From an uncultured delta proteobacterium (lineage in GTDB: Bacteria > Myxococcota_A > Polyangia > Polyangiales > Houyiibacteriaceae): DNA of 64,000 nt. Positions within the stretch are counted from its first letter, which is position 1. Each line of letters opens with the position of its first letter. Made by a program: the position numbers and the translations under genes. The notes beneath the pieces are model-generated. The model saw only the letters and a program-made list of their open reading frames with translations, was not told the origin of the DNA and did not search any database. The stretch spans positions 81,007 through 145,006 of the forward strand of contig CAVQHC010000015.1 of the NCBI GenBank assembly GCA_963712235.1, in the 5' to 3' direction. Shown piece after piece: positions 1 to 64,000 of the stretch.

Positions 1-1193
1 GGGTCGCCCAGGACATGAAGCTCCGGAATCGAGCGAATGCCGTCTCGGATCTTCTCGCCGGTTTCGAGGATTCGGCGACTTGCGTCGAGGTAGCCGCTCT
101 CTCCCATCGACACCATCGCCGCCCAGCAAGCGGCGCTGAGCGCGCCCGGCCGACTCCCCGCGAACGTCGGCGAGAAGTAAAGCCCGCCGGGCCAGTCCGC
201 GACCGTGTAGTACTGATAGTGGCGGAGGTCGGGGTCTCGGTAGAGTACGACACTCGTCCCTTTGGCCGCGTAGCCGTACTTGTGCGTGTCGGCAGACATG
301 GAGGTCACACCTGGCAGGCGAAAATCGAAGGGCGGAACGTCGTAGCCGAGCTTCTCGGCCCAGGGCAGGATGAAGCTACCGAGGCATGCGTCGGTGTGGA
401 ACCCGATTCCGCGTTTGCGCGCGAGCTCCGAAAGCTCTTCGATGGGATCGATCGCACCATGCGGAAACGAGACCGCCGACCCGACGATACAAACGGTGTT
501 TCGGGTGATCGCCTTCTTCGTTGCTGGGACGTCTGCACGATAGTCTGAATCCACCGGGACCTTCACCAGCTTGATGCCGAAATACTGCGCGGCTTTGTCG
601 AACGCTGCATGCGCGGTGGTGGGCACGAGCAACTCCGGGGAGGTGATCCCTTTCGTTTCGCGCGCCCAGTCGCGGTAGCTGCGCATCGCGAGCAGGATGG
701 ATTCAGTCCCACCGCTCGCAACCGCCCCACAGACCTGAGCAGGCCGAGCCTGCTTGGCGCCGAGCATGTTGGCGGTCATCGATACGATTTCAGCTTCGTA
801 TTTTGCGATGCTCGGCCAGAGGTCGGAGTGGAGCGGATTCGTTTGGGAGGTGATTGCGTACGCCTCGTTGAGAAACGCGATGTGCTCCGGATCGCCGTGA
901 TACACGGCCCCTGAGACGTAGCCGTCCTTCCAGCGGTCCGCCTCGCGCCGGTCGAGATCCCGTAGCGTATCTAGAATTTCCGCTCGGGGTTTCCCATCTG
1001 CCGGCAAGTCCGCGTACGATTCCACCTCGCCTTCGTACGGCTTTGCCGACTTACGAAGCTCGTCCATGATCGGTGCATACTCGGCGTTGATTTTGTCTCT
1101 AACGATCGAAAAACGCTTCGCGTAGCGGTACAGGCGCGCCGCCAGGGGCTCGAGCGGGCCGAGCTTGACGTTCGCGAGGTCTTTGATGTCCAT
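1..1193 (-). CDS. PLP-dependent group II decarboxylase family protein, sphingosine-1-phosphate lyase-like (3' end runs off the window)
   Basis: Not in the ORF track; translated by hand from ATG at 1193: [17 protein letters not shown]...[10 protein letters not shown]...NPLHSDLWP...[10 protein letters not shown]...[13 protein letters not shown]...HTDACLG...SADTHKYG (PLP Lys)...[18 protein letters not shown], motifs typical of S1P lyases. Confidence 0.85.
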
Positions 1194-1243
1194 GAGCCCT
1201 CCGTACCGCAGCCCCGAGCCCTTCGCTAGCCCTGGCCGCGCGC

Positions 1244-2815
1244 CTAGCCGTTGAGGCGACGGTACATGGCCGTGTTGTTCTTTCGGATTTCCAGGAATGC
1301 CCTGTAGAGTTCGTGGTAGATCGGCCCGTTGTTGCGATTCGGCGTGTAGCGCTTCTCGATGGGGACCCTCGAGGGGATGTCCTCGACAGCCAGCTTCCCG
1401 AGACCTACAGCCGCGACGAACGCAGCTCCGCGGACGTTCGCGGACAGAGGGTCCGCGACGCAGTCGATCGGACGGTTCAAGATGTCCGCGAAGATCTGGC
1501 ACCAGAGCTGCGACTTTGCTCCGCCGCCGATGAACCGGATTTCCTCGAACGGCCGGCCGATGAACGACTCGACACCGCCCATGAGCCAGCGAGTGTTGTA
1601 CGCGACGCCCTCCATGACCGCGCGGATCATGTGGGCACGAGTCGTTCTCAAGGACACGTTCGAGAACGCCGCCCGGAGGTTGTGGTCGGCGACCGGCGTG
1701 TGCTCGCCGTACAGCCAGGGCGTGAAGATCACTTTGTCGCTTCCCGCAGGCGCCTCTTCGGCGAGCTGGTTGAAGCGATCCAATGCATCCTCGGGCGCCC
1801 CACCCGGGGCCAGCACGTCGTCGCGGCAAAACACACTGTCGCGGAGCCATGTCATGCAGGCGCCGGCGGTTTCTTGCTCGTTGCCAATGAAGTACCGCCC
1901 CGGCAGCGCGGATGGAAGCGATGCCATGTTGTGAATCAGGTCGGTCTTTTTGAATGGCACGTGGCAGGTCAACCAAGAGGATGTTCCGACGTAGAGGTGC
2001 CCTTCGAAGTCGCCGACGGCGCCCGAGCCCACCGCGGCGGCAGGCACATCCGGCGTTCCTCCGACCACCCGGGTGTCTTCGTTCAGCCCGAGCTCCGCGG
2101 CGGCCGTGGGAGTCAACGGTCCGATCACATCGACGGAGCGCGTGAGGTCGGGGAGCTTCTCCCTCGGAATGGTCGTTTGCGCGAGCAGTTTGTCGTCGTA
2201 ATTGATGTTGTTGATGTCACGGTTGTCGGTGACCCAATGGAGCGCGATGGAGTCGACCGTTGCCATGAACCTTCCGGTGAGTCGAAGGTTCAGATAGTCC
2301 TTGGGTTCCATGAACTTGTACGCCGCTGCATAGATTTCCGGTCGCTCGTGACGAAGAAACAGAATGTGCGCAACCGGCTCTTTCCCGGCGAGGCTCGGGA
2401 TTCCGCCGGTCTTTCGGATCCATCTCTCGAGCTTCAGCGCCCCATAGCCTTGAATCCGAATCAACCCGCCGGCGACTTCCGGCACGTACTTCGCACCACG
2501 CGAGTCCAGCCAGATCATCGCCCTCGAGATTGCGGTCCCAGCTTCGTCTACGGGAACGGTGCCGGCCCATTGCGAGGTCACAGCCACGGCGATGATTCGC
2601 TCCCTCGGAACAAGCTCAAGATCGGTGATCCGCCGTGTCGCGGTCACGATCGCTCGCCACCAATCGTCTGGGTCTTGCTCGGCGCCGCCCCCTTCGCTCA
2701 AGAACAGCTCCGTCGACTCGACCTCAGATGCCAACACCTCGCCTTCGGTGGTGACGAGCGCCACTTTGGGGCCGCTGGTGCCGAGATCGATTGCGAGAAT
2801 ACATTCGGGTTCCAT
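1244..2815 (-). CDS. FGGY-family carbohydrate kinase (xylulokinase-like)
   Basis: [60 protein letters not shown] motifs. Confidence 0.9.
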
Positions 2816-2962
2816 CGATGTTTGCTCCTCGCGTCCTAGTGGTAGCCGTCCATACCTTCCGGAATTGCTCCAGCCGGCGCCCGCTCAAAGCCGCGCGATG
2901 CACACCTCTTGCAGGGAGAATCCGGCCAGGTCGAGGCCAGGCCCTATCGTGCTTCGAATTCG

Positions 2963-3973
2963 CTACTTGGAGGCTGCCTCGACGGCCTTCAAGAGGCTCT
3001 TGCTGAAGACGCCGCGTTCGGCGAGCTGTTCGCGTGCGCTCTTTGCGGCAGCGTCCCAGGCCGCCTGATTCGTCGTCGAATCCACCGCCGTGATGCCGCG
3101 GCCGAGGAGGGTCTCATATGCGCGAGCGTCGTCCCGGCCGACGATTTGGTCGAGCTTGGAGGCGGCGCGCTTAGCGGTTTCGAGCAAGGTCTTCTGGTCC
3201 GCGTTGCTGAGCTCGTCGAACTTCTTTTTACTGATGATCGAGCCGCCCACGATGATGTTGAAGTTGCTCGAGCTCATGTACTTGAGCTTCGTGTACCACT
3301 GGAAAGCAACCGCAGCCATCGCTGAGGCGGGGATGACCTCGAGCCTTCCGTCCTTGAGCCCGGGGAACACACCGGACGCTCCGACTTGCACTGGGTTTGC
3401 ACCGAGAGCCTTGGTGTATGCAAGTGACACCGGGTTGTCCTTGCCGGCCCAGCCAGACTTGCCCGCCAGGTCGGCAGGGGATTTGAACTCGGTCGACGAG
3501 AACACCCGGTTCTTGCCGCCATCTCCCCATGCGAGCAGCTTGAAGCCACCGTCCTCGATCAACTTCTGAAGCTGTCCATCGAGCTTCTCGCGCGCACGAT
3601 CGAGCTGCGCGTCATCGGTGAGCAGTCCGGGAGCCGTGAGCACTTGGAGCTCGGGGGCCACCATGCTCAGGCCGGTGGTCGCAACGCCCGCGGCATCCAG
3701 CTTGCCAGCCTTGATTCGCTTGACCAGATCGCGGTCACTGCCCTCGCTGCCACCTGAAAAGACACGGAGCTCGACCCGGCCTTCGGTCTCTTTCTCAAGA
3801 GTGCGGCTCCAAGCCTTGAGCACCTTCACGAAAGAGGAGCCAGGCGGGGCGAGCGATGCAATCCGGATGACGGTAGCCTTGGGGGCTGGCGCCTGCGAGC
3901 CGGCCGGGCGTCCGGGGACAACGAGGACCGCGACTGTGAGCGCCAAGATTAGTGGAAATTTTCGGTGGTGCAT
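2963..3973 (-). CDS. TRAP transporter substrate-binding protein DctP (TatP-like)
   Basis: Signal peptide; IRIASLAPPGS, TEGRVELRVFSGG, GKLDAAG, LLAWGDGG, ALGANPV, FQWYTKLKY. Confidence 0.85.
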   Translation of the reverse strand: MHHRKFPLILALTVAVLVVPGRPAGSQAPAPKATVIRIASLAPPGSSFVKVLKAWSRTLEKETEGRVELRVFSGGSEGSDRDLVKRIKAGKLDAAGVATTGLSMVAPELQVLTAPGLLTDDAQLDRAREKLDGQLQKLIEDGGFKLLAWGDGGKNRVFSSTEFKSPADLAGKSGWAGKDNPVSLAYTKALGANPVQVGASGVFPGLKDGRLEVIPASAMAAVAFQWYTKLKYMSSSNFNIIVGGSIISKKKFDELSNADQKTLLETAKRAASKLDQIVGRDDARAYETLLGRGITAVDSTTNQAAWDAAAKSAREQLAERGVFSKSLLKAVEAASK

Positions 3974-4010
3974 ATCGACTCAGGGTTGGACGGCGCGAAG
4001 CCGTGGTTGT

Positions 4011-5015
4011 TCATTTCTCGGAGGCGAGCTTCGTGACCTCAGCAAGTAGGCTCTTGCTATACACTCGCCCTGCAAGCTGCTGGCGCGCCTGCGTGGCAAC
4101 GGCATCCCACTCGGCCTGGTGAGGGCTGAGGTCGACGACGCTGATACCCCGTTCGATCAGGGTCCGGTACGCCTTGTCGTCGTCACGAAGTACAATTCTA
4201 TCCATTGCGCGCGCGCCGCGCTCCGCCGTGTCGCGAAGGATGTCCTGGTCCCTCGGCGTCAGCCGGTCGAACACTTCCTTCTTGATGATCGAGCCGCCGA
4301 TGAGGATATTGAAATTCTGCTTCGCCATGTAGTTGAGCTTCGTGTACCACTGAATTGCAACGGCCATGATGCAAGAGCTCGGGACCGTATCGATCATACG
4401 CGTCTGCAGCCCTCCGTACACCTCGTTGGCGCCGACGCGCACGGGGTTGGCGCCGATCACGGCCAGAAAGCCCGCGAATACCGGATCATCTTTCCAGGCC
4501 CAAGGACGGCCCGATTTGAGATCGCTGGGCCGTGCAAATGGCCTGGCCGAAAACAGACGGTTTTTGCCCCCATCGCCCCAAGTCAGGAGCTCGAATCCAG
4601 CGCTTCGGAACATTTCTTCAAATCGTGGCCGAAGCTCTGTTCGAACATGAACGAGCTGATCTATTTCGGTGATCAGACCGGGCGCGGTCAGAACCAAAAT
4701 CGGACGCACGACCATGCCCATGCCCGTCGTGGTGATCCCCGCGGCGTCGATTTGCCCCGCTCGGATCTTTCGGATGAAGTCGCGTTCGTCGCCCTGGCTA
4801 CCGCCAGTATAAAATCGCAGCTCGGCTCGGCCTTCGGTCTCCTTCTTGAAGGTGCGGCCCCAGGCTTTGAGGATTTTGCCGAACGCCGAGCTCGGCGGCG
4901 CGAGAGACGCATAGCGAATCAAGATGGGACCGTCGGCCGCGGCGTTGGAGACGTTCTTGCCCGGTAAGAATAGGGCGGCGATCGTGAAGGCAATTGCAAA
5001 GGGACGCTTCCACAT
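4011..5015 (-). CDS. TRAP transporter substrate-binding protein DctP (TatP-like), tandem paralog
   Basis: Signal peptide from ATG 5015 (MWKRPFAIAF); ASLAPPSS, TEGRAELRFYTGGSQGDE, GQIDAAG, LTWGDGG, IQWYTKLNY; collinear with the neighbouring paralog. Confidence 0.85.
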   Translation of the reverse strand: MWKRPFAIAFTIAALFLPGKNVSNAAADGPILIRYASLAPPSSAFGKILKAWGRTFKKETEGRAELRFYTGGSQGDERDFIRKIRAGQIDAAGITTTGMGMVVRPILVLTAPGLITEIDQLVHVRTELRPRFEEMFRSAGFELLTWGDGGKNRLFSARPFARPSDLKSGRPWAWKDDPVFAGFLAVIGANPVRVGANEVYGGLQTRMIDTVPSSCIMAVAIQWYTKLNYMAKQNFNILIGGSIIKKEVFDRLTPRDQDILRDTAERGARAMDRIVLRDDDKAYRTLIERGISVVDLSPHQAEWDAVATQARQQLAGRVYSKSLLAEVTKLASEK

Positions 5016-5035
5016 GCTCACAGCCGGACCCCTCA

Positions 5036-5653
5036 CTACAAGCCGAGCGCCGGAACCAATCGCCGCCCCAGGAAATCCCGAAGCTCGCCCTCACTCCGCA
5101 CTGGCTCGGGGGCTGCCAGTAAGGAGAGGATCATCCGGAGCATGAACTCCATTGCTTCGGTGGCTTCTTCCTCGTCCCAGCCAGTCGATTCGATGATCTC
5201 GCTGAGCGCGACGCGCGTGAACATGATCGAGGCTGGCTGGGTGAAACCCTGCAGTAGGTAGGCGTCGAACATCGCGGGTTGCCACACCTCTCGAAGGACG
5301 GCGTTCTCTCGAATGGCGCGCAATGTGAAAAGAGTGGCCTCGACGACTTTGTCGCCGGGGTCGGAGAAGGCTCGGATGTGCTCCTGAACTTCATTGGCGA
5401 GGCGGAGCCCAGCCTGAAGCAGAACCGAGCGGATGAGCTCTTCTCGATCTTTGAAGTAGCGATACACCGTCGGTCGGCTCACGCCCGCTTCGAGTGCGAC
5501 ATGGGCGATCCCTGTGGCGGGGATCCCATTCCGTGCGATGCAGCTCGCTGCAACCTCGAGCAGCCGCTCGCGCGCGGCTGCAGGCTCCGGGCGATCCCCA
5601 TCCCAGGGCTCGCGCTGCTTGCTGCGAGTTTCTCCTTCGGCGTTTCGCGTCAT
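5036..5653 (-). CDS. TetR/AcrR family transcriptional regulator
   Basis: N-terminal HTH: RERLLEVA...VALEAGVSRPTVYRYFKDREEL. Confidence 0.9.
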   Translation of the reverse strand: MTRNAEGETRSKQREPWDGDRPEPAAARERLLEVAASCIARNGIPATGIAHVALEAGVSRPTVYRYFKDREELIRSVLLQAGLRLANEVQEHIRAFSDPGDKVVEATLFTLRAIRENAVLREVWQPAMFDAYLLQGFTQPASIMFTRVALSEIIESTGWDEEEATEAMEFMLRMILSLLAAPEPVRSEGELRDFLGRRLVPALGL

Positions 5654-5798
5654 GTTCTCAAGCCGGGCGAGCCGGCGCGCCCTCAGGTCATACCACCCTG
5701 GTGCATTTCACGCACCGGCTAGGCGACCACCGCAGAGTCTGGCGAATGGAGCTCGCTCACCCGAGGAAACCCTGTTCGACGCAAGCGGAGCAAGGAGC

Positions 5799-6056
5799 CT
5801 AGGCTGCGTCTTCTTCTCGCCTGCGGGAGGCGATATACGCGATGCCGCCGAGCAACAAGACGATGGCGCCGCCTGCAGCGCTCGGATCGAGCTCCGGAAC
5901 GGAACGACCGGACTTATAGCGCTGCTGACGCATTTGGCGCTTCTGAAGCTGGCGCGACTTGTGCCAGCCGCGGCGGCCTTCTGCTTCGGCCTGTGGTGTC
6001 GGACTCAGCATCCATGCGCCGAGGACGAGTGACAAAGCTACGAGCAAACGTTTCAT
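5799..6056 (-). CDS. Small secreted protein with VPEID-CTERM/PEP-CTERM-like sorting signal
   Basis: Signal peptide, short basic mature part, then VPELDPSAAGG + TM helix (AIVLLLGGIAYIA) + SRRR; AAGGAAG RBS upstream. Confidence 0.7.
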   Translation of the reverse strand: MKRLLVALSLVLGAWMLSPTPQAEAEGRRGWHKSRQLQKRQMRQQRYKSGRSVPELDPSAAGGAIVLLLGGIAYIASRRREEDAA

Positions 6057-6275
6057 GACTCTACTTCCTTCGCCCAGAAAAGGGTCTTACATCTCTTTAC
6101 ATTCTTAGGTGAACGACTGAACAGTGTCAAGAAAGGCGCAGAAAAAAAGGCATATTATCTGGTGTGGCCCCTCACAAATGTCCGCAAATGTATTAACGGG
6201 AGCCATTTAAGGAGACGCACGAGCTCCTTGCGGGCCCAGGGGACACGGGGCCGTGAGCTCGTCGCAACCCCGTCA

Positions 6276-6350
6276 TTTCAAACACTTGCGTGGAAGACAG
6301 AAAGGCCACGGCGGCCGGGTTTTCGCGGTCCTGGCCCTAAGCCATTGAAA
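6276..6350. promoter_or_regulatory. AT-rich divergent promoter region with two oppositely oriented IHF-like sites
   Basis: TTTCAAACACTTG (6276-6288, +) and TTTCAATGGCTTA (6338-6350, -), each one mismatch from WATCAANNNNTTR. Confidence 0.35.
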
Positions 6351-6492
6351 TCAATGCTGTTTTAGGTGTAGAGCGTGTCCCTTTCGTTCGCTGTATCGAT
6401 GCTCACTTAATTCGCAATTTTGCTGAGCTGCTCCCATTTTCTTGTTGGCTGATAGCGGAAGTTTTCGTCATGATTGGAAATAGGAGAATTTC

Positions 6493-7587
6493 ATGGCTTT
6501 TCGCTCGCTTGCGCTTTCGGTAGGTTTGCTCGTCATTTTGTGGGGTTGCGGAGAGTCTCCGGGCGATCCCCGAATCAGCGGTGGCTCCTCGGGAAGCGGT
6601 GGCACGGCGGGCACTGCGGGCTCGGGCGCAACCGGGGGCTCTGGGGGTTCTGGGGGTTCGGGCGGCGGCGGCTGCGTATTTGGCTGTGGGGGCAGCGGCG
6701 GCGCGGCAGGCTCGGGCGGCACGGCGGGCTCCGGCGGTTCAGCGGGCTCCGGTGGGACGGCAGGCTCCGGCGGGTCCTCTGGCAGCGGCGGCGGCGGAGT
6801 CGTCGACTGCACCACCAGCGCCCTGTGTCTCTCCTGCCCGAGCGGGAGCTTCTGCGAAACCAACGGCGATTGCTCCGTCGGGTTCTCTTGTATCGAAACG
6901 GGCTGTGACGACGACGGCGGCCAGCCGCTGAAGCAATGTACGTTTGCGGGCGGCGGTGCGTGCGAGAGCAGTGCGATGTGCGCGAACGGTCGCGAGTGCG
7001 TCGACGTACCCGGAGAGGGCAAACGCTGCGTCAAGACCACGCCAGGCTGCGACACGAGCTTCGATTGTGTGCTCGGCTTTGACTGCGAGAACGGAAACTG
7101 CGTCGACCGTCGCGTCCCCTGCGACCCACAAGACGAGCAGTGCCCGAAGAACCACGTTTGTGGGGGCACCACGAACTCGAACTTCTGCCGGCGGATCCAG
7201 CAAGACTGCGAGTTCGACTTCGACTGCGCCGACCTGGCTCCTCGCTGCGAGGACATCGACGGCGACTCGAGGAAAGAGTGCGCCGGTACCTTTGATCTGA
7301 ACGATCCGATGTCCAATGCTTGCACCAACGCCCAGTGCGAAAGTGCCTCGGCGCCCGTTTGCGAAGCGGCCAGTTTCGGAAGCACGACGCAGTGCGGCCA
7401 GTACGGACTTTGCGTCGGAGATGAGGACTGCGCGGCGGGCTTCAGCTGCCTCGGGCTTTGGCCGGATGGACGCATGGAATGTGTGCCGGACGGTGGGAGC
7501 TGTTCGAGCTTTGCCGACTGCGCGCCGCAACAGGTCTGCGCATCCCCACGAGGTGGGGGCGTGCCCAGCTGCCAGGCGGGATTGTAG
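6493..7587 (+). CDS. Cys-rich lipoprotein with Gly/Ser linker (paralog 1)
   Basis: AGGAG RBS; lipobox LWGC; GGSGG linker; Cys-rich repeats; DIDGD Ca-binding-like motif. Confidence 0.8.
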   Translation: MAFRSLALSVGLLVILWGCGESPGDPRISGGSSGSGGTAGTAGSGATGGSGGSGGSGGGGCVFGCGGSGGAAGSGGTAGSGGSAGSGGTAGSGGSSGSGGGGVVDCTTSALCLSCPSGSFCETNGDCSVGFSCIETGCDDDGGQPLKQCTFAGGGACESSAMCANGRECVDVPGEGKRCVKTTPGCDTSFDCVLGFDCENGNCVDRRVPCDPQDEQCPKNHVCGGTTNSNFCRRIQQDCEFDFDCADLAPRCEDIDGDSRKECAGTFDLNDPMSNACTNAQCESASAPVCEAASFGSTTQCGQYGLCVGDEDCAAGFSCLGLWPDGRMECVPDGGSCSSFADCAPQQVCASPRGGGVPSCQAGL

Positions 7588-7589
7588 CC

Positions 7590-8771
7590 ATGAGCTCTAT
7601 CGCAAACGCTCAACATCGCAGCGCGTCATCCGCAGCCCATTGGCGCACGCTTGGCCTTCTCTTGCTCGCAGCCACGGTCGGCTGTGGTGAGGAACCGAAT
7701 GGTCCCCGCGTTGGAGGCGGTACCTCGGGCACGGGCGGCTCAGGGGGAGATGGCTGCGTATTTGGCTGCGGGGGCTCTGGTGGTTCGCCGGGCTCCGGCG
7801 GTTCGGCAGGCACTGGCGGGATTGTGGGCACGGGCGGCTCAGGGGGAGATGGCTGCGTATTTGGCTGCGGGGGCTCTGGCGGCTCGGCGGGCTCCGGAGG
7901 AACCGCGGGCTCAGCGGGCACCGGAGGCATCGGCGGATCGGCTGGCGTCGGTGGGACCGGCGGCGCTGGCGAGTGCGTAACCAACGCGCTCTGCCACACT
8001 TGCCCTACGAACTTCCTTTGCGCGAGCGACGACGATTGTGCGTTCAGCGGCTATGTCTGTGTCGCTTCGGGTTGTGCGACCAACGGCGGGAATCCGATCA
8101 AGCAGTGTGTACCCGCGTGGGCGGGTTCCTGCTCCAGCGACGCGGACTGCCCAAACCAGAGCGACTACGATTGCTTGAAAGTTGGTGCGGGGGGCGAGCG
8201 ATGCGTTCGGGTCACGAGCGGATGCAACCCTGCTACCGAAACCTACGACTGCGCGCCCGGTTTCTCCTGCGAGAGCGGCGCGTGCGCGGACCGTCGGGTA
8301 CCCTGTGGCAGCTACGAGGACTGTCCGAAGAGCCACATTTGCCTCACGACGCCGGTTTCGAAGTACTGCACCCGTGTCAGTCGCACGTGCCACGCCGACG
8401 CCGATTGCTCATGGCTCGGAAACGCACTGGGCAGTTTCTGTGCTGACGTCGATGGTGACGGCGTCGATGAGTGCACCGGCGAACGGGACTCGACAGGCGA
8501 AGCCTGCGTGAGCTCGGATTGCGGCGGCTTGGTCTGCGAGACCGGTGCGGTCGGGTCTGCCGCCACCTGTGGAGACTACGGCCTCTGTCGCGTGAACGGC
8601 GACTGTAGCACCGGGTTCGAATGCCTCGGCCTTTGGCAAGACGGGCGCAGCGAATGCGTGCCCACCGGTGGCACCTGTGACCAAGCAACGGACTGCGATC
8701 CCCAGCAGGTCTGTGCCGCACCCCGAACCGGCAACAACGGGCCGAGTTGTCAGTCCGGTAGCGCACCTTAA
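7590..8771 (+). CDS. Cys-rich lipoprotein with Gly/Ser linker (paralog 2)
   Basis: ATG 7590 directly after the previous stop; lipobox TVGC; shares DRRVPC, CPKxHxC, DxDGD, YGLC, CLGLWxDGRxECVP and QQVCAxPR with paralog 1. Confidence 0.8.
   Translation: MSSIANAQHRSASSAAHWRTLGLLLLAATVGCGEEPNGPRVGGGTSGTGGSGGDGCVFGCGGSGGSPGSGGSAGTGGIVGTGGSGGDGCVFGCGGSGGSAGSGGTAGSAGTGGIGGSAGVGGTGGAGECVTNALCHTCPTNFLCASDDDCAFSGYVCVASGCATNGGNPIKQCVPAWAGSCSSDADCPNQSDYDCLKVGAGGERCVRVTSGCNPATETYDCAPGFSCESGACADRRVPCGSYEDCPKSHICLTTPVSKYCTRVSRTCHADADCSWLGNALGSFCADVDGDGVDECTGERDSTGEACVSSDCGGLVCETGAVGSAATCGDYGLCRVNGDCSTGFECLGLWQDGRSECVPTGGTCDQATDCDPQQVCAAPRTGNNGPSCQSGSAP
7727..7879 (+). repeat. 54-bp exact direct repeat (7727-7780, 7826-7879) encoding GTGGSGGDGCVFGCGGSG
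   Basis: Read directly from the sequence; the GCVFGCGG core also occurs in paralog 1 near 6670. Confidence 0.85.
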
Positions 8772-8780
8772 GGAGTCAAC

Positions 8781-11217
8781 GTGAAAACCCATGCCCTAAC
8801 CCCCTTCATTCTCTTCGCTTTCGCCGTTGCGCTGCCCGCGTGCCAGCAGGACAAATCCACTTCTGCCGGTGCGAGCTCCGCGTCGCTGATCTCGCCCCCG
8901 GCATCCTGCGGAAACGGAGATCCGACCTGCAACGCCACGGCCGATTTTCCCGTGCAGGCCGATCTCACGCACCTTCAATTCTTCAAATGTGCTCTTCTCC
9001 GCGACCGACGGCGCGCTCACGCTACAGGCGGGTAGCGGCAATTTGGTCGACACCGATGGCGATGGCGTGCCCGATCCGGCCGACGACTGCCCGGGGCCCG
9101 GCTGGAAGCTTCCCTGCGACGGTGACCCGAGCAACGATGGCATCTATCAGACCCTCTACTACAACAGCGATACCGACATCACCGTCCGCACTGACCTCGA
9201 CATCACGGGCACCATCGAGAGCGCTGATGCCTACATCCTGATGGACGCTACCGGTTCGATGGGCGGCGAGCAGGTGGAGCTGGTCAACGGCCTTACCTCC
9301 GGGACGCTCATCGCCGACCCGGTCGCATGTCCGGGCGGTGTCGGGACGGGCCTGATCGGCGCGCTGCGTTGCGCGGTTCCCGATCTCTGGCTGGGCGTCG
9401 GGGACTTCAAAGAGGTGTCGTATCTCCCGCACAACAACCGCTTCGACATGGCGCCGTATCATCACTATTTGGACATGACCGACAACGCCCAGCACGTGGC
9501 CGACGCGGTCTCGACATTCCGAGCCGACAACAACAAGGATTACCCGGAGGCGACTAGCCAGGCGCTCTACTCGGTCGTCACCGGGCAAGGCCTCGGAGAT
9601 TTGGTTCCCAATCGAGGCTCTTGTCCTTCGACACCCGCCGGGCGTTGGGGCTACCCTTGCTTCCGACCGACCACTCTTCCCATCATCGTCCTGATCACCG
9701 ATGCGGACATGTGGAACGGCCCGGTCAACAACGGCCACACCTACGGCGATCCGCCCTTTAACGGAACACTGGGTCTTGGGACTCGACTGCCGCCGGTCGA
9801 GCAGTCCCCGAACGTGCTCTACTCGAGCGATCCATTCTCGGCCTGGGATCTCGGTGACATGACCAATAGGTCGATGACCATCATGGGCAGCAACACCAAC
9901 CTCGGAAATGACGCGAAAACCTGGGACGAGGGGGCATGCCTTCAGTGCAGTGGGCCCGACTGCTGGACCGATGGGCGTGATGCATTCCTCAAATTCTCTC
10001 TCAGCAGCCCCAGGGACCTGTTCATTAGTGGCGAAGGGACGGCCTACCATACGACAAATACCGCCCTCTTCGATGCTGCACTTGCTGCCGTGAACTGCAA
10101 TCCGGGCCCCGGTGGCGGCGACTTTTGGGGGCGGTTCGCACAAACGGTGCCTGCAGGGGATTGGTACGCGGTGTCGGACGCTTCGGTTGGCCCAAGCAAT
10201 TCCGTTTGGCAAAGAAGAGGCAACTTCCAGCTTCGCATTCACAACCAGACCGCTGATCCGGGCGGTCACCCGAGCTGGCAGACGGCGGACCTACCGCTCA
10301 CGTGGACGGAGGTCGAAACCGAGCTCCTCGCAACCGGGGTGAAGTTCGTCAACGTCGTCAGTCCGAATGCGGCTGGCCTCATTGCGATTCCGGACGTGAC
10401 TCAGTTGGCCATCGACACGAATTCGCTCGACCAATTCGGCAATCCATTCATCGAGACGATCAACGCTGATGGTACCGGTCTCTCGACCGCGATTCTCGAC
10501 GCCATCCGTTCTTTGGTGGGGGACACCCGCCGCGACATCAGCCTCGTTCCAGAGGATGTCCTCGCAACCGTGGGCGTGGACGAAAGGGGCTTTGTAAAAG
10601 CGGTCACGGCGACCGCATGTCCGACCGCCGGCCTCAACAACTGCCTTGGGGGACAGGGAACCAACATCTGTCAGGGCTGCCTCCAGGACACTGAGATCGA
10701 GTTTTCATTCCGCCTGGGTAATGCCATCGTCGCACCGGCCGCAACTCCGCAGGTCTTCGACTTTGACATGGTCGCGTTTGCGGACGGCACGGTCGAGCTC
10801 GCCAGAATTCCCGTCCGCGTCATGGTGCCGGAGACGGGTGGCTCCTACGGTGCGGGCTTCTACGAGAACACGTACGATGCCGACGTCGTCTGTGAAATGC
10901 CGCCCGAGCGACCCGATTGGGGTGACCTGACTTGGACCGGATCCACACCCTCGGACAGCAGCGTCACGTTCGAGTTCTTCACGGCGGACACGATTGCGGA
11001 TCTCGACACCGTGATTCCGGTCTCGGTCACCTACGCCGATCCAACCGATGCGGCGCCAAAAATCTACGACGTTGGGACCCTGCTGATAGCCGGCGGAGAA
11101 CCCAATTACCGGCCGTACCTTCGGGTGCGCGCGAGACTCGAGGCGTCTACCGACACGTTCAGCACGCCGGTGTTTTCGGGCTGGTCGATGCAGTTCAACT
11201 GCGTGCCGCTCGACTAG
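8781..11217 (+). CDS. Large vWA-domain lipoprotein (one apparent +1 frameshift near 8970)
   Basis: AAGGAG RBS, lipobox LPAC; removing one base at about 8970 joins it to ORF 8989-11217; DTDGDGVPD Ca-binding motif; MIDAS-like ILMDATGSM; PEATSQAL; IVLITDAD. Confidence 0.75.
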
Positions 11218-13445
11218 CGGCTACCGCCTCGGACCAGTGTGAGCATCGGCTTGGGCGCGTAGCCAGCGAGGTAACCGCTCTCCTCGGCTACGTAGACCCA
11301 GCCGCGTTCGTCGACGCGCATCAGGTCGGGGACGAGGTCACAGGGCAGGCTGGCGGAGAGCTTCTGCCCGTCCGCGGGGCGCACCACGTGCACCGAAGAT
11401 GCAGGCACGAAGAGCGCGCCCCCTCGCAGCACGGGTTCGAGCCGGCGCGGAATTTCGTCCGCAAGCGCATCGGCGAGGTTCGTGTTCCAGCGGAGATTCC
11501 CCGAGCGCACGTCGAGCGCACTGAGCTGACCGAAGGGGGCGTTGACGATCCAGGTCTCGTCGAAGGTCAGGCCCGCTCCGCCGATGCCTAGGCCCGGGTC
11601 CTTGGTTTCCCAGAGAGACTCGCCGGTGCGCAGGCAGTGCGCGCCGAGCATCGCCTCCTCGCCGGCGATCGAAACCAGCGCGACGTTGGCGGCCACACAA
11701 GGGTCGGAGGTTGGCGGGCCCTGAAGCTCGCGCTTCCAGCGAGGTTGGCCGCTGTAGAGATCGATCGCGAAGAGAGCGCCCTCGCGCCGGCCCCGGGCGG
11801 CGGCTGCGATCACCGTTTCGCTGCTGATGAGTGGCTTGAACTGAAAACAGCCGCGCTCTGCGAAACGCCAAACGTCTTCACCAGTCGCGATATCGAGCGC
11901 GTGGATCGCGTCTTCCCCACAGGTGACCAGCAGTAGCCGGCCGACTTTCGACATGCGGAATTCGCCGCCGCTCCGCGACGCAAAGCGCCACCGTGGCTCA
12001 CCCGTCCGAACGTCGATCGCAACGAGCCGATGACTGCCTTCGGTCACTACGGCGACAGGGGGGATCTTGTCGCCACCGGCCATCAAGCCCATCGGAGGAC
12101 CGCCGATCCGCGGGCTGATATGGGTCGAACAATAAGGCTCGCCGTCCTCGACATCGCAGAGCTCGACCTCGCCGTCGGCCGAGAGCCGGATCAGGACCGA
12201 GCCAAACATCATGGTCGTCGACGCTGGACCGGGGCGCGCCCAGAGCACCTTGCCGTCGTCTCGCGAGACGGCGACCACGTGTGTCTGCGTCGCGATCACG
12301 AGTCGATCGCCGCACATGAAGACCGAGTTCGCGTCGAGCCCCTCGAGGCAAATCCGCCAGCGCTCGTCGAACTGAAGGGAAGGGAGAGTGCTCGGCGCCT
12401 TGGGTGGCTCGGTCTCGCCGTCGTGGTGCATGCGGAGGCGATCCGGATCGAGGTTGACGAAGCTGTCTGCGCTTCGGCGCGAGCGAATTTCCCTGCGGAG
12501 CGTGCGGACCTCCTGCCGGAGGGCACGGACTCGGAGGTTTCGACTCTGACCTCGGTCGGAGGCGACCAGGCTTCGAAGCAAATCGCTCGCAAGCTTGAGA
12601 ATGGGGAGTGCAGCCTCGGCGATCGTGAGTGAGGTCGCGGTCAGATCTCCCCGGCCGTCCGCGGAAAGCTCGACGCTGACGAGCTGGTGAGACGACTTTC
12701 GCAAGGCGATCTGGAAGCCGCCGGCGCGGAGACGTACGTGGGTGGGGCGCGCGCTGTCCCAGGAGTCGACGAGCGTTCGCACCGCAACGACCATCCGGTG
12801 GGCGGCCAGCATGATGGGGCCGCGCGCCAAGGAGAGTCGACGTCCTCGCACGAACGCCCAGAGATGTCCTTCAAAGAGAAGCGCGTGCACGTCTGCCCGC
12901 GCCGACCGTCCTTGGGAAGCGCCAGATGAAGGATAGACCGCAGCTTCGTATCCGAAGGCCAGCGGAACATGCTCGCCGGGCGCGTCGAGCTCGCCGCCGC
13001 GCTGGTTGATCGGCGATGCAAGGCCCTCGGGATCCGCGGCGATCTTCGTCGCAAGCGCTCGTTCGGCAACGCGGATCGCGATCTGACGCGCCGTGGGGTC
13101 GAGCTCCTGTCCTGCCATTTCGAGCATCGACTGCGCACAGGTGTCGAGGAGGCGCCGAATCGGGACTGCGCGATCCAGTTGGTAAACGACAGGCGCGCTC
13201 GCGGTGCCATAGCAGCTGACCAAGACGGAATCGCCGCGGCGAACCAAGGCGTACTCGACCGCTGCGGTCGCCAGCGGCAGGAGCACCTTGGGTTTGGAGC
13301 CGATCGCAAGCGTTGCTGCGGCCGCCGTCAGCTCCGCCAAGGCCGGAGTTTCCACATCGAGCTCCCCCTCGAGGAGAAGATGCTGAACACCGGAATCGGC
13401 ACGTTTTTGTGCCTGTGAAAGCGATTCATCCAAGTGGGCGACCAT
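11214..13445 (-). CDS. PQQ-like beta-propeller repeat protein with long uncharacterised N-terminal region
   Basis: C-terminal repeats AIDVRTGEPRW, ALDIATGEDVW, AIDLYSGQPRW, ALDVRSGNLRW; start taken at ATG 13445 to avoid overlap with the divergent gene. Confidence 0.75.
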   Translation of the reverse strand: MVAHLDESLSQAQKRADSGVQHLLLEGELDVETPALAELTAAAATLAIGSKPKVLLPLATAAVEYALVRRGDSVLVSCYGTASAPVVYQLDRAVPIRRLLDTCAQSMLEMAGQELDPTARQIAIRVAERALATKIAADPEGLASPINQRGGELDAPGEHVPLAFGYEAAVYPSSGASQGRSARADVHALLFEGHLWAFVRGRRLSLARGPIMLAAHRMVVAVRTLVDSWDSARPTHVRLRAGGFQIALRKSSHQLVSVELSADGRGDLTATSLTIAEAALPILKLASDLLRSLVASDRGQSRNLRVRALRQEVRTLRREIRSRRSADSFVNLDPDRLRMHHDGETEPPKAPSTLPSLQFDERWRICLEGLDANSVFMCGDRLVIATQTHVVAVSRDDGKVLWARPGPASTTMMFGSVLIRLSADGEVELCDVEDGEPYCSTHISPRIGGPPMGLMAGGDKIPPVAVVTEGSHRLVAIDVRTGEPRWRFASRSGGEFRMSKVGRLLLVTCGEDAIHALDIATGEDVWRFAERGCFQFKPLISSETVIAAAARGRREGALFAIDLYSGQPRWKRELQGPPTSDPCVAANVALVSIAGEEAMLGAHCLRTGESLWETKDPGLGIGGAGLTFDETWIVNAPFGQLSALDVRSGNLRWNTNLADALADEIPRRLEPVLRGGALFVPASSVHVVRPADGQKLSASLPCDLVPDLMRVDERGWVYVAEESGYLAGYAPKPMLTLVRGGSR

Positions 13446-13548
13446 GTTCTTTTTCCAACGCGAGCTGGAAGGAAAATGGTACTTGCTGCGTTCGATTTGG
13501 ATCCAAAAAAAGGCGTGTTCGCCCATATATTGACAGCGGGTGACGGCG

Positions 13549-13959
13549 ATGGGCGAAGAAGCAAGACAATGGGTTGCCGTGACGGTTCTCGTGTTTGGCC
13601 AGGGCCGAATGCTGTCCATGCGTCGCGCGGCCAGCCAAGAGGCCGGGCCGGGGCTTTGGGAAGGCGTGTCCGGTCGCGTTCAGTCGGGTGAGGATCCGAT
13701 CGCCGCGGCGCGCCGTGAAGTGCTAGAGGAAACCGGCCTGCGGGTCGTGATTCGATCGCGCCCGGTGACCGCGTATGCAGCGCTTCGTTGCGGCGAGCCA
13801 ATGACGGTGATTGTGTTCGCAGCCGAGCACGAGGGCGGCGAGGTGCGGCTCTCGGAAGAGCACGATGCCTATCGCTGGTGCGAGCTGGAGGAGCTCAGTC
13901 AACTCGGAGTGCCGACGCAGCTCGTCCAGGCGGCGCGTGTTGCATGGCTCGAATGCTAG
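13549..13959 (+). CDS. NUDIX hydrolase
   Basis: Nudix box GRVQSGEDPIAAARREVLEETGL; SEEHDAYRW. Confidence 0.9.
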   Translation: MGEEARQWVAVTVLVFGQGRMLSMRRAASQEAGPGLWEGVSGRVQSGEDPIAAARREVLEETGLRVVIRSRPVTAYAALRCGEPMTVIVFAAEHEGGEVRLSEEHDAYRWCELEELSQLGVPTQLVQAARVAWLEC

Positions 13960-15095
13960 CAACGCTATCCCCGAGCAGGTGGCGCAGCGCGGTCGTGAAC
14001 CACTCCGCCGAGTGGTGGACCGACAGGTAGCGGCGGGCGCGATCGCGAAGCACGCTCGCGGCGCGGTCGTCTTCAAACAGGCTTTCGGCGGCGGCGGCCA
14101 GTGCCCCTGGGTCGTCATCGGACACGACGCGGCACACGCCCCGCAGCGGAAGCCCCGCGGTAGCGCGCCGCATCGCGACGACGGGGAGGTCGCGCGCGAA
14201 CGCGTCGAGCATCTTGATCGGCAGGCCCCCCTCGGTGCGTCTGGGCACCCAGGCGACGTCACTCGCCGCGTGCGCCAGCATTCGGGCGCGCTCCGAATCC
14301 AAGCCCGACAAACCGGACGGAATCCGCAAGCCCCAGGCGCTCCGCCTGCTGTCGAGCGGGAGCAGGGTCCGACGCGGTGGCGACGAGCAGTCGGGCGTTT
14401 CGATGGCTCCGTCCCAGCACCGAAATCGCTTCGAGGAGGTGTTCCCAGCCCTGGTACGGATCGAGGTTACCTGCGTACAAGCAGACCTGCGCATCAGTCG
14501 CGATGCCGAGCGCCAGCCGAGCTTCGTTTCGTGTCACGCGATCGGAGACAGCCGACGCTGACCAGGGGACCGGCACGTACCGCGCGCCTTCGCCCAGGAG
14601 CTTGGCAAGCGCAGGGGCGACCGCAGCAACCCCAGCCGCCCGTTCGCACACTTGCTTCTCCAATCGCCGCGCGATCGAGCGGATCGTTCGCGCAGGGACC
14701 CGAGATATGTAGACGGGCAGCTCTCGCTCGAGCGAGGTATGCGCAATGTAGTAAACAGGAGCGACCCGCGCGGCGAGCGCCGCGATCGCGGCCTCGATGT
14801 GATGGGCAATGATCGCGCTAGGCTGAAGCCGGCGCGCCAGGCGGCGGGTCTCGACGATGCAACGAACGTCGAGCGCGACTTTGCCCCAGGACGGCCCGGA
14901 GCGAACGGAGCGCACCTTGGGGAAGTTGGGCATGCGATGAATTTCGTACGGCGCGTCGAGCTCGTACGCTGCGTGCGCATAGGTGAGCAGCTGGCTTGGC
15001 CGACCCACGCGCGTGGACGCCTCCAGCATGGAGGCGATCGCAGCTTGCGTGCCTTGATGGGTGGGGAATGGAAGGCAGGCGACGTGCAGAATCAT
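13895..15095 (-). CDS. Glycosyltransferase family 4 (apparent frameshift near 14305)
   Basis: N-part 14259-15095 (LYAGNLDPYQG) joins C-part 13895-14300 (ASDVAWVPRRTEGGLPIKMLDAFARDLPVV); extra G in a GGG run. Confidence 0.75.
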
Positions 15096-16816
15096 TCGAT
15101 GTAGCCCAGCGCGCGGAGTCGAGATTCGACGAGCGCTTCATTTCGCGGCGTGCGAGGCGCGCGCGGGCGAGGCGCTGGGAGCGCGGCCGCCGGAACCTGG
15201 CCTTCGTCATGGAGCGCTTCCCAGAGAACCCGACCCATGAACGAGGAGGGCACCGATAGGCCCAGACGGCGGAGCAGAGTCGCGCTCAGGTCCGCGATAT
15301 GGGCGTCGACGCGGCCTACGGGCTTCACGCTCGGCCCGGCCAGCGCCATGAATCCGTGCGAACGATGGCTCCCGGGCAGGCTTCGACCTTTCTTACCGAG
15401 CTTCTCGTGCTCGGCGAGCTTGCGGAAAGCGCTTCCGGTGAACGCGTGCCCCGCAAAACGGCTTTGACGCCACGGGGCTGCGCTCGCCCCATATTGGGGC
15501 TCGCTTGGCATCAGGTTGTAAGAGTAGCCGTCGTCGAGGTCGAGATCGACCAGCAGGTCGGGGGCGCGCTCCAAGTGCGGGCCTTCGAAGATCTCCTCGC
15601 GGGGAATCAAATCGCGAAACACCGGCTTACCGCTCCAGGGATCGCGGGTCTCGAGCAAGGAAGCTCGAATGCGGAGAATGATTTCGCGCTTCTGATCGGC
15701 TGGGACGATGCCGCGCGGCTCCCGCCCGGCCAAGTTGAGGTGGATCCCGGGGAAGTAGTTCAGCTCATCGCTGAACGCGACCGTGTTGGCCATGTCGATG
15801 GCTCCGAAGCGCACATTCGACTCCAAGCGGCTTGGGAGCCAGGCGTTGCCTAGGCGAAACAATTGCTCCCGAAGATATGGCGGAAACCGGCGCAAGGCGA
15901 TTTCCTTCAAGCCGGCCCCGCCGCGACCCCGGCGCGCCCGAAAGCGCAACAAGCTGTGCTGCGCCAGGAGCCGATTGAGGTACAGCACCTTGTCCGACGA
16001 GCCGCCGGAGCCGTGGTCGCTGAGCACGGTCACCTCCGCTTCAGCCCCGCCTGCCGCTGCGCTGAGCGAGCCGACCGCTTGGTCGAGCGCTTCGTAGACC
16101 CGTTGAAGACCTTGGCGCTGCTCGACCGAAACATCGGCGGGCCTGCGCGGCGAATTGGGGTCGTGCTGCGCCCACAGATAGTGAGACGCGGTGTCGCTTT
16201 CGCCAAAGTAGAGCGCGAAGACGTCCCAATCCTGCCGATCGAGGAGCCATCGCGCCCAGTCGGCTTTCCGTCCGACCCGGCTCACCAGGGCGGCAGGCAG
16301 CCGCTCGGTCCAACCCGGCGCGTCGGCGTGGAACTCATCGACATCGTCGAAGGACGGAGCTCCAAATCTATCCACCGTTTCGTCGTATAGCGAAGGCGGC
16401 CACATGAACGATCGGTCCGCCTCGAATGCAACCGGGGCATCCCAGCCGCTCACGAAGACCCCGTGCTCGAGCCTTTCTGGCGGCCAGGTTCCAGGAAAGC
16501 TGAGGCAGGCACAGCGAAGCCCGAGCTGGTCGAGCTGCGCGAAGAGGGTCGGCGCCTCGCGGACCGTCCCCGCGGTGAACCGAACTTGGTAACCCTTTCG
16601 CGTCGTGAAATCGAAAACGCCGTGCCGAGCTGGGTCGACCCCGGTCAGAAACGTGGTCCAGTTGGGCAGCGTGGCAGGCGGTTGGACGGACTCGAGCGCA
16701 GCAAACGCCCCCCGAAACATCAGCGCGTGAAGATTCGGCAAACGCCCTGCGCCGAATTGCTCGACGAGCCCAAGATCGAGCCCGTCCAACCCGAGCACCA
16801 ACGCCTTCGCCCCCAC
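15092..16816 (-). CDS. Alkaline-phosphatase-superfamily nucleotide pyrophosphatase/phosphodiesterase
   Basis: LGLDGL, PPATLPNW (catalytic Thr), TGVDPARHGVFDF, DTASH, LSDHG, GSHRSHG. Confidence 0.85.
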   Translation of the reverse strand: MGAKALVLGLDGLDLGLVEQFGAGRLPNLHALMFRGAFAALESVQPPATLPNWTTFLTGVDPARHGVFDFTTRKGYQVRFTAGTVREAPTLFAQLDQLGLRCACLSFPGTWPPERLEHGVFVSGWDAPVAFEADRSFMWPPSLYDETVDRFGAPSFDDVDEFHADAPGWTERLPAALVSRVGRKADWARWLLDRQDWDVFALYFGESDTASHYLWAQHDPNSPRRPADVSVEQRQGLQRVYEALDQAVGSLSAAAGGAEAEVTVLSDHGSGGSSDKVLYLNRLLAQHSLLRFRARRGRGGAGLKEIALRRFPPYLREQLFRLGNAWLPSRLESNVRFGAIDMANTVAFSDELNYFPGIHLNLAGREPRGIVPADQKREIILRIRASLLETRDPWSGKPVFRDLIPREEIFEGPHLERAPDLLVDLDLDDGYSYNLMPSEPQYGASAAPWRQSRFAGHAFTGSAFRKLAEHEKLGKKGRSLPGSHRSHGFMALAGPSVKPVGRVDAHIADLSATLLRRLGLSVPSSFMGRVLWEALHDEGQVPAAALPAPRPRAPRTPRNEALVESRLRALGYIE

Positions 16817-16848
16817 GGACCGGAGCCTAGCGCGTCATGCCGTCGCCG

Positions 16849-18231
16849 TCACAGCGTCCAGTTCCGACCCAGGATCCCAGGCGGCCGTGCAAGCCCAAAC
16901 GCCCCCAAGATCGTCGGCGTCACATCGTAGATCTCGGCTCCCTCGACGAATCCACGCGCCGGCGTCCCGCCCCCGCTCATGACGAGGATACCGTCCCAAT
17001 CGTGGTTGCAACCGTCGGGGCCGCTGTCGTTTTCTTCCACCACGATGCGGCCACCTCCGACCGATCCGATCGCGCGCAACCTCAGCCCGTCGAAGTAGAC
17101 CATCAGGTCAGGCGGGAAACCGCGGGCTTGCCGATAGTATTCTTCGGGCGCTCGGACTAGGACGGGGACACGTTCACCTCGATCATCGCGCGCGTACCCG
17201 AGCTCCCGGCGGAGCTCATCGCGCACTGCGTGAACTTGGCTCGGCGCGACGATTCCATCGGGTTCACGCCCCGCGACGTTGAGAAAGACTCTCGCGTAGT
17301 AGCCTCCCTCTGCCCAAGCCGTCGTCCGCTGCCAATCGACGAGCGTATGATCGAGCGGGACGGATGTGGAAGGCGGCTCTCGAAGGCTCAGGTACCCCTT
17401 GCGGATCAGCCATTCGTTGATGCAGAAGCCGCCGTGCATCGCGCGGGCTCCGTGGTCGCTGACGACCATGATCGCGGTGTCTTCGTCGGCCGCGGCGCAG
17501 AGCCGCCCGATTCGCGCGTCCAACAGGCCATAGTACTCGCGGCCGAGGCTCTTCCATGGGTTGGTGTCTTCATGGCGTGGGTGCTCGGGATCGATGTGAC
17601 GCCAGAATGCATGGTGAAAACGATCGACACCAATCTCCACGATCATCAGGAAGTCCGGCTGCTTGGTCCTCCAGACCTGCTCCGCAATATCGAAGTGCTG
17701 CTCGGTCATTGTGACGATGTCCCGGTAGATGCGGTCGAGATCCTCGGAGCGAAAGTTCTCGACGTCTGCGCGGTAGGGACCCACGCGCTCGGTGAGCTCG
17801 CCTTCGAGCTCGCGCGGAAAGCACCAGGGAGAATCGCCCCCCGGCCACATGAAGCCGGACACCATCTGACCGCGCACCGGTCGAGGGGGCGAGGTCAGCG
17901 GCACGAAGAGCGGGGCGACGCGAAAGCCTTGCTCGCCCAGCCAGTCCCAGACGCGTTTCACGTGAACGTCGCCTCCATCGGCCAAACGCAGTCGCGTTTC
18001 GTGAGGAACGCGATTTCTGAATCCGTACAGGCCCAACTCCCCCGCGTCGCGTCCCGAGAGCATGCACGTCCACGCGGGCACCGTGATCGGAGGCTCCGAG
18101 CTCCGAAGGTTTCCCCATGTTCCGCTGTCCATGAGGGCGGAGACGTTTGGCATCGTGTCGCGATAGCGGTCGAACACCAGGCGAGGCGCCGCGCAGTCGA
18201 GTCCGATCACGATCATTCGCTTCGCGCCCAT
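16849..18231 (-). CDS. Alkaline-phosphatase-superfamily nucleotide pyrophosphatase/phosphodiesterase (paralog)
   Basis: IGLDCA, PPITVPAW, DRFHH, VSDHG, GPDGCNHDWDG. Confidence 0.85.
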   Translation of the reverse strand: MGAKRMIVIGLDCAAPRLVFDRYRDTMPNVSALMDSGTWGNLRSSEPPITVPAWTCMLSGRDAGELGLYGFRNRVPHETRLRLADGGDVHVKRVWDWLGEQGFRVAPLFVPLTSPPRPVRGQMVSGFMWPGGDSPWCFPRELEGELTERVGPYRADVENFRSEDLDRIYRDIVTMTEQHFDIAEQVWRTKQPDFLMIVEIGVDRFHHAFWRHIDPEHPRHEDTNPWKSLGREYYGLLDARIGRLCAAADEDTAIMVVSDHGARAMHGGFCINEWLIRKGYLSLREPPSTSVPLDHTLVDWQRTTAWAEGGYYARVFLNVAGREPDGIVAPSQVHAVRDELRRELGYARDDRGERVPVLVRAPEEYYRQARGFPPDLMVYFDGLRLRAIGSVGGGRIVVEENDSGPDGCNHDWDGILVMSGGGTPARGFVEGAEIYDVTPTILGAFGLARPPGILGRNWTL

Positions 18232-18270
18232 CCGTCCCTCTTAGCCCCTCGGTGCGACCGGGGCCCTCCA

Positions 18271-19947
18271 TCATCGAGGGTCGAGGATATCCGCAGCTTC
18301 GTAGATCGTGCGCTCGAGGTGATTCAGGTCAAAAGGCTTTTCAATTCGGAGGTTTGGAACGCTCTGAAGAAAATCTCTGGCCCGCTGAGTGAATGCTCCA
18401 CCCGTCATGAAGACGATGCGCTCGTGGACGGGTGTCGCCCGCTGCAGGGCCGCACGATAGACGTCCATGCCTGTCATCTCGGGCATGATCAGGTCACAGA
18501 GGATCACATCGTATGCGTGCTGCCCCATCAATCCGACCGCTTCGCGGCCGTCGTTGGCGGTGGTCACATCGTGTTTGACCAGCGCCTTTTGAATCAGTCG
18601 CGCGATCACCGGCTCGTCGTCGACGACCAGGAGCGACAGCTTGCCCCGGGTCGCGCGCCGAACCGCGCTCATCGACGTCGGTGGAATGGAGAGCGGGCGT
18701 CGTGCGCGGGGCGCCTTCGGCAAGACCACGCGAGCGACGGTGCCTTGTCCGGGGTGACTCTGAATCTCGATCGTTCCTTCGAGAGAATGCACGATGCGGC
18801 GACAGATCGAAAGCCCGAGACCGGTTCCACGTCCGGCAGGCTTGGTCGTTACGAAAGGGTCGAAGATTCTTCGCAGCAGTTGCGAAGGAATTCCGGGTCC
18901 GGTGTCCTGCACTTCTACGCAGACGCGATCTTCCTCGGTGCTCCGCGCTCGTATCGTCACGGCATTTTGCCCTCGGTCCCCGGGTTCGATGGCCTGAGCC
19001 GCATTGACGATCAAATTCAAGAACACCTGACCAAGGCGCGTCCTCGGCCCTCGGATGTACAGGTTGCCTGCCTCGTATTCCCGGATGATCGTCGCACGGT
19101 GTTGGATCTCGGGCTGCGCCATCCGAATTGCGGAATCGAGCACCTCCTGAAGCTTGACCGTCTCGGTTTCAACGCTTTCGCCGCTGTGCGATAAATGCGT
19201 GATTTCATTTGCGATGATACGAATTCGCTCCGAGCCTTCGTAGGCTTCGCGGACCAGCTCCGAGGCTTCGGGGGACAGAGGCTCGGCCGAATCACGGAGC
19301 GAACGCAGATGGTTCCATACGAAGGTGAGGGGGTTTTTCACCTCATGAATGATGCTCGCGGTGAGCGTTCCGATAGCGGACATGCGCTCGGCCAACATGA
19401 GTCGTTGCTCGAGCTCGTGCTCCGCGGTCATGTCGGTTACGGAAACGAGTGCTCGCTCGAAGTGCCCGTTCTCGTTTTCGATGAACCGCCAGTGGACGCG
19501 GACATCTCTCGGCTCGCGTGAGCAGGTCATGATCGCCGTTTCTAGATGGACGTCGTGCTCGTTTCGGAAGGCGGCCATCAAGATGCGCAGGAAGTCAGCC
19601 TTCGACTCAGCGGTTAGAAGCTCTCGCGACCGACGGATGCACTCCTCCTCGCTAGATGCACCCACCAGCGATATGGCTCCGGCGCTCACCCGATGAATCT
19701 GTATTCGCTCCAGACATTCGCCGAGAGCGTCGGGGTTGTTTCGCACCAGCTGCTTGAACCCGTCGGCGTCGCGGCATCCCCGTTCCTCAATCCATTCGAG
19801 AGGCCCGCGGAAGTTCAAGTCCCAAACTGCGCTTGGAAGGAACTCCCAGACGCGTTCATCACGCTCGTGCGCTGGCTCTTTCGATGGACGGATGAGACGA
19901 ACCATGGGCTTGCGGGCAGGGGCTTTCAGCTGAAACGAAACCGGCAT
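18271..19947 (-). CDS. Cytoplasmic hybrid sensor histidine kinase (PAS-like, HisKA, HATPase, REC)
   Basis: H-box IIHEVKNPL; N-box QVFLNLIVNA; DTGPG, FDPFVTTK, GTGLGL; C-terminal REC (VVDDE...ILCDLIMP...KPF). Confidence 0.9.
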   Translation of the reverse strand: MPVSFQLKAPARKPMVRLIRPSKEPAHERDERVWEFLPSAVWDLNFRGPLEWIEERGCRDADGFKQLVRNNPDALGECLERIQIHRVSAGAISLVGASSEEECIRRSRELLTAESKADFLRILMAAFRNEHDVHLETAIMTCSREPRDVRVHWRFIENENGHFERALVSVTDMTAEHELEQRLMLAERMSAIGTLTASIIHEVKNPLTFVWNHLRSLRDSAEPLSPEASELVREAYEGSERIRIIANEITHLSHSGESVETETVKLQEVLDSAIRMAQPEIQHRATIIREYEAGNLYIRGPRTRLGQVFLNLIVNAAQAIEPGDRGQNAVTIRARSTEEDRVCVEVQDTGPGIPSQLLRRIFDPFVTTKPAGRGTGLGLSICRRIVHSLEGTIEIQSHPGQGTVARVVLPKAPRARRPLSIPPTSMSAVRRATRGKLSLLVVDDEPVIARLIQKALVKHDVTTANDGREAVGLMGQHAYDVILCDLIMPEMTGMDVYRAALQRATPVHERIVFMTGGAFTQRARDFLQSVPNLRIEKPFDLNHLERTIYEAADILDPR

Positions 19948-20009
19948 CCTAGCGAACAGCGGGCGCCGCGCCTAGAAGGCGGCAGCCTGGGTGGGCGCGC
20001 CCCCTGAAT

Positions 20010-20759
20010 TCAGGTGCGATTGTCGTCCAGTGCGCGTCGAGCCGTCTGGACGAGCGCTTCGACCCTCGACCTCGCAAGCGTCGCTGCGGCGCGAGCGTCG
20101 AGGCCGGCGGGCAGGGGCTCGCCGACCTGCACGGCGATCTGCGTGCGCTTTCGCGCAGCGATCTTGGCAATGTGATTGCCGAAGGATTCGTCCCCGTACG
20201 GAATCGCGGGCGAGTAGGCGAGGCCAACTGGAAGGATCGGAACGCCAAGCGAGCGAACCGCCGCGAACGCACCCGGGTGGAATTCGTGCACCGAATCGCC
20301 TGGAAACGTTCGGCCTTCCGGGAAGGCAACGACCGTGCGTCCTTCTTTTGCGCGTCTTCGAATCTCACGAAGCGCCAGAGCGCCGCTCCGCCGATCGTCG
20401 CGGTCGACGAAGATCGTATCGCCGTGCTTGGCCAAACGACCGAGCAGCGGCCAATCGGCCACGTCGTGCCGGCTCACAAGCACACCTCGAAACACCGACA
20501 GCATCACTCCGATGTCGAGCGCACTCTGGTGATTGGCGACGACCAATGCACCGCCGAGCAATTCTTGCGGACCGTCCAGCACCAGCTCTGCGCCAAAGAC
20601 CCGCAGAAGCCCGTTGGTCAAACGCGAGCGGTACCGGTTGGCGAGTGCCGCCTGCCCGGGTGCCGAGGTCATCACCCGCCGGGTTTCGTAGGCCGCGAGA
20701 ATCCCAGCGGAGAAGCTGAAAAACGCGCCGGTACGCAGGACAGCCCTGGCCCTGCTCAT
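20010..20759 (-). CDS. Lysophospholipid acyltransferase (PlsC family)
   Basis: ANHQSALD, FVDR, FPEGRT motifs. Confidence 0.9.
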   Translation of the reverse strand: MSRARAVLRTGAFFSFSAGILAAYETRRVMTSAPGQAALANRYRSRLTNGLLRVFGAELVLDGPQELLGGALVVANHQSALDIGVMLSVFRGVLVSRHDVADWPLLGRLAKHGDTIFVDRDDRRSGALALREIRRRAKEGRTVVAFPEGRTFPGDSVHEFHPGAFAAVRSLGVPILPVGLAYSPAIPYGDESFGNHIAKIAARKRTQIAVQVGEPLPAGLDARAAATLARSRVEALVQTARRALDDNRT

Positions 20760-20817
20760 TTTGCTGGCTCCCGAGTTAGGACTCGCAGAGCTTTCGATTT
20801 GATGGCAGTCTCGGCTC

Positions 20818-21390
20818 GTGTCGGCATCTCTTGCACCGGGGTTTCTCGTCGCCGCACCGTCCATGCGGTGCCCGTTTTTCAATCATACGCTGGTGCTGCT
20901 GGTCGATCACGGTGACGAGGGGTCTTTTGGCTTCGTGGTCAATCGCATGACCGACCTGGGCATCCAAGACGTCTTCAAGGAAGTCGGCGTCGCCGCTGAC
21001 GCTGCGGCTAGTGTAGAAGCGCCGGTCATGCTCGGCGGGCCCGTCTCTCCGGAGTCGGGCTGGATCCTCTACGACTCGGAAGGCGTACCTCAGCCGTCGA
21101 CCGGTCAGACCATCGCGGTGAGCCAGCGCATCGCTTGCAGTGCATCGCTCGAGCTCTTGGAGCGCCTCGCCCGAGGCGACGGACCCGACACCTGTGCGAT
21201 GATCCTCGGATACTCTGGCTGGGGCGCCGGGCAGCTCGAGACCGAAATGAAGCAGGGGTCCTGGATTCCCGTCGACCTCGACTACGAAATCGTCTTCGAC
21301 ACGCCGATCGAAAAGCGTTGGGAAGCGGCTCTCGCCACCCTTGGAATCGACCCAGCCCGTCTCATCGACAACCAGATCGCCAGCGCCTGA
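20818..21390 (+). CDS. YqgE/AlgH (UPF0301) family protein
   Basis: FLVAAP...F.HTLVLL..H...GSFGFVVNR, GGPV, LGYSGWGAGQLE.E....W. Confidence 0.9.
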   Translation: MSASLAPGFLVAAPSMRCPFFNHTLVLLVDHGDEGSFGFVVNRMTDLGIQDVFKEVGVAADAAASVEAPVMLGGPVSPESGWILYDSEGVPQPSTGQTIAVSQRIACSASLELLERLARGDGPDTCAMILGYSGWGAGQLETEMKQGSWIPVDLDYEIVFDTPIEKRWEAALATLGIDPARLIDNQIASA

Positions 21391-21458
21391 GCCGGGCGAG
21401 ATCGGCGAGCGGTCCGTCACCTTGTTTTCCGCCGGGCCAAAGGCTACCTCCCCCCGCG

Positions 21459-22259
21459 ATGCGGTTTCGTCTCGACAGCATGGTCTGGATCGCGCTTCTC
21501 GTCCTGACCGCGGCCTGCAGCGGTAGCTCGGGAAGTCTCAAGAAGACGGGCGCGAGTACGCTCGATCCTGACGACGATGCGCGCACCGGCTACGAGAAAG
21601 CCTTACTGGCTTTTCGCCGTGGCGATTGCCTTTCGGCCGAGCCGACTTTCCGCGAGATCCGGCGTGAGTTTCCCTACAGCCGTTTCGCCGCACTCGCGGA
21701 GCTTCGCATCGGCGATTGCCAGTTCAAGAATGACGCCTACCCGGAGGCGATCCAGACCTACCGACAGTTCGTGCGGATTCGTCCCTCACACAAAGAGATC
21801 CCCTACGCGCGATTTCGGATCGCCGAGGCGTATTTCAATCAGATCCCTAGCGGCTGGTTCATGACGCCGCCTTCGAGCGAGCGCGATCAGAGTGCCGCTC
21901 GGGATGCCCTGATTCAGCTTCGCCGATTCGTGGTGGACTATCCGGACGACCAACGGGTGCCCGATGCCAACAAGCTCATGGACAAATGCATGAGCCTGCT
22001 TGCCGCGCACGAGCTCTACGTCGCACGCTTCTACCTCGAGCGAGAGGCGTATCGGGGTGTGATTTCACGGCTCACCGGCTTGCTCACCGCCTATCCGGGA
22101 GCGGGCGTCGCGCCCCAGGCGCTGCTCTTGCTTGGGCAGGTCTACCTCAGGACCAACGAGGTCGAGGCGGCCCGGCAGGCCTTCAGCGAAATCGTCCAGC
22201 GCTTTCCCGAAAGCGACGAGGCCAAGCGCGCCAAGTCCCTGCTCCGCAAGATCGGCTGA
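21459..22259 (+). CDS. bamD: Outer-membrane protein assembly lipoprotein BamD
   Basis: Lipobox TAAC; FPYSRFA..AEL, Y..F....P.H....YA, RDQS, AAHELYVARFY. Confidence 0.85.
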   Translation: MRFRLDSMVWIALLVLTAACSGSSGSLKKTGASTLDPDDDARTGYEKALLAFRRGDCLSAEPTFREIRREFPYSRFAALAELRIGDCQFKNDAYPEAIQTYRQFVRIRPSHKEIPYARFRIAEAYFNQIPSGWFMTPPSSERDQSAARDALIQLRRFVVDYPDDQRVPDANKLMDKCMSLLAAHELYVARFYLEREAYRGVISRLTGLLTAYPGAGVAPQALLLLGQVYLRTNEVEAARQAFSEIVQRFPESDEAKRAKSLLRKIG

Positions 22260-22326
22260 GCGCCCGCTCGATCCTTTTGGTGCGGATTTCTGGCCAGAGA
22301 TCGGGCCGATCGCTACCTTCGCTCCC

Positions 22327-23034
22327 ATGGCTCCTTGGGCTAAACAAATTCTAGACGCGGCGAATGAGCACTACGATCGCGCCGAATACCCCCTTGCTCA
22401 GCCCTACTATGAGAAGCTCGTGCAGCAAGGCCTTCGCTATCCCGACGTGTTCAATCGGCTGGGCGTGATCTATCACCTGGGTGGCCGGCTGCCCGAAGCG
22501 CGTTGGTGCTTCCAGCAGGCGCTCGAGGTCAACTCCGGTTATCTCGAAGCCGCGCTGAACCTCACCGTGACCTGCAACGAGCTCGGGGAATATGGTTCGG
22601 GGGTGCGCACGCTCGAGCGAGCGCAGCGCAAGTCCGACTCTTCAAACGACGCCTACCGACGCGGGAAGGTCGCGAATCTTCATCGAGCGCTCGCCCGCGC
22701 CTACATCGATTTGGACCGCCCCGAGGATGCGATGCACGAGTTTGGGCGCGCGCTGCGGCTCTGTCCAAAGTTCCACGATATCCGGCTGGAGCTCGCCAAG
22801 CTGCTTCGGCTTCGCGGCAACGCGCATGGGGCTCGCGAAGAGCTGACGCTGATCCTCCAACTCGACCCCGACCACCAGGATGCCCGGGCGCTTCTGGGCG
22901 TCATCGAAATCGAGACCGGCGACCGTGGCCAGGGGCTTCGCCACCTAGAGGCCGTCATCGCGCAATCCGATGACCATCCGGTCGCTCGGGCCTATCTCGA
23001 GAAAGCGGATTCGGACTATCAGCGCGCCTCCTGA
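22327..23034 (+). CDS. Tetratricopeptide repeat protein
   Basis: YPDVFNRLGVIY, ALEVNSGYLEAALNL, ALRLCPKFHDIR TPR motifs. Confidence 0.75.
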   Translation: MAPWAKQILDAANEHYDRAEYPLAQPYYEKLVQQGLRYPDVFNRLGVIYHLGGRLPEARWCFQQALEVNSGYLEAALNLTVTCNELGEYGSGVRTLERAQRKSDSSNDAYRRGKVANLHRALARAYIDLDRPEDAMHEFGRALRLCPKFHDIRLELAKLLRLRGNAHGAREELTLILQLDPDHQDARALLGVIEIETGDRGQGLRHLEAVIAQSDDHPVARAYLEKADSDYQRAS

Positions 23035-23089
23035 GGAGGAGATCTCACCGTCTTGTAGGGGCTCCAAACGGTGCCACACTCGGGGCCAA

Positions 23090-25135
23090 GTGCTTCCAAC
23101 CGTTCTTCTGCTCGACGACGACGCTCAGTTTCGGGCCAGTGTCACACCGGCGCTCGAAGCGGAGGGTCTGCGTGTCCTGATCGCGACCAAAGGCAGCATC
23201 GCACGGGCCATGATCGAAGAGGAATCGCCGTCACTCCTCGTCGTTGACGGCCTGCTACCGGACGTCAACGGAATCACCTGGATCGAAGACCTCCGACGAG
23301 AGGGCTTCGAGACGCCCATCATTTTCGTCTCCGCCTTCTACAGGGACCTGCCTACCTTCCGGCACCTGACCCAAGAGCTCGACGTGACCAAAGTCTTTCA
23401 CAAGCCGGTCACGGTCGATCGATTCGCGCGCGCAGTTGCAAGCGTCGTCGCCGCGCTTCCAGGTCCCGCGCCGCCCGCTGCCGTCACGCCTCGGCCAGCC
23501 GAAGATTCCGCAGACCAAATCCTCTTCCCCGATGAATCGTCCGAGCCACGCGTCGACCCCGGCAGAGCCAAGGCAGCGTATCTGAGCCTGCTCCCGATCG
23601 CCGCGGACAACCTCACCGGTGCAATTCGTCGCGTTCATTCGGAGGCCGAGCGAACCAGCGTGGTTTCGGACGCGCTTCGTCAGGCCCACGACCTGCGCAG
23701 CACCGCGCAAACGCATGGCTTCAACGAGATTTCCGATGCCGCAGGTCGGATCGAGCTCGAGCTTCGCCAGCTACAGAAGTCGGGGCGGCTCGATTGGCCA
23801 ATCATGTTCGAGTCGATCGATTCGATGCGGGCCTACGCCTCCGCGGCTGCGGGCCGTCCGAATGACACCCCATCGATGGCCGCGGCACCACCCTCGGTCA
23901 CGCCCGCCGCGAGCTTCTTCTTGCATCGCCCCATTCCTAAGGATTTCGTACCAACGCTGCTCGTCCTCGAAGACGATCCCGCAATGATCGCCTATCTGCG
24001 CTCTGCGCTCGATGAGGTGCTGGTGCACCTGAGGCCCGTTTCGACCGTCGAGGAGGCACTCAAGATCGCAGGCCGCAACGCGCCGACCGCAGCCCTGGTG
24101 GGCTGGCCCCTTCAGGACCGCGAAGCGCTGTCCCAGTTCGTCCCGCTGTTTCGTGGCTTGCAGGGCTGCGACGAGGCTCCAGTCATCCTGCTCTCCGTCG
24201 ACGACGACCCGCACACGCGTGCTCTGGCTGCCCAGCTCGGCGTGGACATTTTTTTGCCGCACCCGATCGAGCTCGTCCGATTGCACCACGCGCTGAGCAC
24301 AGCGGTCGAGCGAGCGATGACCCCGCGACCCAAAGTGGCCGTTCTTCGCGATCCCGAGGCCGCCCGGGTCATCGAAGAGAACGGCATCGATTGCTTGCTC
24401 TTCTTCAGCCTCGATGAGCTCCTGCGAGAGATCGACGTCCAGTGCCCGGACGCAATCCTTCTGGGCTCGAGCGTGACAGGCAAGCAGGTGCCGGCGATCA
24501 TTCGCATGTCGGCCTGGGATTCGGAGTTCGCTCTGCTCTGCTTCGAGGACTCCCCGCTGGCGGACACACGCGAGATCACCGAATGCCTGATTCGATCGTC
24601 GGGGTGGATGGTGCACCTTCATGGCGAGGCCGATCGCATGGCGCGACTACGCCGGCAGCAGTTGCGCTGCAGTCAAACCGGCCTGCTCACGCGGCCCGGG
24701 GCCGTAGCCGCGCTCGAGGTGGGGCTTTCCTCCGCTCAGCGTCACGGGCGCACCTACTCGATTGGGCTTCTGCAAGCGACCGGCCTCGACGGGCTCGACC
24801 ATGTCCAGGCGCGGCGCCTGAGAACGTATCTGGGGCGTCTGATTCACGGCAGATTCCGCCGCGAAGACGTTCGAGGGCGCTGGGATGATGACACCTTCGT
24901 CGTCGGCTTCGATGGAGCGAGCGCCCGTGCCGTCGTGGAGGTGGTTCGCAGGCTACAGTCCGACCTCGAGACGCGCCGGATCCGGCAGCCCGAAGAGCTT
25001 TTCTTCGCGCACATGGCGGTGGGCCTCGCCTCCTACCCGCTCGATGGGGACACCGCTCGTTCGCTGATTCTCGCTGCCCACGAGCGCCTCGAAACGGCGG
25101 TCGAACGCGATCCCGACGCCCTTGTTTGGCGCTAG
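23090..25135 (+). CDS. Multidomain response regulator: REC-Hpt-REC-(REC)-degenerate GGDEF
   Basis: REC1 LLDDD...VDGLLP...KP; Hpt AHDLRSTA..HG; REC2 lacks the phospho-Asp; C-terminal TGL...RREDVRGRWDDDTF...GLASYP.DG. Confidence 0.8.
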   Translation: MLPTVLLLDDDAQFRASVTPALEAEGLRVLIATKGSIARAMIEEESPSLLVVDGLLPDVNGITWIEDLRREGFETPIIFVSAFYRDLPTFRHLTQELDVTKVFHKPVTVDRFARAVASVVAALPGPAPPAAVTPRPAEDSADQILFPDESSEPRVDPGRAKAAYLSLLPIAADNLTGAIRRVHSEAERTSVVSDALRQAHDLRSTAQTHGFNEISDAAGRIELELRQLQKSGRLDWPIMFESIDSMRAYASAAAGRPNDTPSMAAAPPSVTPAASFFLHRPIPKDFVPTLLVLEDDPAMIAYLRSALDEVLVHLRPVSTVEEALKIAGRNAPTAALVGWPLQDREALSQFVPLFRGLQGCDEAPVILLSVDDDPHTRALAAQLGVDIFLPHPIELVRLHHALSTAVERAMTPRPKVAVLRDPEAARVIEENGIDCLLFFSLDELLREIDVQCPDAILLGSSVTGKQVPAIIRMSAWDSEFALLCFEDSPLADTREITECLIRSSGWMVHLHGEADRMARLRRQQLRCSQTGLLTRPGAVAALEVGLSSAQRHGRTYSIGLLQATGLDGLDHVQARRLRTYLGRLIHGRFRREDVRGRWDDDTFVVGFDGASARAVVEVVRRLQSDLETRRIRQPEELFFAHMAVGLASYPLDGDTARSLILAAHERLETAVERDPDALVWR

Positions 25136-25236
25136 CATTGCCGCTCGCCTCCTGAGGTGGGACAGGCTAAACTTCCAACATCGAACCAACTGCGCAGCGC
25201 GGCCCCGCGGAGACCGATGTAGCCGCCGACATTGAA

Positions 25237-26184
25237 GTGGGCGATTCGAGCTTGTTGCTGCGGCTGACCGGCCCGGGCGGCTCGAATCTACGCACGCTCG
25301 AAGCTGAGCTCGGGGTTTCGATGGGCCTGCGAGGCTCGACGATTCACGTCCACGGGCCGAACCGGGACGTCGAGATGGTGGAGCGCGTACTTCACGAGCT
25401 GATCGATGCCCTCCAATTCCGGGAGCTCAGCGCCGTCGAAATGGCGCGCGCGGCGCGCACCCTTCGCGCGCATCCGCAGATGAGGCTTCGCGCGCTTCTG
25501 GACGACGTCGTACTGACAACCTCCAGCCGGCGTATCGTTTCACCCAAGGGCATTACCCAACAGACGTACATTCAGGCGATCCGAAGCCACGACATCGTGT
25601 TCGGGATCGGGCCCGCCGGCACAGGCAAGACCTACCTCGCTATGGCGATGGCGATTCGCGCCCTTCAAGAGCGCCAGGTCAAGCGGATCGTCTTGACGCG
25701 TCCGGCGGTCGAGGCTGGCGAACGCCTCGGTTTCCTGCCGGGCGACCTCGCGGAGAAGATCAACCCTTACCTTCGACCGCTCTACGATGCCCTGCACGAC
25801 ATGATGGAGCCGGGACGGATCGCCGCGCTGATCGAGCGGGGTACCATCGAGGTTGCGCCCCTGGCGTTCATGCGAGGCCGGACGCTCAACGACAGCTTCG
25901 TGGTCCTGGACGAGGCACAGAACACGACGCGGGAGCAGATGAAGATGTTCCTGACACGGCTGGGCTTCGACTCGAAGACGGTCATTACGGGCGACGTGAC
26001 TCAGGTGGATCTGCCGGGTGGAGCGCACAGCGGGCTTCGGCACGCCGAAAAGGTGCTCTCGCACATCAACGGCATCGACTTCGTCTATTTCTCCCACACC
26101 GATGTCGTACGTCACCCCTTGGTCCAGCAAATCGTCCAGGCCTACGATGTTCACGAATCGGGCTCTTCCGACGGTGACATCTAA
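25237..26184 (+). CDS. phoH: PhoH family ATPase
   Basis: GPAGTGKT, RPAVEAGERLGFLPGD, APLAFMRGRT, DEAQN, VVRHPLV. Confidence 0.95.
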   Translation: MGDSSLLLRLTGPGGSNLRTLEAELGVSMGLRGSTIHVHGPNRDVEMVERVLHELIDALQFRELSAVEMARAARTLRAHPQMRLRALLDDVVLTTSSRRIVSPKGITQQTYIQAIRSHDIVFGIGPAGTGKTYLAMAMAIRALQERQVKRIVLTRPAVEAGERLGFLPGDLAEKINPYLRPLYDALHDMMEPGRIAALIERGTIEVAPLAFMRGRTLNDSFVVLDEAQNTTREQMKMFLTRLGFDSKTVITGDVTQVDLPGGAHSGLRHAEKVLSHINGIDFVYFSHTDVVRHPLVQQIVQAYDVHESGSSDGDI

Positions 26185-26210
26185 GCTCTGCCTGTTATGC
26201 TAGCCGCCAC

Positions 26211-27119
26211 ATGACCGACCGAATCTACGACGGCGCGCTGGACCTCATCGGCCACACGCCTTTGGTACGGCTCGCGCGAATCAGCGACGAGAAGGGCGCC
26301 GAGATCTGCGGAAAGCTCGAGTCGAACAACGTCGCGGGCTCGGTCAAAGACCGGCCTGCGCTTTCGATGATCCTTGCCGCCGAAGCATCGGGAGAGCTCC
26401 GAGAGGGCTCGACGGTCGTCGAGGCGACCAGCGGCAACACTGGGATCAGCCTCGCCATGATCTGCGCCGTTCGTGGATACCGTTGCCTGATTGTGATGCC
26501 GGAGGACATGAGCGCGGCGCGTCGCCACCTGCTGAAATCCTATGGCGCCGAGGTGGTCTTGACGGCAGCCGAGGACGGCATGGCAGGTGCCGTCGAGCAG
26601 GCGGAGCGCCTGCTTCGGACGACGCCGGACGCGATGATGTGCGGCCAGTTCGAGAATCCGGCCAATCCTGCGATTCACGCGAAAACGACCGCAGAAGAGA
26701 TCTGGGAGGCAACCGGCGGCAAGGTCGACGCCTTCGTCGCTGGTGTGGGGACGGGCGGCACGCTCACCGGGGTCGGGCGCGTGCTCAAGAGCCGCAATCC
26801 GGACGTTCGCCTGGTCGCCGTCGAGCCGCGCGCGAGCGCAGTGCTATCGGGCGGGAAGGCGGGCCTGCACGGGATCCAGGGCCTTGGGGCCGGCTTCATT
26901 CCGGCGGTGCTCGACACCAAGCTTCCGGACGAGGTGCTGACCGTCACCGACCTCGCCGCGGAGCGCATGACGAAGCGATTGGCACGAGAAGAGGGCCTGT
27001 TGCTGGGGCCTTCGGCCGGTGCGAACGTTCACGCTGCGCTCGAAGTGGCGCGCCGATTGAAGCCCGGGCAGCGAGTCGTCACGATTTTGTGCGATGGCGG
27101 TGAGCGCTACCTCTGCTGA
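26211..27119 (+). CDS. cysK: Cysteine synthase A
   Basis: IGHTPLV, GSVKDR (PLP Lys), TSGNTG, GVGTGGT, IQGLGAGF, D.GERYL. Confidence 0.95.
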   Translation: MTDRIYDGALDLIGHTPLVRLARISDEKGAEICGKLESNNVAGSVKDRPALSMILAAEASGELREGSTVVEATSGNTGISLAMICAVRGYRCLIVMPEDMSAARRHLLKSYGAEVVLTAAEDGMAGAVEQAERLLRTTPDAMMCGQFENPANPAIHAKTTAEEIWEATGGKVDAFVAGVGTGGTLTGVGRVLKSRNPDVRLVAVEPRASAVLSGGKAGLHGIQGLGAGFIPAVLDTKLPDEVLTVTDLAAERMTKRLAREEGLLLGPSAGANVHAALEVARRLKPGQRVVTILCDGGERYLC

Positions 27120-27125
27120 CCGCGC

Positions 27126-27839
27126 ATGGGCGAGCTCGTCAAAGCTTCGCGCGCACTGAGCCGCGTCATCACCGCGCTCGAGTTCGGCGCGCCGGTCACG
27201 CACGTCTACAATCCTCTTCAATACGCGCGGCGCTCGCACGAGCTTTATTTGAGTCGCTTCGGCTGTGGCAAAAAAGAGGTCGTCCTGGTCGGAATGAACC
27301 CCGGACCGTTCGGGATGGGTCAGACGGGCGTCCCGTTTGGCGACGTCGGTTTCGTCCGCGATTGGATGGGTATCGAGGCGCCGGTCGATCGTCCGGACGA
27401 CGAGCACCCAAAGCGCCCAGTACTCGGTTTCGACTGCGAGCGGTCGGAAGTCAGCGGCTCCCGTCTTTGGGGTTGGGCGAGGGGGCGCTTTGGCACGCCG
27501 GAACGGTTCTTTTCGAGGTTTTTCGTTCTCAACTATTGTCCCCTTCTGTTCCTGGAATCGACCGGACGAAATCGCACACCTGACAAGCTATCCGCCGACG
27601 AGCGGGCCGCGCTCCTGCCTGCCTGCGACCGGGCACTGCGCGACGCCGTCGAGATCCTCTCCCCGACCCTCGTCGTCGGTGTGGGGGCCTGGGCAACCAA
27701 GCGCGCGCGCGCTGCGCTCGGCGCGGCGGGCCCGGCGATTGGCACCGTCCTGCACCCCAGCCCGGCAAGCCCGAAGGCCAATCGAGGGTGGGCGCCGCAG
27801 GCCGAAAGCGACCTGCGCGGCTTGGGCATCGACTTATAG
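27126..27839 (+). CDS. SMUG1-type (family 3) uracil-DNA glycosylase
   Basis: YNPLQYA, GMNPGPFGMGQTGVPFG, SEVSG.RLW, NYCPL, HPSPASP. Confidence 0.9.
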   Translation: MGELVKASRALSRVITALEFGAPVTHVYNPLQYARRSHELYLSRFGCGKKEVVLVGMNPGPFGMGQTGVPFGDVGFVRDWMGIEAPVDRPDDEHPKRPVLGFDCERSEVSGSRLWGWARGRFGTPERFFSRFFVLNYCPLLFLESTGRNRTPDKLSADERAALLPACDRALRDAVEILSPTLVVGVGAWATKRARAALGAAGPAIGTVLHPSPASPKANRGWAPQAESDLRGLGIDL

Positions 27840-27888
27840 GCGCGCGCCTCGCATCCATGCGCTATGCTCCGCCCCGGGGTTCGACGAA

Positions 27889-28164
27889 ATGCGGAGCAAA
27901 GCCATCCAAGTCGCGGCCATCGTGGCGCTCGTTTCGGGGTGCGGACACGAGTCCGCTGCCACGCAGCAGATACGGAGTGCCGCGGCAGTCGATCTGGACT
28001 GTGATGCCTCGATGATCGAGTTCGTGGACGACGCGGCCATGCAGAAGCGAGTCAGCGGGTGCGGTCGCACCTTGACGTACATGTACAAGTGCAAAGCCAC
28101 GGCGGGCGGCGGCAAGGACTGCCGCTGGAAGCCCGTCCCGGACGATAGCAACAAGCTCAACTAG
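27889..28164 (+). CDS. Small Cys-containing lipoprotein, hypothetical
   Basis: Lipobox VSGC; AAVDLDC...VSGCG....Y. Confidence 0.6.
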   Translation: MRSKAIQVAAIVALVSGCGHESAATQQIRSAAAVDLDCDASMIEFVDDAAMQKRVSGCGRTLTYMYKCKATAGGGKDCRWKPVPDDSNKLN

Positions 28165-29411
28165 CCGCCGTCGGCCTGCAGCGCGCGCACCTGCTCCTGC
28201 AGCTCGCCGATATCGGGGTTGTTCGGGTCGAAAGCGCTTGCACGTTCGAGTGCCGAGGTCGCATCCGCGAGGTCTCCGCGTTCGAGGGCTGCGCGCGCAT
28301 TCTCGAGCTCGTCTTTCGCCGCCTCTTCGCGTTCGTGCGGAGAGAGGGCGTCGGGGCCAGCATCGGTCTCATCGCCGGCGGCGGCGGCAGTGGCAGCGTC
28401 AGTGTCAGTGTCAGTGCCAGCGTCCATGTCAGCGCCAGCGTCGGTGCTGGCACCGGCGTTGTTGGGCTTTGGATTGCAGTTTTCGACCGCAATCCATAGG
28501 GCCAGGAGGAGTCCGATGGTCAATGTCATGGCGAACGGCAGACCGGTGCGTCGACGTCTCGATTTCGATGGACGGTGTCCGTCGTAGGCTTGCTTGAGTG
28601 CAGATACGAAGGTTCGCGCGCTTGCGTATCGGTCGGAGGGACGCTTGCAGAGCGCACGCAGGATGGCGGCATCGAGCGCACTTGGGATTGCAGCGCCCCG
28701 ATTGGCCTCGCTTGGCGGTACCGGGTCGATGCTCATGACCTTGTGCGCAACGGCCAACGCCTCGGATCCGGGAAACGCGCGCTCGCCGCACGCCGCCTCG
28801 TAGATGACTGCCCCGAAGGAGAACAAGTCGCTCTGCTCACTGTACTCGCCGCTCCGAAGCGTCTCCGGCGCGGCGTAACATGGAGTGCCTAGAAACTGAC
28901 CCTCCTTCGTGAGGTCCGCGTTCGGGATTCGAGCAATCCCGAAGTCCGCTAGCTTCACCTGGCCATTGCTGGTTATCAGCAAATTCTCGGGCTTGAGGTC
29001 CCGGTGGATCACGCCGGCGACGTGCGCGGTCGTCAGGGCATCGGCGACCTGTTGGGCGAGGTCGAGGAGCTCGTCGCGGGACAAGGGACCACGCTCTTTC
29101 AGCGCCTGCTTGAGGGTGTGCCCGGGGACATACTCGAACACCAGATAAGGGCCGACGTTCGGATCGTCTCCGACATCGAATATCTGAACGATATTCGGAT
29201 GTTGCAGGCGGGCTGCCGCACGTGCCTCGTTCTGAAAACGGCTCAGGAAAACCTCGCGCGTATCGGGATCGAGAGCGAGGTCACGGAGCGTTTTTACAGC
29301 GACGGGCCGGTCGAGATCTGCATCGTGCGCAAGATAGACGTTCCCCATCGAACCAGCGCCGAGGAGGCGGTCGATGCGGTAGCGGCCGATCTGTTGCGGC
29401 AGTTCTTCCAT
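28161..29411 (-). CDS. Membrane-anchored Hanks-type Ser/Thr protein kinase
   Basis: LGAGSMG, VAVK, HRDLKPEN, DFG, YAAPE, DLFSFG; TM helix; C-terminal TPR-like helix. Confidence 0.95.
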   Translation of the reverse strand: MEELPQQIGRYRIDRLLGAGSMGNVYLAHDADLDRPVAVKTLRDLALDPDTREVFLSRFQNEARAAARLQHPNIVQIFDVGDDPNVGPYLVFEYVPGHTLKQALKERGPLSRDELLDLAQQVADALTTAHVAGVIHRDLKPENLLITSNGQVKLADFGIARIPNADLTKEGQFLGTPCYAAPETLRSGEYSEQSDLFSFGAVIYEAACGERAFPGSEALAVAHKVMSIDPVPPSEANRGAAIPSALDAAILRALCKRPSDRYASARTFVSALKQAYDGHRPSKSRRRRTGLPFAMTLTIGLLLALWIAVENCNPKPNNAGASTDAGADMDAGTDTDTDAATAAAAGDETDAGPDALSPHEREEAAKDELENARAALERGDLADATSALERASAFDPNNPDIGELQEQVRALQADGG

Positions 29412-29453
29412 GGGCGCGATCTAGTCCATGCTGGAGCACGGGGCCACAGAGGA

Positions 29454-30887
29454 CTAGAGACGATGGAGCTTCAAGGTATTGGTGCGTCCGGAAGGGGGCC
29501 AGCCAACGACCATCGCGAAGGCCTCCCCGCTTTGACAAAGCTTCTCTCGGACGAGCAAAGAAGAAGCGATCCGCAGTGTCTCATCGAGTGACTCCGGAGG
29601 CACTTCGATTCGCGGAATCACGCCCCATTCGAGCGCGAGCCGTCGTGCGACACGCGTGTCGCTGGTGATGGCCAAAATCGGCGCGCGCGGGCGATGCTCC
29701 GCAAGTAGGCCCGCCGAGCGACCGTCCTGGGTAAACACCACGACTGCTTTGAGTGGCAGATGCGTGGTCAAGACCGCTGCGGCGCGCGTCGCGGCATTCG
29801 CAAACGACCAGTCTTCTTCGTCCACGCTCTTGAGGTCGCGAAACTCTCGCGAGAGATCTTCGACATAGTCCGATTCGACCTCGCGAATGATCGCATCCAT
29901 CATCTGCAGTGCCTGCAAAGGGTAGCGGCCCGCCGCCGTCTCGCCGCTGAGCATGACCGCATCCGTCCCGTCCATCACCGCATTGGCGACGTCCGCGGCT
30001 TCGGCCCGGGTCGGGCGCGGGTTTCGAATCATCGAGTCCAGCATCTGTGTGGCCGTGATCACGATTTTGCCGCGGGCGTTGGTCTCCCGGATGATCCGCT
30101 TCTGAATCATCGGCACCTTTTCCGCCCCCAGCTCCACGCCGAGGTCTCCCCGGGCGATCATGATGCCGTCCGCCGCGTCGACGATGTCGGAAAGGGCCTC
30201 GACCGCTTCCGGGCGTTCGATCTTCGCGATGACCGGCACGTCGCCGGCCAGAGCTTTGGCCTCCCGCACGTCGTCAGCGGCTCGAACGAACGACAGGGCC
30301 ACGTAGTCTGCCTCGAGGACGGACACCGCAAAGGCGAGATCTTCGCGGTCCTTTTCCGTCAGAGCCGGTCCGGTGATCGCGACGCCCGGCAGGTTGAGCC
30401 CCTTGTGGTTGGAAAGGGAGCCACCATCCTCGACAATCGTGTGAACGGTGTTGCCCTCGACACGGTCCACGCGGAGCCGAATGAAGCCGTCGTCGAGCGC
30501 GATTGCATCGCCGGGCTTCAGGTCCGCGCCCAACGACTCGTGGGTGACCGAGACGATGTCTTGGGTCCCCTCGATTTCGTTCGTCGTGAGGGCGAAGCGA
30601 TCGCCCTGCGTGAGCTCGATCGAGCCCCGGGCAAACTTACCGACCCGCATCTTCGGGCCCTGCATGTCGGCGAGGATCGCCAACGGTCGCCGCGCCTCGG
30701 CCGCGGCCTCGCGGATCAGCTTCGCCATCTTTGAGTGCGACGCGTGGTCGCCGTGCGAGAAGTTGAGTCGAGCGCAGCTCATCCCCGCTCGGACGAGCTC
30801 GCTGATCTTCGCCTTCGTGTCGCTGGCGGGCCCGAGCGTGCAGACGATTTTGGTGCGTCTCACTTTGCCCTTGTAGCCGGGTTCCAT
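29454..30887 (-). CDS. pyk: Pyruvate kinase
   Basis: RRTKIVCTLGP, RLNFSHG, IAKIE, MIARGDLG, ATQMLDSM, MLSGETA. Confidence 0.97.
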   Translation of the reverse strand: MEPGYKGKVRRTKIVCTLGPASDTKAKISELVRAGMSCARLNFSHGDHASHSKMAKLIREAAAEARRPLAILADMQGPKMRVGKFARGSIELTQGDRFALTTNEIEGTQDIVSVTHESLGADLKPGDAIALDDGFIRLRVDRVEGNTVHTIVEDGGSLSNHKGLNLPGVAITGPALTEKDREDLAFAVSVLEADYVALSFVRAADDVREAKALAGDVPVIAKIERPEAVEALSDIVDAADGIMIARGDLGVELGAEKVPMIQKRIIRETNARGKIVITATQMLDSMIRNPRPTRAEAADVANAVMDGTDAVMLSGETAAGRYPLQALQMMDAIIREVESDYVEDLSREFRDLKSVDEEDWSFANAATRAAAVLTTHLPLKAVVVFTQDGRSAGLLAEHRPRAPILAITSDTRVARRLALEWGVIPRIEVPPESLDETLRIASSLLVREKLCQSGEAFAMVVGWPPSGRTNTLKLHRL

Positions 30888-30911
30888 GCGCCGGCCAAGC
30901 TAGCGGTGCCG

Positions 30912-31559
30912 CTAGCGGTCTGGTTCCCAGCGGCTGAGGTTCGACTTGAAGCCCAAGCGCACCACAAACGTCGTATAGAGCGTCCATTGGCTCCGGTCGC
31001 CCGTCGCTTGAGTGTTGCGAAAAGATGGGTCGCCGTTCACATGACGCGCGGCGATTCGAAGCCAGAGGCCGCGGAGCGTGTTGAGCGGCCGGTAGAGCGG
31101 CAGGCCGAACCCAAAGCCGATTCCGAGCCCGGTGCTTCGCTGGCCGTCGAGCGCAAAGGCGGGCCCGATCTCGAAAAAGATCGATTGGAGCATCAGGTCC
31201 ACAAACTCGACCCAGGTTTGCTTGTTGAGAAAGAAAAGCGCTGGAAAGAGCGGACGAAGATCTACGCCAACGAACAGGTGCTGGCCGGAGTCGGGGCCCC
31301 AGCGCCCCGAAAGCACGAGTCCGGCCAGGTCGGCCACCAGGAAGCGCGCCTCTCCCACGACGTTGGGGTCTGCCTTTCGGTCGAGCCACGTGGCGCCAGC
31401 CCCCGCGCCGAGCGCGAGCGTGAGCCCCCGATCCCAGCGACCATAGAGCCCGTCCCCTGCGCGCTGCGCGCTCGAAGACGCTGCAAACGACGAAAGGACG
31501 AGGATCGAGCCGACGATCACCCCGACGCGGGCGCCTCGTGTCATGATCCCCCCATGCAC
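30912..31559 (-). CDS. Hypothetical exported/outer-membrane protein
   Basis: Signal peptide; GDGLYGR; alternating beta-strand-like segments. Confidence 0.55.
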   Translation of the reverse strand: MHGGIMTRGARVGVIVGSILVLSSFAASSSAQRAGDGLYGRWDRGLTLALGAGAGATWLDRKADPNVVGEARFLVADLAGLVLSGRWGPDSGQHLFVGVDLRPLFPALFFLNKQTWVEFVDLMLQSIFFEIGPAFALDGQRSTGLGIGFGFGLPLYRPLNTLRGLWLRIAARHVNGDPSFRNTQATGDRSQWTLYTTFVVRLGFKSNLSRWEPDR

Positions 31560-31604
31560 TGGGCTGCGTGGCGGGTCAAGAGATTGAGGCTGTAGACTGT
31601 ACGC

Positions 31605-32975
31605 ATGGGGCGTTCGTTCGGCTTAGGGCTTCGAAGCCAGCTCATGCTCGCGCTCATCGTAGCGTTTGGGGCAGCATTCGTGTTGCTCAGCCTCGTGACG
31701 GCGAGGCTCGACGAGAGCGAGAGCGCCGAAAAACAGCGGACGCGCGCGGTAGGGCTTGCCCAGGCGCTCGCTGCAGGGGCTGGCTCGGAGGGGGAAGGGC
31801 TGAGCGAGGAAGTCATGGGTCGGATGCTCTCCGAAGGTCTGGTTCGACGCGTCGAGATCCACACCTTGGACGGCTTGTCCAAGAGCTGGGGCGTCCTCGA
31901 AGGCGAGCCCGATGCGGTCGTCACGACTGCGAACGGCCTGGAGCTGCGCGTCTGGGTACCGGCGAGTTATCGCGGCGATGCGGCGCGGCGAAGCTTGTTC
32001 GTCTTCTACCTCGGCCTGACGGCATCGACGGTGCTGCTGCTTACGTATGTCCTGCTGACCTATTTCATCGTGCGGCCGATCGACCGATTGAGATTGGCTT
32101 CCGAGCGCCTCGCAGCCGGCCGGCTGCGCACTAGGGTTCCCGTGCAGGGCGCCGCCGAGGTCGCGCGCCTGGCTGCGACCTTCAATGAGATGGCCGGGCA
32201 GCTTCGAGACGACCGAGCATCGCTTCAGCGAAGACTCGAAGAGCTCGAGCAGACCACTGCTGAGCTCACGACGGCTCAGGAGCAACTCATCCGGAGCGCG
32301 CGTTTGGCAGCTGTCGGAAGGCTCTCCGCCGGCGTCGCACATGAGATCGGGAACCCACTTGCAGCGATTCGCGGCTTGCTCGATTTGATGCAACTCGGCG
32401 ACCTCGAACGCGCCGAAGAGAAGGAGTTCGTCACTCGGATCCAGCGAGAAACGGAGCGAATCCATCACACCATTCGCGATTTGCTCGACTTCTCGAGGAA
32501 CGACTCCAGCCCGGACGGACGGATCGAAAGCTCAGCGGACCTCGCAGAGGTGGTTTCGGACACGGTCAAGTTGATCGACCGCCAGAGCCGGTTCCGCGAC
32601 ATCGAGCTCGCCCTCGCACTCGACGAGGGCCTTTCACGCGTACGGGGAGATCACGAGCGCCTGCGGCAGCTTCTTTTGAACCTGCTTTTCAACGCGGCGG
32701 ACGCCCTTGGCGGCAAAGGCCGCATCGAGGTTCGCACCCGCAATGGTGCGGGGGTCGTGGAGCTTCTCGTCGAAGACGATGGGCCTGGGATCGACAGCGA
32801 GATCCTCGACCAGGTGTTTGACCCGTTCGTCACCACGAAGGCGGCCGGGCAAGGAACCGGCCTCGGGCTTGCCGTCTGTTACACGATCGTGGAGCGACTC
32901 GGTGGTACGATCGAGGCCTCGAATCGGAAGCAGGGCGGAGCCTCATTCGAGGTGCGGTTGCCCGCGGCACGTTAG
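31605..32975 (+). CDS. Membrane HAMP sensor histidine kinase
   Basis: Two TM helices, HAMP (EVARLAATFNEM), VAHEIGNPL, NLLFNA, DDGPG, GTGLGL. Confidence 0.92.
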   Translation: MGRSFGLGLRSQLMLALIVAFGAAFVLLSLVTARLDESESAEKQRTRAVGLAQALAAGAGSEGEGLSEEVMGRMLSEGLVRRVEIHTLDGLSKSWGVLEGEPDAVVTTANGLELRVWVPASYRGDAARRSLFVFYLGLTASTVLLLTYVLLTYFIVRPIDRLRLASERLAAGRLRTRVPVQGAAEVARLAATFNEMAGQLRDDRASLQRRLEELEQTTAELTTAQEQLIRSARLAAVGRLSAGVAHEIGNPLAAIRGLLDLMQLGDLERAEEKEFVTRIQRETERIHHTIRDLLDFSRNDSSPDGRIESSADLAEVVSDTVKLIDRQSRFRDIELALALDEGLSRVRGDHERLRQLLLNLLFNAADALGGKGRIEVRTRNGAGVVELLVEDDGPGIDSEILDQVFDPFVTTKAAGQGTGLGLAVCYTIVERLGGTIEASNRKQGGASFEVRLPAAR

Positions 32976-32990
32976 ACCCGACGTCGCTCG

Positions 32991-34889
32991 CTAGTCAGGC
33001 TGGAAAGCGTTCTCGATCGCCGTTTCCTCTGCGGCCTCGGTCTCAGGCGCAAAGGGCGACCGCTCCCCCAACGCCTGTTTGATCGCAAGCGCCTGCCGTT
33101 TCGTCGCCCCTGCCTCGATCAACTGCTGCTCGGTTGCCGCCAGGACGTCGCGCAGCGACCCGAGGCTCCTCAACAATTTGCCGCGCGTTTTCGGGCCGAC
33201 TCCCGGGACGCCGTCGAGCTCGCTTCGGAGCCGCCGCGTGCGGCCGACTTTCTTTCGCAGCGCGTTCGACGCCCGGTGGGTTTCGTCGCGGGCCAGAAGC
33301 AATAGCGAGAGCGCGGAGTTTCCGCGTACGGGTATCGCGTTCTTTTGGCCGGGGCGAAAGACCCGGTCGCCTTCTTCTTCGCCAGTGGCCATGATCCGGG
33401 GCTTTGCGACCGAGGCGACTTCGAGCTGGGGCAGGCCGATGTCCTCGCGGGCCCGGACTGCAACCCCGAGCTGGCCTTTTCCGCCGTCGACGAGCAAGAG
33501 GTCCGGAAGCTCCCAGCCTTCCTCCTCTCTCTCGCCGCGCCGCAGGCGTCGCATCAGCACCTCGTACATCGCTCCATAGTCGTCTCCGCCGCCCACGCCC
33601 TTCACGTGAAAGCTTCGGTAGCGTTCCCTAGCGGGCGTTCCGTCCTGCAACGCGACGAACACGGCAACCGTTTCCTCGCCTCCACTGTGCGAGATATCGA
33701 CGCACTCGATACGGCGCGGAAGGACCGACAGGCGAAGCTGGGCCTGCAGCTCCGCCAGTCGCGCCTCGACGTCTTCGCGCGCGCGCTCCTTTTCGTTGAA
33801 CGCGTGCTCCGCGTTCTCGCGAGCGAGCTCCAGAAGCTTGGCCTTCGCCCCCCGCTTTGGCTCTACGATCCGCACCCGGCGTTTTCGGTTCTCGCTCAGC
33901 AGCTCTTCGAGCCCTTCGCTCATCTCGATAGTGACCGACACCAGGAGCTCGTCTGGCAGAGAAGGCCGATCTGCATAGTGTTGCATGAGGAACGCACCCA
34001 GCATCTCGTCGTTCGGCACCGCAACGCGCCGAAGAGCAAACGTTCGCACCGAGAATATGCGGCCGCTTCGCATGCTCAGCACGGCGACTTCGACTTGGTC
34101 ACCTTGACGGTGAAATCCAATCACGTCCTGGTCTGACTTGTGCACGCCGGCGACGCGCTGCTCCTCTCGGGCGCGTTCGACGGCGCGGATCTGATCCCGA
34201 TAGATCGCCGCCCGTTCGTATTCGAGCTCGTCCGAAGCGCCCTGCATTCGTCCATCGAGGTCGACGACCAGCTCGTCGTGCCGCCCATCGAGAAACCGAG
34301 CCACGTTGGCGACCTGTGCGCGATATTCGTCAGAGTCGACCTGCAGGACACAAGGCGCAGGGCAGCGCTTGATCTGATGCTGAAGACAGGGTCGCGACCG
34401 CTTACGAAACTCCGTGTCGGTGCAGGTCCGGAGCTGAAAGTATCGATTGACCAGCCTGAGCGTCTGCCGTGCTGCGGTCGCCGAGTGGTAGGGCCCGAAG
34501 TACTGCGCGCCGTCCGGCTTGGGTCGACGAACGACTTCGAGCCGCGGCCAAGGTCGCTTCGCGTCCAGCCTCAACGACAGGTACTCCTTGTCGTCCCTGA
34601 GTTTCACGTTGTACTTGGGCTGGTGCGACTTGATCAGCTGGTTCTCGAGCAGGACCGCTTCCTTATCGGTGTGGGTGACGAACGTTTCGATATCGACCAG
34701 CTCGCGTTCGAGCCGGCTCACAAACGCACGCAGGTCGCTCGAGCCGGCTTGGAAGTAGCTTCGGACACGGTTCCTCAGGCTTCGCGCTTTGCCGACGTAC
34801 AGCACTTTGCTTCCCGCGCCGCGGAACACGTAGACCCCGGGAGAGGCCGGAAGCGTGTCGAGCTTTCGCTGTGCTGCATCTGCAACCAC
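32991..34889 (-). CDS. uvrC: Excinuclease ABC subunit C
   Basis: GIY-YIG PGVY...YVGKA..LR.RV.SYF; RIECVDISH; VDGGKGQ; RDETH; HhH GVGPK. Confidence 0.97.
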   Translation of the reverse strand: MVADAAQRKLDTLPASPGVYVFRGAGSKVLYVGKARSLRNRVRSYFQAGSSDLRAFVSRLERELVDIETFVTHTDKEAVLLENQLIKSHQPKYNVKLRDDKEYLSLRLDAKRPWPRLEVVRRPKPDGAQYFGPYHSATAARQTLRLVNRYFQLRTCTDTEFRKRSRPCLQHQIKRCPAPCVLQVDSDEYRAQVANVARFLDGRHDELVVDLDGRMQGASDELEYERAAIYRDQIRAVERAREEQRVAGVHKSDQDVIGFHRQGDQVEVAVLSMRSGRIFSVRTFALRRVAVPNDEMLGAFLMQHYADRPSLPDELLVSVTIEMSEGLEELLSENRKRRVRIVEPKRGAKAKLLELARENAEHAFNEKERAREDVEARLAELQAQLRLSVLPRRIECVDISHSGGEETVAVFVALQDGTPARERYRSFHVKGVGGGDDYGAMYEVLMRRLRRGEREEEGWELPDLLLVDGGKGQLGVAVRAREDIGLPQLEVASVAKPRIMATGEEEGDRVFRPGQKNAIPVRGNSALSLLLLARDETHRASNALRKKVGRTRRLRSELDGVPGVGPKTRGKLLRSLGSLRDVLAATEQQLIEAGATKRQALAIKQALGERSPFAPETEAAEETAIENAFQPD

Positions 34890-34931
34890 GGCGAACCTAT
34901 ACCACTGCCGCAGCCTTCGAGCGCCCCGGGA

Positions 34932-35534
34932 TCACGCTGCGTGAATCACACGCGAATCGGTGATGACGAGGTCGACCGAAACGTCGAACGGCAGCTCGGG
35001 CACTTCGGAGATCATCTGGAAATCGTAGGCGACGGCGCAGGTGCATGCGTTGGAGAGTTGCGGGATCAGCCGGTCGTAGTAGCCGCCGCCGTAGCCGATC
35101 CGGTAGCCACGCGGATCGACCGCCAGTGCAGGAACCAGGGCAAAATCGATCTCGCCGGGCTCGATGCTTTCGTCGTCCTCGGCGGGCTCCGGAACCGAAA
35201 ACGCCCCGAGAGCGAGTGGGGTTTGGGCATCGATGAGGTGCAAGCGCAGCTCGTCCCCGTGCACCCGCGGCAAGGCAACTCGCTTTCCAGCGGACCAGGC
35301 CTCTTCGATGATGGGCTGCGTCCGTACCTCGTTGCGAATCGAAGCGAAGGCGAGAACCGTGGCTGCCCGTTCGAGCTCTGCCACACCGAAAAGGCGTTTG
35401 CGAATCTCGGCCGAGCGCGCTTCGCAGGCGGACTGGGGCAGCGCGCCGCGGACCATCCGCATTTGATTTCGCAGCGCCTGTTTGGCGCGTTGACGGAGCT
35501 GACGATCGGCGTGCTCCGTCTCGCTGGTGCTCAC
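34932..35534 (-). CDS. ygfA: 5-formyltetrahydrofolate cyclo-ligase
   Basis: K..LR, EV.T, LPR, VPALAVD..G.RIGYGGGYYDR, D..VD..IT. Confidence 0.93.
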   Translation of the reverse strand: MSTSETEHADRQLRQRAKQALRNQMRMVRGALPQSACEARSAEIRKRLFGVAELERAATVLAFASIRNEVRTQPIIEEAWSAGKRVALPRVHGDELRLHLIDAQTPLALGAFSVPEPAEDDESIEPGEIDFALVPALAVDPRGYRIGYGGGYYDRLIPQLSNACTCAVAYDFQMISEVPELPFDVSVDLVITDSRVIHAA

Positions 35535-35848
35535 GGCTCGATCTGCTGGGCGAGCTCGGCGTCCGCTTGCAGGCGCTGGTCGATTCGCCGAATCGCCGTG
35601 GTCACGACTTGCCGCGTCTTCGCTTCGAGCTTCTCGCGTTGCCGTTCGGACGCCTCGAGGTCCTCGGCGAGGCCGAGCGCGACGACGGCGAGGAGTTGAG
35701 CTGGCGTGGCCGCGCGGGCAGCCTTCGGCCCGAGCGCCTGAACGCGTTCATTCACGATCTCGGCTAGACGCTGAAGGTAGGTTTCGTCGGCGTCCGCAGA
35801 CATGCGATAGCGGGCGCCGGCAATTTCGATCTGAACGGTTCGCTTCAC
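35531..35848 (-). CDS. zapA: Cell division protein ZapA
   Basis: VQIEIAGARY...E.YL..LA..V...AL.LA + coiled coil; upstream of ygfA. Confidence 0.85.
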   Translation of the reverse strand: MKRTVQIEIAGARYRMSADADETYLQRLAEIVNERVQALGPKAARAATPAQLLAVVALGLAEDLEASERQREKLEAKTRQVVTTAIRRIDQRLQADAELAQQIEP

Positions 35849-36004
35849 GATTGACGGGAAGGTAGTCCCGCAGCTCCTTAGGCGTCAAGGTAGGACATCC
35901 ACATCCATCCCCCTTTTGGTTCCGCTGCGATCGGAATCCGACGACCAAGTTTATGAGACCGGGGGCAGGCGTGTTATGTTTGATCCCCGGGGGACAGTGG
36001 GGTC

Positions 36005-39000
36005 ATGATCAAGGTTAGTTGTCCGTCCTGTAATGCGTCTTACGACGTGGACGAGCACCGGTTGCCGGACGGCGGGCTTCGAATGCGTTGCCCAAAATGC
36101 AGCGAAAGCTTTCAGGTTCATCGCGATGGTTCGACCGCGAAGGTCGGAGGAGGAGCTGCGCCAGGCGCGTCGACGCCCCCGCGTGCGAAGCGGACCAAAG
36201 TCGGCATTGGGCCCAAGGTCCCGCCCCCCGCCCCCGCGGCAGTGATCCGCTCGCAGCCCTCGGATTTGCCCGCGCCCGTCGATGATGTCGATTTACCCGC
36301 GCCATTCGTGGGCTCGGATTTCATGGACCTGCCCGCGCCCAAGACGGGTGCCCATTCACTCGATTTAGACCCCTTTTCCGATTCCAGCTCGGCCGATTTG
36401 CCTGCGCCAAAACACGAGGTGAGCCCCTCCGGCTTCGATCCGTTTGCCGACCTGGACTTGCCTGCGGTTCGCGAAGCGGCAGGCGGGACCGATCTCCCGG
36501 CGCCACTTTACCGTTCCCGGGAATCCGATCCGGACTTGCCTGTCCTCAAACGAGGTGGGGCCGGGGGCTCGGTCGGTGCTCTAGGTGACGAGACCGACCT
36601 GCCGATGGCGCTCACCGACGCCGACCTTCCGACGCCGCGCATGGGATCCGACATCCCGGCGCCGATTTCGCTCGACTCCGATCTGCCGATATCCGGCGAG
36701 CAAAAAGATCTCCCCATCGCCCGGGACGACTTCATGGATCGCGATATCGAGGGTCCCGAACGGGTGCACGGTGGAGGGCCCATCGAGCTCGACCTCCCCG
36801 ACGGAGACGACATCGCGCTCGAAATGGAGCTCGATGCACCGCCACGGCCGCCAGGCCCACCGCCTCCCATCGGCGCGCCCGGGGCGCCCCCGCTCGGCGC
36901 GATTCCGAGCGGGTTCGGAGGTCCAGCGGGATTCGGCGGAGCTGGAGCTTCCGGAGTCCAGCGAGCTCGACCTCTCGGCCTTCCCCGCAGGAGGCGAAGG
37001 CGAAGTGCACCGCATGCCGCGCCTCGCCGGCGACGGACCCGAGTTCGAGGTGGCCCCTTCGCGTGAGCGGAAGCAGCTCAAGCTCGAGATCAAACGGCCA
37101 CCCTGGCTGATGAAGGCTCTTGCCGGCCTGACGGTCGTCACGATCCTCGTTGGCGCCGGCTTCTACCTCGGCACGACCAAGTACGGCCTCTTCGGCATTC
37201 ACCTGCTGGAGCCCATGCTTCCTGCCTCCGGCGACCCCGCTCTCGTCGCCCAGGCGATCGAAGAAGCCGAGCTCATCGCCGCCGCGGACACCTACACCGC
37301 GCAGCGCGAGGCGCTCGCAAAGCTACAAGCCGCACGAGGCGACGCGCGCTTGAACCGCTCGCTGGTCGCGCGGACGCTATTGCACCAATCGTACAATCTC
37401 GTTCGCTACGGTCCGGACAAAGAGAGCGCGAGCTTGGCCGATGCGCTGCGGGTCCACTTGCAACGCAGGGGCGATGAAGCTCCGCGGATTCACGTCGCGC
37501 TTGCAGCCGATGCGCTGCGCAACGCCGATCTCGAAAGCGCGAAATCCGAGCTCGCGCTGGCATCGCAAGACGACGCGACGGACGCCTACCTCGATCTCGT
37601 GGCCGGGGAGACCGCACTGAAGTCGCGGGACGGTCAGACTGCCGTCGAGGCATTCGGTCGAGCCCTCGAAAAGAACGGCAGCGCCCGAGCTCAGTGGGGG
37701 CTCGCGCGTGGCTATCAAGTGCTGGGAAACTCGGACGAGGCGGCGGCAGCGGCCAAAGCAACGCAAAACCTCAGCCCCAACCACGCCGGCGCGCGCATCG
37801 CAGTGGCCAGCCTGTTGATCGAAGACGGCGAGATCGACGAAGCCCTCGATCTGCTTCAAATCCCAGCGGGTCTAGCCCCCGTCGAAGGCACGACGCTTCG
37901 GGTTGCAAAGGCCGACCGATCCGAAGCGCTTACTCTAATCGCGCGCATCGACGAGCAGCGGGGCCGCCTGGGCGCCGCTCGCGAAATGTACGAGAAGTCG
38001 ATCGAGCTCGACACCAGCAATTCGGATGCCGCCCTCGGAGCCGCGCGACTCGTGCTTCTAGAAGGCGCCTATCCAGACGCGTACGCACGCTTCCAGACTG
38101 TGCTGGGCTCACAAATTCCAGACGGCGCCGAATTGGACGTGACCGGCCAGCCCAAAGTCGCGGTTCAAGCCAAGCTGGGCGCGGCGGAGGCCCTCCTCGC
38201 CATGGGCAAGGCGGAGGAGGCGAACAAGCTGCTGGCGGATCTCCGAACGGACGAGCCCGTGAGTGCCGAGGTGGAGCTCTGGCAGGGCAAAGTCGCCGAG
38301 GGCCTGGGGCAGAGCAAAGAGGCTGTGAGGCACTTCCGAAACGCGATCAAGCTCGAGCCCAAGTCGGTCCGCGCCTATATGGCGCTTGCTCAGCACTACA
38401 CATCGACCAAGCGTCCCGGTGAGGCGGTCGGCATTCTGGTCGAAGCTCAGAAGACGGTCGATATCACTGCCGAGGTGCGACGCGTTTTGGGTTGGGCGGA
38501 GCTCCAGCGCAATCACTTCGATGATGCGATCAAGCAGTTCACGCAGGCGCTCGAGATGGAGCCCCGCGATTCCTCGGCTCAGTTTGGGCTCGCCGTCGCC
38601 TATCGGCGCAAATGGAAGCTCGATGAAGCTGCGGCCGAGCTCGCGAAAGTCGAAGCGTTGGATGCAAAATTCCCCGGTCTTGCATTGGAAAGGGGCCGGC
38701 TCGCCGAGGCGGGTGGGGATATGGATGCCGCCACCGAAAGCTATCGCAAAGCGCTCCTCGAATCGCCCGACGACGCGGCGCTGAAATCGCGGATGGGCGC
38801 CGTGCTGGTGCTCGCAGGCAAATACGAGGAGTCCGAGAAGCTTCTGCGCGAGGTGCTGGACACACAGCCGTACTCTGCCGAAGCCGAACACTATTTGGGA
38901 CGCATCGAGCTCGAGCGAGGCCAACTCGAGGCGGCGCGCCAGCGATTCCTGCGCGCCGCGCGCCTCGAGCCCGAGAGCGGCCTCTATCGGATGTACGTTG

Positions 39001-39569
39001 CGTGGGTGGCGCTCGAGTCGAACGAGATGAGCACCGCACTGCGGGAGCTCGACGCCGCCTTGAAGCTCGATCCCACGCTTGGGGATGGCTACTGGCTGCG
39101 CGCACGGATTCGGATTCGCGCCGGGACCGTTCGTGATGCATTGGCCGATCTGAGAAAAGCGATCGAGCTCAACCCGAACCGGATCGAAGCCTGGGCCGCG
39201 ATGGGCGAAAGCCATTACCAGCTCGGTCAAATGAACGAAGCCATTGCAGCCTTCGAGAAAGCGGTCGCCGGCGATCCCAGACAAGGGTACTGGTGGTACC
39301 GTCTCGGTCTCTTGCAGCTCGACGAAGGGCAGCGGGCAAACGCGCTCGCCTCATTGAGCGAAGCGACCTCGATTGGCGATGAAGAGCCTAGCGGCAAGGC
39401 ATGGGTCGCAGACTCCCATCGGCTGACCGGAGACATCTACTACGCTCAAAACAAGCGGCAGGAAGCGATCGTCGAGTACGGGCGCTACCTCGAGCTCGCC
39501 GACCGCGAGGCGATCGACCGTTCGGACGTCGAGAACAAGCTTCGCCGGATCAGCGAAGGTCTGAACTAG
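36005..39569 (+). CDS. Zinc-ribbon / DLP-repeat / TM / multi-TPR membrane protein (apparent frameshift near 36910)
   Basis: N-terminal CPSC...CPKC zinc ribbon (MJ0042-type); repeated DLP motifs; TM (ALAGLTVVTILVGAGFYLG); long TPR array in ORF 36585-39569. Confidence 0.75.
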
Positions 39570-39575
39570 CGGGCT

Positions 39576-39974
39576 TCAGTCGAGATGGCCGCGACCAAAG
39601 GCTTCGGGCAAAAGCGTCGCAAGCTCGTAGTCCGCCCGCGCGTCGCCTGCGTAGCTCCGTATCGCCAAGCGCGGGGCGAGCTCGGTCAGGCATTGCCTGC
39701 AGATCCCACAAGGCGGGGTGGGGCTCTTTGCGCCCGAAACGACGACCAGCGCTCGGAGCTCACGCTCTCCGGCCGCAACCGCCGCGGCCAAAGCACTGCG
39801 CTCGGCGCAAAGCGTTGCCCCGTAGCTCGCGTTCTCGAGGTTGCAGCCGGCGAACACCCTGCCCGTCTGGCTCATGACGGCGGCGCCAACGGTGAAACCG
39901 GAGTAGGGCGCGTACGCGTTCGCTCGAGCCTCCACCGCCGCGCGCTTCAACTCGGCCCAGTCGCTCTCGTCCAT
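39576..39974 (-). CDS. cdd: Cytidine deaminase
   Basis: AYAPYS.F.VGAA, NLENASYG.TLCAER, PCGICRQ. Confidence 0.95.
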   Translation of the reverse strand: MDESDWAELKRAAVEARANAYAPYSGFTVGAAVMSQTGRVFAGCNLENASYGATLCAERSALAAAVAAGERELRALVVVSGAKSPTPPCGICRQCLTELAPRLAIRSYAGDARADYELATLLPEAFGRGHLD

Positions 39975-40783
39975 CAGATCGACTCCAATACGCTCGACAG
40001 GAGCGCTTCGAAACGCGGCCGGACACGGCTCGCGGTTTCAGTCACTTCCTCGTGACTCAGAGGGGCTTTGGAAATCCCCGCAGCGAGATTCGCGATGCAC
40101 GAGATTCCGAGGACGCGAAGCCCCATGTGCCGTGCAGCCAGTACCTCGAGCACCGTGCTCATCCCTACCGCGTCGGCGCCCAGGGTCCGAAGCATGTTCA
40201 CTTCGGCCGGGGTTTCGTACGCCGGCCCGAGGAGGCCCGCATAGACGCCCCGCCGAAGCTCAAACCCCAGCCCCGTCGCGACACCGCTCGCGGTCTCGAT
40301 CAGCGCGGGGTCGAACGCAGCGCTCATGTCGAGGAATCGCGGGCCCTGCCGTTCATCGTTTGGACCGAGGAGACTGCTCGTCCCGGTGAGGTTGAGTTGA
40401 TCGCGGATCGCCATCAGGTCGCCCGCCTCTAGGTCTTGGGCAATCCCTCCGGCAGCGTTGGTGACGATCAAGGTCTCCGCGCCGAGCAGAGCCATCAAGC
40501 GCACCCCGAATACGACCTCGCTCGGAGAGTTCCCTTCGTAGAGATGTGCGCGTCCTTGCATCGCAACCACGCGCTTTCCACCTCTGCCCCCGGTGACGAG
40601 GTTGCCCGCATGCCCCAAGACGCCGGACAGCGGCATGTGTGGAATCTCCGCGTAGGGGATCGCGCGCGCGTCCTCCAAGCTCTTTGCATAGTCGCCGAGC
40701 CCCGAACCGAGGACCATGGCAACATCGGCCTTTCCGGTCTGGCTCGCGATCGCGGTCTTGGCTTGCTCGAGTGCCTCCATCAT
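39974..40783 (-). CDS. punA: Purine nucleoside phosphorylase (trimeric type)
   Basis: VLGSGLG, GHAG, GR.HLYEG, TNAAGG, GPAYETPAE, DAVGMST, HEEV. Confidence 0.93.
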   Translation of the reverse strand: MMEALEQAKTAIASQTGKADVAMVLGSGLGDYAKSLEDARAIPYAEIPHMPLSGVLGHAGNLVTGGRGGKRVVAMQGRAHLYEGNSPSEVVFGVRLMALLGAETLIVTNAAGGIAQDLEAGDLMAIRDQLNLTGTSSLLGPNDERQGPRFLDMSAAFDPALIETASGVATGLGFELRRGVYAGLLGPAYETPAEVNMLRTLGADAVGMSTVLEVLAARHMGLRVLGISCIANLAAGISKAPLSHEEVTETASRVRPRFEALLSSVLESI

Positions 40784-40825
40784 CGCGCCCGCATTGTACG
40801 CCACCTCGGCTATAGTGCCGGCCGG

Positions 40826-41464
40826 ATGATGAAACGAGTCGCAATCGCCTTTTTGCTATGCTCGTCCGCCTGCGCGGGCCGAGGCGTAGACGGACCCGGA
40901 AGCGAAACGGTCCGCGAAATCTCTGAACCCATCGACGCGCCTGGCGTCATCGAGCCGCCAGTTCTGGTTTCGATCGTCCCCATTGCCACGGCCCAGGAGA
41001 TTCCGCGCGATTGCTCGGCGCCGGTCGAGGAGTCGTGCAATGCCATCGACGACGATTGCGACGGCGTCATCGACGACGGCTGTGGGTATGGGACCGGCCT
41101 GATGCAGGTCACCGCATCGTGGAACACCGGGGCAGACATCGACCTCTACGTCACCGGGCCGCTCGGCGACACCCTGAGCTTTCAACGTCCTTCGACCCCG
41201 TCGGGGGCTCGCGTCGACCACTCGGGCCGCGGGGACTGCGTTGACATGCCGAACCCGCAGATCGAAAACATTCGCTGGGTCGGCGCTCGTCCCATGGACG
41301 GCATCTATGAGGTCGAGGTTCACTATTGGGGGGAGTGCATCGGCAGTGGAGGGCCGACGCTGGTCACCCTCTCTGTTGCGGTCGGACGCCGGATTGCTGG
41401 CCAGTACCGCCAAAGCCTTCTGCCTGGCGAACGCATTCGTGTTTTGCGGTTCGTCGTCCAATGA
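40826..41464 (+). CDS. Lipoprotein with MopE-like Cys/Asp motif and YfaP/DUF2135-like domain
   Basis: Lipobox SSAC; ESCNAIDDDCDGVIDDGC; VTASWNTGADIDLYV...P..ENI.W...Y.V.VHYW. Confidence 0.65.
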   Translation: MMKRVAIAFLLCSSACAGRGVDGPGSETVREISEPIDAPGVIEPPVLVSIVPIATAQEIPRDCSAPVEESCNAIDDDCDGVIDDGCGYGTGLMQVTASWNTGADIDLYVTGPLGDTLSFQRPSTPSGARVDHSGRGDCVDMPNPQIENIRWVGARPMDGIYEVEVHYWGECIGSGGPTLVTLSVAVGRRIAGQYRQSLLPGERIRVLRFVVQ

Positions 41465-42759
41465 CGGTGCGCCGGGCCCAGGGTCTGTTCGTCGTCTCCC
41501 TCGCGTCTCTTGGAAGCATGCTCGCCGCGCTCGCACTTGCGGCACGCGCCGGCTGCCTCCCCTCTACCTTCGTTGCCGGCCTGGCGATCTCGTTCATCCC
41601 ATATGCGGGCTTGCTCCTCGCCGCACTTTCGCTCCGAAGGCTGTCCCCGCTGAGCCTCGCCGCGCTCGCGTTGCTGTTTGGCGCGCCCCTCGTATTCGCG
41701 CCGCCCCTCCTGTCCGATGACCTCTACCGCTATCTTTGGGAGGGGCGAATGTGGCTCGAGGGGTTCAACCCGTATCGACTCGCCCCCGACGACCTCGCCC
41801 TTGCGCCGCTCCGAGACGAGGTCTGGAAGAACATCAACAACCCTGCGATCGGCAGCATCTACCCACCGCTTTCGCAACTCCTATTCGTCTTGGTGGCCTG
41901 GTTCGGGGGACAGGTCTGGGTGCTCAAGCTTTTGGCACTTCTGGCGCATGCTGGCACCGCGGCGTTCGTCGCGCGAATCGTCAAATCCCCCGAGGCGCCC
42001 TTTGCCATCGCCCTCAACCCGCTTCTGTTGAGCGAAAGTGCGCTCAACGGCCACCTCGACATCCTCTGCGGCCTCGCACTTCTGGTCACGGCCTGGGCCC
42101 TCACACAGCAGCGCTACCTTCGAGCGAGCATCGCAGTCTGCGTGACCGTTGGGCTCAAGGTGGTTGGCTTGGCGCTCCTGCCTTTATTCGCTCGACGGCC
42201 CAAGGTCTTGCTGGGCACGGCGTTCGCTTCCCTGCTCCTGCTCGTGCCGCTCTTCGTCGAGCGCGCACCCGCCGACCCCGTCTCTGGCGCAGGGCAGTTC
42301 GCAAGCCGTTGGCGCGGCAACGAAAGCCTCTTTGCGCTTGCCGACTGGGCCAGCCGCCAAGCCTTCGGAGATACGTCCGCCGATCTCGCCGCGCGCTCGA
42401 TGACGGGGTTGGTCTTCCTCGTGCTCTGCGCCTTCGTAGTGCATCGTCGCGTGCCGAGCTTGGCCGCTGCACGAGTCCTGATTTGGTCCGTCCTGCTGCT
42501 CTCCCCGCAGGTCCATCCCTGGTACCTCGCCTGGCTGCTTCCGCTGGAGCTGGTCGCCGCTGGCTCGGCGGGCTTGGTCTGGAGCGCCGCTGTTCTCTGT
42601 GCGTACGCGCCGCTCGACCTCTGGGTCAGCCAAGGGCTTTGGCGGATACCCCCGTGGCTGCAGGTCTTCGAGTATTCGATCGTCGCGCTCGCACTAATCC
42701 TCGACCCGCAGCGTCCAACCCTCCAAGCGCAGCGGGTGGAAGGGCAATTTCTTCTGTGA
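41461..42759 (+). CDS. GT-C-fold polytopic glycosyltransferase (GT87/DUF2029-like)
   Basis: LSDDLYRYLWEG, GFNPY..AP, IYPP, NGH.D, NES, SPQVHPWY; multiple TMs. Confidence 0.8.
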   Translation: MTVRRAQGLFVVSLASLGSMLAALALAARAGCLPSTFVAGLAISFIPYAGLLLAALSLRRLSPLSLAALALLFGAPLVFAPPLLSDDLYRYLWEGRMWLEGFNPYRLAPDDLALAPLRDEVWKNINNPAIGSIYPPLSQLLFVLVAWFGGQVWVLKLLALLAHAGTAAFVARIVKSPEAPFAIALNPLLLSESALNGHLDILCGLALLVTAWALTQQRYLRASIAVCVTVGLKVVGLALLPLFARRPKVLLGTAFASLLLLVPLFVERAPADPVSGAGQFASRWRGNESLFALADWASRQAFGDTSADLAARSMTGLVFLVLCAFVVHRRVPSLAAARVLIWSVLLLSPQVHPWYLAWLLPLELVAAGSAGLVWSAAVLCAYAPLDLWVSQGLWRIPPWLQVFEYSIVALALILDPQRPTLQAQRVEGQFLL

Positions 42760-42879
42760 TTCAAGAAGCTTAGCGCGGTCGTGGCGAGGTGATTCGCGGC
42801 CGCTTGGTTTTGGCTTGCAGGCAAGGCCGCAGCCCCTAGACTACGCGCCCCTGAAGCCCAGGGATTGACGGATTCATCT

Positions 42880-43188
42880 ATGTACGCGGTCATTCAAACA
42901 GGCGGAAAGCAGTATCGAGTTGCCGAAGGCGACACGATTCGCGTCGAAAAACTAATCGGCGACGTCGGCTCCAAGGTCGAGTTCACCGACATCTTGATGG
43001 TCGGCGGCGAGAAGGTCGAAGTGGGCAAGCCGCACGTCGACGGCGCCAAAGTGACGGCGGAAATCGTCGCACAAGATCTGGCCAAAAAGATCATCGTCTT
43101 CAAGATGAAGCGCCGGAAGGGCTACCGAAACCGTCGCGGTCACCGGCAGCCGTACACCGAGCTTCGCATCAAGAGCGTGAAGGGCTAA
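42880..43188 (+). CDS. rplU: 50S ribosomal protein L21
   Basis: [14 protein letters not shown]...GHRQPYT. Confidence 0.98.
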
Positions 43189-43197
43189 GGAGGCGCC

Positions 43198-43458
43198 ATG
43201 GCACATAAGAAGGGTCAGGGCTCATCCCGCAACGGCCGCGATTCCAAGCCGCAGTACCGTGGCGTCAAAGTGTTCGGTGGCCAGACGGTCCCCGCAGGCA
43301 GCATCTTGGTTCGGCAGGTCGGCCAGACCTTCCACCCCGGCGCCAATGTGGGCGTGGGCAAGGACTACACGCTCTGGGCCAAAGTGGACGGCGTGGTGAC
43401 GTTCGAGCGCCGCGGCCGTACGGGCAAGCGCGTCGCCGTCTATCCCGCCGACAGCTGA
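43198..43458 (+). CDS. rpmA: 50S ribosomal protein L27
   Basis: [16 protein letters not shown]; AGGAGG RBS. Confidence 0.98.
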
Positions 43459-43466
43459 GCGACTCC

Positions 43467-44942
43467 TTGCAGGAGCGTTTCCCCGCGCCCGAGTTTGACT
43501 CCCCCAGCGGGAGCGTCTTTCCTCCGCCGGCTGGACGTCGGGTCTACTGCAACCGCAACATGCGGCTCGACCAGGTCAAAGTCGTTGGCTTCGACATGGA
43601 CTACACGCTGGCGATCTACCGACAGGAGGAGATCGACCGACTCAGCATCGACGCGACGGTCAGCAAACTGATCGAGCGCGGCTACCCCGAGGAGCTCCGC
43701 GCGATGAAGTATCGGACGGACTTCCCGATTCGTGGCCTGTTGATCGATCGGAAGCTCGGCAACGTGCTCAAGATGGACCGTCATCGGTACGTCAAGACCG
43801 CCTATCACGGCTTCACCAAGCTCAGCCGGGAAGAACGCCGCCGCGCGTACCACACCCGGCGGCTGCGTCCTGGCACCGGGCGCTACCACTGGGTCGACAC
43901 GCTCTACTCCCTGTCCGAGGTGGCGGTCTACGCCGCGGTGATCGAGCACCTCGAGCCGCGCCAGGGCGGGCTCGACTACGGTCAGCTCTTCGCCGACATT
44001 CGGCAGTGCGCCGACCTCTCGCATCAGGATGGCTCGATTCTCGACGTGGTGCTGCAAGATTTACCACGTTACGTCGATCGTGATCAGGAGCTCGGGCTCC
44101 TGTTCCACAAGCTTCGGAGCGCGGGCAAGCGACTCTTCCTGCTGACCAACTCGGGCCCCGAGTACACCGAAGCAATGATGTCCTACCTGCTGGGCGACGC
44201 CCTCGAGGAGTACCCCAGCTGGAAGAACTACCTCGACTACATCTGCACCTTCTCGAAAAAACCGAGCTTTTTCACGGGGAAGGCGCCTTTCGTCGATGTC
44301 GAGACGGGAGCGGAGATTCGCGAGCCCGCGCGCGGCCGCGTGTACACCGGGGGGAACATCGCCGACCTCCAGCGGGCGCTCGGCTTCGCCGGCGACGAAG
44401 TGCTCTACGTGGGCGACCACATCTACGGCGACGTCCTCCGAGCCAAGAAGGAATCGACCTGGCGCACCGCGATGATCATTCAAGAGATGGACGATGAGCT
44501 TCGGGTGCTGAGGGAGCACGCGCTCACCTTCGATCGCGCGGACGCCCTCGAACAGATGCAGGATGCGGTGCAGGACGAGCTTCGGGAGCACCAGGCCCGG
44601 CTCAAGCGGGCCGAGCGGAAGCTGAGTGAGCATGAATCGGGCCCTGAGCGAGCGAAATGGGACTCCAAACGGGTCCGTCATAGGCGCTCGATCGATCGGC
44701 TGAGGGCCCAGCTCAAAGAGCTGAACGCCGAGCGGGCCGCGCTTCACGACGTCCTGGACGAAGCATTTCACCCCTTTTGGGGCTCGGTCTTCAAGGCCGG
44801 CAACGAGGTGTCGAGCTTTGGCAATCAGATCGAGCAGTACGCGGGCCTGTACACCGCTCGCGCCACGAATCTGACGCAGTACTCGCCCATGCACTACTTC
44901 CAGAGCCCCCGGCATCGGATGCCCCACGAGAACGGGAGCTAG
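43467..44942 (+). CDS. HAD-IG family 5'-nucleotidase (cN-II-like)
   Basis: GFDMDYTL, LLTNS, KP.FF, YVGDHIYGD. Confidence 0.92.
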   Translation: MQERFPAPEFDSPSGSVFPPPAGRRVYCNRNMRLDQVKVVGFDMDYTLAIYRQEEIDRLSIDATVSKLIERGYPEELRAMKYRTDFPIRGLLIDRKLGNVLKMDRHRYVKTAYHGFTKLSREERRRAYHTRRLRPGTGRYHWVDTLYSLSEVAVYAAVIEHLEPRQGGLDYGQLFADIRQCADLSHQDGSILDVVLQDLPRYVDRDQELGLLFHKLRSAGKRLFLLTNSGPEYTEAMMSYLLGDALEEYPSWKNYLDYICTFSKKPSFFTGKAPFVDVETGAEIREPARGRVYTGGNIADLQRALGFAGDEVLYVGDHIYGDVLRAKKESTWRTAMIIQEMDDELRVLREHALTFDRADALEQMQDAVQDELREHQARLKRAERKLSEHESGPERAKWDSKRVRHRRSIDRLRAQLKELNAERAALHDVLDEAFHPFWGSVFKAGNEVSSFGNQIEQYAGLYTARATNLTQYSPMHYFQSPRHRMPHENGS

Positions 44943-45065
44943 CCAAGCGCTTGCGCGTTCGGTGGTCGAGCGGTTGAGCGACGATGGCCCCGCGTGCGCA
45001 GAATTATCGTCCGGACACGCTCTCGCTTGTTTATACTGCGCGCTTCATCCACAACGGAGCGTGAC

Positions 45066-45538
45066 ATGGCGAAAGCGGCGACCAAAAAAGCCACCAAGAA
45101 GCGGGCGACCAAAAAGTCGGCGCCCAAAAAGAAGACCGTAAAGAAGGCCACCAAGAAGCGCGCGGCGCCGAAGAAGGCCACCAAGAAGCGCGCGGCGCGA
45201 AGAAGGCCGCCAAGAAGCGCGCGGCGCCGAAGAAGGCAGCCAAGAAGCGTGCGGCGCCGAAGAAGACGGTGAAGTCTGAAGCGGCCGCGCTGAAAAAGAA
45301 GCTCACCAAGGCCAAGAAGTCGGCCGGCAAGGCGATCGCCGATCTCGAGAAGAAGGGCGAGAAGGCGGCGAAAAACCTCAAGTCCAAGACGACGAAGAAG
45401 TTCACCAAGGCCAAGAAGTCGGCAAGAAAGGCGATCGCCGATCTCGAGAAGAAGGGCGAGAAGGCCGTCAAAGAGCTGAAGGCCAAGACGAGCAAAAAGA
45501 AGAAGCCGGCGAAGCGAAAGCCAGCGGCGAAGAAGTAG
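45066..45538 (+). CDS. Histone H1-like Lys/Ala-rich protein (apparent 1-nt deletion near 45198)
   Basis: GGAG RBS; repeated KKRAAPKKA units; the unit at about 45190 lacks one C; duplicated TKAKKSAxKAIADLEKKGEKA. Confidence 0.8.
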
Positions 45539-45589
45539 GCGCCGGCCGGTCGACGAGGCCTGCCTTCGTCTCCCCGAGCCGCTCTGGCA

Positions 45590-45627
45590 TCGATCACGGG
45601 CCCGGATCCTTTTCGATCACGGGCCCG
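45590..45627. repeat. 15-bp direct repeat TCGATCACGGGCCCG x2 (23-bp period) downstream of the tRNA
   Basis: Copies at 45590-45604 and 45613-45627. Confidence 0.7.
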
Positions 45628-45652
45628 TTCTCGTTTGCATGTCGAAAAAGGG

Positions 45653-45725
45653 TGGAGCGACGGGGGATCGAACCCCGGACCCCCACACTGCCAGTGTGGT
45701 GCTCTCCCAGCTGAGCTACCGCCCC
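45653..45725 (-). tRNA. tRNA-Ala (GGC)
   Basis: GGGGCGGTAGCTCAGCTGGGAGAGCACCACACTGGCAGTGTGGGGGTCCGGGGTTCGATCCCCCGTCGCTCCA; anticodon GGC; G3:U70 identity pair; followed by CCC, so CCA is not fully encoded. Confidence 0.97.
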
Positions 45726-45860
45726 TAGAGGGACGCCGTTCTGCTTCGCGGCCCCCTGTTTGTCAATCGCTCGCGCTTGATTTCCGGCCACGGCTTCGAC
45801 GCTCGGAGATGGCACCGGAAATCTTGACCATTTCGGTCGGCCCGGCGAAAGGAAAGGACG

Positions 45861-47390
45861 ATGCGAGCGCTCGCTTTCTTCGTCATTTTGCTCAGCGCGT
45901 GCAGCGGGTATGACGATCTCGCGCTGCTCGACGTGGAGACGATCGAGCCCCCCGAGATCGAGACCGGAGGGACCCTGCGAATCCATGGTCACGGCTTCCC
46001 TCTGGGGCGTGCTCCCGAGATTCTGCTGCGCGGCTCGATCTATCGGCCTGGGATGCGCGCAAGTCGCATCGATGCCCGCCTCGCCGGCGAGGTTCGCTCC
46101 GAATCGCTCATCGAGATTCCAATCGTGGAGGAGCTGATCGACGCCCTTGGCGGCCGGGCCACCGTCGACGGGGAGCTGCGCGTCGGGTTTCGCGCGGCGG
46201 ACGAGCGCCGAGACGTTTTCGCAGCCGAGCGGGTGCGGGTCGACTTCCTTCCCGACACGTCGTCGCAGCTGCGCGCCGATGTTGACCGTGAGGGGCAGTC
46301 GTCGCCGCTACCCGTCTCACCGAGCTTCGGCTTGGAGCTCTCCCGCGAGGAGCTAGGCGCCGTCGGGGTCGAGGTGGTCTCGGTGGACCCCGACGGGCTC
46401 GCTGCGAGGCAGGGCGTGAAGTCGGGCGACACGATCGTAGGGCTCGACGGGATGAGCCTTTATAGCCGGCGCGACTTCCTTCCCGACCCCAGTCGAACCG
46501 AGTCCACCGTGCTTGTTGCTCGGGATGGGCTTCGCGGGGTTCACGCGCTTCGTTGGCCGCACGAAGCCAAAGAGCGCTCTGCGGAGCCCATGGCCATCGG
46601 CCTATTCGTCTTGCTCGGACTCCTGCTCGGCTGGCTTTCTCCGGCGACGCTCTGGCTGCGCACCAGCCCTGCGACGGTTTCGCTTTCTGCATGGCTCACC
46701 GGATCGAGTCTCATCGTCATCTTTGCGGCACTCCTCGTATTCGTTTCGGCGCTTCACTGGACGACGATGTGGATTTTGGGCTTGGGGACGTTCGCAGCGC
46801 TCTTCACCTTGGCGACCAGGGATCGCGCCGGAGCGTCCAGCTTCGCCTTCGCCGTAACCGCGACACTCACCGTGATGTTGCTCGCGCGGACCGCGAGCCT
46901 CTCCCTGATCATCGCTGCTCAGCATCCATCGGTTCTTCGCTGGTATCTGTTCCAGTCGCCCGCTTCCTTCTTCGCATGTGCTGCGTATGTCTACGCGCTT
47001 GGAGCGGTCGGCGCGCGAGCCAACTATTCTGCATCACTCTATTCGGCGGCAGCAGCGGTCTTCGGCGCGGCTCTGTTCCTCGGGGGTTGGCCTTTGGCGG
47101 GCTCGATGGGGGGGATCGCCGCGTTCGCCGGGAAGGCTGCCGCGCTGATGATCGCGGCCCGCGCGATCGAGATGAGCCCCAAAGTGGCTGCGACATGTTC
47201 GGGATTGGGAGTCGGGCTTGCGTTGCTCGGATACGTCGTAGACCTAGCCTCGCTCTTTCCCCAGTGGAGCGCCTTGTCGGTGGGAGCTGTGTGCGCGCTT
47301 GCCGTTCGCGTCCTGGTGCCTCCGCTTCGTCGAGAGGCGGCTCCGGTCATGGCCGTATCACCTAGTCCGCTCGTTTCAAAAAATCCTTGA
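45861..47390 (+). CDS. Lipoprotein-anchored Ig-like + PDZ + polytopic membrane protein (NuoH-like C-terminal domain)
   Basis: Lipobox LSAC; IEP..I..G..LRIHG.GFP (IPT-like); FGLEL...V..V...GLAA..GVK.GD.I..LDG (PDZ); about 8-10 TMs with SL..IIAAQ...W..F..P..F and LFLGGW. Confidence 0.65.
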   Translation: MRALAFFVILLSACSGYDDLALLDVETIEPPEIETGGTLRIHGHGFPLGRAPEILLRGSIYRPGMRASRIDARLAGEVRSESLIEIPIVEELIDALGGRATVDGELRVGFRAADERRDVFAAERVRVDFLPDTSSQLRADVDREGQSSPLPVSPSFGLELSREELGAVGVEVVSVDPDGLAARQGVKSGDTIVGLDGMSLYSRRDFLPDPSRTESTVLVARDGLRGVHALRWPHEAKERSAEPMAIGLFVLLGLLLGWLSPATLWLRTSPATVSLSAWLTGSSLIVIFAALLVFVSALHWTTMWILGLGTFAALFTLATRDRAGASSFAFAVTATLTVMLLARTASLSLIIAAQHPSVLRWYLFQSPASFFACAAYVYALGAVGARANYSASLYSAAAAVFGAALFLGGWPLAGSMGGIAAFAGKAAALMIAARAIEMSPKVAATCSGLGVGLALLGYVVDLASLFPQWSALSVGAVCALAVRVLVPPLRREAAPVMAVSPSPLVSKNP

Positions 47391-47706
47391 GCAGCTCGCG
47401 TTGGTCCGAAGAGGGCGATAGAAACTGCAACCCTGCCTCGAAGCCACGCGCCCCAACCGGTTTGCTCCAGCGAACCGACGCGGCGCATTCGAACGGCGAA
47501 CGGTCCGGATCCTCGATCCCGTCCTCCGTCAAAAAGAAGCTGACGGTGAGCACTTCGCCTGCCGTGAGGGGACGCTCGAACACGATCGCAGCCCCACCGC
47601 TGCTGAGGTTCTTCATCTCCGCATGGAGCCTCTGACCCGAGACGCTGAGCTCGCAGGAAATCGAGACAAGGTAGCGATGGTGCTGTCGCTTCTGAATCGT
47701 CGTCAC
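47362..47706 (-). CDS. Stand-alone PilZ domain protein
   Basis: QKRQHHR (RxxxR) and NLSSGG (NxSxxG); VRW...GLQF. Confidence 0.88.
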   Translation of the reverse strand: MTTIQKRQHHRYLVSISCELSVSGQRLHAEMKNLSSGGAAIVFERPLTAGEVLTVSFFLTEDGIEDPDRSPFECAASVRWSKPVGARGFEAGLQFLSPSSDQRELLKDFLKRAD

Positions 47707-47751
47707 AGCTTCATGATGCGAGAGATGTCGCGTGAAGCAAAATTGTGAACG

Positions 47752-48513
47752 TCAATGAGCCTGGGGTCGGCGTGCCCGCGACTGCGCTCGTATCCCGTCG
47801 GCCTCGGCGCTCAGCTCTCGGTTCCCTGGCTCGTCGCGCAGCAAGGACGCGTAAATCGCGAGCGAGCGCTTGAAGTGTCCTTGCTCCGCGAGGATGCGGG
47901 CCATGGTCAGGGTGGGAAAGGGTTCGTCGAACATGCTCGCGGTCTTCGAAAAGACACCAACCGGCGGACGGCTAGGCGGCCCAGAGGCGGCCTCGAGCTC
48001 CGGCTCCGAATCGCTTCGGCTCGTGGTCCCCGCGTCAGGGTCCGCCGCGCTCGCTGACGCGGACACTGGCCCTGGTTCTGACGCGGGCACGGACGCTGGC
48101 ACTGACGCGGACACCGGCTCTGGCACGGACGCTGGCACTGGCACCGGCTCTGACGCTGGCATTGGCGCTGACGCCGATTCCCGACCCACCGAGGGCAGGG
48201 GAGCCTCCGCAGGGCGCCCAAACCGCTTCGCCTTGCCCTGCTCAGGCGCTTGCGACACCGATGCGGGCGCCCGGCCCTGAGGAGGCCGGGAAGCCGCCGC
48301 TCTGCGAGGCTCCTCCTGTGCGGCCTGCAGCGCCCACTTGGCGAAGCCGAGCACTTTGCCCAACAAACCCTCCGAATCCGGCCCGCCTGCGCGGTTGCGA
48401 ATCGCGTGAATCAGCTGTCCGCGGCTCATCGCGTAGGTATCGTCGACGCCCAGGCGCTCGGCTTCGTCGCGAAGCTCCCGCGTCGTCAGGTTGTAAAGTC
48501 GAGTCAGATCCAT
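47752..48513 (-). CDS. Hypothetical protein: Rho-N-like helical N-terminus, Pro/Ala/Ser linker, C-terminal TPR-like motif
   Basis: LTTRELRDEAERLGV......SR.QLI.AI; PASV repeats; PTLTMARILAEQGH...LAIY..LL...P.N. Confidence 0.6.
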   Translation of the reverse strand: MDLTRLYNLTTRELRDEAERLGVDDTYAMSRGQLIHAIRNRAGGPDSEGLLGKVLGFAKWALQAAQEEPRRAAASRPPQGRAPASVSQAPEQGKAKRFGRPAEAPLPSVGRESASAPMPASEPVPVPASVPEPVSASVPASVPASEPGPVSASASAADPDAGTTSRSDSEPELEAASGPPSRPPVGVFSKTASMFDEPFPTLTMARILAEQGHFKRSLAIYASLLRDEPGNRELSAEADGIRAQSRARRPQAH

Positions 48514-49475
48514 CGAACCAGCTCCGGGTCCATCTGTTGTAGCGCGTTCTTGGCCTGGTCGCAGTCCCGATCGATTTGCTCGCGGAGCGCTTCGAGCCCG
48601 TCGAACTTCGCTTCGCCCCGAATGCGGGCCACGAAACCGATGCGCATGCGTTTACCGTAGAGATCGCCCTCGAACCCGAGAAGATGCACCTCGATCGAAT
48701 GTCCCGCTTCGAAGGTCGGCCGGTTGCCCAGGTTGGCGACCCCTTGCAGCAACGGCGCTCCGGGCTCGTCGAGAATTCGAGCGACTACAGCGTACACCCC
48801 ATCTTTTGGAAGCTGTAGCGGCTCTACAGCTAGATTCGCCGTAGGAAAACCCAGCTCGCGGCCACGCTGGTCGCCCCGCGTGACCACGCCGGTGGTTTCG
48901 TGTACCCGCGTCATCATCAGCGCCGCATCCTCGACGTTCCCATCTTCCCCGAGGATTCGGCGAAGCCGCGTCGAGGACACCGCCTGCCCTTCAAACATCA
49001 CCGGCTGCACGAGCTGCACCGTGAATCCCTCGCGTTTCCCCCAGTCGCGCAGCGTGCTGATGTTTCCAGAGCGCTTGTGCCCGAAATGAAAATCAGGGCC
49101 CACCACCACACCCTTGGCTCGGCACGCCTCCAGTAGGACCCGCTCGACGAATCGGTCCGGAGTCATCTTCGAGAACTCGCTGTCGAATGGCAGCACCACG
49201 ACGTCGTCACAGCCGGCCCCCTTCAGGAGCTCGACGCGGCGCTTCATGTCGGTCAGCAGCACCGGCGCCCGTTCGGGGGCCAGAACGGCCGTTGGATGCG
49301 GCTCGAAGCACATGGCCAGGGTCTGCCAGCCCTCGGCGTTCGCGGTCCGCTTGGCCGCGTCGACCAGCGCCCTGTGCCCCAGATGAACGCCATCGTGGTT
49401 TCCAGGAGTGACGACAGAGTGGGTGCGGCGCATCAGCTCAGGAGCCCCGGAGCGGTGAACGTGCTCCTCCTTCAC
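48504..49475 (-). CDS. ribF: Bifunctional riboflavin kinase/FAD synthetase
   Basis: GNHDGVHLGH, F.PHP, VGPDFHFG, SSTR.R, GRELGFPTANL, G.RPTF, IEVH. Confidence 0.95.
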   Translation of the reverse strand: MKEEHVHRSGAPELMRRTHSVVTPGNHDGVHLGHRALVDAAKRTANAEGWQTLAMCFEPHPTAVLAPERAPVLLTDMKRRVELLKGAGCDDVVVLPFDSEFSKMTPDRFVERVLLEACRAKGVVVGPDFHFGHKRSGNISTLRDWGKREGFTVQLVQPVMFEGQAVSSTRLRRILGEDGNVEDAALMMTRVHETTGVVTRGDQRGRELGFPTANLAVEPLQLPKDGVYAVVARILDEPGAPLLQGVANLGNRPTFEAGHSIEVHLLGFEGDLYGKRMRIGFVARIRGEAKFDGLEALREQIDRDCDQAKNALQQMDPELVRWI

Positions 49476-49567
49476 TCACCTACAGCGCCGTTCGAGACAC
49501 TTCAACTCGAATACGCCCGATATCCAGGTTGATGACGAAGGGCTTTGGGTGCTGTATGGTTGAAAAC

Positions 49568-49834
49568 ATGGGGAAATCAAAGGGGAGGGCCGGTTCTGCC
49601 GAGGATGCTCCTTTTGAGGAGGTCATGGACCGCCTCCAAACGGTCGTAGCGCAATTGGAAGAAGGAGATTTGCCTCTTGAGCAGTCTCTGGCGATGTTTG
49701 AGGAGGGAGTCCGCCTGTCGCGGGCCGGAGCGAAACGATTGGATGAAGCTGAGCGCAGAGTAGAGGAGCTCCTCGCAGCCGGAGACGAGCTGCAAACGAG
49801 TCCTCTCGACGAAAGCGAAGCGGGGGAGCAATGA
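49568..49834 (+). CDS. xseB: Exodeoxyribonuclease VII small subunit
   Basis: FEE.M..L..VV..LE.G.L.LE.S...FEEG..L......L..AE..V. Confidence 0.93.
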   Translation: MGKSKGRAGSAEDAPFEEVMDRLQTVVAQLEEGDLPLEQSLAMFEEGVRLSRAGAKRLDEAERRVEELLAAGDELQTSPLDESEAGEQ

Positions 49835-50976
49835 GCCAAGTCCTCACGGTACCGACACACTTCAACGACATCGGAGAGCTCTCCGAGGGCTTCCTCGATC
49901 GAGTCGAACGAGACACGCTGATCCTCTACGGGCCCGTCGCCTACGAAGATGGTTCGCGGATCCAATTCGTGGTGCTGCTTGCCGACGGTACGGCGGCGCT
50001 AGAGGGTACTGGCGTTGTCCGCGCTGCGGTGGATGGCGGCGCCGACCGTGTTCCGGAAACGCGCTACGACGTCGTGGTCGAAGCCTTGGAGCTCGACGGC
50101 CGATACGAAGTCGTGTTCGAGCGCCTGGTGCTTGCGCGTCAGGCCGTGTCCGAGCCACCGTCGCCTGATCCTGAAGAAAATGAAACCACCGGCGAGATCG
50201 ACGCGGCGCCCGCGGCGGACGACTCAGCCGACGAGCCGAGCACCGATGATTCCGCGCCCGACCAAGCGCACGCGTATGTGAACGACGTCGAGCTCGGCGC
50301 GGAGGAGGTCTTCTCGCTCGCGCCCGGCGAGGTGCACTCGGTCGCGCCCGATGAATACGACTCCGAGCTCCCCGAAGAATCCGCCGCCGAGACCGAGCCG
50401 CCCGACGACGCGGACGACGAACCTGAAACGTCGGTCGAAGAAGTCGAAGTCGAGGACGAATACGCAGACGAAGAGGAGCTGGCCACGGTCGTTGCCGCCG
50501 TCGATCCCGAAGCGATGATGGCCGATGCGGAAGAGCCGATCGCGGCCGACGCGCAGGACGTCGACGCCGACTATGCCTTCGAGCATGGCATTGCCCTGGA
50601 GCCGCAGGTCGGTATGCCGGTGCCCATCCCTTCGATGGCCGCACCGCCCGCGGCGCCTCCTGCGCCGCCACGATTGCGCCTGGCCGAACCTCCCGACGGT
50701 CTCACTCGGCCCTCCCTGGCAAAATCCGAAGAGCTTCCGTTCAGCACGGATGGAGAGGTCAGCGATGTCCACACCACCGGCCTTTTCGCGTACGAAGACG
50801 GGCTTCCGATCCCATCCCGGCCGCCGCTGCCCGATCCCAGCGGCCGCCGATCTTCAGCGGCCAATGAAGCTCAGGTCGACTCCGACGTCGAAGAATCGGA
50901 GCCCCCGGAATCGAATGACGACGAGTATGAAGAAGTGCGCCTCAGCGATTTCGCCGGCGCGGTCGAAGAGGGCTGA
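49831..50976 (+). CDS. Hypothetical protein: PilZ-like beta N-terminus + long acidic disordered tail
   Basis: GSRIQFVVLLADG..ALEG.GVV resembles myxobacterial PilZ-like domains; Asp/Glu/Pro-rich remainder; ATGA-coupled to xseB. Confidence 0.55.
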   Translation: MSQVLTVPTHFNDIGELSEGFLDRVERDTLILYGPVAYEDGSRIQFVVLLADGTAALEGTGVVRAAVDGGADRVPETRYDVVVEALELDGRYEVVFERLVLARQAVSEPPSPDPEENETTGEIDAAPAADDSADEPSTDDSAPDQAHAYVNDVELGAEEVFSLAPGEVHSVAPDEYDSELPEESAAETEPPDDADDEPETSVEEVEVEDEYADEEELATVVAAVDPEAMMADAEEPIAADAQDVDADYAFEHGIALEPQVGMPVPIPSMAAPPAAPPAPPRLRLAEPPDGLTRPSLAKSEELPFSTDGEVSDVHTTGLFAYEDGLPIPSRPPLPDPSGRRSSAANEAQVDSDVEESEPPESNDDEYEEVRLSDFAGAVEEG

Positions 50977-50982
50977 CGCGTC

Positions 50983-51294
50983 ATGAGCCGCGTCGCCGCC
51001 ATCCTCGTCTGCGTGCTGAGCCTGCTGCTGGTCACCGCAGAGGTCAAAGCGGACGCTGTGGTTCACGTGAAGGTGCGAAGCGCGGACAACAAGCCTGTCG
51101 ATGGCCGCGTCGAGCTCAGCGGACCGGGTGGTACGTTCACCTGCACAACCAGTCAGGGCAGTTGCACCATGAGGTCGGTCCCAGGGGGCAGGTACCTCGC
51201 CGTCTTCAAGCCCGCGAGCGGAAGCGCCACCGCACCGAAAAAGGTCATGATCCCGCCGGACGGCAAGGCGGATCTCCACATCGCAGCGAAATAG
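50983..51294 (+). CDS. Small secreted carboxypeptidase-regulatory-like (beta-sandwich) protein
   Basis: Signal peptide; V.V....KPV.G.V.L...T...G......V..G.Y. Confidence 0.65.
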   Translation: MSRVAAILVCVLSLLLVTAEVKADAVVHVKVRSADNKPVDGRVELSGPGGTFTCTTSQGSCTMRSVPGGRYLAVFKPASGSATAPKKVMIPPDGKADLHIAAK

Positions 51295-51360
51295 CCCGTT
51301 CAGGTTGGCGCGGAGCACCCGCAAAGTGCAATAATTTCGGGTGGGGAACAGGCGAGGGGA

Positions 51361-53392
51361 ATGCGCAGGAGTTGGATACTGCCCTGTTTGGGGAGCATTG
51401 TTGCATGGGCGTGCGCCGCACCGATCCATGCCCAGCCCGATCCTGTTCCCGCGGATGAGGCGCGCGAAGCTCGGCTTGTCGAGGTCCAGAACAGTTTCAG
51501 CGGACCGACCGGAGGCATTCGCATCATCGATGCCGCCTCGGGTCCCAAAGGCACGTTCCGCCTCGCGTTGAACACGGAGTTCTTTCTGATCGGTGACTAC
51601 TTCGTCCCGACCGATCGGGCGCAGCACTTCGCCGGCAACCTCTCGCTGAGCGTGACGCCCGACCGAATTCCTGGAAGTATTCGCCTCTGCAGAGGTGACC
51701 TCGGCCTGGGACGACTCCAACGACCCGATGTTGATCCAGCGCGTTGCCGACGTTCTGCTCGGCCTCAAGGGCTTCTATCGGGCAAAGCCTTGGCTCGCGG
51801 TCGGTGGCGACGCGAGCCTTGCCTTTCTCAGCGGCGTGAGCGACCCGAAGGCGAGGTTCCGCTCCACCAGCTTTGGTTTCCGCGGCAACCTCAGCTTCGA
51901 CTTTCGAGAGCACGAGCGCCACGAGGCACCGATCGTTTTGCGAGTCAACGCACAATACTGGTTCGACAACTCGGCGAACCTCACCGCAGGCATCGAAGAT
52001 CGGAGATATGCGGCGTTCGACGGCGCTCTGCCCCGCTCGGAGGAAACCCGCCACCTGCTCACCGCGTTCGAGCGCTTCGCGTACGGCGTCAATCGAACCG
52101 ACTTCGTGCGCATCGCGACCGGGTTTGAAGCTCCCCTCAAGGCTCGAAAGGTGGGGCTCCATCCCATGCTCGAGTGGCAGTGGGGCATTCCGATCAACCG
52201 CCAGGGATTTCAGTGTGCGCCCGCGGCTCGGACGAACGAGGACGGCTGCCTAGCCGACGAGGGGCCGAAGGCTTTTCCGATGGAGCTCACCTTTGGGTTG
52301 CGAATTCTCCCGCCGCCGAGGGGGCTTGCGTTCACGGTCGCCGCTGACGTCGGCCTCACCGGGACGCGCAACTTCGTCCGGGAGCTGGCGCCAACCGCTC
52401 CCTACAACATCATCTTGGGCGTCGCCTATGCGTTCGACACCCGCCCCGCCCCGCGAAACGTTTCGGCCCCGGCGGAGCCGGTCACGGATTCGATGCCCAC
52501 GGGTCAGCTGCGTGGCCGAGTTCTCATCGAAGGGAGCGACAGCCCGGTCTCCGGGGCCTTCGTCGGGATCGTCGGCCAGGACGTGTCCGCGCTGCACACC
52601 GACTCCACCGGCCGATTCGTGACCTACGGTCTTCCGGAAGGCGAGGTCCTCCTCGACGTATCGCACCCGGATTTCATTTCGGCGCGCTGTACCGCAGCCG
52701 TTCCGTCCGATGTCGAATGCAGGCTCGTGCCTGCGAGCCGCGACGGTCAGCTGCGGGTCGTCACCGTTGATCGTGCTGGCAATCCCGTTCCCAAGGTACC
52801 GATCACCCTGCGTGGGCCCTCCGAGCACAGTCTCATTTCCGACGAACGAGGTTCGGTGCAGATCGACGCGCTTGCGGCCGGCACTTATACCGCCCACGTC
52901 GACGATCCAATCTATCTCATCACGGTCGCCGACGTGGAGATCCACGAGCGTCGAGAGACCACGTTGCAGCTTCGCGTGCTTCGCAAACCCTCGCGTCCCG
53001 GCGTCGTTCTGAAAAACAAGCAAATCGCGCTGCGGCGGCAGATCAGCTTTGCTACGGGCAGCGACGAGATCTTGCCGAACAGCGAGCCTCTTCTTCTGGA
53101 GGTCGCGGACGTGCTCATGCGAAACCCCGACCTCGAGCTCGTCGAGGTTCAAGGGCACACCGACAACCGGGGCGACCGCGCGCTCAACATGCGGCTGTCG
53201 CAGCAGCGCGCGGAATCCGTGAAGCGATGGCTGAACCAGCATGGCGTGGAGCCAGATCGCTTGACCGCGAAGGGCTATGGGCCGACCCGTCCGCTCGCAC
53301 CGAACATCACGCAGCAAAATCGAGCGCGCAACCGGCGCGTTCAGTTCAGGATCGTGCGCCGCGCCCAGCTGACCGCCGCCGCGTCACGGTAA
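51361..53392 (+). CDS. OmpA-family outer-membrane protein (putative beta-barrel + two beta-sandwich domains + OmpA_C); apparent frameshift near 51660
   Basis: Signal peptide; ISFATGS..I...S..LL..VA..L...VQGHTD.RG...N..LSQQRA..V...L...G....RL...GYG..RP...NRRVQF. Confidence 0.8.
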
Positions 53393-54378
53393 GCCCGATC
53401 AAGACAGCGAAGGTCGCCCAGAGCGCGTTCGCAGGGGTTTGGGTCGTGCTGCAGCTGCAGCCGCTGCTGCTCGACACGGCCCCGGGGGCATCGCAGGCGA
53501 TCGGGTTCCCCGATTGGGTGGTTTCGCAGTTGAGCTGGAGCCCGCCCATCGGAATGGCGGTACAGCTGTCGTCCAGGCTGCCGGGAGGGTAGATGTCGCA
53601 GACGGCGTTGATGTCGTCCGGCGCGAGACTCCGCTTCTCGACCGCATCTCGGTCGGATCGCGCATACATCGTGGCGACCACGCAGGGATCGTCGGGATCG
53701 GTTTCGTCGATAGGGTTGCAATGACCGATGCCGATGAAGTGCCCGGCTTCATGGGTCACGATGCCGCGCAGGTCTGCGTCGTTGCCGACGCAACCGTTTT
53801 CGGGGCAGTCGGCATAGGGGCCACCGGCTCGCCCGCTGGGCCCTGGAACGAATCGCTGATCGTTGATCATCATGTCCGCGTCGAGGATTTCCCCGGTGCT
53901 CGTGTTGTGCCAGACGATGGTCACCGCGAAGGCACGCGGTTCATAGGGATCGCCACCGTCGTCGAGGCAAGGATCCTCCCATGGGTCGAGGAAGGCGATG
54001 GTGTTCACGTTCCCGACGTTGTTGAACTCGGGTCGCTTGCATGTGGAAGGCTGCATGGATGGCTTGAAAACCAGGTTTGGGTGAGCCGCCCTCGGGGCAT
54101 TCGGCGGTCTCCCAGGTTTCAAATGCGGCGTTGACCGAGTTCTCGATGTCGCTGAGGTCCATCCACACCGAGCCGCGTCCATCGACTGCATAGGACAGGC
54201 AGGTGTCGTTCCAAAAGAAGGGCGCCCCGATTTCGACGCAGTCCTGGTCGCCGACCTGTGCGCCGCCACCGATCGTCATTCGACAGTACGCCGAGGCGTC
54301 GTTTGCTGCGAGAGCGGCCATGAGCGCGAACCCGAGAGGCGCGAGCCTTGAAACGTAGCGTAGGCTACGACGACTCAT
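53346..54378 (-). CDS. Matrixin-family (metzincin) zinc metalloprotease with MYXO-CTERM-like tail; apparent frameshift near 54080
   Basis: Signal peptide from ATG 54378; HEAGHFIGIGH; Met-turn ATMYA; C-terminal SSGCSCS + TM + RRR. Confidence 0.8.
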
Positions 54379-54965
54379 CGACCCGCCTCCTGTTGCGCTG
54401 CGATCTCTGCGCAGCTTCGAAAGAAACGCGTCGAGGCGTTGCGGCTCTGGCACCGCGCCGAAGCTCCGTTTCAGACGGCCTTCCGCGTCGCGGCGTACCA
54501 GCATCAGACCCTCGCGGCTCTGGCGGACTGTCTCAGTGCCGTGTTCTATGCGTATGCGCATCACGCCCTGCCCCATCCCGACGGTCCGGAATGCCTTGTA
54601 CGCACCGCCGCCGTGGACGAACACGAGTACTCGCTCGCCGACCCGGAACGGTGGCTTCGCCTTCGACGCGCATCCCGATCTCGCCAATTTGGCCACCCAT
54701 GGTTTCGACGATGACTTCGTCCTCGGCCGGGGCACTTCCGCGAATCGCGCGTTCAACCGCGATGCGGTGCCAGGTCCAAATCTGTCCGTCTGCTCCGCAG
54801 GAACGACTCGGAGAATAGAACGCGACCAAGGACGATACGGTCGGCTTCGGAGACCAGCTCTTCGAGCTCGAGCCCTTCAACGACGGAGCCTTCGGCGGGA
54901 GCAACAGGAAGGAGAGCCACTAAGATCGGGCCCAATAATAGAGGTAGCAACCGGAATCTAAGCAT
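54375..54965 (-). CDS. Secreted hypothetical protein upstream of the matrixin, broken across three frames (apparent indels near 54793, 54650 and 54408)
   Basis: Segments SVVEGLELEELVSEADRIVLGRV / I.T...I.V...I.G...GG.IG.IG..VEG.A / F..GERVLVF...VGMGQG read as one coherent protein. Confidence 0.55.
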
Positions 54966-55061
54966 TTCTCAATGCTGGAGGCCTCCGACCCCTCCGTCAA
55001 GCAATCTGCCCTACACGATCTCGATTGACAGTTTCCCCTAGATTTTCGTACACCTCGCTCC

Positions 55062-55989
55062 ATGCACCAAGATCCCTTGTCTCGTCGGCTACGATCGGCG
55101 ATTGGCGTGATCTGTATCGTGGTCCTCGGCGGCTGTGACGTCGCGAAGTTCACCGCCGACTCGACGGCAGGATTGTTCACCCGAGCGGCTCCCGCATTCG
55201 AGTCGTACTGGGACTACGACTTGGCCGGCGAAGCGCTTCCGGCAACCGTCGTGCAGTTTGAAGGGCATCCTCCGTGTCGTTCCCGACAACGAGGCGATCT
55301 TGGCGCAGTTGGCGCAGGCCTACATCGCGTACGCATACGGCTGGGTCGAGGCCGATGTCGAGGAGCTCGAGTTCGAGAGCGAGTACGAAGAAGCCGACGT
55401 CCAACGGCAGCGTGCGCGAATCATGTACCTTCGCGCGCTCGACCTGACTCGGCATTGGGTTCGGCTGCACAACGAGGACGTCGACCTCGCTGTTCAGGGG
55501 ACCGTCGCGGATCTCGAGTCCTGGCTGCAGGAGGCGTTCATCGAAAAGGCCGACGCCGAGATGTTGCTCTGGCACGGATATGCCTGGGGCTCCTACATCA
55601 ATACCGCCAAGGATGACATGGCAGTGGTTGCCGATCTCGAATACGCCAAAGCGTTCGTCGCGCGCTCGATCGAGCTCGACGCGGACTACTACAATGCGGC
55701 TGGCTACACGTTCATGGGCGTGGCGACCGCGTCGGAGATGGCGGGCGACATGGAAATGGCGAAGGTCTACTTCGAGAAAGCATTGGCACGTACCGAGAGG
55801 CGCGCGCTCCAGATCCAGCTCAACATGGCCCGCTACTATGCGGTCAAGGAGGGAGATCGGGAGCTCTTCGACAAGCTTCTGAGCGAGGTGATGGACGCCG
55901 AAGACCCTCTTCCCGAGGCACGGCTCGCCAATCGGATGGCCCGCGTGCGCGCAGCCCTTTACATCGAGAACGCAGACCAACTTTTTTAG
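55062..55989 (+). CDS. TRAP-associated TPR lipoprotein TatT (apparent frameshift near 55264)
   Basis: Lipobox LGGC; D.DLA.EALP; AY..YAYGWV; IELD..Y..A; G..E.AK..FEKAL; YAV...DR.LF..LL..V; N.MA..RA; directly upstream of dctQM. Confidence 0.8.
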
Positions 55990-56062
55990 TGATATCGGCC
56001 ACTACCGAAGTTACTCTGCGTAGCTCCGGCGTTTCGAACGAAGCGGCTGCGAAGAGGCAAGA

Positions 56063-56740
56063 GTGAAGCACATCCGCCGTTTAGACAGAGGGCTCGCGCG
56101 CGGCGAGGCGGCAATTGCCGCGACGGTCCTTCTGCTCATGATCCTCGTCGCTGCTACCCAGGCGGCGCTCCGCAATCTCACGAATCTCGATTTCGAATGG
56201 GCCAATCTCGTTCTCGAGCGCATGGACTGGGCCGATTCGTTTCTGCAGAAGGGAACGCTCTGGCTCGCCTTCTTCGGAGCATCTCTTTCGACGTTTGACG
56301 AGAAGCACATCGCCATCGACGTGATTCCTCGCCTCTCTCCGCCTCGTATCAAGCAGCTGCTGCGTGCCATTGTCTGCGTCTTCTCTTCGATCACGTGCTT
56401 CTACCTCGGGCGTGTCTTCTGGCTTTCGGTGCTCAACAATGCGCGAGAGATTCCTCTCGAATACTCGGTGCTCGGACCCACCGACGACATGGTCCACATC
56501 TGCAATGCGCCCATCCAGATCCTTACCGACGCGGGGCTTTCGCGGCCGGACATTTTCTGTGGGCTCAGGAGCGCGCTCGAAGTGTTTGGCGCCACGATGT
56601 CGACCCCCGATGTCGCCCTGCAGCTCATCGTTCCGGCGATGTTCATTTTCATGGCTGCGCGATTCCTGAGTCGTGCGATCGCGGCCAGCTTCGCATTCAC
56701 CAGCAATCGCCTCCCCAAAGACGCCGAAGGGGAGGGCTGA
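56063..56740 (+). CDS. TRAP transporter small permease DctQ
   Basis: LWLAFFGASL....KHIAIDV; four TMs. Confidence 0.85.
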   Translation: MKHIRRLDRGLARGEAAIAATVLLLMILVAATQAALRNLTNLDFEWANLVLERMDWADSFLQKGTLWLAFFGASLSTFDEKHIAIDVIPRLSPPRIKQLLRAIVCVFSSITCFYLGRVFWLSVLNNAREIPLEYSVLGPTDDMVHICNAPIQILTDAGLSRPDIFCGLRSALEVFGATMSTPDVALQLIVPAMFIFMAARFLSRAIAASFAFTSNRLPKDAEGEG

Positions 56741-56743
56741 GCG

Positions 56744-58330
56744 ATGGACACGATTTGGATCGTCCTGCTCACCGTGCTCGCCATCCTCGGCGCGCCCCTC
56801 TTTGCCATCTTCGGTGCGGCGGCGATGCTGCTCTTCGGAGCCCTCCCGGACACGAGCATCACCGGCACCGCGAACGATGTCTTCAGTGAGAAGTTCGCCG
56901 ACTCGCCTCTCCTGGTGACCATTCCCCTGTTCACCTTCGCTGGCTATCTGCTGGCAGAGAGCGGGACCCCGCATCGCTTGGTCAAGGTGTCGCGTGCCTG
57001 GCTCGGCTGGATGCCTGGCGGCCTCGCAATCGTATGCTTGGTGGCCTCGGCCTTCTTCACGACCTTCACCGGCGGCAGTGGCATCACCATCGTCGCCATC
57101 GGCGGGCTTCTCTATCCTGCCCTGGTTGCCGACAAGTACGAGGAGAACTTCTCGCTCGGCCTGGTGACGACCGGTGGCTCGCTCGGCCTTCTGTTCCCAC
57201 CGAGCGTGCCGATGATCATTTACGGCGTCGTCGCCGGCATCATGATCGAAAAGCTCTTTTTGGCGGGCTTGATTCCCGGCATCATCACCGTCGCTGCCCT
57301 CGCGATCTACAGCTCGGCGATCGGCATCAAGCACAAGATGCCGCGCACGGGCTTCAATGTTCGTGAAGCCTTCACGACCCTCTGGGAGGCCAAATGGGAG
57401 GCGCTGCTTCCGATTGCGCTGCTCGGCGGCATGTACAGCGGTCTGCTGCGGATCCACGAGGCCGCAGCGTTCACCGCGATCTACACCCTGGTCATCGAAG
57501 TCTGGATCTACCGCGACGTCAGCTTCCGGAAGGACCTTCCCCGCATCATCCGCGAATCGATGACCTTGGTCGGCGCCATTCTCGCGATCTTGGCGACCGC
57601 GATTGGCTTCACCGCGTTTCTCATTCAGGCGCGCGTGCCGATGATGATTCTCGACGCGATGGAGGGCTTCATCACGTCCCAGGTCATGTTCCTCATCGCC
57701 TTGAACTTCTTCTTGATCGGCGTCGGGATGCTGATGGACATCTTTTCCGCGATCGTCGTCGTGGTGCCGCTCATCGTCCCGATCGCGCTCAGATTTGGCG
57801 TCGACCCTTACCACCTTGGGATCGTCTTTCTGCTCAACCTCGAGATCGGCTACATGACGCCGCCCGTCGGCCTCAACCTCTTCATCTCGAGCTTCCGCTT
57901 CAATAAGCCGATCACCCAGCTCTATCGCTCCGTCTTGCCGTTCATTGGGCTTTTGGGTCTTGCGCTGATCATTGTCACCTACATTCCATCCCTCTCGACC
58001 TGGCTCCCGAGCTTGGTCGAGACCAGCGCCGTGGATCTCAGTTCGGGCAATGAAGACCTGGAAGGCGACTACGATCTGGACCTCGACAGCTTAGAAGGCG
58101 ATGACGACAGCCTCGATCTGGACGACTTGGGAAGCGACGACGAGGAGCTCGACCTGGATTCATTGGAGGGCGACGACGAGGAGCTAGACCTCGATGCCCT
58201 CGAAGGCGACGACGAGGAGTTGGACCTGGACACCCTCGAAGACGGGGACGAAGAGCTCGAGCTGGATGCGCTCGAAGGCGACGAGGACGAGCTAGAATTA
58301 GACGCCGACGAGGCAGAGTCCCCTCCGTAG
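56744..58330 (+). CDS. TRAP transporter large permease DctM with acidic repeat tail
   Basis: IPLFTFAGYLL.ESG, GGLA, TGGSG, GSLGLLFPPS.P.I.Y, TPPVGLNLF. Confidence 0.93.
   Translation: MDTIWIVLLTVLAILGAPLFAIFGAAAMLLFGALPDTSITGTANDVFSEKFADSPLLVTIPLFTFAGYLLAESGTPHRLVKVSRAWLGWMPGGLAIVCLVASAFFTTFTGGSGITIVAIGGLLYPALVADKYEENFSLGLVTTGGSLGLLFPPSVPMIIYGVVAGIMIEKLFLAGLIPGIITVAALAIYSSAIGIKHKMPRTGFNVREAFTTLWEAKWEALLPIALLGGMYSGLLRIHEAAAFTAIYTLVIEVWIYRDVSFRKDLPRIIRESMTLVGAILAILATAIGFTAFLIQARVPMMILDAMEGFITSQVMFLIALNFFLIGVGMLMDIFSAIVVVVPLIVPIALRFGVDPYHLGIVFLLNLEIGYMTPPVGLNLFISSFRFNKPITQLYRSVLPFIGLLGLALIIVTYIPSLSTWLPSLVETSAVDLSSGNEDLEGDYDLDLDSLEGDDDSLDLDDLGSDDEELDLDSLEGDDEELDLDALEGDDEELDLDTLEDGDEELELDALEGDEDELELDADEAESPP
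58076..58305 (+). repeat. About 6.5 imperfect 36-bp tandem repeats encoding L(D/E)LDxLEGDDEE
   Basis: Read from the DctM C-terminal translation and DNA. Confidence 0.85.
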
Positions 58331-58365
58331 ACGCCGTAACCATCGACTGAGCAGTCGCAGAGCGG

Positions 58366-58572
58366 CCGTACCGGGGCGCGGAAAAAGGCGCGACACGGGG
58401 CTGCGTCGGACGGGGCGGCCTGCAAAGGTGGCCGGAAGGGCGGAGGGCCTGAGGCCACGCACGCCGCCCCTCGGAGCTCGCGCCAATCGGAGGCGGGTTG
58501 CTGTCTTGCCGATTGTCACTCACACGCCGACTCCGCCCCATATCGCGCCTTTTTCCGCGCCCCTCCATACGG
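58366..58572. repeat. About 207-bp element bounded by about 45-bp imperfect inverted repeats with two internal hairpins (structured RNA or MITE-like)
   Basis: Arms 58366-58409 and 58527-58572 share GGGGCGCGGAAAAAGGCGCGA; internal pairs GGGGCGGC/GCCGCCCC, GTGGCC/GGCCAC, CAATCGG/CCGATTG. Confidence 0.75.
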
Positions 58573-58610
58573 AGAACAGGACCACCAACCTTCCCCAACG
58601 GCAGGCGGCA

Positions 58611-58676
58611 GCGCGAGCCCGAACGGCGAAGCCCGGCGCGAAGCGCCGGCAAGGCAGAGCGAAGCGAATGCCGCGC
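58611..58676. repeat. Compact palindromic element with three GCGAAGC motifs
   Basis: GCGAAGC at 58626, 58638 and 58659, closed by GCGCG/CGCGC. Confidence 0.6.
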
Positions 58677-58840
58677 CAGGGAGGACTACGGGTGGGGGTG
58701 GGCGGGGCGGTGCAAACAAGCCGTACCACGCAGCCCACCCAAGACCGGGCCCCCAACATCCGCGGCAGCACCAACCGCTCGACCCGCCCCGTCCGTCGAA
58801 CCCCCGCGTCGTGTTCGCCGGCGCCCCGGTTGGAGCTGAC

Positions 58841-59986
58841 TTAGGCGTGGGCGAGTGTGGTGGAGGTTTCTTTGAGCATCGCTAGGCGGTAGGCGATGTC
58901 GCCGCTGATCTGGCCTGGGGCGCTCGCGATCGAGTTGACTCGTTCGAGCACGCGGCCGAGGCGGCGTTCGAGATCTTCACGTGTGAGCTCCAGCTTGGTT
59001 CGCATCGGAGCGAGCTTCTTGCGGCGGGGGTCGAGGTAGCTACGCTCTCCTGCGTCGCGTTGCTCACGCTCGTGCCTGGTAAGCACCGTCGCGGAGTGAA
59101 CCTCCAAAAGAGGAGAGTCGCTCGAGACGATCGCGGGGAATGGCGTCGGGCTGTTGATGTCGACCACGCGGGTGAAATGCTCGGCCCAGCAGTGGTCTTC
59201 GCCGCGGCTGGTGTCGCTGATGCCTACGATTTCGACCGAGGGATCGCCCAGGGAGCCGCAGAGCTCGCGAAGGCGTTCGATTTTCGCTTCGCCGCTGTTG
59301 ATTCGATCGAGGGTCGAGTAGTGAACGTGGTCGACCCCGAGCGCTTCGCCTGCGACTTCGACGGTTGGCTTCGGGGACGCGCTGCTCAGAACGACTTCGA
59401 TTTGGGGCCACTGGGCGCGAACCCAGGCGAGGTCCGTGCGGTCGATGACCTGGTCGGGCTCATGCCGGCGCCAGATGCGCTGGGCGAGCTCTCGCAGCAC
59501 ATCGTCGGGCGCCGTTTGAAGATGTCGAAGAAGGGTGAGCTGAGGCACGCGCTGGGCTGCGCGAATCGGGTCCGCTACGAAATGCTGGAAGCCACGCCTC
59601 CGAAGCCAGTCGAGCCGCGAGGCGGCCTTCCCCCACAAGCCGTAGTACATGCCTGGATAGGCCCAGATCTTGAGGCTTCTGGCGAGATAGCGAGCGGTGC
59701 TTTGCGGATGATCCCAGTCGAAGAGGAACTTGCCGCTCTCGAGCCGCGCTCCCATCCGCTCGAAATGCTCCCGCCCGTAGCCCTGGTAGGCGCAGAGCTC
59801 CCAGCCCAAGGCCTGACCCAGGTCGCGTCCGAGATGGATCGTTCGATCGAGGTCGAGAACGAGGTAGCGCGTGTTCTCGGTCAGGACCTGCGCGCAGAGC
59901 TCTCGCAACGTCGCCACCTCGCCATGACGAACCAGCCGGTTCACCAATCGGTTGGGAGACTTCGTCGCTGCGGGGCTTGGTTCCAC
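58841..59986 (-). CDS. HAD-superfamily hydrolase-like protein
   Basis: Motif I VLDLDRT, motif II LSSAS, motif III K (GEAK), motif IV ISDTSRGED; large inserted cap. Confidence 0.65.
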   Translation of the reverse strand: MEPSPAATKSPNRLVNRLVRHGEVATLRELCAQVLTENTRYLVLDLDRTIHLGRDLGQALGWELCAYQGYGREHFERMGARLESGKFLFDWDHPQSTARYLARSLKIWAYPGMYYGLWGKAASRLDWLRRRGFQHFVADPIRAAQRVPQLTLLRHLQTAPDDVLRELAQRIWRRHEPDQVIDRTDLAWVRAQWPQIEVVLSSASPKPTVEVAGEALGVDHVHYSTLDRINSGEAKIERLRELCGSLGDPSVEIVGISDTSRGEDHCWAEHFTRVVDINSPTPFPAIVSSDSPLLEVHSATVLTRHEREQRDAGERSYLDPRRKKLAPMRTKLELTREDLERRLGRVLERVNSIASAPGQISGDIAYRLAMLKETSTTLAHA

Positions 59987-60126
59987 GTCTATAATCTAAG
60001 CCTTCGTTCGCCATCTGTTTGTAAAACTTAGGTCACATCGGCTAGATCTGTTCCAGGCCTCAGACGTCTATTCATGTGTGACCTTCCGAACCACAAGCTG
60101 TTGCGCACCGACGAGGAAGGCTCCGC

Positions 60127-60729
60127 GTGAGCAATGTGTCGGACGAGGAGCTTCTGCGCGCCTACCGGGATGGCGATTCGGAAGCGTTCAAACTGCTTTT
60201 TCATCGTTACCGGCGGCCGCTCTTCAACTTCCTTTTGCGTCGAGTCGGCGATCGGGGGCGAGCCGAAGAGCTTTACCAGGACAGCTGGACCAAGGTCATC
60301 GAACGCTGCGGGGCGTTCCGCGGCGACTCGAAATTCTCGACCTGGCTCTACACGATCGCCCGGAACGCCTGCATCGACCATCAGCGAAAGATGAAGTTCC
60401 GAGGGCACGCCTCGCTCGACGAAACCCAGCGGGGCGCCGATCAACCGAGGGTCGAGCGGGTCGCCAACCCTGGGCTGGCGCCGGACCAGCTTGCCTCGGG
60501 GCAAGCGCTGAGGGAACGGATTCGGATCGCGGTCGAGGCGCTGCCGGAGGAGCAGCGGGAGGTGTTTTTGTTGCGCCAGCTGCAGGGGCTGGGCTTCAGG
60601 GAGGTCGCCGAGGTCGTTGGAGTGCCCGTGAACACGGTCAAGAGCCGAATGCGCTACGCGCTCGAACGGCTTCAGCTGGGGCTGGATGATCTGCGCGAGC
60701 AGGCGGGCAAGGGAGCCGAAAAGGCATGA
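60127..60729 (+). CDS. ECF sigma-70 factor
   Basis: DEELL......GD..AF..L..RY, AEEL.Q, F.TWLY.IARN...D, LP..QR.VF.L....GL...E.A......TVKSR. Confidence 0.93.
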   Translation: MSNVSDEELLRAYRDGDSEAFKLLFHRYRRPLFNFLLRRVGDRGRAEELYQDSWTKVIERCGAFRGDSKFSTWLYTIARNACIDHQRKMKFRGHASLDETQRGADQPRVERVANPGLAPDQLASGQALRERIRIAVEALPEEQREVFLLRQLQGLGFREVAEVVGVPVNTVKSRMRYALERLQLGLDDLREQAGKGAEKA

Positions 60730-61724
60730 GCTGCGAGGAGTGCAAAAGCCAGGTTTTCGAGCTGATCGAGCGCGAGGCGGTCGACCCCGAAGGCGTGCGC
60801 GCCATCCTCGCCGATTGCCCGGACTGTCGCGCCGAGTTCGAGGCGATCAAGGCCGCGCTCGCGCTCGCCGGGGAGCTGCCGATCGAGGAGCCGCCTGCGG
60901 ACATCGACGCGGCGATCCTCGGCCTGGCCGATCGGCGCATTCCCTCGGCCGGGGCGGGGTCCGCGACCGTGGCGGCGCAAGCGGAAGGGCCGGTCCCCTT
61001 CTACGCTAAGATGACGCAGGTTCCGCCTTGGGCCATGGCCGCCGTTGCCTTGCTGGCGGTTGGCGTTGGCGTTTGGTCGATCCCCCGAACCGTGCAGTTC
61101 GAATCGGATGCGAATCAGACGGTGCTCGAGACCAAGGAAACCGTATCCATGGCGGAGGCCCCACGCGAGGAGCGTTTGGGTGGGGCGCTCCCCTTGGAGG
61201 AGTCCGCGGTGGCGGCCATGGATGACGTCGCCGATGCTGCACCGGTTGGGGTCAGGGACTCGGCAAAGAGCGCTGGTCGGCCTGCGCGTTCTCAAGCACC
61301 GCGAGCGAAGAAACGGCGGGATGCGATGGCGAGGCAGTCGGCGCCCGAGGAGGAAGCAGCGCAGAATCGAGCGCTGGCGCCGGCAGCGGCGCCGGCGGTG
61401 GCCAAAGGGGAGGGCGTTGCCCAGCGCGCGGCTGCGGGCGGGGCGGTGGCCGAGGATGCAGCGCAGGCTTCCGCCGAGCTCGATGAGATGGATGCGGAGC
61501 GCGATGAGACGGCCGAGTGCAGGTACGAGGTCAGGGCATTCGAGCGGCGGCTCCGTGATGACGAAGGCTACGCGCCTACGCCAGAGGAACAGCTCGCGAT
61601 TGGCCGCTGCTATCAGCGGCTAGGGGATACCGCCAATGCCCGTACGTGGTTGAAGCGCGCGGCCGCTGCGCCGGCGACAAAACGCCGAGCTCGAAAGGCG
61701 CTCCAGGCGCTTCCCAGCGAATAG
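60726..61724 (+). CDS. Anti-sigma factor (zinc-finger-like N-terminus, TM, C-terminal TPR)
   Basis: ATGA overlap with the sigma gene; C..C...ILADCPDC; TM WAMAAVALLAVGVGVW; C-terminal TPR-like helix. Confidence 0.8.
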   Translation: MSCEECKSQVFELIEREAVDPEGVRAILADCPDCRAEFEAIKAALALAGELPIEEPPADIDAAILGLADRRIPSAGAGSATVAAQAEGPVPFYAKMTQVPPWAMAAVALLAVGVGVWSIPRTVQFESDANQTVLETKETVSMAEAPREERLGGALPLEESAVAAMDDVADAAPVGVRDSAKSAGRPARSQAPRAKKRRDAMARQSAPEEEAAQNRALAPAAAPAVAKGEGVAQRAAAGGAVAEDAAQASAELDEMDAERDETAECRYEVRAFERRLRDDEGYAPTPEEQLAIGRCYQRLGDTANARTWLKRAAAAPATKRRARKALQALPSE

Positions 61725-61768
61725 AAGCGTCGAGGCGGCCGTACTCCGCCGGGGCACAGTATGGGCGC

Positions 61769-62662
61769 CTAAGGCCGAAGGGCGTGCGGCTCATGAAGAT
61801 ACCAGGCCGCGGCCATGACGAGGGCGCCGATGACCGACCATGCGATGGTGCTCCGGACCCCCGGGGCCAGGCGTTGCAGCGGCCAGATCTCTTGGCTGAA
61901 AAAGTTGTCGGGATAGGCCTCGACCCCCTTGAACCCCAAATGCGCAGGGGGGTCCGGCGGCATCTTTGCCGTGCCGAAGATCCAGTCCCAGCAGCTGAAG
62001 ATGATGCCAAAGTTCACCGTGGTCTTGGCGGTGCCTTCGTAGTCATGATGCCAGATGTGCATCCGTGGGCTGTTCAGAACGTAGCGCCAAGGGCCGTGGC
62101 CGAGATCCAAGTTGGCGTGGTTGAGATGGCCGATCAGCGTGCCGAAGATCGCATGGAACATCAGCGCCTCCCAGCGGAAGCCCAAGAAGACGAGCGGTAG
62201 GTACAGCACCGACTTGTAGACGATCACCTCGAGCCAAGAAAAACGGAAGGAGACGATCCAGTCCATCTCGCCGTCTTTCACGCTGTGGTGGGCCTTGTGC
62301 AGCTCCCAGAGAAGCGGAACTCGGTGGAGCGCGTTGTGGACACACCATTGAAGGAAATCGATGACGAGCAGCGCGACGATGATCTGAGCCCAGAGCGGCC
62401 AGTTCGCGGCCGCGTTTCGATACACCGCGTCGCTGAGGCCCTCGGCGCTCAGCCAGCGGTCGACGTAGGGCAAGACCCAGGTGCTGGCCAAGCCCGCGAG
62501 CAAGAGCCCGAGGAAATGACCGTTGAAGACCAGGTGAATCAGGTCCGACCAGAGTTTGGGTCGAAGCTGCTTCTGCCCGGGGCGCCAGGGGAAAAAGCGC
62601 TCGAGCGTGACGAGCAGTCCAGACAGCGCGGCCAGACTAATGGGGTAGAGGTAGGCCGTCAT
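61769..62662 (-). CDS. Fatty acid hydroxylase / sterol desaturase family protein
   Basis: His boxes HNALH, HKAHH, HLNHAN, HIWHH; NFG...WDWIFGT. Confidence 0.9.
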   Translation of the reverse strand: MTAYLYPISLAALSGLLVTLERFFPWRPGQKQLRPKLWSDLIHLVFNGHFLGLLLAGLASTWVLPYVDRWLSAEGLSDAVYRNAAANWPLWAQIIVALLVIDFLQWCVHNALHRVPLLWELHKAHHSVKDGEMDWIVSFRFSWLEVIVYKSVLYLPLVFLGFRWEALMFHAIFGTLIGHLNHANLDLGHGPWRYVLNSPRMHIWHHDYEGTAKTTVNFGIIFSCWDWIFGTAKMPPDPPAHLGFKGVEAYPDNFFSQEIWPLQRLAPGVRSTIAWSVIGALVMAAAWYLHEPHALRP

Positions 62663-62718
62663 TTCAGCGAGGGATAGCACGTCTTTTGCAACCGATCGCG
62701 CCGTGGTATCACCTCGGA

Positions 62719-64000
62719 ATGACAGTCCTCCTCAACCCCAAGAAACACCGCCGCCCCTACCCGGACGAGCGATCCCGCGAGGTGATGCTCAAGACGATCG
62801 AGTTCTTCGAGCGCAAAGGCAAAGCGCGCATCAAAGAGGACTATCACGCGCGGGTTTGGTACGCGGACTTCCTCGATTTCGTCAAGGAAGAGAAAATCTT
62901 TGCAACCATGTGCACGCCTGCGGGGCAAGGCGCTCCGGACTCGCGATGGGACACCTGGCGGATTTGCGAGTTCGCGGAAATCCTCGGCTTCTATGGCTTG
63001 CAGTACTGGTACACCTACCAGGTCACCGTGCTGGGTCTCGGGCCGATCTGGATGAGCGACAACGAGGCAATCAAAGCTCGGGCTGCGCGCGCCTTGGAGC
63101 AGGGCGGGATCTTCGCGTTTGGTTTGTCCGAAAAAGAGCACGGCGCCGATGTGTACTCGACCGACATGATCCTGAGCCCGCAGAGGGACGGACGGTACAG
63201 CGCGAACGGAAGCAAGTACTACATCGGCAACGGCAACAAGGCCGCCATCGTATCGACCTTTGGGAAGCTCGCAGATTCGGGGGACTACGTATTTTTCGGT
63301 GCGGATTCCCAGCACGAAAACTACCACCTGATCAAGAACGTCGTCGCGAGCCAGAACTACGTGTCGGAGTTCGCGCTCGAGGACTACCCAATCGAGGAAA
63401 GCGACATCATTGCGCGGGGGGAGCACGCTTGGAACAGCGCGCTAAATACCGTCAACATCGGGAAGTACAACCTCGGCTGGGCCTCGATCGGCATGTCGAC
63501 GCATGCGCTGTACGAGGCGATTCATCACGCGTCGAATCGACGCCTCTACAACATGTACGTGACCGATTTTCCTCACGTGAGGCAGTTGTTCACCGACGCC
63601 TACGCGCGTCTGACGGCCATGAAGCTCTTCGCGCTTCGAGCCGCGGACTACATGCGCGTCGCTTCCGCCGAGGACCGCCGCTACCTTCTCTATAACCCCA
63701 TGGTGAAGATGAAGGTGACTACCCAGGGTGAGGAAGTGATGAACCTCCTATGGGACGTCATCGCAGCAAAGGGCTTCGAGAAAGACATGTTCTTCGAGCA
63801 GGCCGCCGTCGACATTCGCGCCTTGCCGAAGCTCGAAGGCACGGTGCACGTGAATATCGCGCTCATCGTGAAGTTCATGGCGAACTACTTCTTCGCGCCC
63901 GCCGACTACACCGAAGTGCCGCAGCAGAACCAGGCCGCCAACGACGATTTCCTCTTCGACCAGGGCCCCACCAAAGGCCTCGGGAAGATTCGATTCCACG
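62719..64000 (+). CDS. Acyl-CoA dehydrogenase (runs off the right end)
   Basis: Not in the ORF track; from ATG 62719: MTVLLNPKKH...FGLSEKEHGAD...GSKYYIGNGN...TVNIGKYNLG...AKGFEKD...LPKLEGT. Confidence 0.88.
   Translation, partial: MTVLLNPKKHRRPYPDERSREVMLKTIEFFERKGKARIKEDYHARVWYADFLDFVKEEKIFATMCTPAGQGAPDSRWDTWRICEFAEILGFYGLQYWYTYQVTVLGLGPIWMSDNEAIKARAARALEQGGIFAFGLSEKEHGADVYSTDMILSPQRDGRYSANGSKYYIGNGNKAAIVSTFGKLADSGDYVFFGADSQHENYHLIKNVVASQNYVSEFALEDYPIEESDIIARGEHAWNSALNTVNIGKYNLGWASIGMSTHALYEAIHHASNRRLYNMYVTDFPHVRQLFTDAYARLTAMKLFALRAADYMRVASAEDRRYLLYNPMVKMKVTTQGEEVMNLLWDVIAAKGFEKDMFFEQAAVDIRALPKLEGTVHVNIALIVKFMANYFFAPADYTEVPQQNQAANDDFLFDQGPTKGLGKIRFH

Follow-up and report, generated by a model that had tools for sequence, protein, structure and literature searches.

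At the start of the DNA stretch analyzed here (64,000 nt, referred to as the window), a marine myxobacterium encodes a kinase of the FGGY family directly upstream of a homolog of sphingosine-1-phosphate (S1P) lyase. Known sphingosine kinases belong to the diacylglycerol-kinase family (excerpts of PMC6148460). Does the FGGY enzyme supply the lyase with its phosphorylated substrate, and is that substrate a long-chain sphingoid base? We give an even chance to the view that the surrounding operon takes up amino-alcohols resembling sphingosine, phosphorylates them and then cleaves them, with a type of kinase that is not known to serve this purpose. The action of the kinase is a prediction.

The gene string and its extent

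Five co-oriented ORFs are found on the minus strand. The first gene codes for a TetR-family regulator (5036..5653; 205 aa), assigned by its N-terminal helix-turn-helix domain (PF00440, 5e-13). It is followed by two TRAP-type periplasmic binding proteins, DctP_a (4011..5036; 341 aa; PF03480, 1e-29) and DctP_b (2963..3973; 336 aa, with a signal peptide; PF03480, 5e-36), by the FGGY-family kinase FGGY1 (1244..2815; 523 aa; Pfam FGGY_N, 1.8e-38, and FGGY_C, 1.5e-30) and by the S1P lyase ortholog SPL1 (3..1193 in the window). In this order, the intergenic gaps are -1, 37, 147 and 50 nt, and Pfam and NCBIfam searches agree on the family of all five genes. The closely spaced, co-oriented genes reported in a preliminary description of this DNA are thus real. 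The unit is, however, longer than described there. SPL1, which starts with an ATG at 1193 behind GGAGG, crosses the window edge: the window contains no more than the first 397 of 523 codons, and the gene extends 378 nt past window position 1 (the whole gene is G000:C15:80631-82199, equivalent to L003:13629-15200). The string then runs on with a gene for a DUF1295 membrane protein (2-nt gap after SPL1) and with ORFs of 225 aa (lipoprotein-like) and 352 aa, and ends against convergent mreB-mreC-mrdA-rodA genes. A consensus scan returned 8 terminator-like sites, with 7.1 expected from shuffled sequence, which is no excess.

The TetR protein reached no NCBIfam equivalog, and no convincing operator was found for it. 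It probably represses the operon until the substrate or a product of the pathway is present. DUF1295 is related to steroid 5-alpha-reductases, and the DUF1295 and MAPEG families handle lipids. The nearest Atlas clusters of the DUF1295 protein also bear Steroid_dh, which is a lead only.

The lyase, the kinase and a second pair

It had been proposed to check whether SPL1 groups with S1P lyases or with GAD/TyrDC. It groups with the lyases. The bit scores are 689 for StSPL from Symbiobacterium thermophilum (PDB 3mad, E-value 3.9e-206) and 429 for human SPL (2.5e-127), against 92 for MfnA and 72 for GAD; yeast Dpl1 matches with 6e-120 and the decarboxylases with 4e-25. For StSPL, the excerpts of PMC10243590 list K311, H310, G168, T169, S353, D274, H201, Y105, N126, H129, A103 and K317. 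SPL1 keeps all 12 of these residues; ten are invariant in 41 orthologs, and the other two are nearly invariant. The Schiff-base lysine and the PLP-binding residues are present (ADTHKYGY at 301, GGTES at 161, TAHAAF at 193, HTDACLG at 266 and AGSRPG at 345), as are the residues for the substrate phosphate and phosphoethanolamine (A96, Y98, N119, H122 and K311, corresponding to A103, Y105, N126, H129 and K317 of StSPL). Judged by its clade and its active-site residues, SPL1 is a true S1P lyase. Cleavage of S1P itself has been shown only for orthologs, namely in vitro for StSPL and the Burkholderia enzymes, of which those from B. thailandensis also complement yeast devoid of the lyase (excerpts of PMC6148460).

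FGGY1 scores 133 bits against FGGY_N and 107 bits against FGGY_C. Upon alignment to E. coli XylB, its ATPase motifs and its catalytic Asp are intact (the stretch at 256, GTSSW and IGGGAKS). The AF2 model (pLDDT 91.6) has an ordinary FGGY fold; the nearest solved structure is 3gbt (TM 0.83 at 25% identity), and the fold neighbors are gluconate, xylulose and glycerol kinases. None of the 12 NCBIfam FGGY specificity models, all of which stand for sugars or polyols, reaches its cut-off. The best partial matches are XylB (271 vs 380 bits) and GntK. The preliminary description had named a kinase specific for xylulose or another sugar as the finding that would speak against an amino-alcohol kinase, and its proposal withstands this comparison. 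In public annotation, FGGY1 is a “xylulokinase” or an “FGGY-family carbohydrate kinase”. FGGY1 is not the glycerol kinase of this genome. Apart from the FGGY proteins of the two lyase pairs, the genome codes for a single one, a bona fide GlpK (714 bits vs a cut-off of 498). All characterized FGGY kinases known to us act on small sugars or polyols. Pfam detects only FGGY domains in FGGY1 and no DAGK_cat domain; the enzyme may work like a long-chain base (LCB) kinase, yet outside the DAGK catalytic-domain family.

The same genome codes for a paralogous pair, in which FGGY2 overlaps SPL2 and a gene for a MAPEG protein follows; no transporter gene accompanies it. SPL2 matches Burkholderia S1PL2021 (5k1r) over its whole length (E-value 1.3e-204). 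At the positions of A103 and H129 of StSPL, it carries Thr and Gln, as does 5k1r in the alignment. In the FGGY tree, the two lyase-paired clades are separate and well supported.

Conservation of the pair and the nature of the substrate

A total of 80 loci with SPL1-type genes were collected (Myxococcota 22, Chloroflexota 22, Thermodesulfobacteriota 17, Spirochaetota 7, three other phyla with 1 each, and 9 unassigned). The 66 loci with 1700 nt or more of DNA available upstream were considered assessable. An FGGY gene is found upstream of the lyase gene, on the same strand and within 2 kb, at 65 of these 66 loci, covering at least seven phyla, so that the pairing postulated in the preliminary description is indeed conserved. 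The pairwise identities of FGGY and SPL proteins are correlated (r = 0.915 over 85 pairs; the maximum of 500 permutations is 0.23). Among 201 Myxococcota genomes, 15 code for an SPL protein with at least 59% identity, and FGGY adjoins in all 15. SPL-family genes occur in 132 genomes of this sample, 112 of which have no adjoining FGGY gene. A literature search found no published description of the FGGY-S1P lyase pairing.

The pair might be a chance neighborhood of a xylulokinase-like sugar kinase and an amino-acid-decarboxylase-like PLP enzyme. The “xylulokinase” annotation would fit, as would the Pyridoxal_deC Pfam match of the lyase and its best NCBIfam match, the tyrosine decarboxylase MfnA. 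The MfnA match is, however, below its cut-off (201 vs 299 bits) and far weaker than the matches to SPL; moreover, the pairing recurs across phyla, the two proteins diverge in parallel, and the pair as a whole has been duplicated in this genome. We consider two unrelated neighbors highly improbable.

The operon as a unit is another matter. While the kinase-lyase pair is widespread, the five-gene set is not a conserved entity. The other genes are confined to close Polyangiales relatives, where binding proteins are found at 12 of 13 assessable loci, DUF1295, 3' of the lyase, at 16 of 16 and TetR at 3 of 7 assessable sister loci. Outside Polyangiales, the pair is mostly found amid unrelated housekeeping genes, without lipid or transport genes.

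At the core, we envisage a two-enzyme module that would phosphorylate and then split a single substrate common to both enzymes. FGGY1 would transfer a phosphate from ATP to the hydroxyl at C1 of a 2-amino-1,3-diol. PLP-dependent SPL1 would then cut the C2-C3 bond by a retro-aldol reaction, yielding phosphoethanolamine and an aldehyde. A long-chain sphingoid base is the most likely substrate, and the DUF1295 protein would then probably handle the resulting fatty aldehyde or enal.

A serious rival is that the same chemistry serves a small water-soluble amino-polyol (serinol, threoninol or a 2-amino-2-deoxy-alditol), the S1P cleavage by orthologs being a side activity. The specificities of the FGGY family in NCBIfam and the fold neighbors of FGGY1 agree with this, and many pair loci are from anaerobes and have no lipid genes around them. 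At six sister loci, the binding-protein genes are separated from the kinase gene by one gene for a class II aldolase and one for a 212-aa protein. The substrates of class II aldolases are small sugar phosphates, and an aldolase inside these operons keeps a small amino-polyol in play. In a spirochaete, a recent duplicate of the paired kinase adjoins a GSA-aminomutase-like aminotransferase and an MtnW-like RuBisCO-like protein, and a Myxococcota relative is part of an aminotransferase-aldolase-FGGY-TetR string (in G042); both arrangements suggest small phospho-sugar chemistry. Ligands other than acids, ethanolamine for instance, are bound by some TRAP binding proteins (excerpts of PMC11713862), which would also fit. 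Against this, both lyase types are close orthologs of enzymes that cleave C18 S1P, and one type works in yeast in vivo. In SPL dimers, the active site is reached only via a narrow hydrophobic tunnel (excerpts of PMC10243590). The membrane proteins encoded after the lyases (DUF1295 and MAPEG) are of lipid-handling families, DctP_a and DctP_b are similar to TatP(T), and TatT is abundant in the genome. On balance, we regard a small natural substrate as unlikely, though far from negligible.

Proposed uptake and comparison with known systems

DctP_a and DctP_b share 51% identity and belong to a paralog family of six members. Both are well above the cut-off of NF037995 (50 bits), with 251 bits for DctP_a and 238 for DctP_b; for PF03480, the scores are 104 and 125 bits. 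In the alignment, the column of the carboxylate-binding Arg is Ala in both proteins (RPWAWKDDPV in DctP_a, with RPWAWKDDP as the motif of its paralog family, and SGWAGKDNPV in DctP_b). Among the five best solved TRAP binding proteins, four have Arg in this column and TatP(T) has Ser. TatP(T) (3u65/4di3), likewise devoid of the Arg, is among the six best solved relatives of DctP_a. The label “TatP-like”, which had been given to the binding proteins from sequence, is thus apt in the sense of an Arg loss common to both of them and the Treponema protein.

The operon has no DctQ or DctM gene. The nearest set (56063-58330) is on the plus strand of the window and consists of DctQ, the small membrane component (56063..56740; PF04290, 5e-11), and DctM, the large membrane component (56744..58330; PF06808, 9.5e-81). 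It is preceded by a TatT-family gene (55135..55986, also plus strand; PF16811, 2.5e-46), the only PDB match of which is 8g52 (E-value 1.7e-8), the palmitate-bound TatT from Enhygromyxa. Long-chain fatty acids are the ligands of TatT proteins, one of which is of marine myxobacterial origin (excerpts of PMC11713862). No DctP gene is found beside this set, which is ca. 50 kb from DctP_a and DctP_b. Profile searches returned 9 DctP, 2 DctM and 3 TatT matches in the genome, and the TatT-adjacent DctP on contig C2 keeps the Arg. For the orphans DctP_a and DctP_b, the set is a candidate membrane part, but since they are not adjacent to any DctQM genes and nine DctP face two DctM, the partnership is a guess. 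In this Polyangiales lineage, the module would be part of an uptake operon: DctP_a and DctP_b would bind an amphipathic compound, with a free long-chain sphingoid base as the likeliest candidate, and pass it to this lipid-type TRAP transporter encoded elsewhere (TatT-DctQ-DctM).

In another reading, the module degrades long-chain bases in order to turn over or detoxify sphingolipids of the cell itself, or membrane-active free bases, rather than to scavenge nutrients; the binding proteins would then have a different function. Myxobacteria are sphingolipid producers. The genome has an alpha-oxoamine synthase with an adjoining SDR gene, and its best NCBIfam match is serine palmitoyltransferase; this match is, however, far below its cut-off (316 vs 640 bits) and tied with BioF. 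The pair lacks a transporter in most phyla, as does FGGY2-SPL2. In this lineage, by contrast, the secreted DctP_a and DctP_b are tightly linked to the pair (the 12 of 13 loci given above), which points to an external substrate, so that we consider internal turnover improbable.

If the substrate is an imported sphingoid base, a wider picture emerges. It is tempting to speculate that the lyase-paired FGGY clades are the missing bacterial sphingoid-base kinases, which non-orthologously replace the eukaryotic DAG-kinase type, co-evolved with both SPL lineages and, in marine myxobacteria, are fed by TatT-TRAP transport via Arg-less binding proteins. This would be a complete oxygen-independent route for consuming the sphingolipid backbones of prey or detritus. 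For this full version, we see somewhat less than an even chance.

Several known systems share parts of this arrangement. FGGY1 has the architecture of FGGY carbohydrate kinases (XylB, GntK, GlpK and LsrK), with a fold of two domains, the catalytic Asp, DxGTS as the phosphate loop and GGGA as the adenosine motif. It differs by having at most 25% identity to solved members, an obligate SPL neighbor and scores below all curated cut-offs. Pseudomonas aeruginosa senses and metabolizes exogenous sphingosine (SphR, sphA and sphBCD). To our knowledge, this system lacks both a kinase and an S1P lyase and has a regulator of the AraC type, compared to TetR here. The TPR-protein-associated TRAP systems (TatT/TatP(T)/TatQ-M from Treponema pallidum and TatT from Enhygromyxa) share the DctP fold devoid of the Arg and the combination of TatT with DctQ-DctM. 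Compared to the Treponema system, the P genes are ca. 50 kb away, tandemly duplicated and part of a six-member family.

With respect to the lyases, SPL1 aligns to StSPL (PDB 3MAD and 3MAU) over residues 41-503, and both are soluble, without an N-terminal membrane helix. The excerpts of PMC6148460 and PMC10243590 do not discuss a kinase partner for StSPL. SPL2 is the ortholog of Burkholderia S1PL2021 (PDB 5K1R), described as a virulence factor that acts on host S1P (excerpts of PMC6148460); a term search of PMC5234717, which deals with this enzyme, found neither “kinase” nor “operon”. SPL2, in contrast, is from a free-living sediment bacterium, and its gene is flanked by that of its own FGGY kinase on the 5' side and by a MAPEG gene on the 3' side. 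The eukaryotic exit from LCB metabolism (SPHK1/2 or Lcb4/Lcb5, then SGPL1 or Dpl1) is a parallel in logic. It has the same two steps and a homologous lyase, and phosphoethanolamine and a fatty aldehyde would be the products here, too. Here, however, the kinase is of the FGGY family, FGGY1 and SPL1 differ from the eukaryotic enzymes in having no membrane anchor as judged from their N-termini, and the genes are organized in an operon that also codes for periplasmic binding proteins and for a TetR regulator.

The gene string and its two enzymes

The source genome (3.75 Mb, 17 contigs, 91% complete) carries at the start of the window the five co-oriented genes that the preliminary description had proposed as a cluster. 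All are encoded on the minus strand, and Pfam and NCBIfam confirm the family of each: a TetR regulator (5036-5653), two TRAP-type periplasmic binding proteins, DctP_a (4011-5036) and DctP_b (2963-3973), the FGGY-family kinase FGGY1 (1244-2815) and the PLP enzyme SPL1 (start at 1193). The intergenic gaps are, in this order, -1, 37, 147 and 50 nt. The genes within the limits first proposed (1-5653) are real, but these limits are too narrow, the string continuing past the window start. The SPL1 gene is truncated by the window edge (the complete protein has 523 aa). A gene for a DUF1295 membrane protein (E 1.5e-51) lies 2 nt behind it, and further on there are two ORFs without a family match and the convergent genes mreB-mreC-mrdA-rodA. 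A consensus scan revealed no excess of terminator-like sites in the string. The ORF that closes it (352 aa, L003:10913-11971, where L003 is the whole SPL1 locus) shares about 250 nt with the 3' end of rodA (L003:10056-11165), which converges on it; despite this overlap, it is conserved in sister loci at 50-79% identity.

Upstream of the TetR gene, three large ORFs (6468-11217; one of 382 aa on the minus strand, two of 437 and 742 aa on the plus strand) lack a Pfam match at E <= 0.001. The search for a TetR operator returned only GC-rich mini-palindromes, and four aligned promoters share no clear conserved palindrome. DNA that is near-identical to this stretch is present in sediment and salt-marsh metagenomes. 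Metatranscriptome contigs (three runs, two studies) match parts of each of the five genes at 90-97%, and one spans the junction of the two binding-protein genes. These contigs derive from relatives, none being 99% alike. They were not counted as evidence of an operon transcript because DNA carry-over is possible and transcript ends are not visible.

SPL1 had been described as an S1P-lyase-like enzyme, and this assignment holds. Among all PDB sequences, it matches the Symbiobacterium S1P lyase, StSPL, with an E-value of 3.9e-206 (689 bits, residues 41-503), followed by human SPL (2.5e-127), the Burkholderia lyase S1PL2021 (1e-122) and yeast Dpl1 (6e-120). A grouping with amino-acid decarboxylases would have been the alternative. 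These matches are far weaker (MfnA 4e-25, glutamate decarboxylase 5e-19), and the active-site residues of an S1P lyase are present, so that this alternative is rejected. SPL1 has every residue listed in a passage on StSPL as binding PLP (K311, H310, G168, T169, S353, D274, H201) or the substrate phosphate/phosphoethanolamine (Y105, N126, H129, A103, K317) (PMC10243590), and these are invariant or nearly so among 41 SPL1 orthologues. S1P cleavage is documented for StSPL and the Burkholderia enzymes, and lyase-deficient yeast is complemented by those from B. thailandensis (PMC6148460).

FGGY1 contains both FGGY domains, and its phosphate loop, catalytic Asp and adenosine motif all align to E. 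coli XylB. AF2 models the protein with confidence (pLDDT 91.6), and the nearest solved folds to this model are gluconate, xylulose and glycerol kinases (TM about 0.8, 19-25% identity). When compared to the 12 NCBIfam FGGY models, FGGY1 stays under the curated cut-off of all of them, the best being XylB (271 vs 380 bits). The genome codes for only two other FGGY proteins, a bona fide GlpK (714 vs 498 bits) and FGGY2 (see below). In public sources, relatives of FGGY1 (6935 clusters at E <= 1e-60 among 8000 candidates scored) are labelled as "xylulokinase" or "FGGY-family carbohydrate kinase".

Conservation and limits of the kinase-lyase pair

A scan with one genome per species yielded 350 relatives of SPL1, of which the best 80 loci were kept. 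They belong to Myxococcota (22), Chloroflexota (22), Thermodesulfobacteriota (17), Spirochaetota (7), Acidobacteriota, Pseudomonadota and Bacteroidota (1 each), with 9 having no assigned phylum. Pairing was assessed in the 66 loci whose lyase has 1700 nt or more of DNA ahead of it. An FGGY gene is found upstream on the same strand and within 2 kb in 65 of these 66, the sole miss being L024. Seven shorter loci have a partial FGGY gene at the contig edge, and seven others have too little DNA to judge. The proposed pairing of FGGY kinase and S1P lyase is thus conserved across several phyla. No further gene family was found to be common to the 80 loci. Pairwise identities of kinases and lyases are correlated (r = 0.915 for 85 pairs; maximum of 500 permutations 0.23), to which shared descent contributes. 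In a FastTree analysis of FGGY proteins (101 rows), the kinases linked to SPL1 relatives form one clade (79 rows, support 94) and those linked to SPL2 relatives another (9 rows, support 100). No lyase accompanies the third clade (7 rows, support 100), whose members (L118, L124, L126, L127, L130-L135) are 40-50% identical to FGGY1; in L127, the gene has a PIG-L-type deacetylase on one side and a saccharopine-dehydrogenase-like gene on the other.

A second, paralogous pair is encoded on contig C17 (L092:8651-12106, minus strand). FGGY2 (520 aa) overlaps the start of SPL2 (474 aa), and a MAPEG-family membrane protein (PF01124, 3e-16) follows. FGGY2 is 37% identical to FGGY1 and SPL2 is 45% identical to SPL1. 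SPL2 is an orthologue of S1PL2021 from Burkholderia (PDB 5k1r, E 1.3e-204). Since SPL1 matches StSPL and SPL2 matches S1PL2021, the two bacterial SPL lineages with experimental validation are both represented in this genome, each with its own FGGY gene ahead. Both lyases also have a membrane-protein gene behind them, DUF1295 in one case and MAPEG in the other. An endonuclease/exonuclease/phosphatase-family gene (L092:7406-8626) converges on the FGGY2-SPL2 cluster, and an aldehyde dehydrogenase gene is encoded 5 kb beyond it.

The pairing does not extend to all SPL-like genes. A match to the SPL family at E <= 1e-60 occurs in 132 of 201 Myxococcota genomes, and an FGGY of the clades described above in only 34. 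Where the lyase is at least 59% identical to SPL1, the kinase gene is alongside in 15 of 15 genomes (with a gap of 1.7 kb in one), and nine Myxococcota genomes have the FGGY2-SPL2 arrangement. When coordinates were read for the 132 genomes, 20 had at least one pair and 112 had only unpaired SPL-like genes. Thus, most SPL-like genes of Myxococcota are not paired with an FGGY gene. Alternative kinases were searched for in 20 Myxococcota loci having an SPL-like gene without an FGGY neighbour (L136-L155; SPL gene recovered in 18, 38-47% identical to SPL1). By blastp, none of their 148 ORFs is an FGGY. Pfam detected neither a DAG-kinase-type nor another small-molecule kinase in 54 flanking proteins (53 of the 66 nearest ORFs and one more), which is uninformative on the substrate source of those lyases. 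An M81/MlrC-type metallopeptidase is encoded directly downstream of the unpaired lyase in 4 of the 20 loci, and a START/polyketide-cyclase-like protein beside it in 3 loci from one genus.

Candidate uptake parts and the nature of the substrate

The surroundings of the pair are lineage-specific. In the 16 closest loci (lyase at least 81% identical to SPL1), a DUF1295 gene comes after the lyase in all 16. DctP genes are located ahead of the kinase in 12 of the 13 loci that could be assessed, and the first gene of the string is a TetR in 3 of 7. The steroid 5-alpha-reductase family also appears on the nearest Atlas clusters of DUF1295, which is only a lead. The DUF1295 protein has no match among PDB sequences, and its AF2 model from 14 close sequences is poor (pLDDT 60.2).

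DctP_a and DctP_b both carry signal peptides and have only remote counterparts among TRAP binding proteins of solved structure (E about 1e-20 to 1e-23); TatP(T) of T. pallidum is within the six best solved matches of DctP_a. In the column of the carboxylate-binding arginine, Arg is found in four of the five top-scoring relatives of solved structure, while both DctP_a and DctP_b have Ala and TatP(T) has Ser. Genome-wide, there are nine matches to DctP, two to DctM and three to TatT; six of the nine DctPs belong to one arginine-less paralogue family with the motif RPWAWKDDP. A TatT-DctQ-DctM set is encoded at 55135-58330 without an adjacent DctP, and DctP_a and DctP_b may be its partners. The sole PDB match of this TatT is the structure of TatT from the marine myxobacterium Enhygromyxa salina. 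According to PMC11713862, long-chain fatty acids are ligands of the TatT proteins of E. salina and T. pallidum, and a role in lipid import is proposed for TatT-TRAP systems. The uptake parts support an amphipathic ligand.

Kinase and lyase probably act successively on a 2-amino-1,3-diol. Aldolase and aminotransferase associations point away from a long-chain base. In six sister loci, a class II aldolase/adducin-fold gene and a 212-aa gene are inserted between DctP_b and the kinase (L005:4411-5741, and at the same position in L006, L008, L011, L016 and L020); the window has only the 147-nt gap. Downstream of the pair in spirochaetes are genes for a TetR, for a recently duplicated copy of the paired kinase, for an aminotransferase resembling GSA aminomutase and for a RuBisCO-like protein that is MtnW-like (L044:11674-15584, L046:10200-11534; also L052, L081 and L083). 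A third-clade FGGY from Myxococcota (L124) is part of an aminotransferase-aldolase-FGGY-TetR string. Such partners are in keeping with phosphorylated sugars or amino-sugars of small size, and a small amino-polyol is the main rival substrate, although we regard it as rather unlikely. For the full reading, in which this operon imports a long-chain sphingoid base as the substrate of kinase and lyase, we see an even balance. The operon contributes candidate uptake parts (arginine-less TRAP binding proteins, TatT-QM), and DUF1295 and MAPEG are candidates for handling the aldehyde product. To decide whether or not the substrate is a lipid, these parts taken together offer the best starting point so far. 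Elsewhere in the genome, an alpha-oxoamine synthase (contig C1, L105:153-2715) with a short-chain dehydrogenase gene directly 3' of it may be a sphingoid-base synthase; the NCBIfam model that it fits best is serine palmitoyltransferase, at 316 bits far under the cut-off of 640 and level with BioF at 314 bits.

Relation to known bacterial S1P lyases

In the literature searched, which leaves subscription journals largely aside, we found neither a link between an FGGY or carbohydrate kinase and a bacterial S1P lyase nor a named bacterial sphingosine kinase. A 2023 review on bacterial sphingolipids describes these steps as diverging and remaining unclear (PMC10626005). The words "kinase" and "operon" do not occur in the Burkholderia lyase paper, and a literature passage on BPSS2022 does not mention the neighbour genes of the Burkholderia lyases. 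The searched literature also has no statement on the natural role of S1P lyases in free-living bacteria or on where these enzymes obtain a phosphorylated substrate. An FGGY partner that is conserved and co-evolves with the lyase offers a directly testable answer. If the sphingoid-base reading is true, a family that bears the label "xylulokinase" in thousands of genomes would need a new assignment, sphingolipid biochemistry would gain a new kinase fold, and sphingoid bases would be suggested as a source of carbon, nitrogen and phosphoethanolamine in sediments.

Bacterial S1P lyases have already been crystallised and are also used as tools. What this window contributes is the operon with arginine-less binding proteins and TetR, together with a candidate link to TatT-QM. 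Its further contributions are the unpaired state of the majority of SPL-like genes in the phylum, the associations with aldolases and aminotransferases, the membrane partners behind both lyases, and the presence of an own FGGY kinase for each of the two bacterial SPL lineages.
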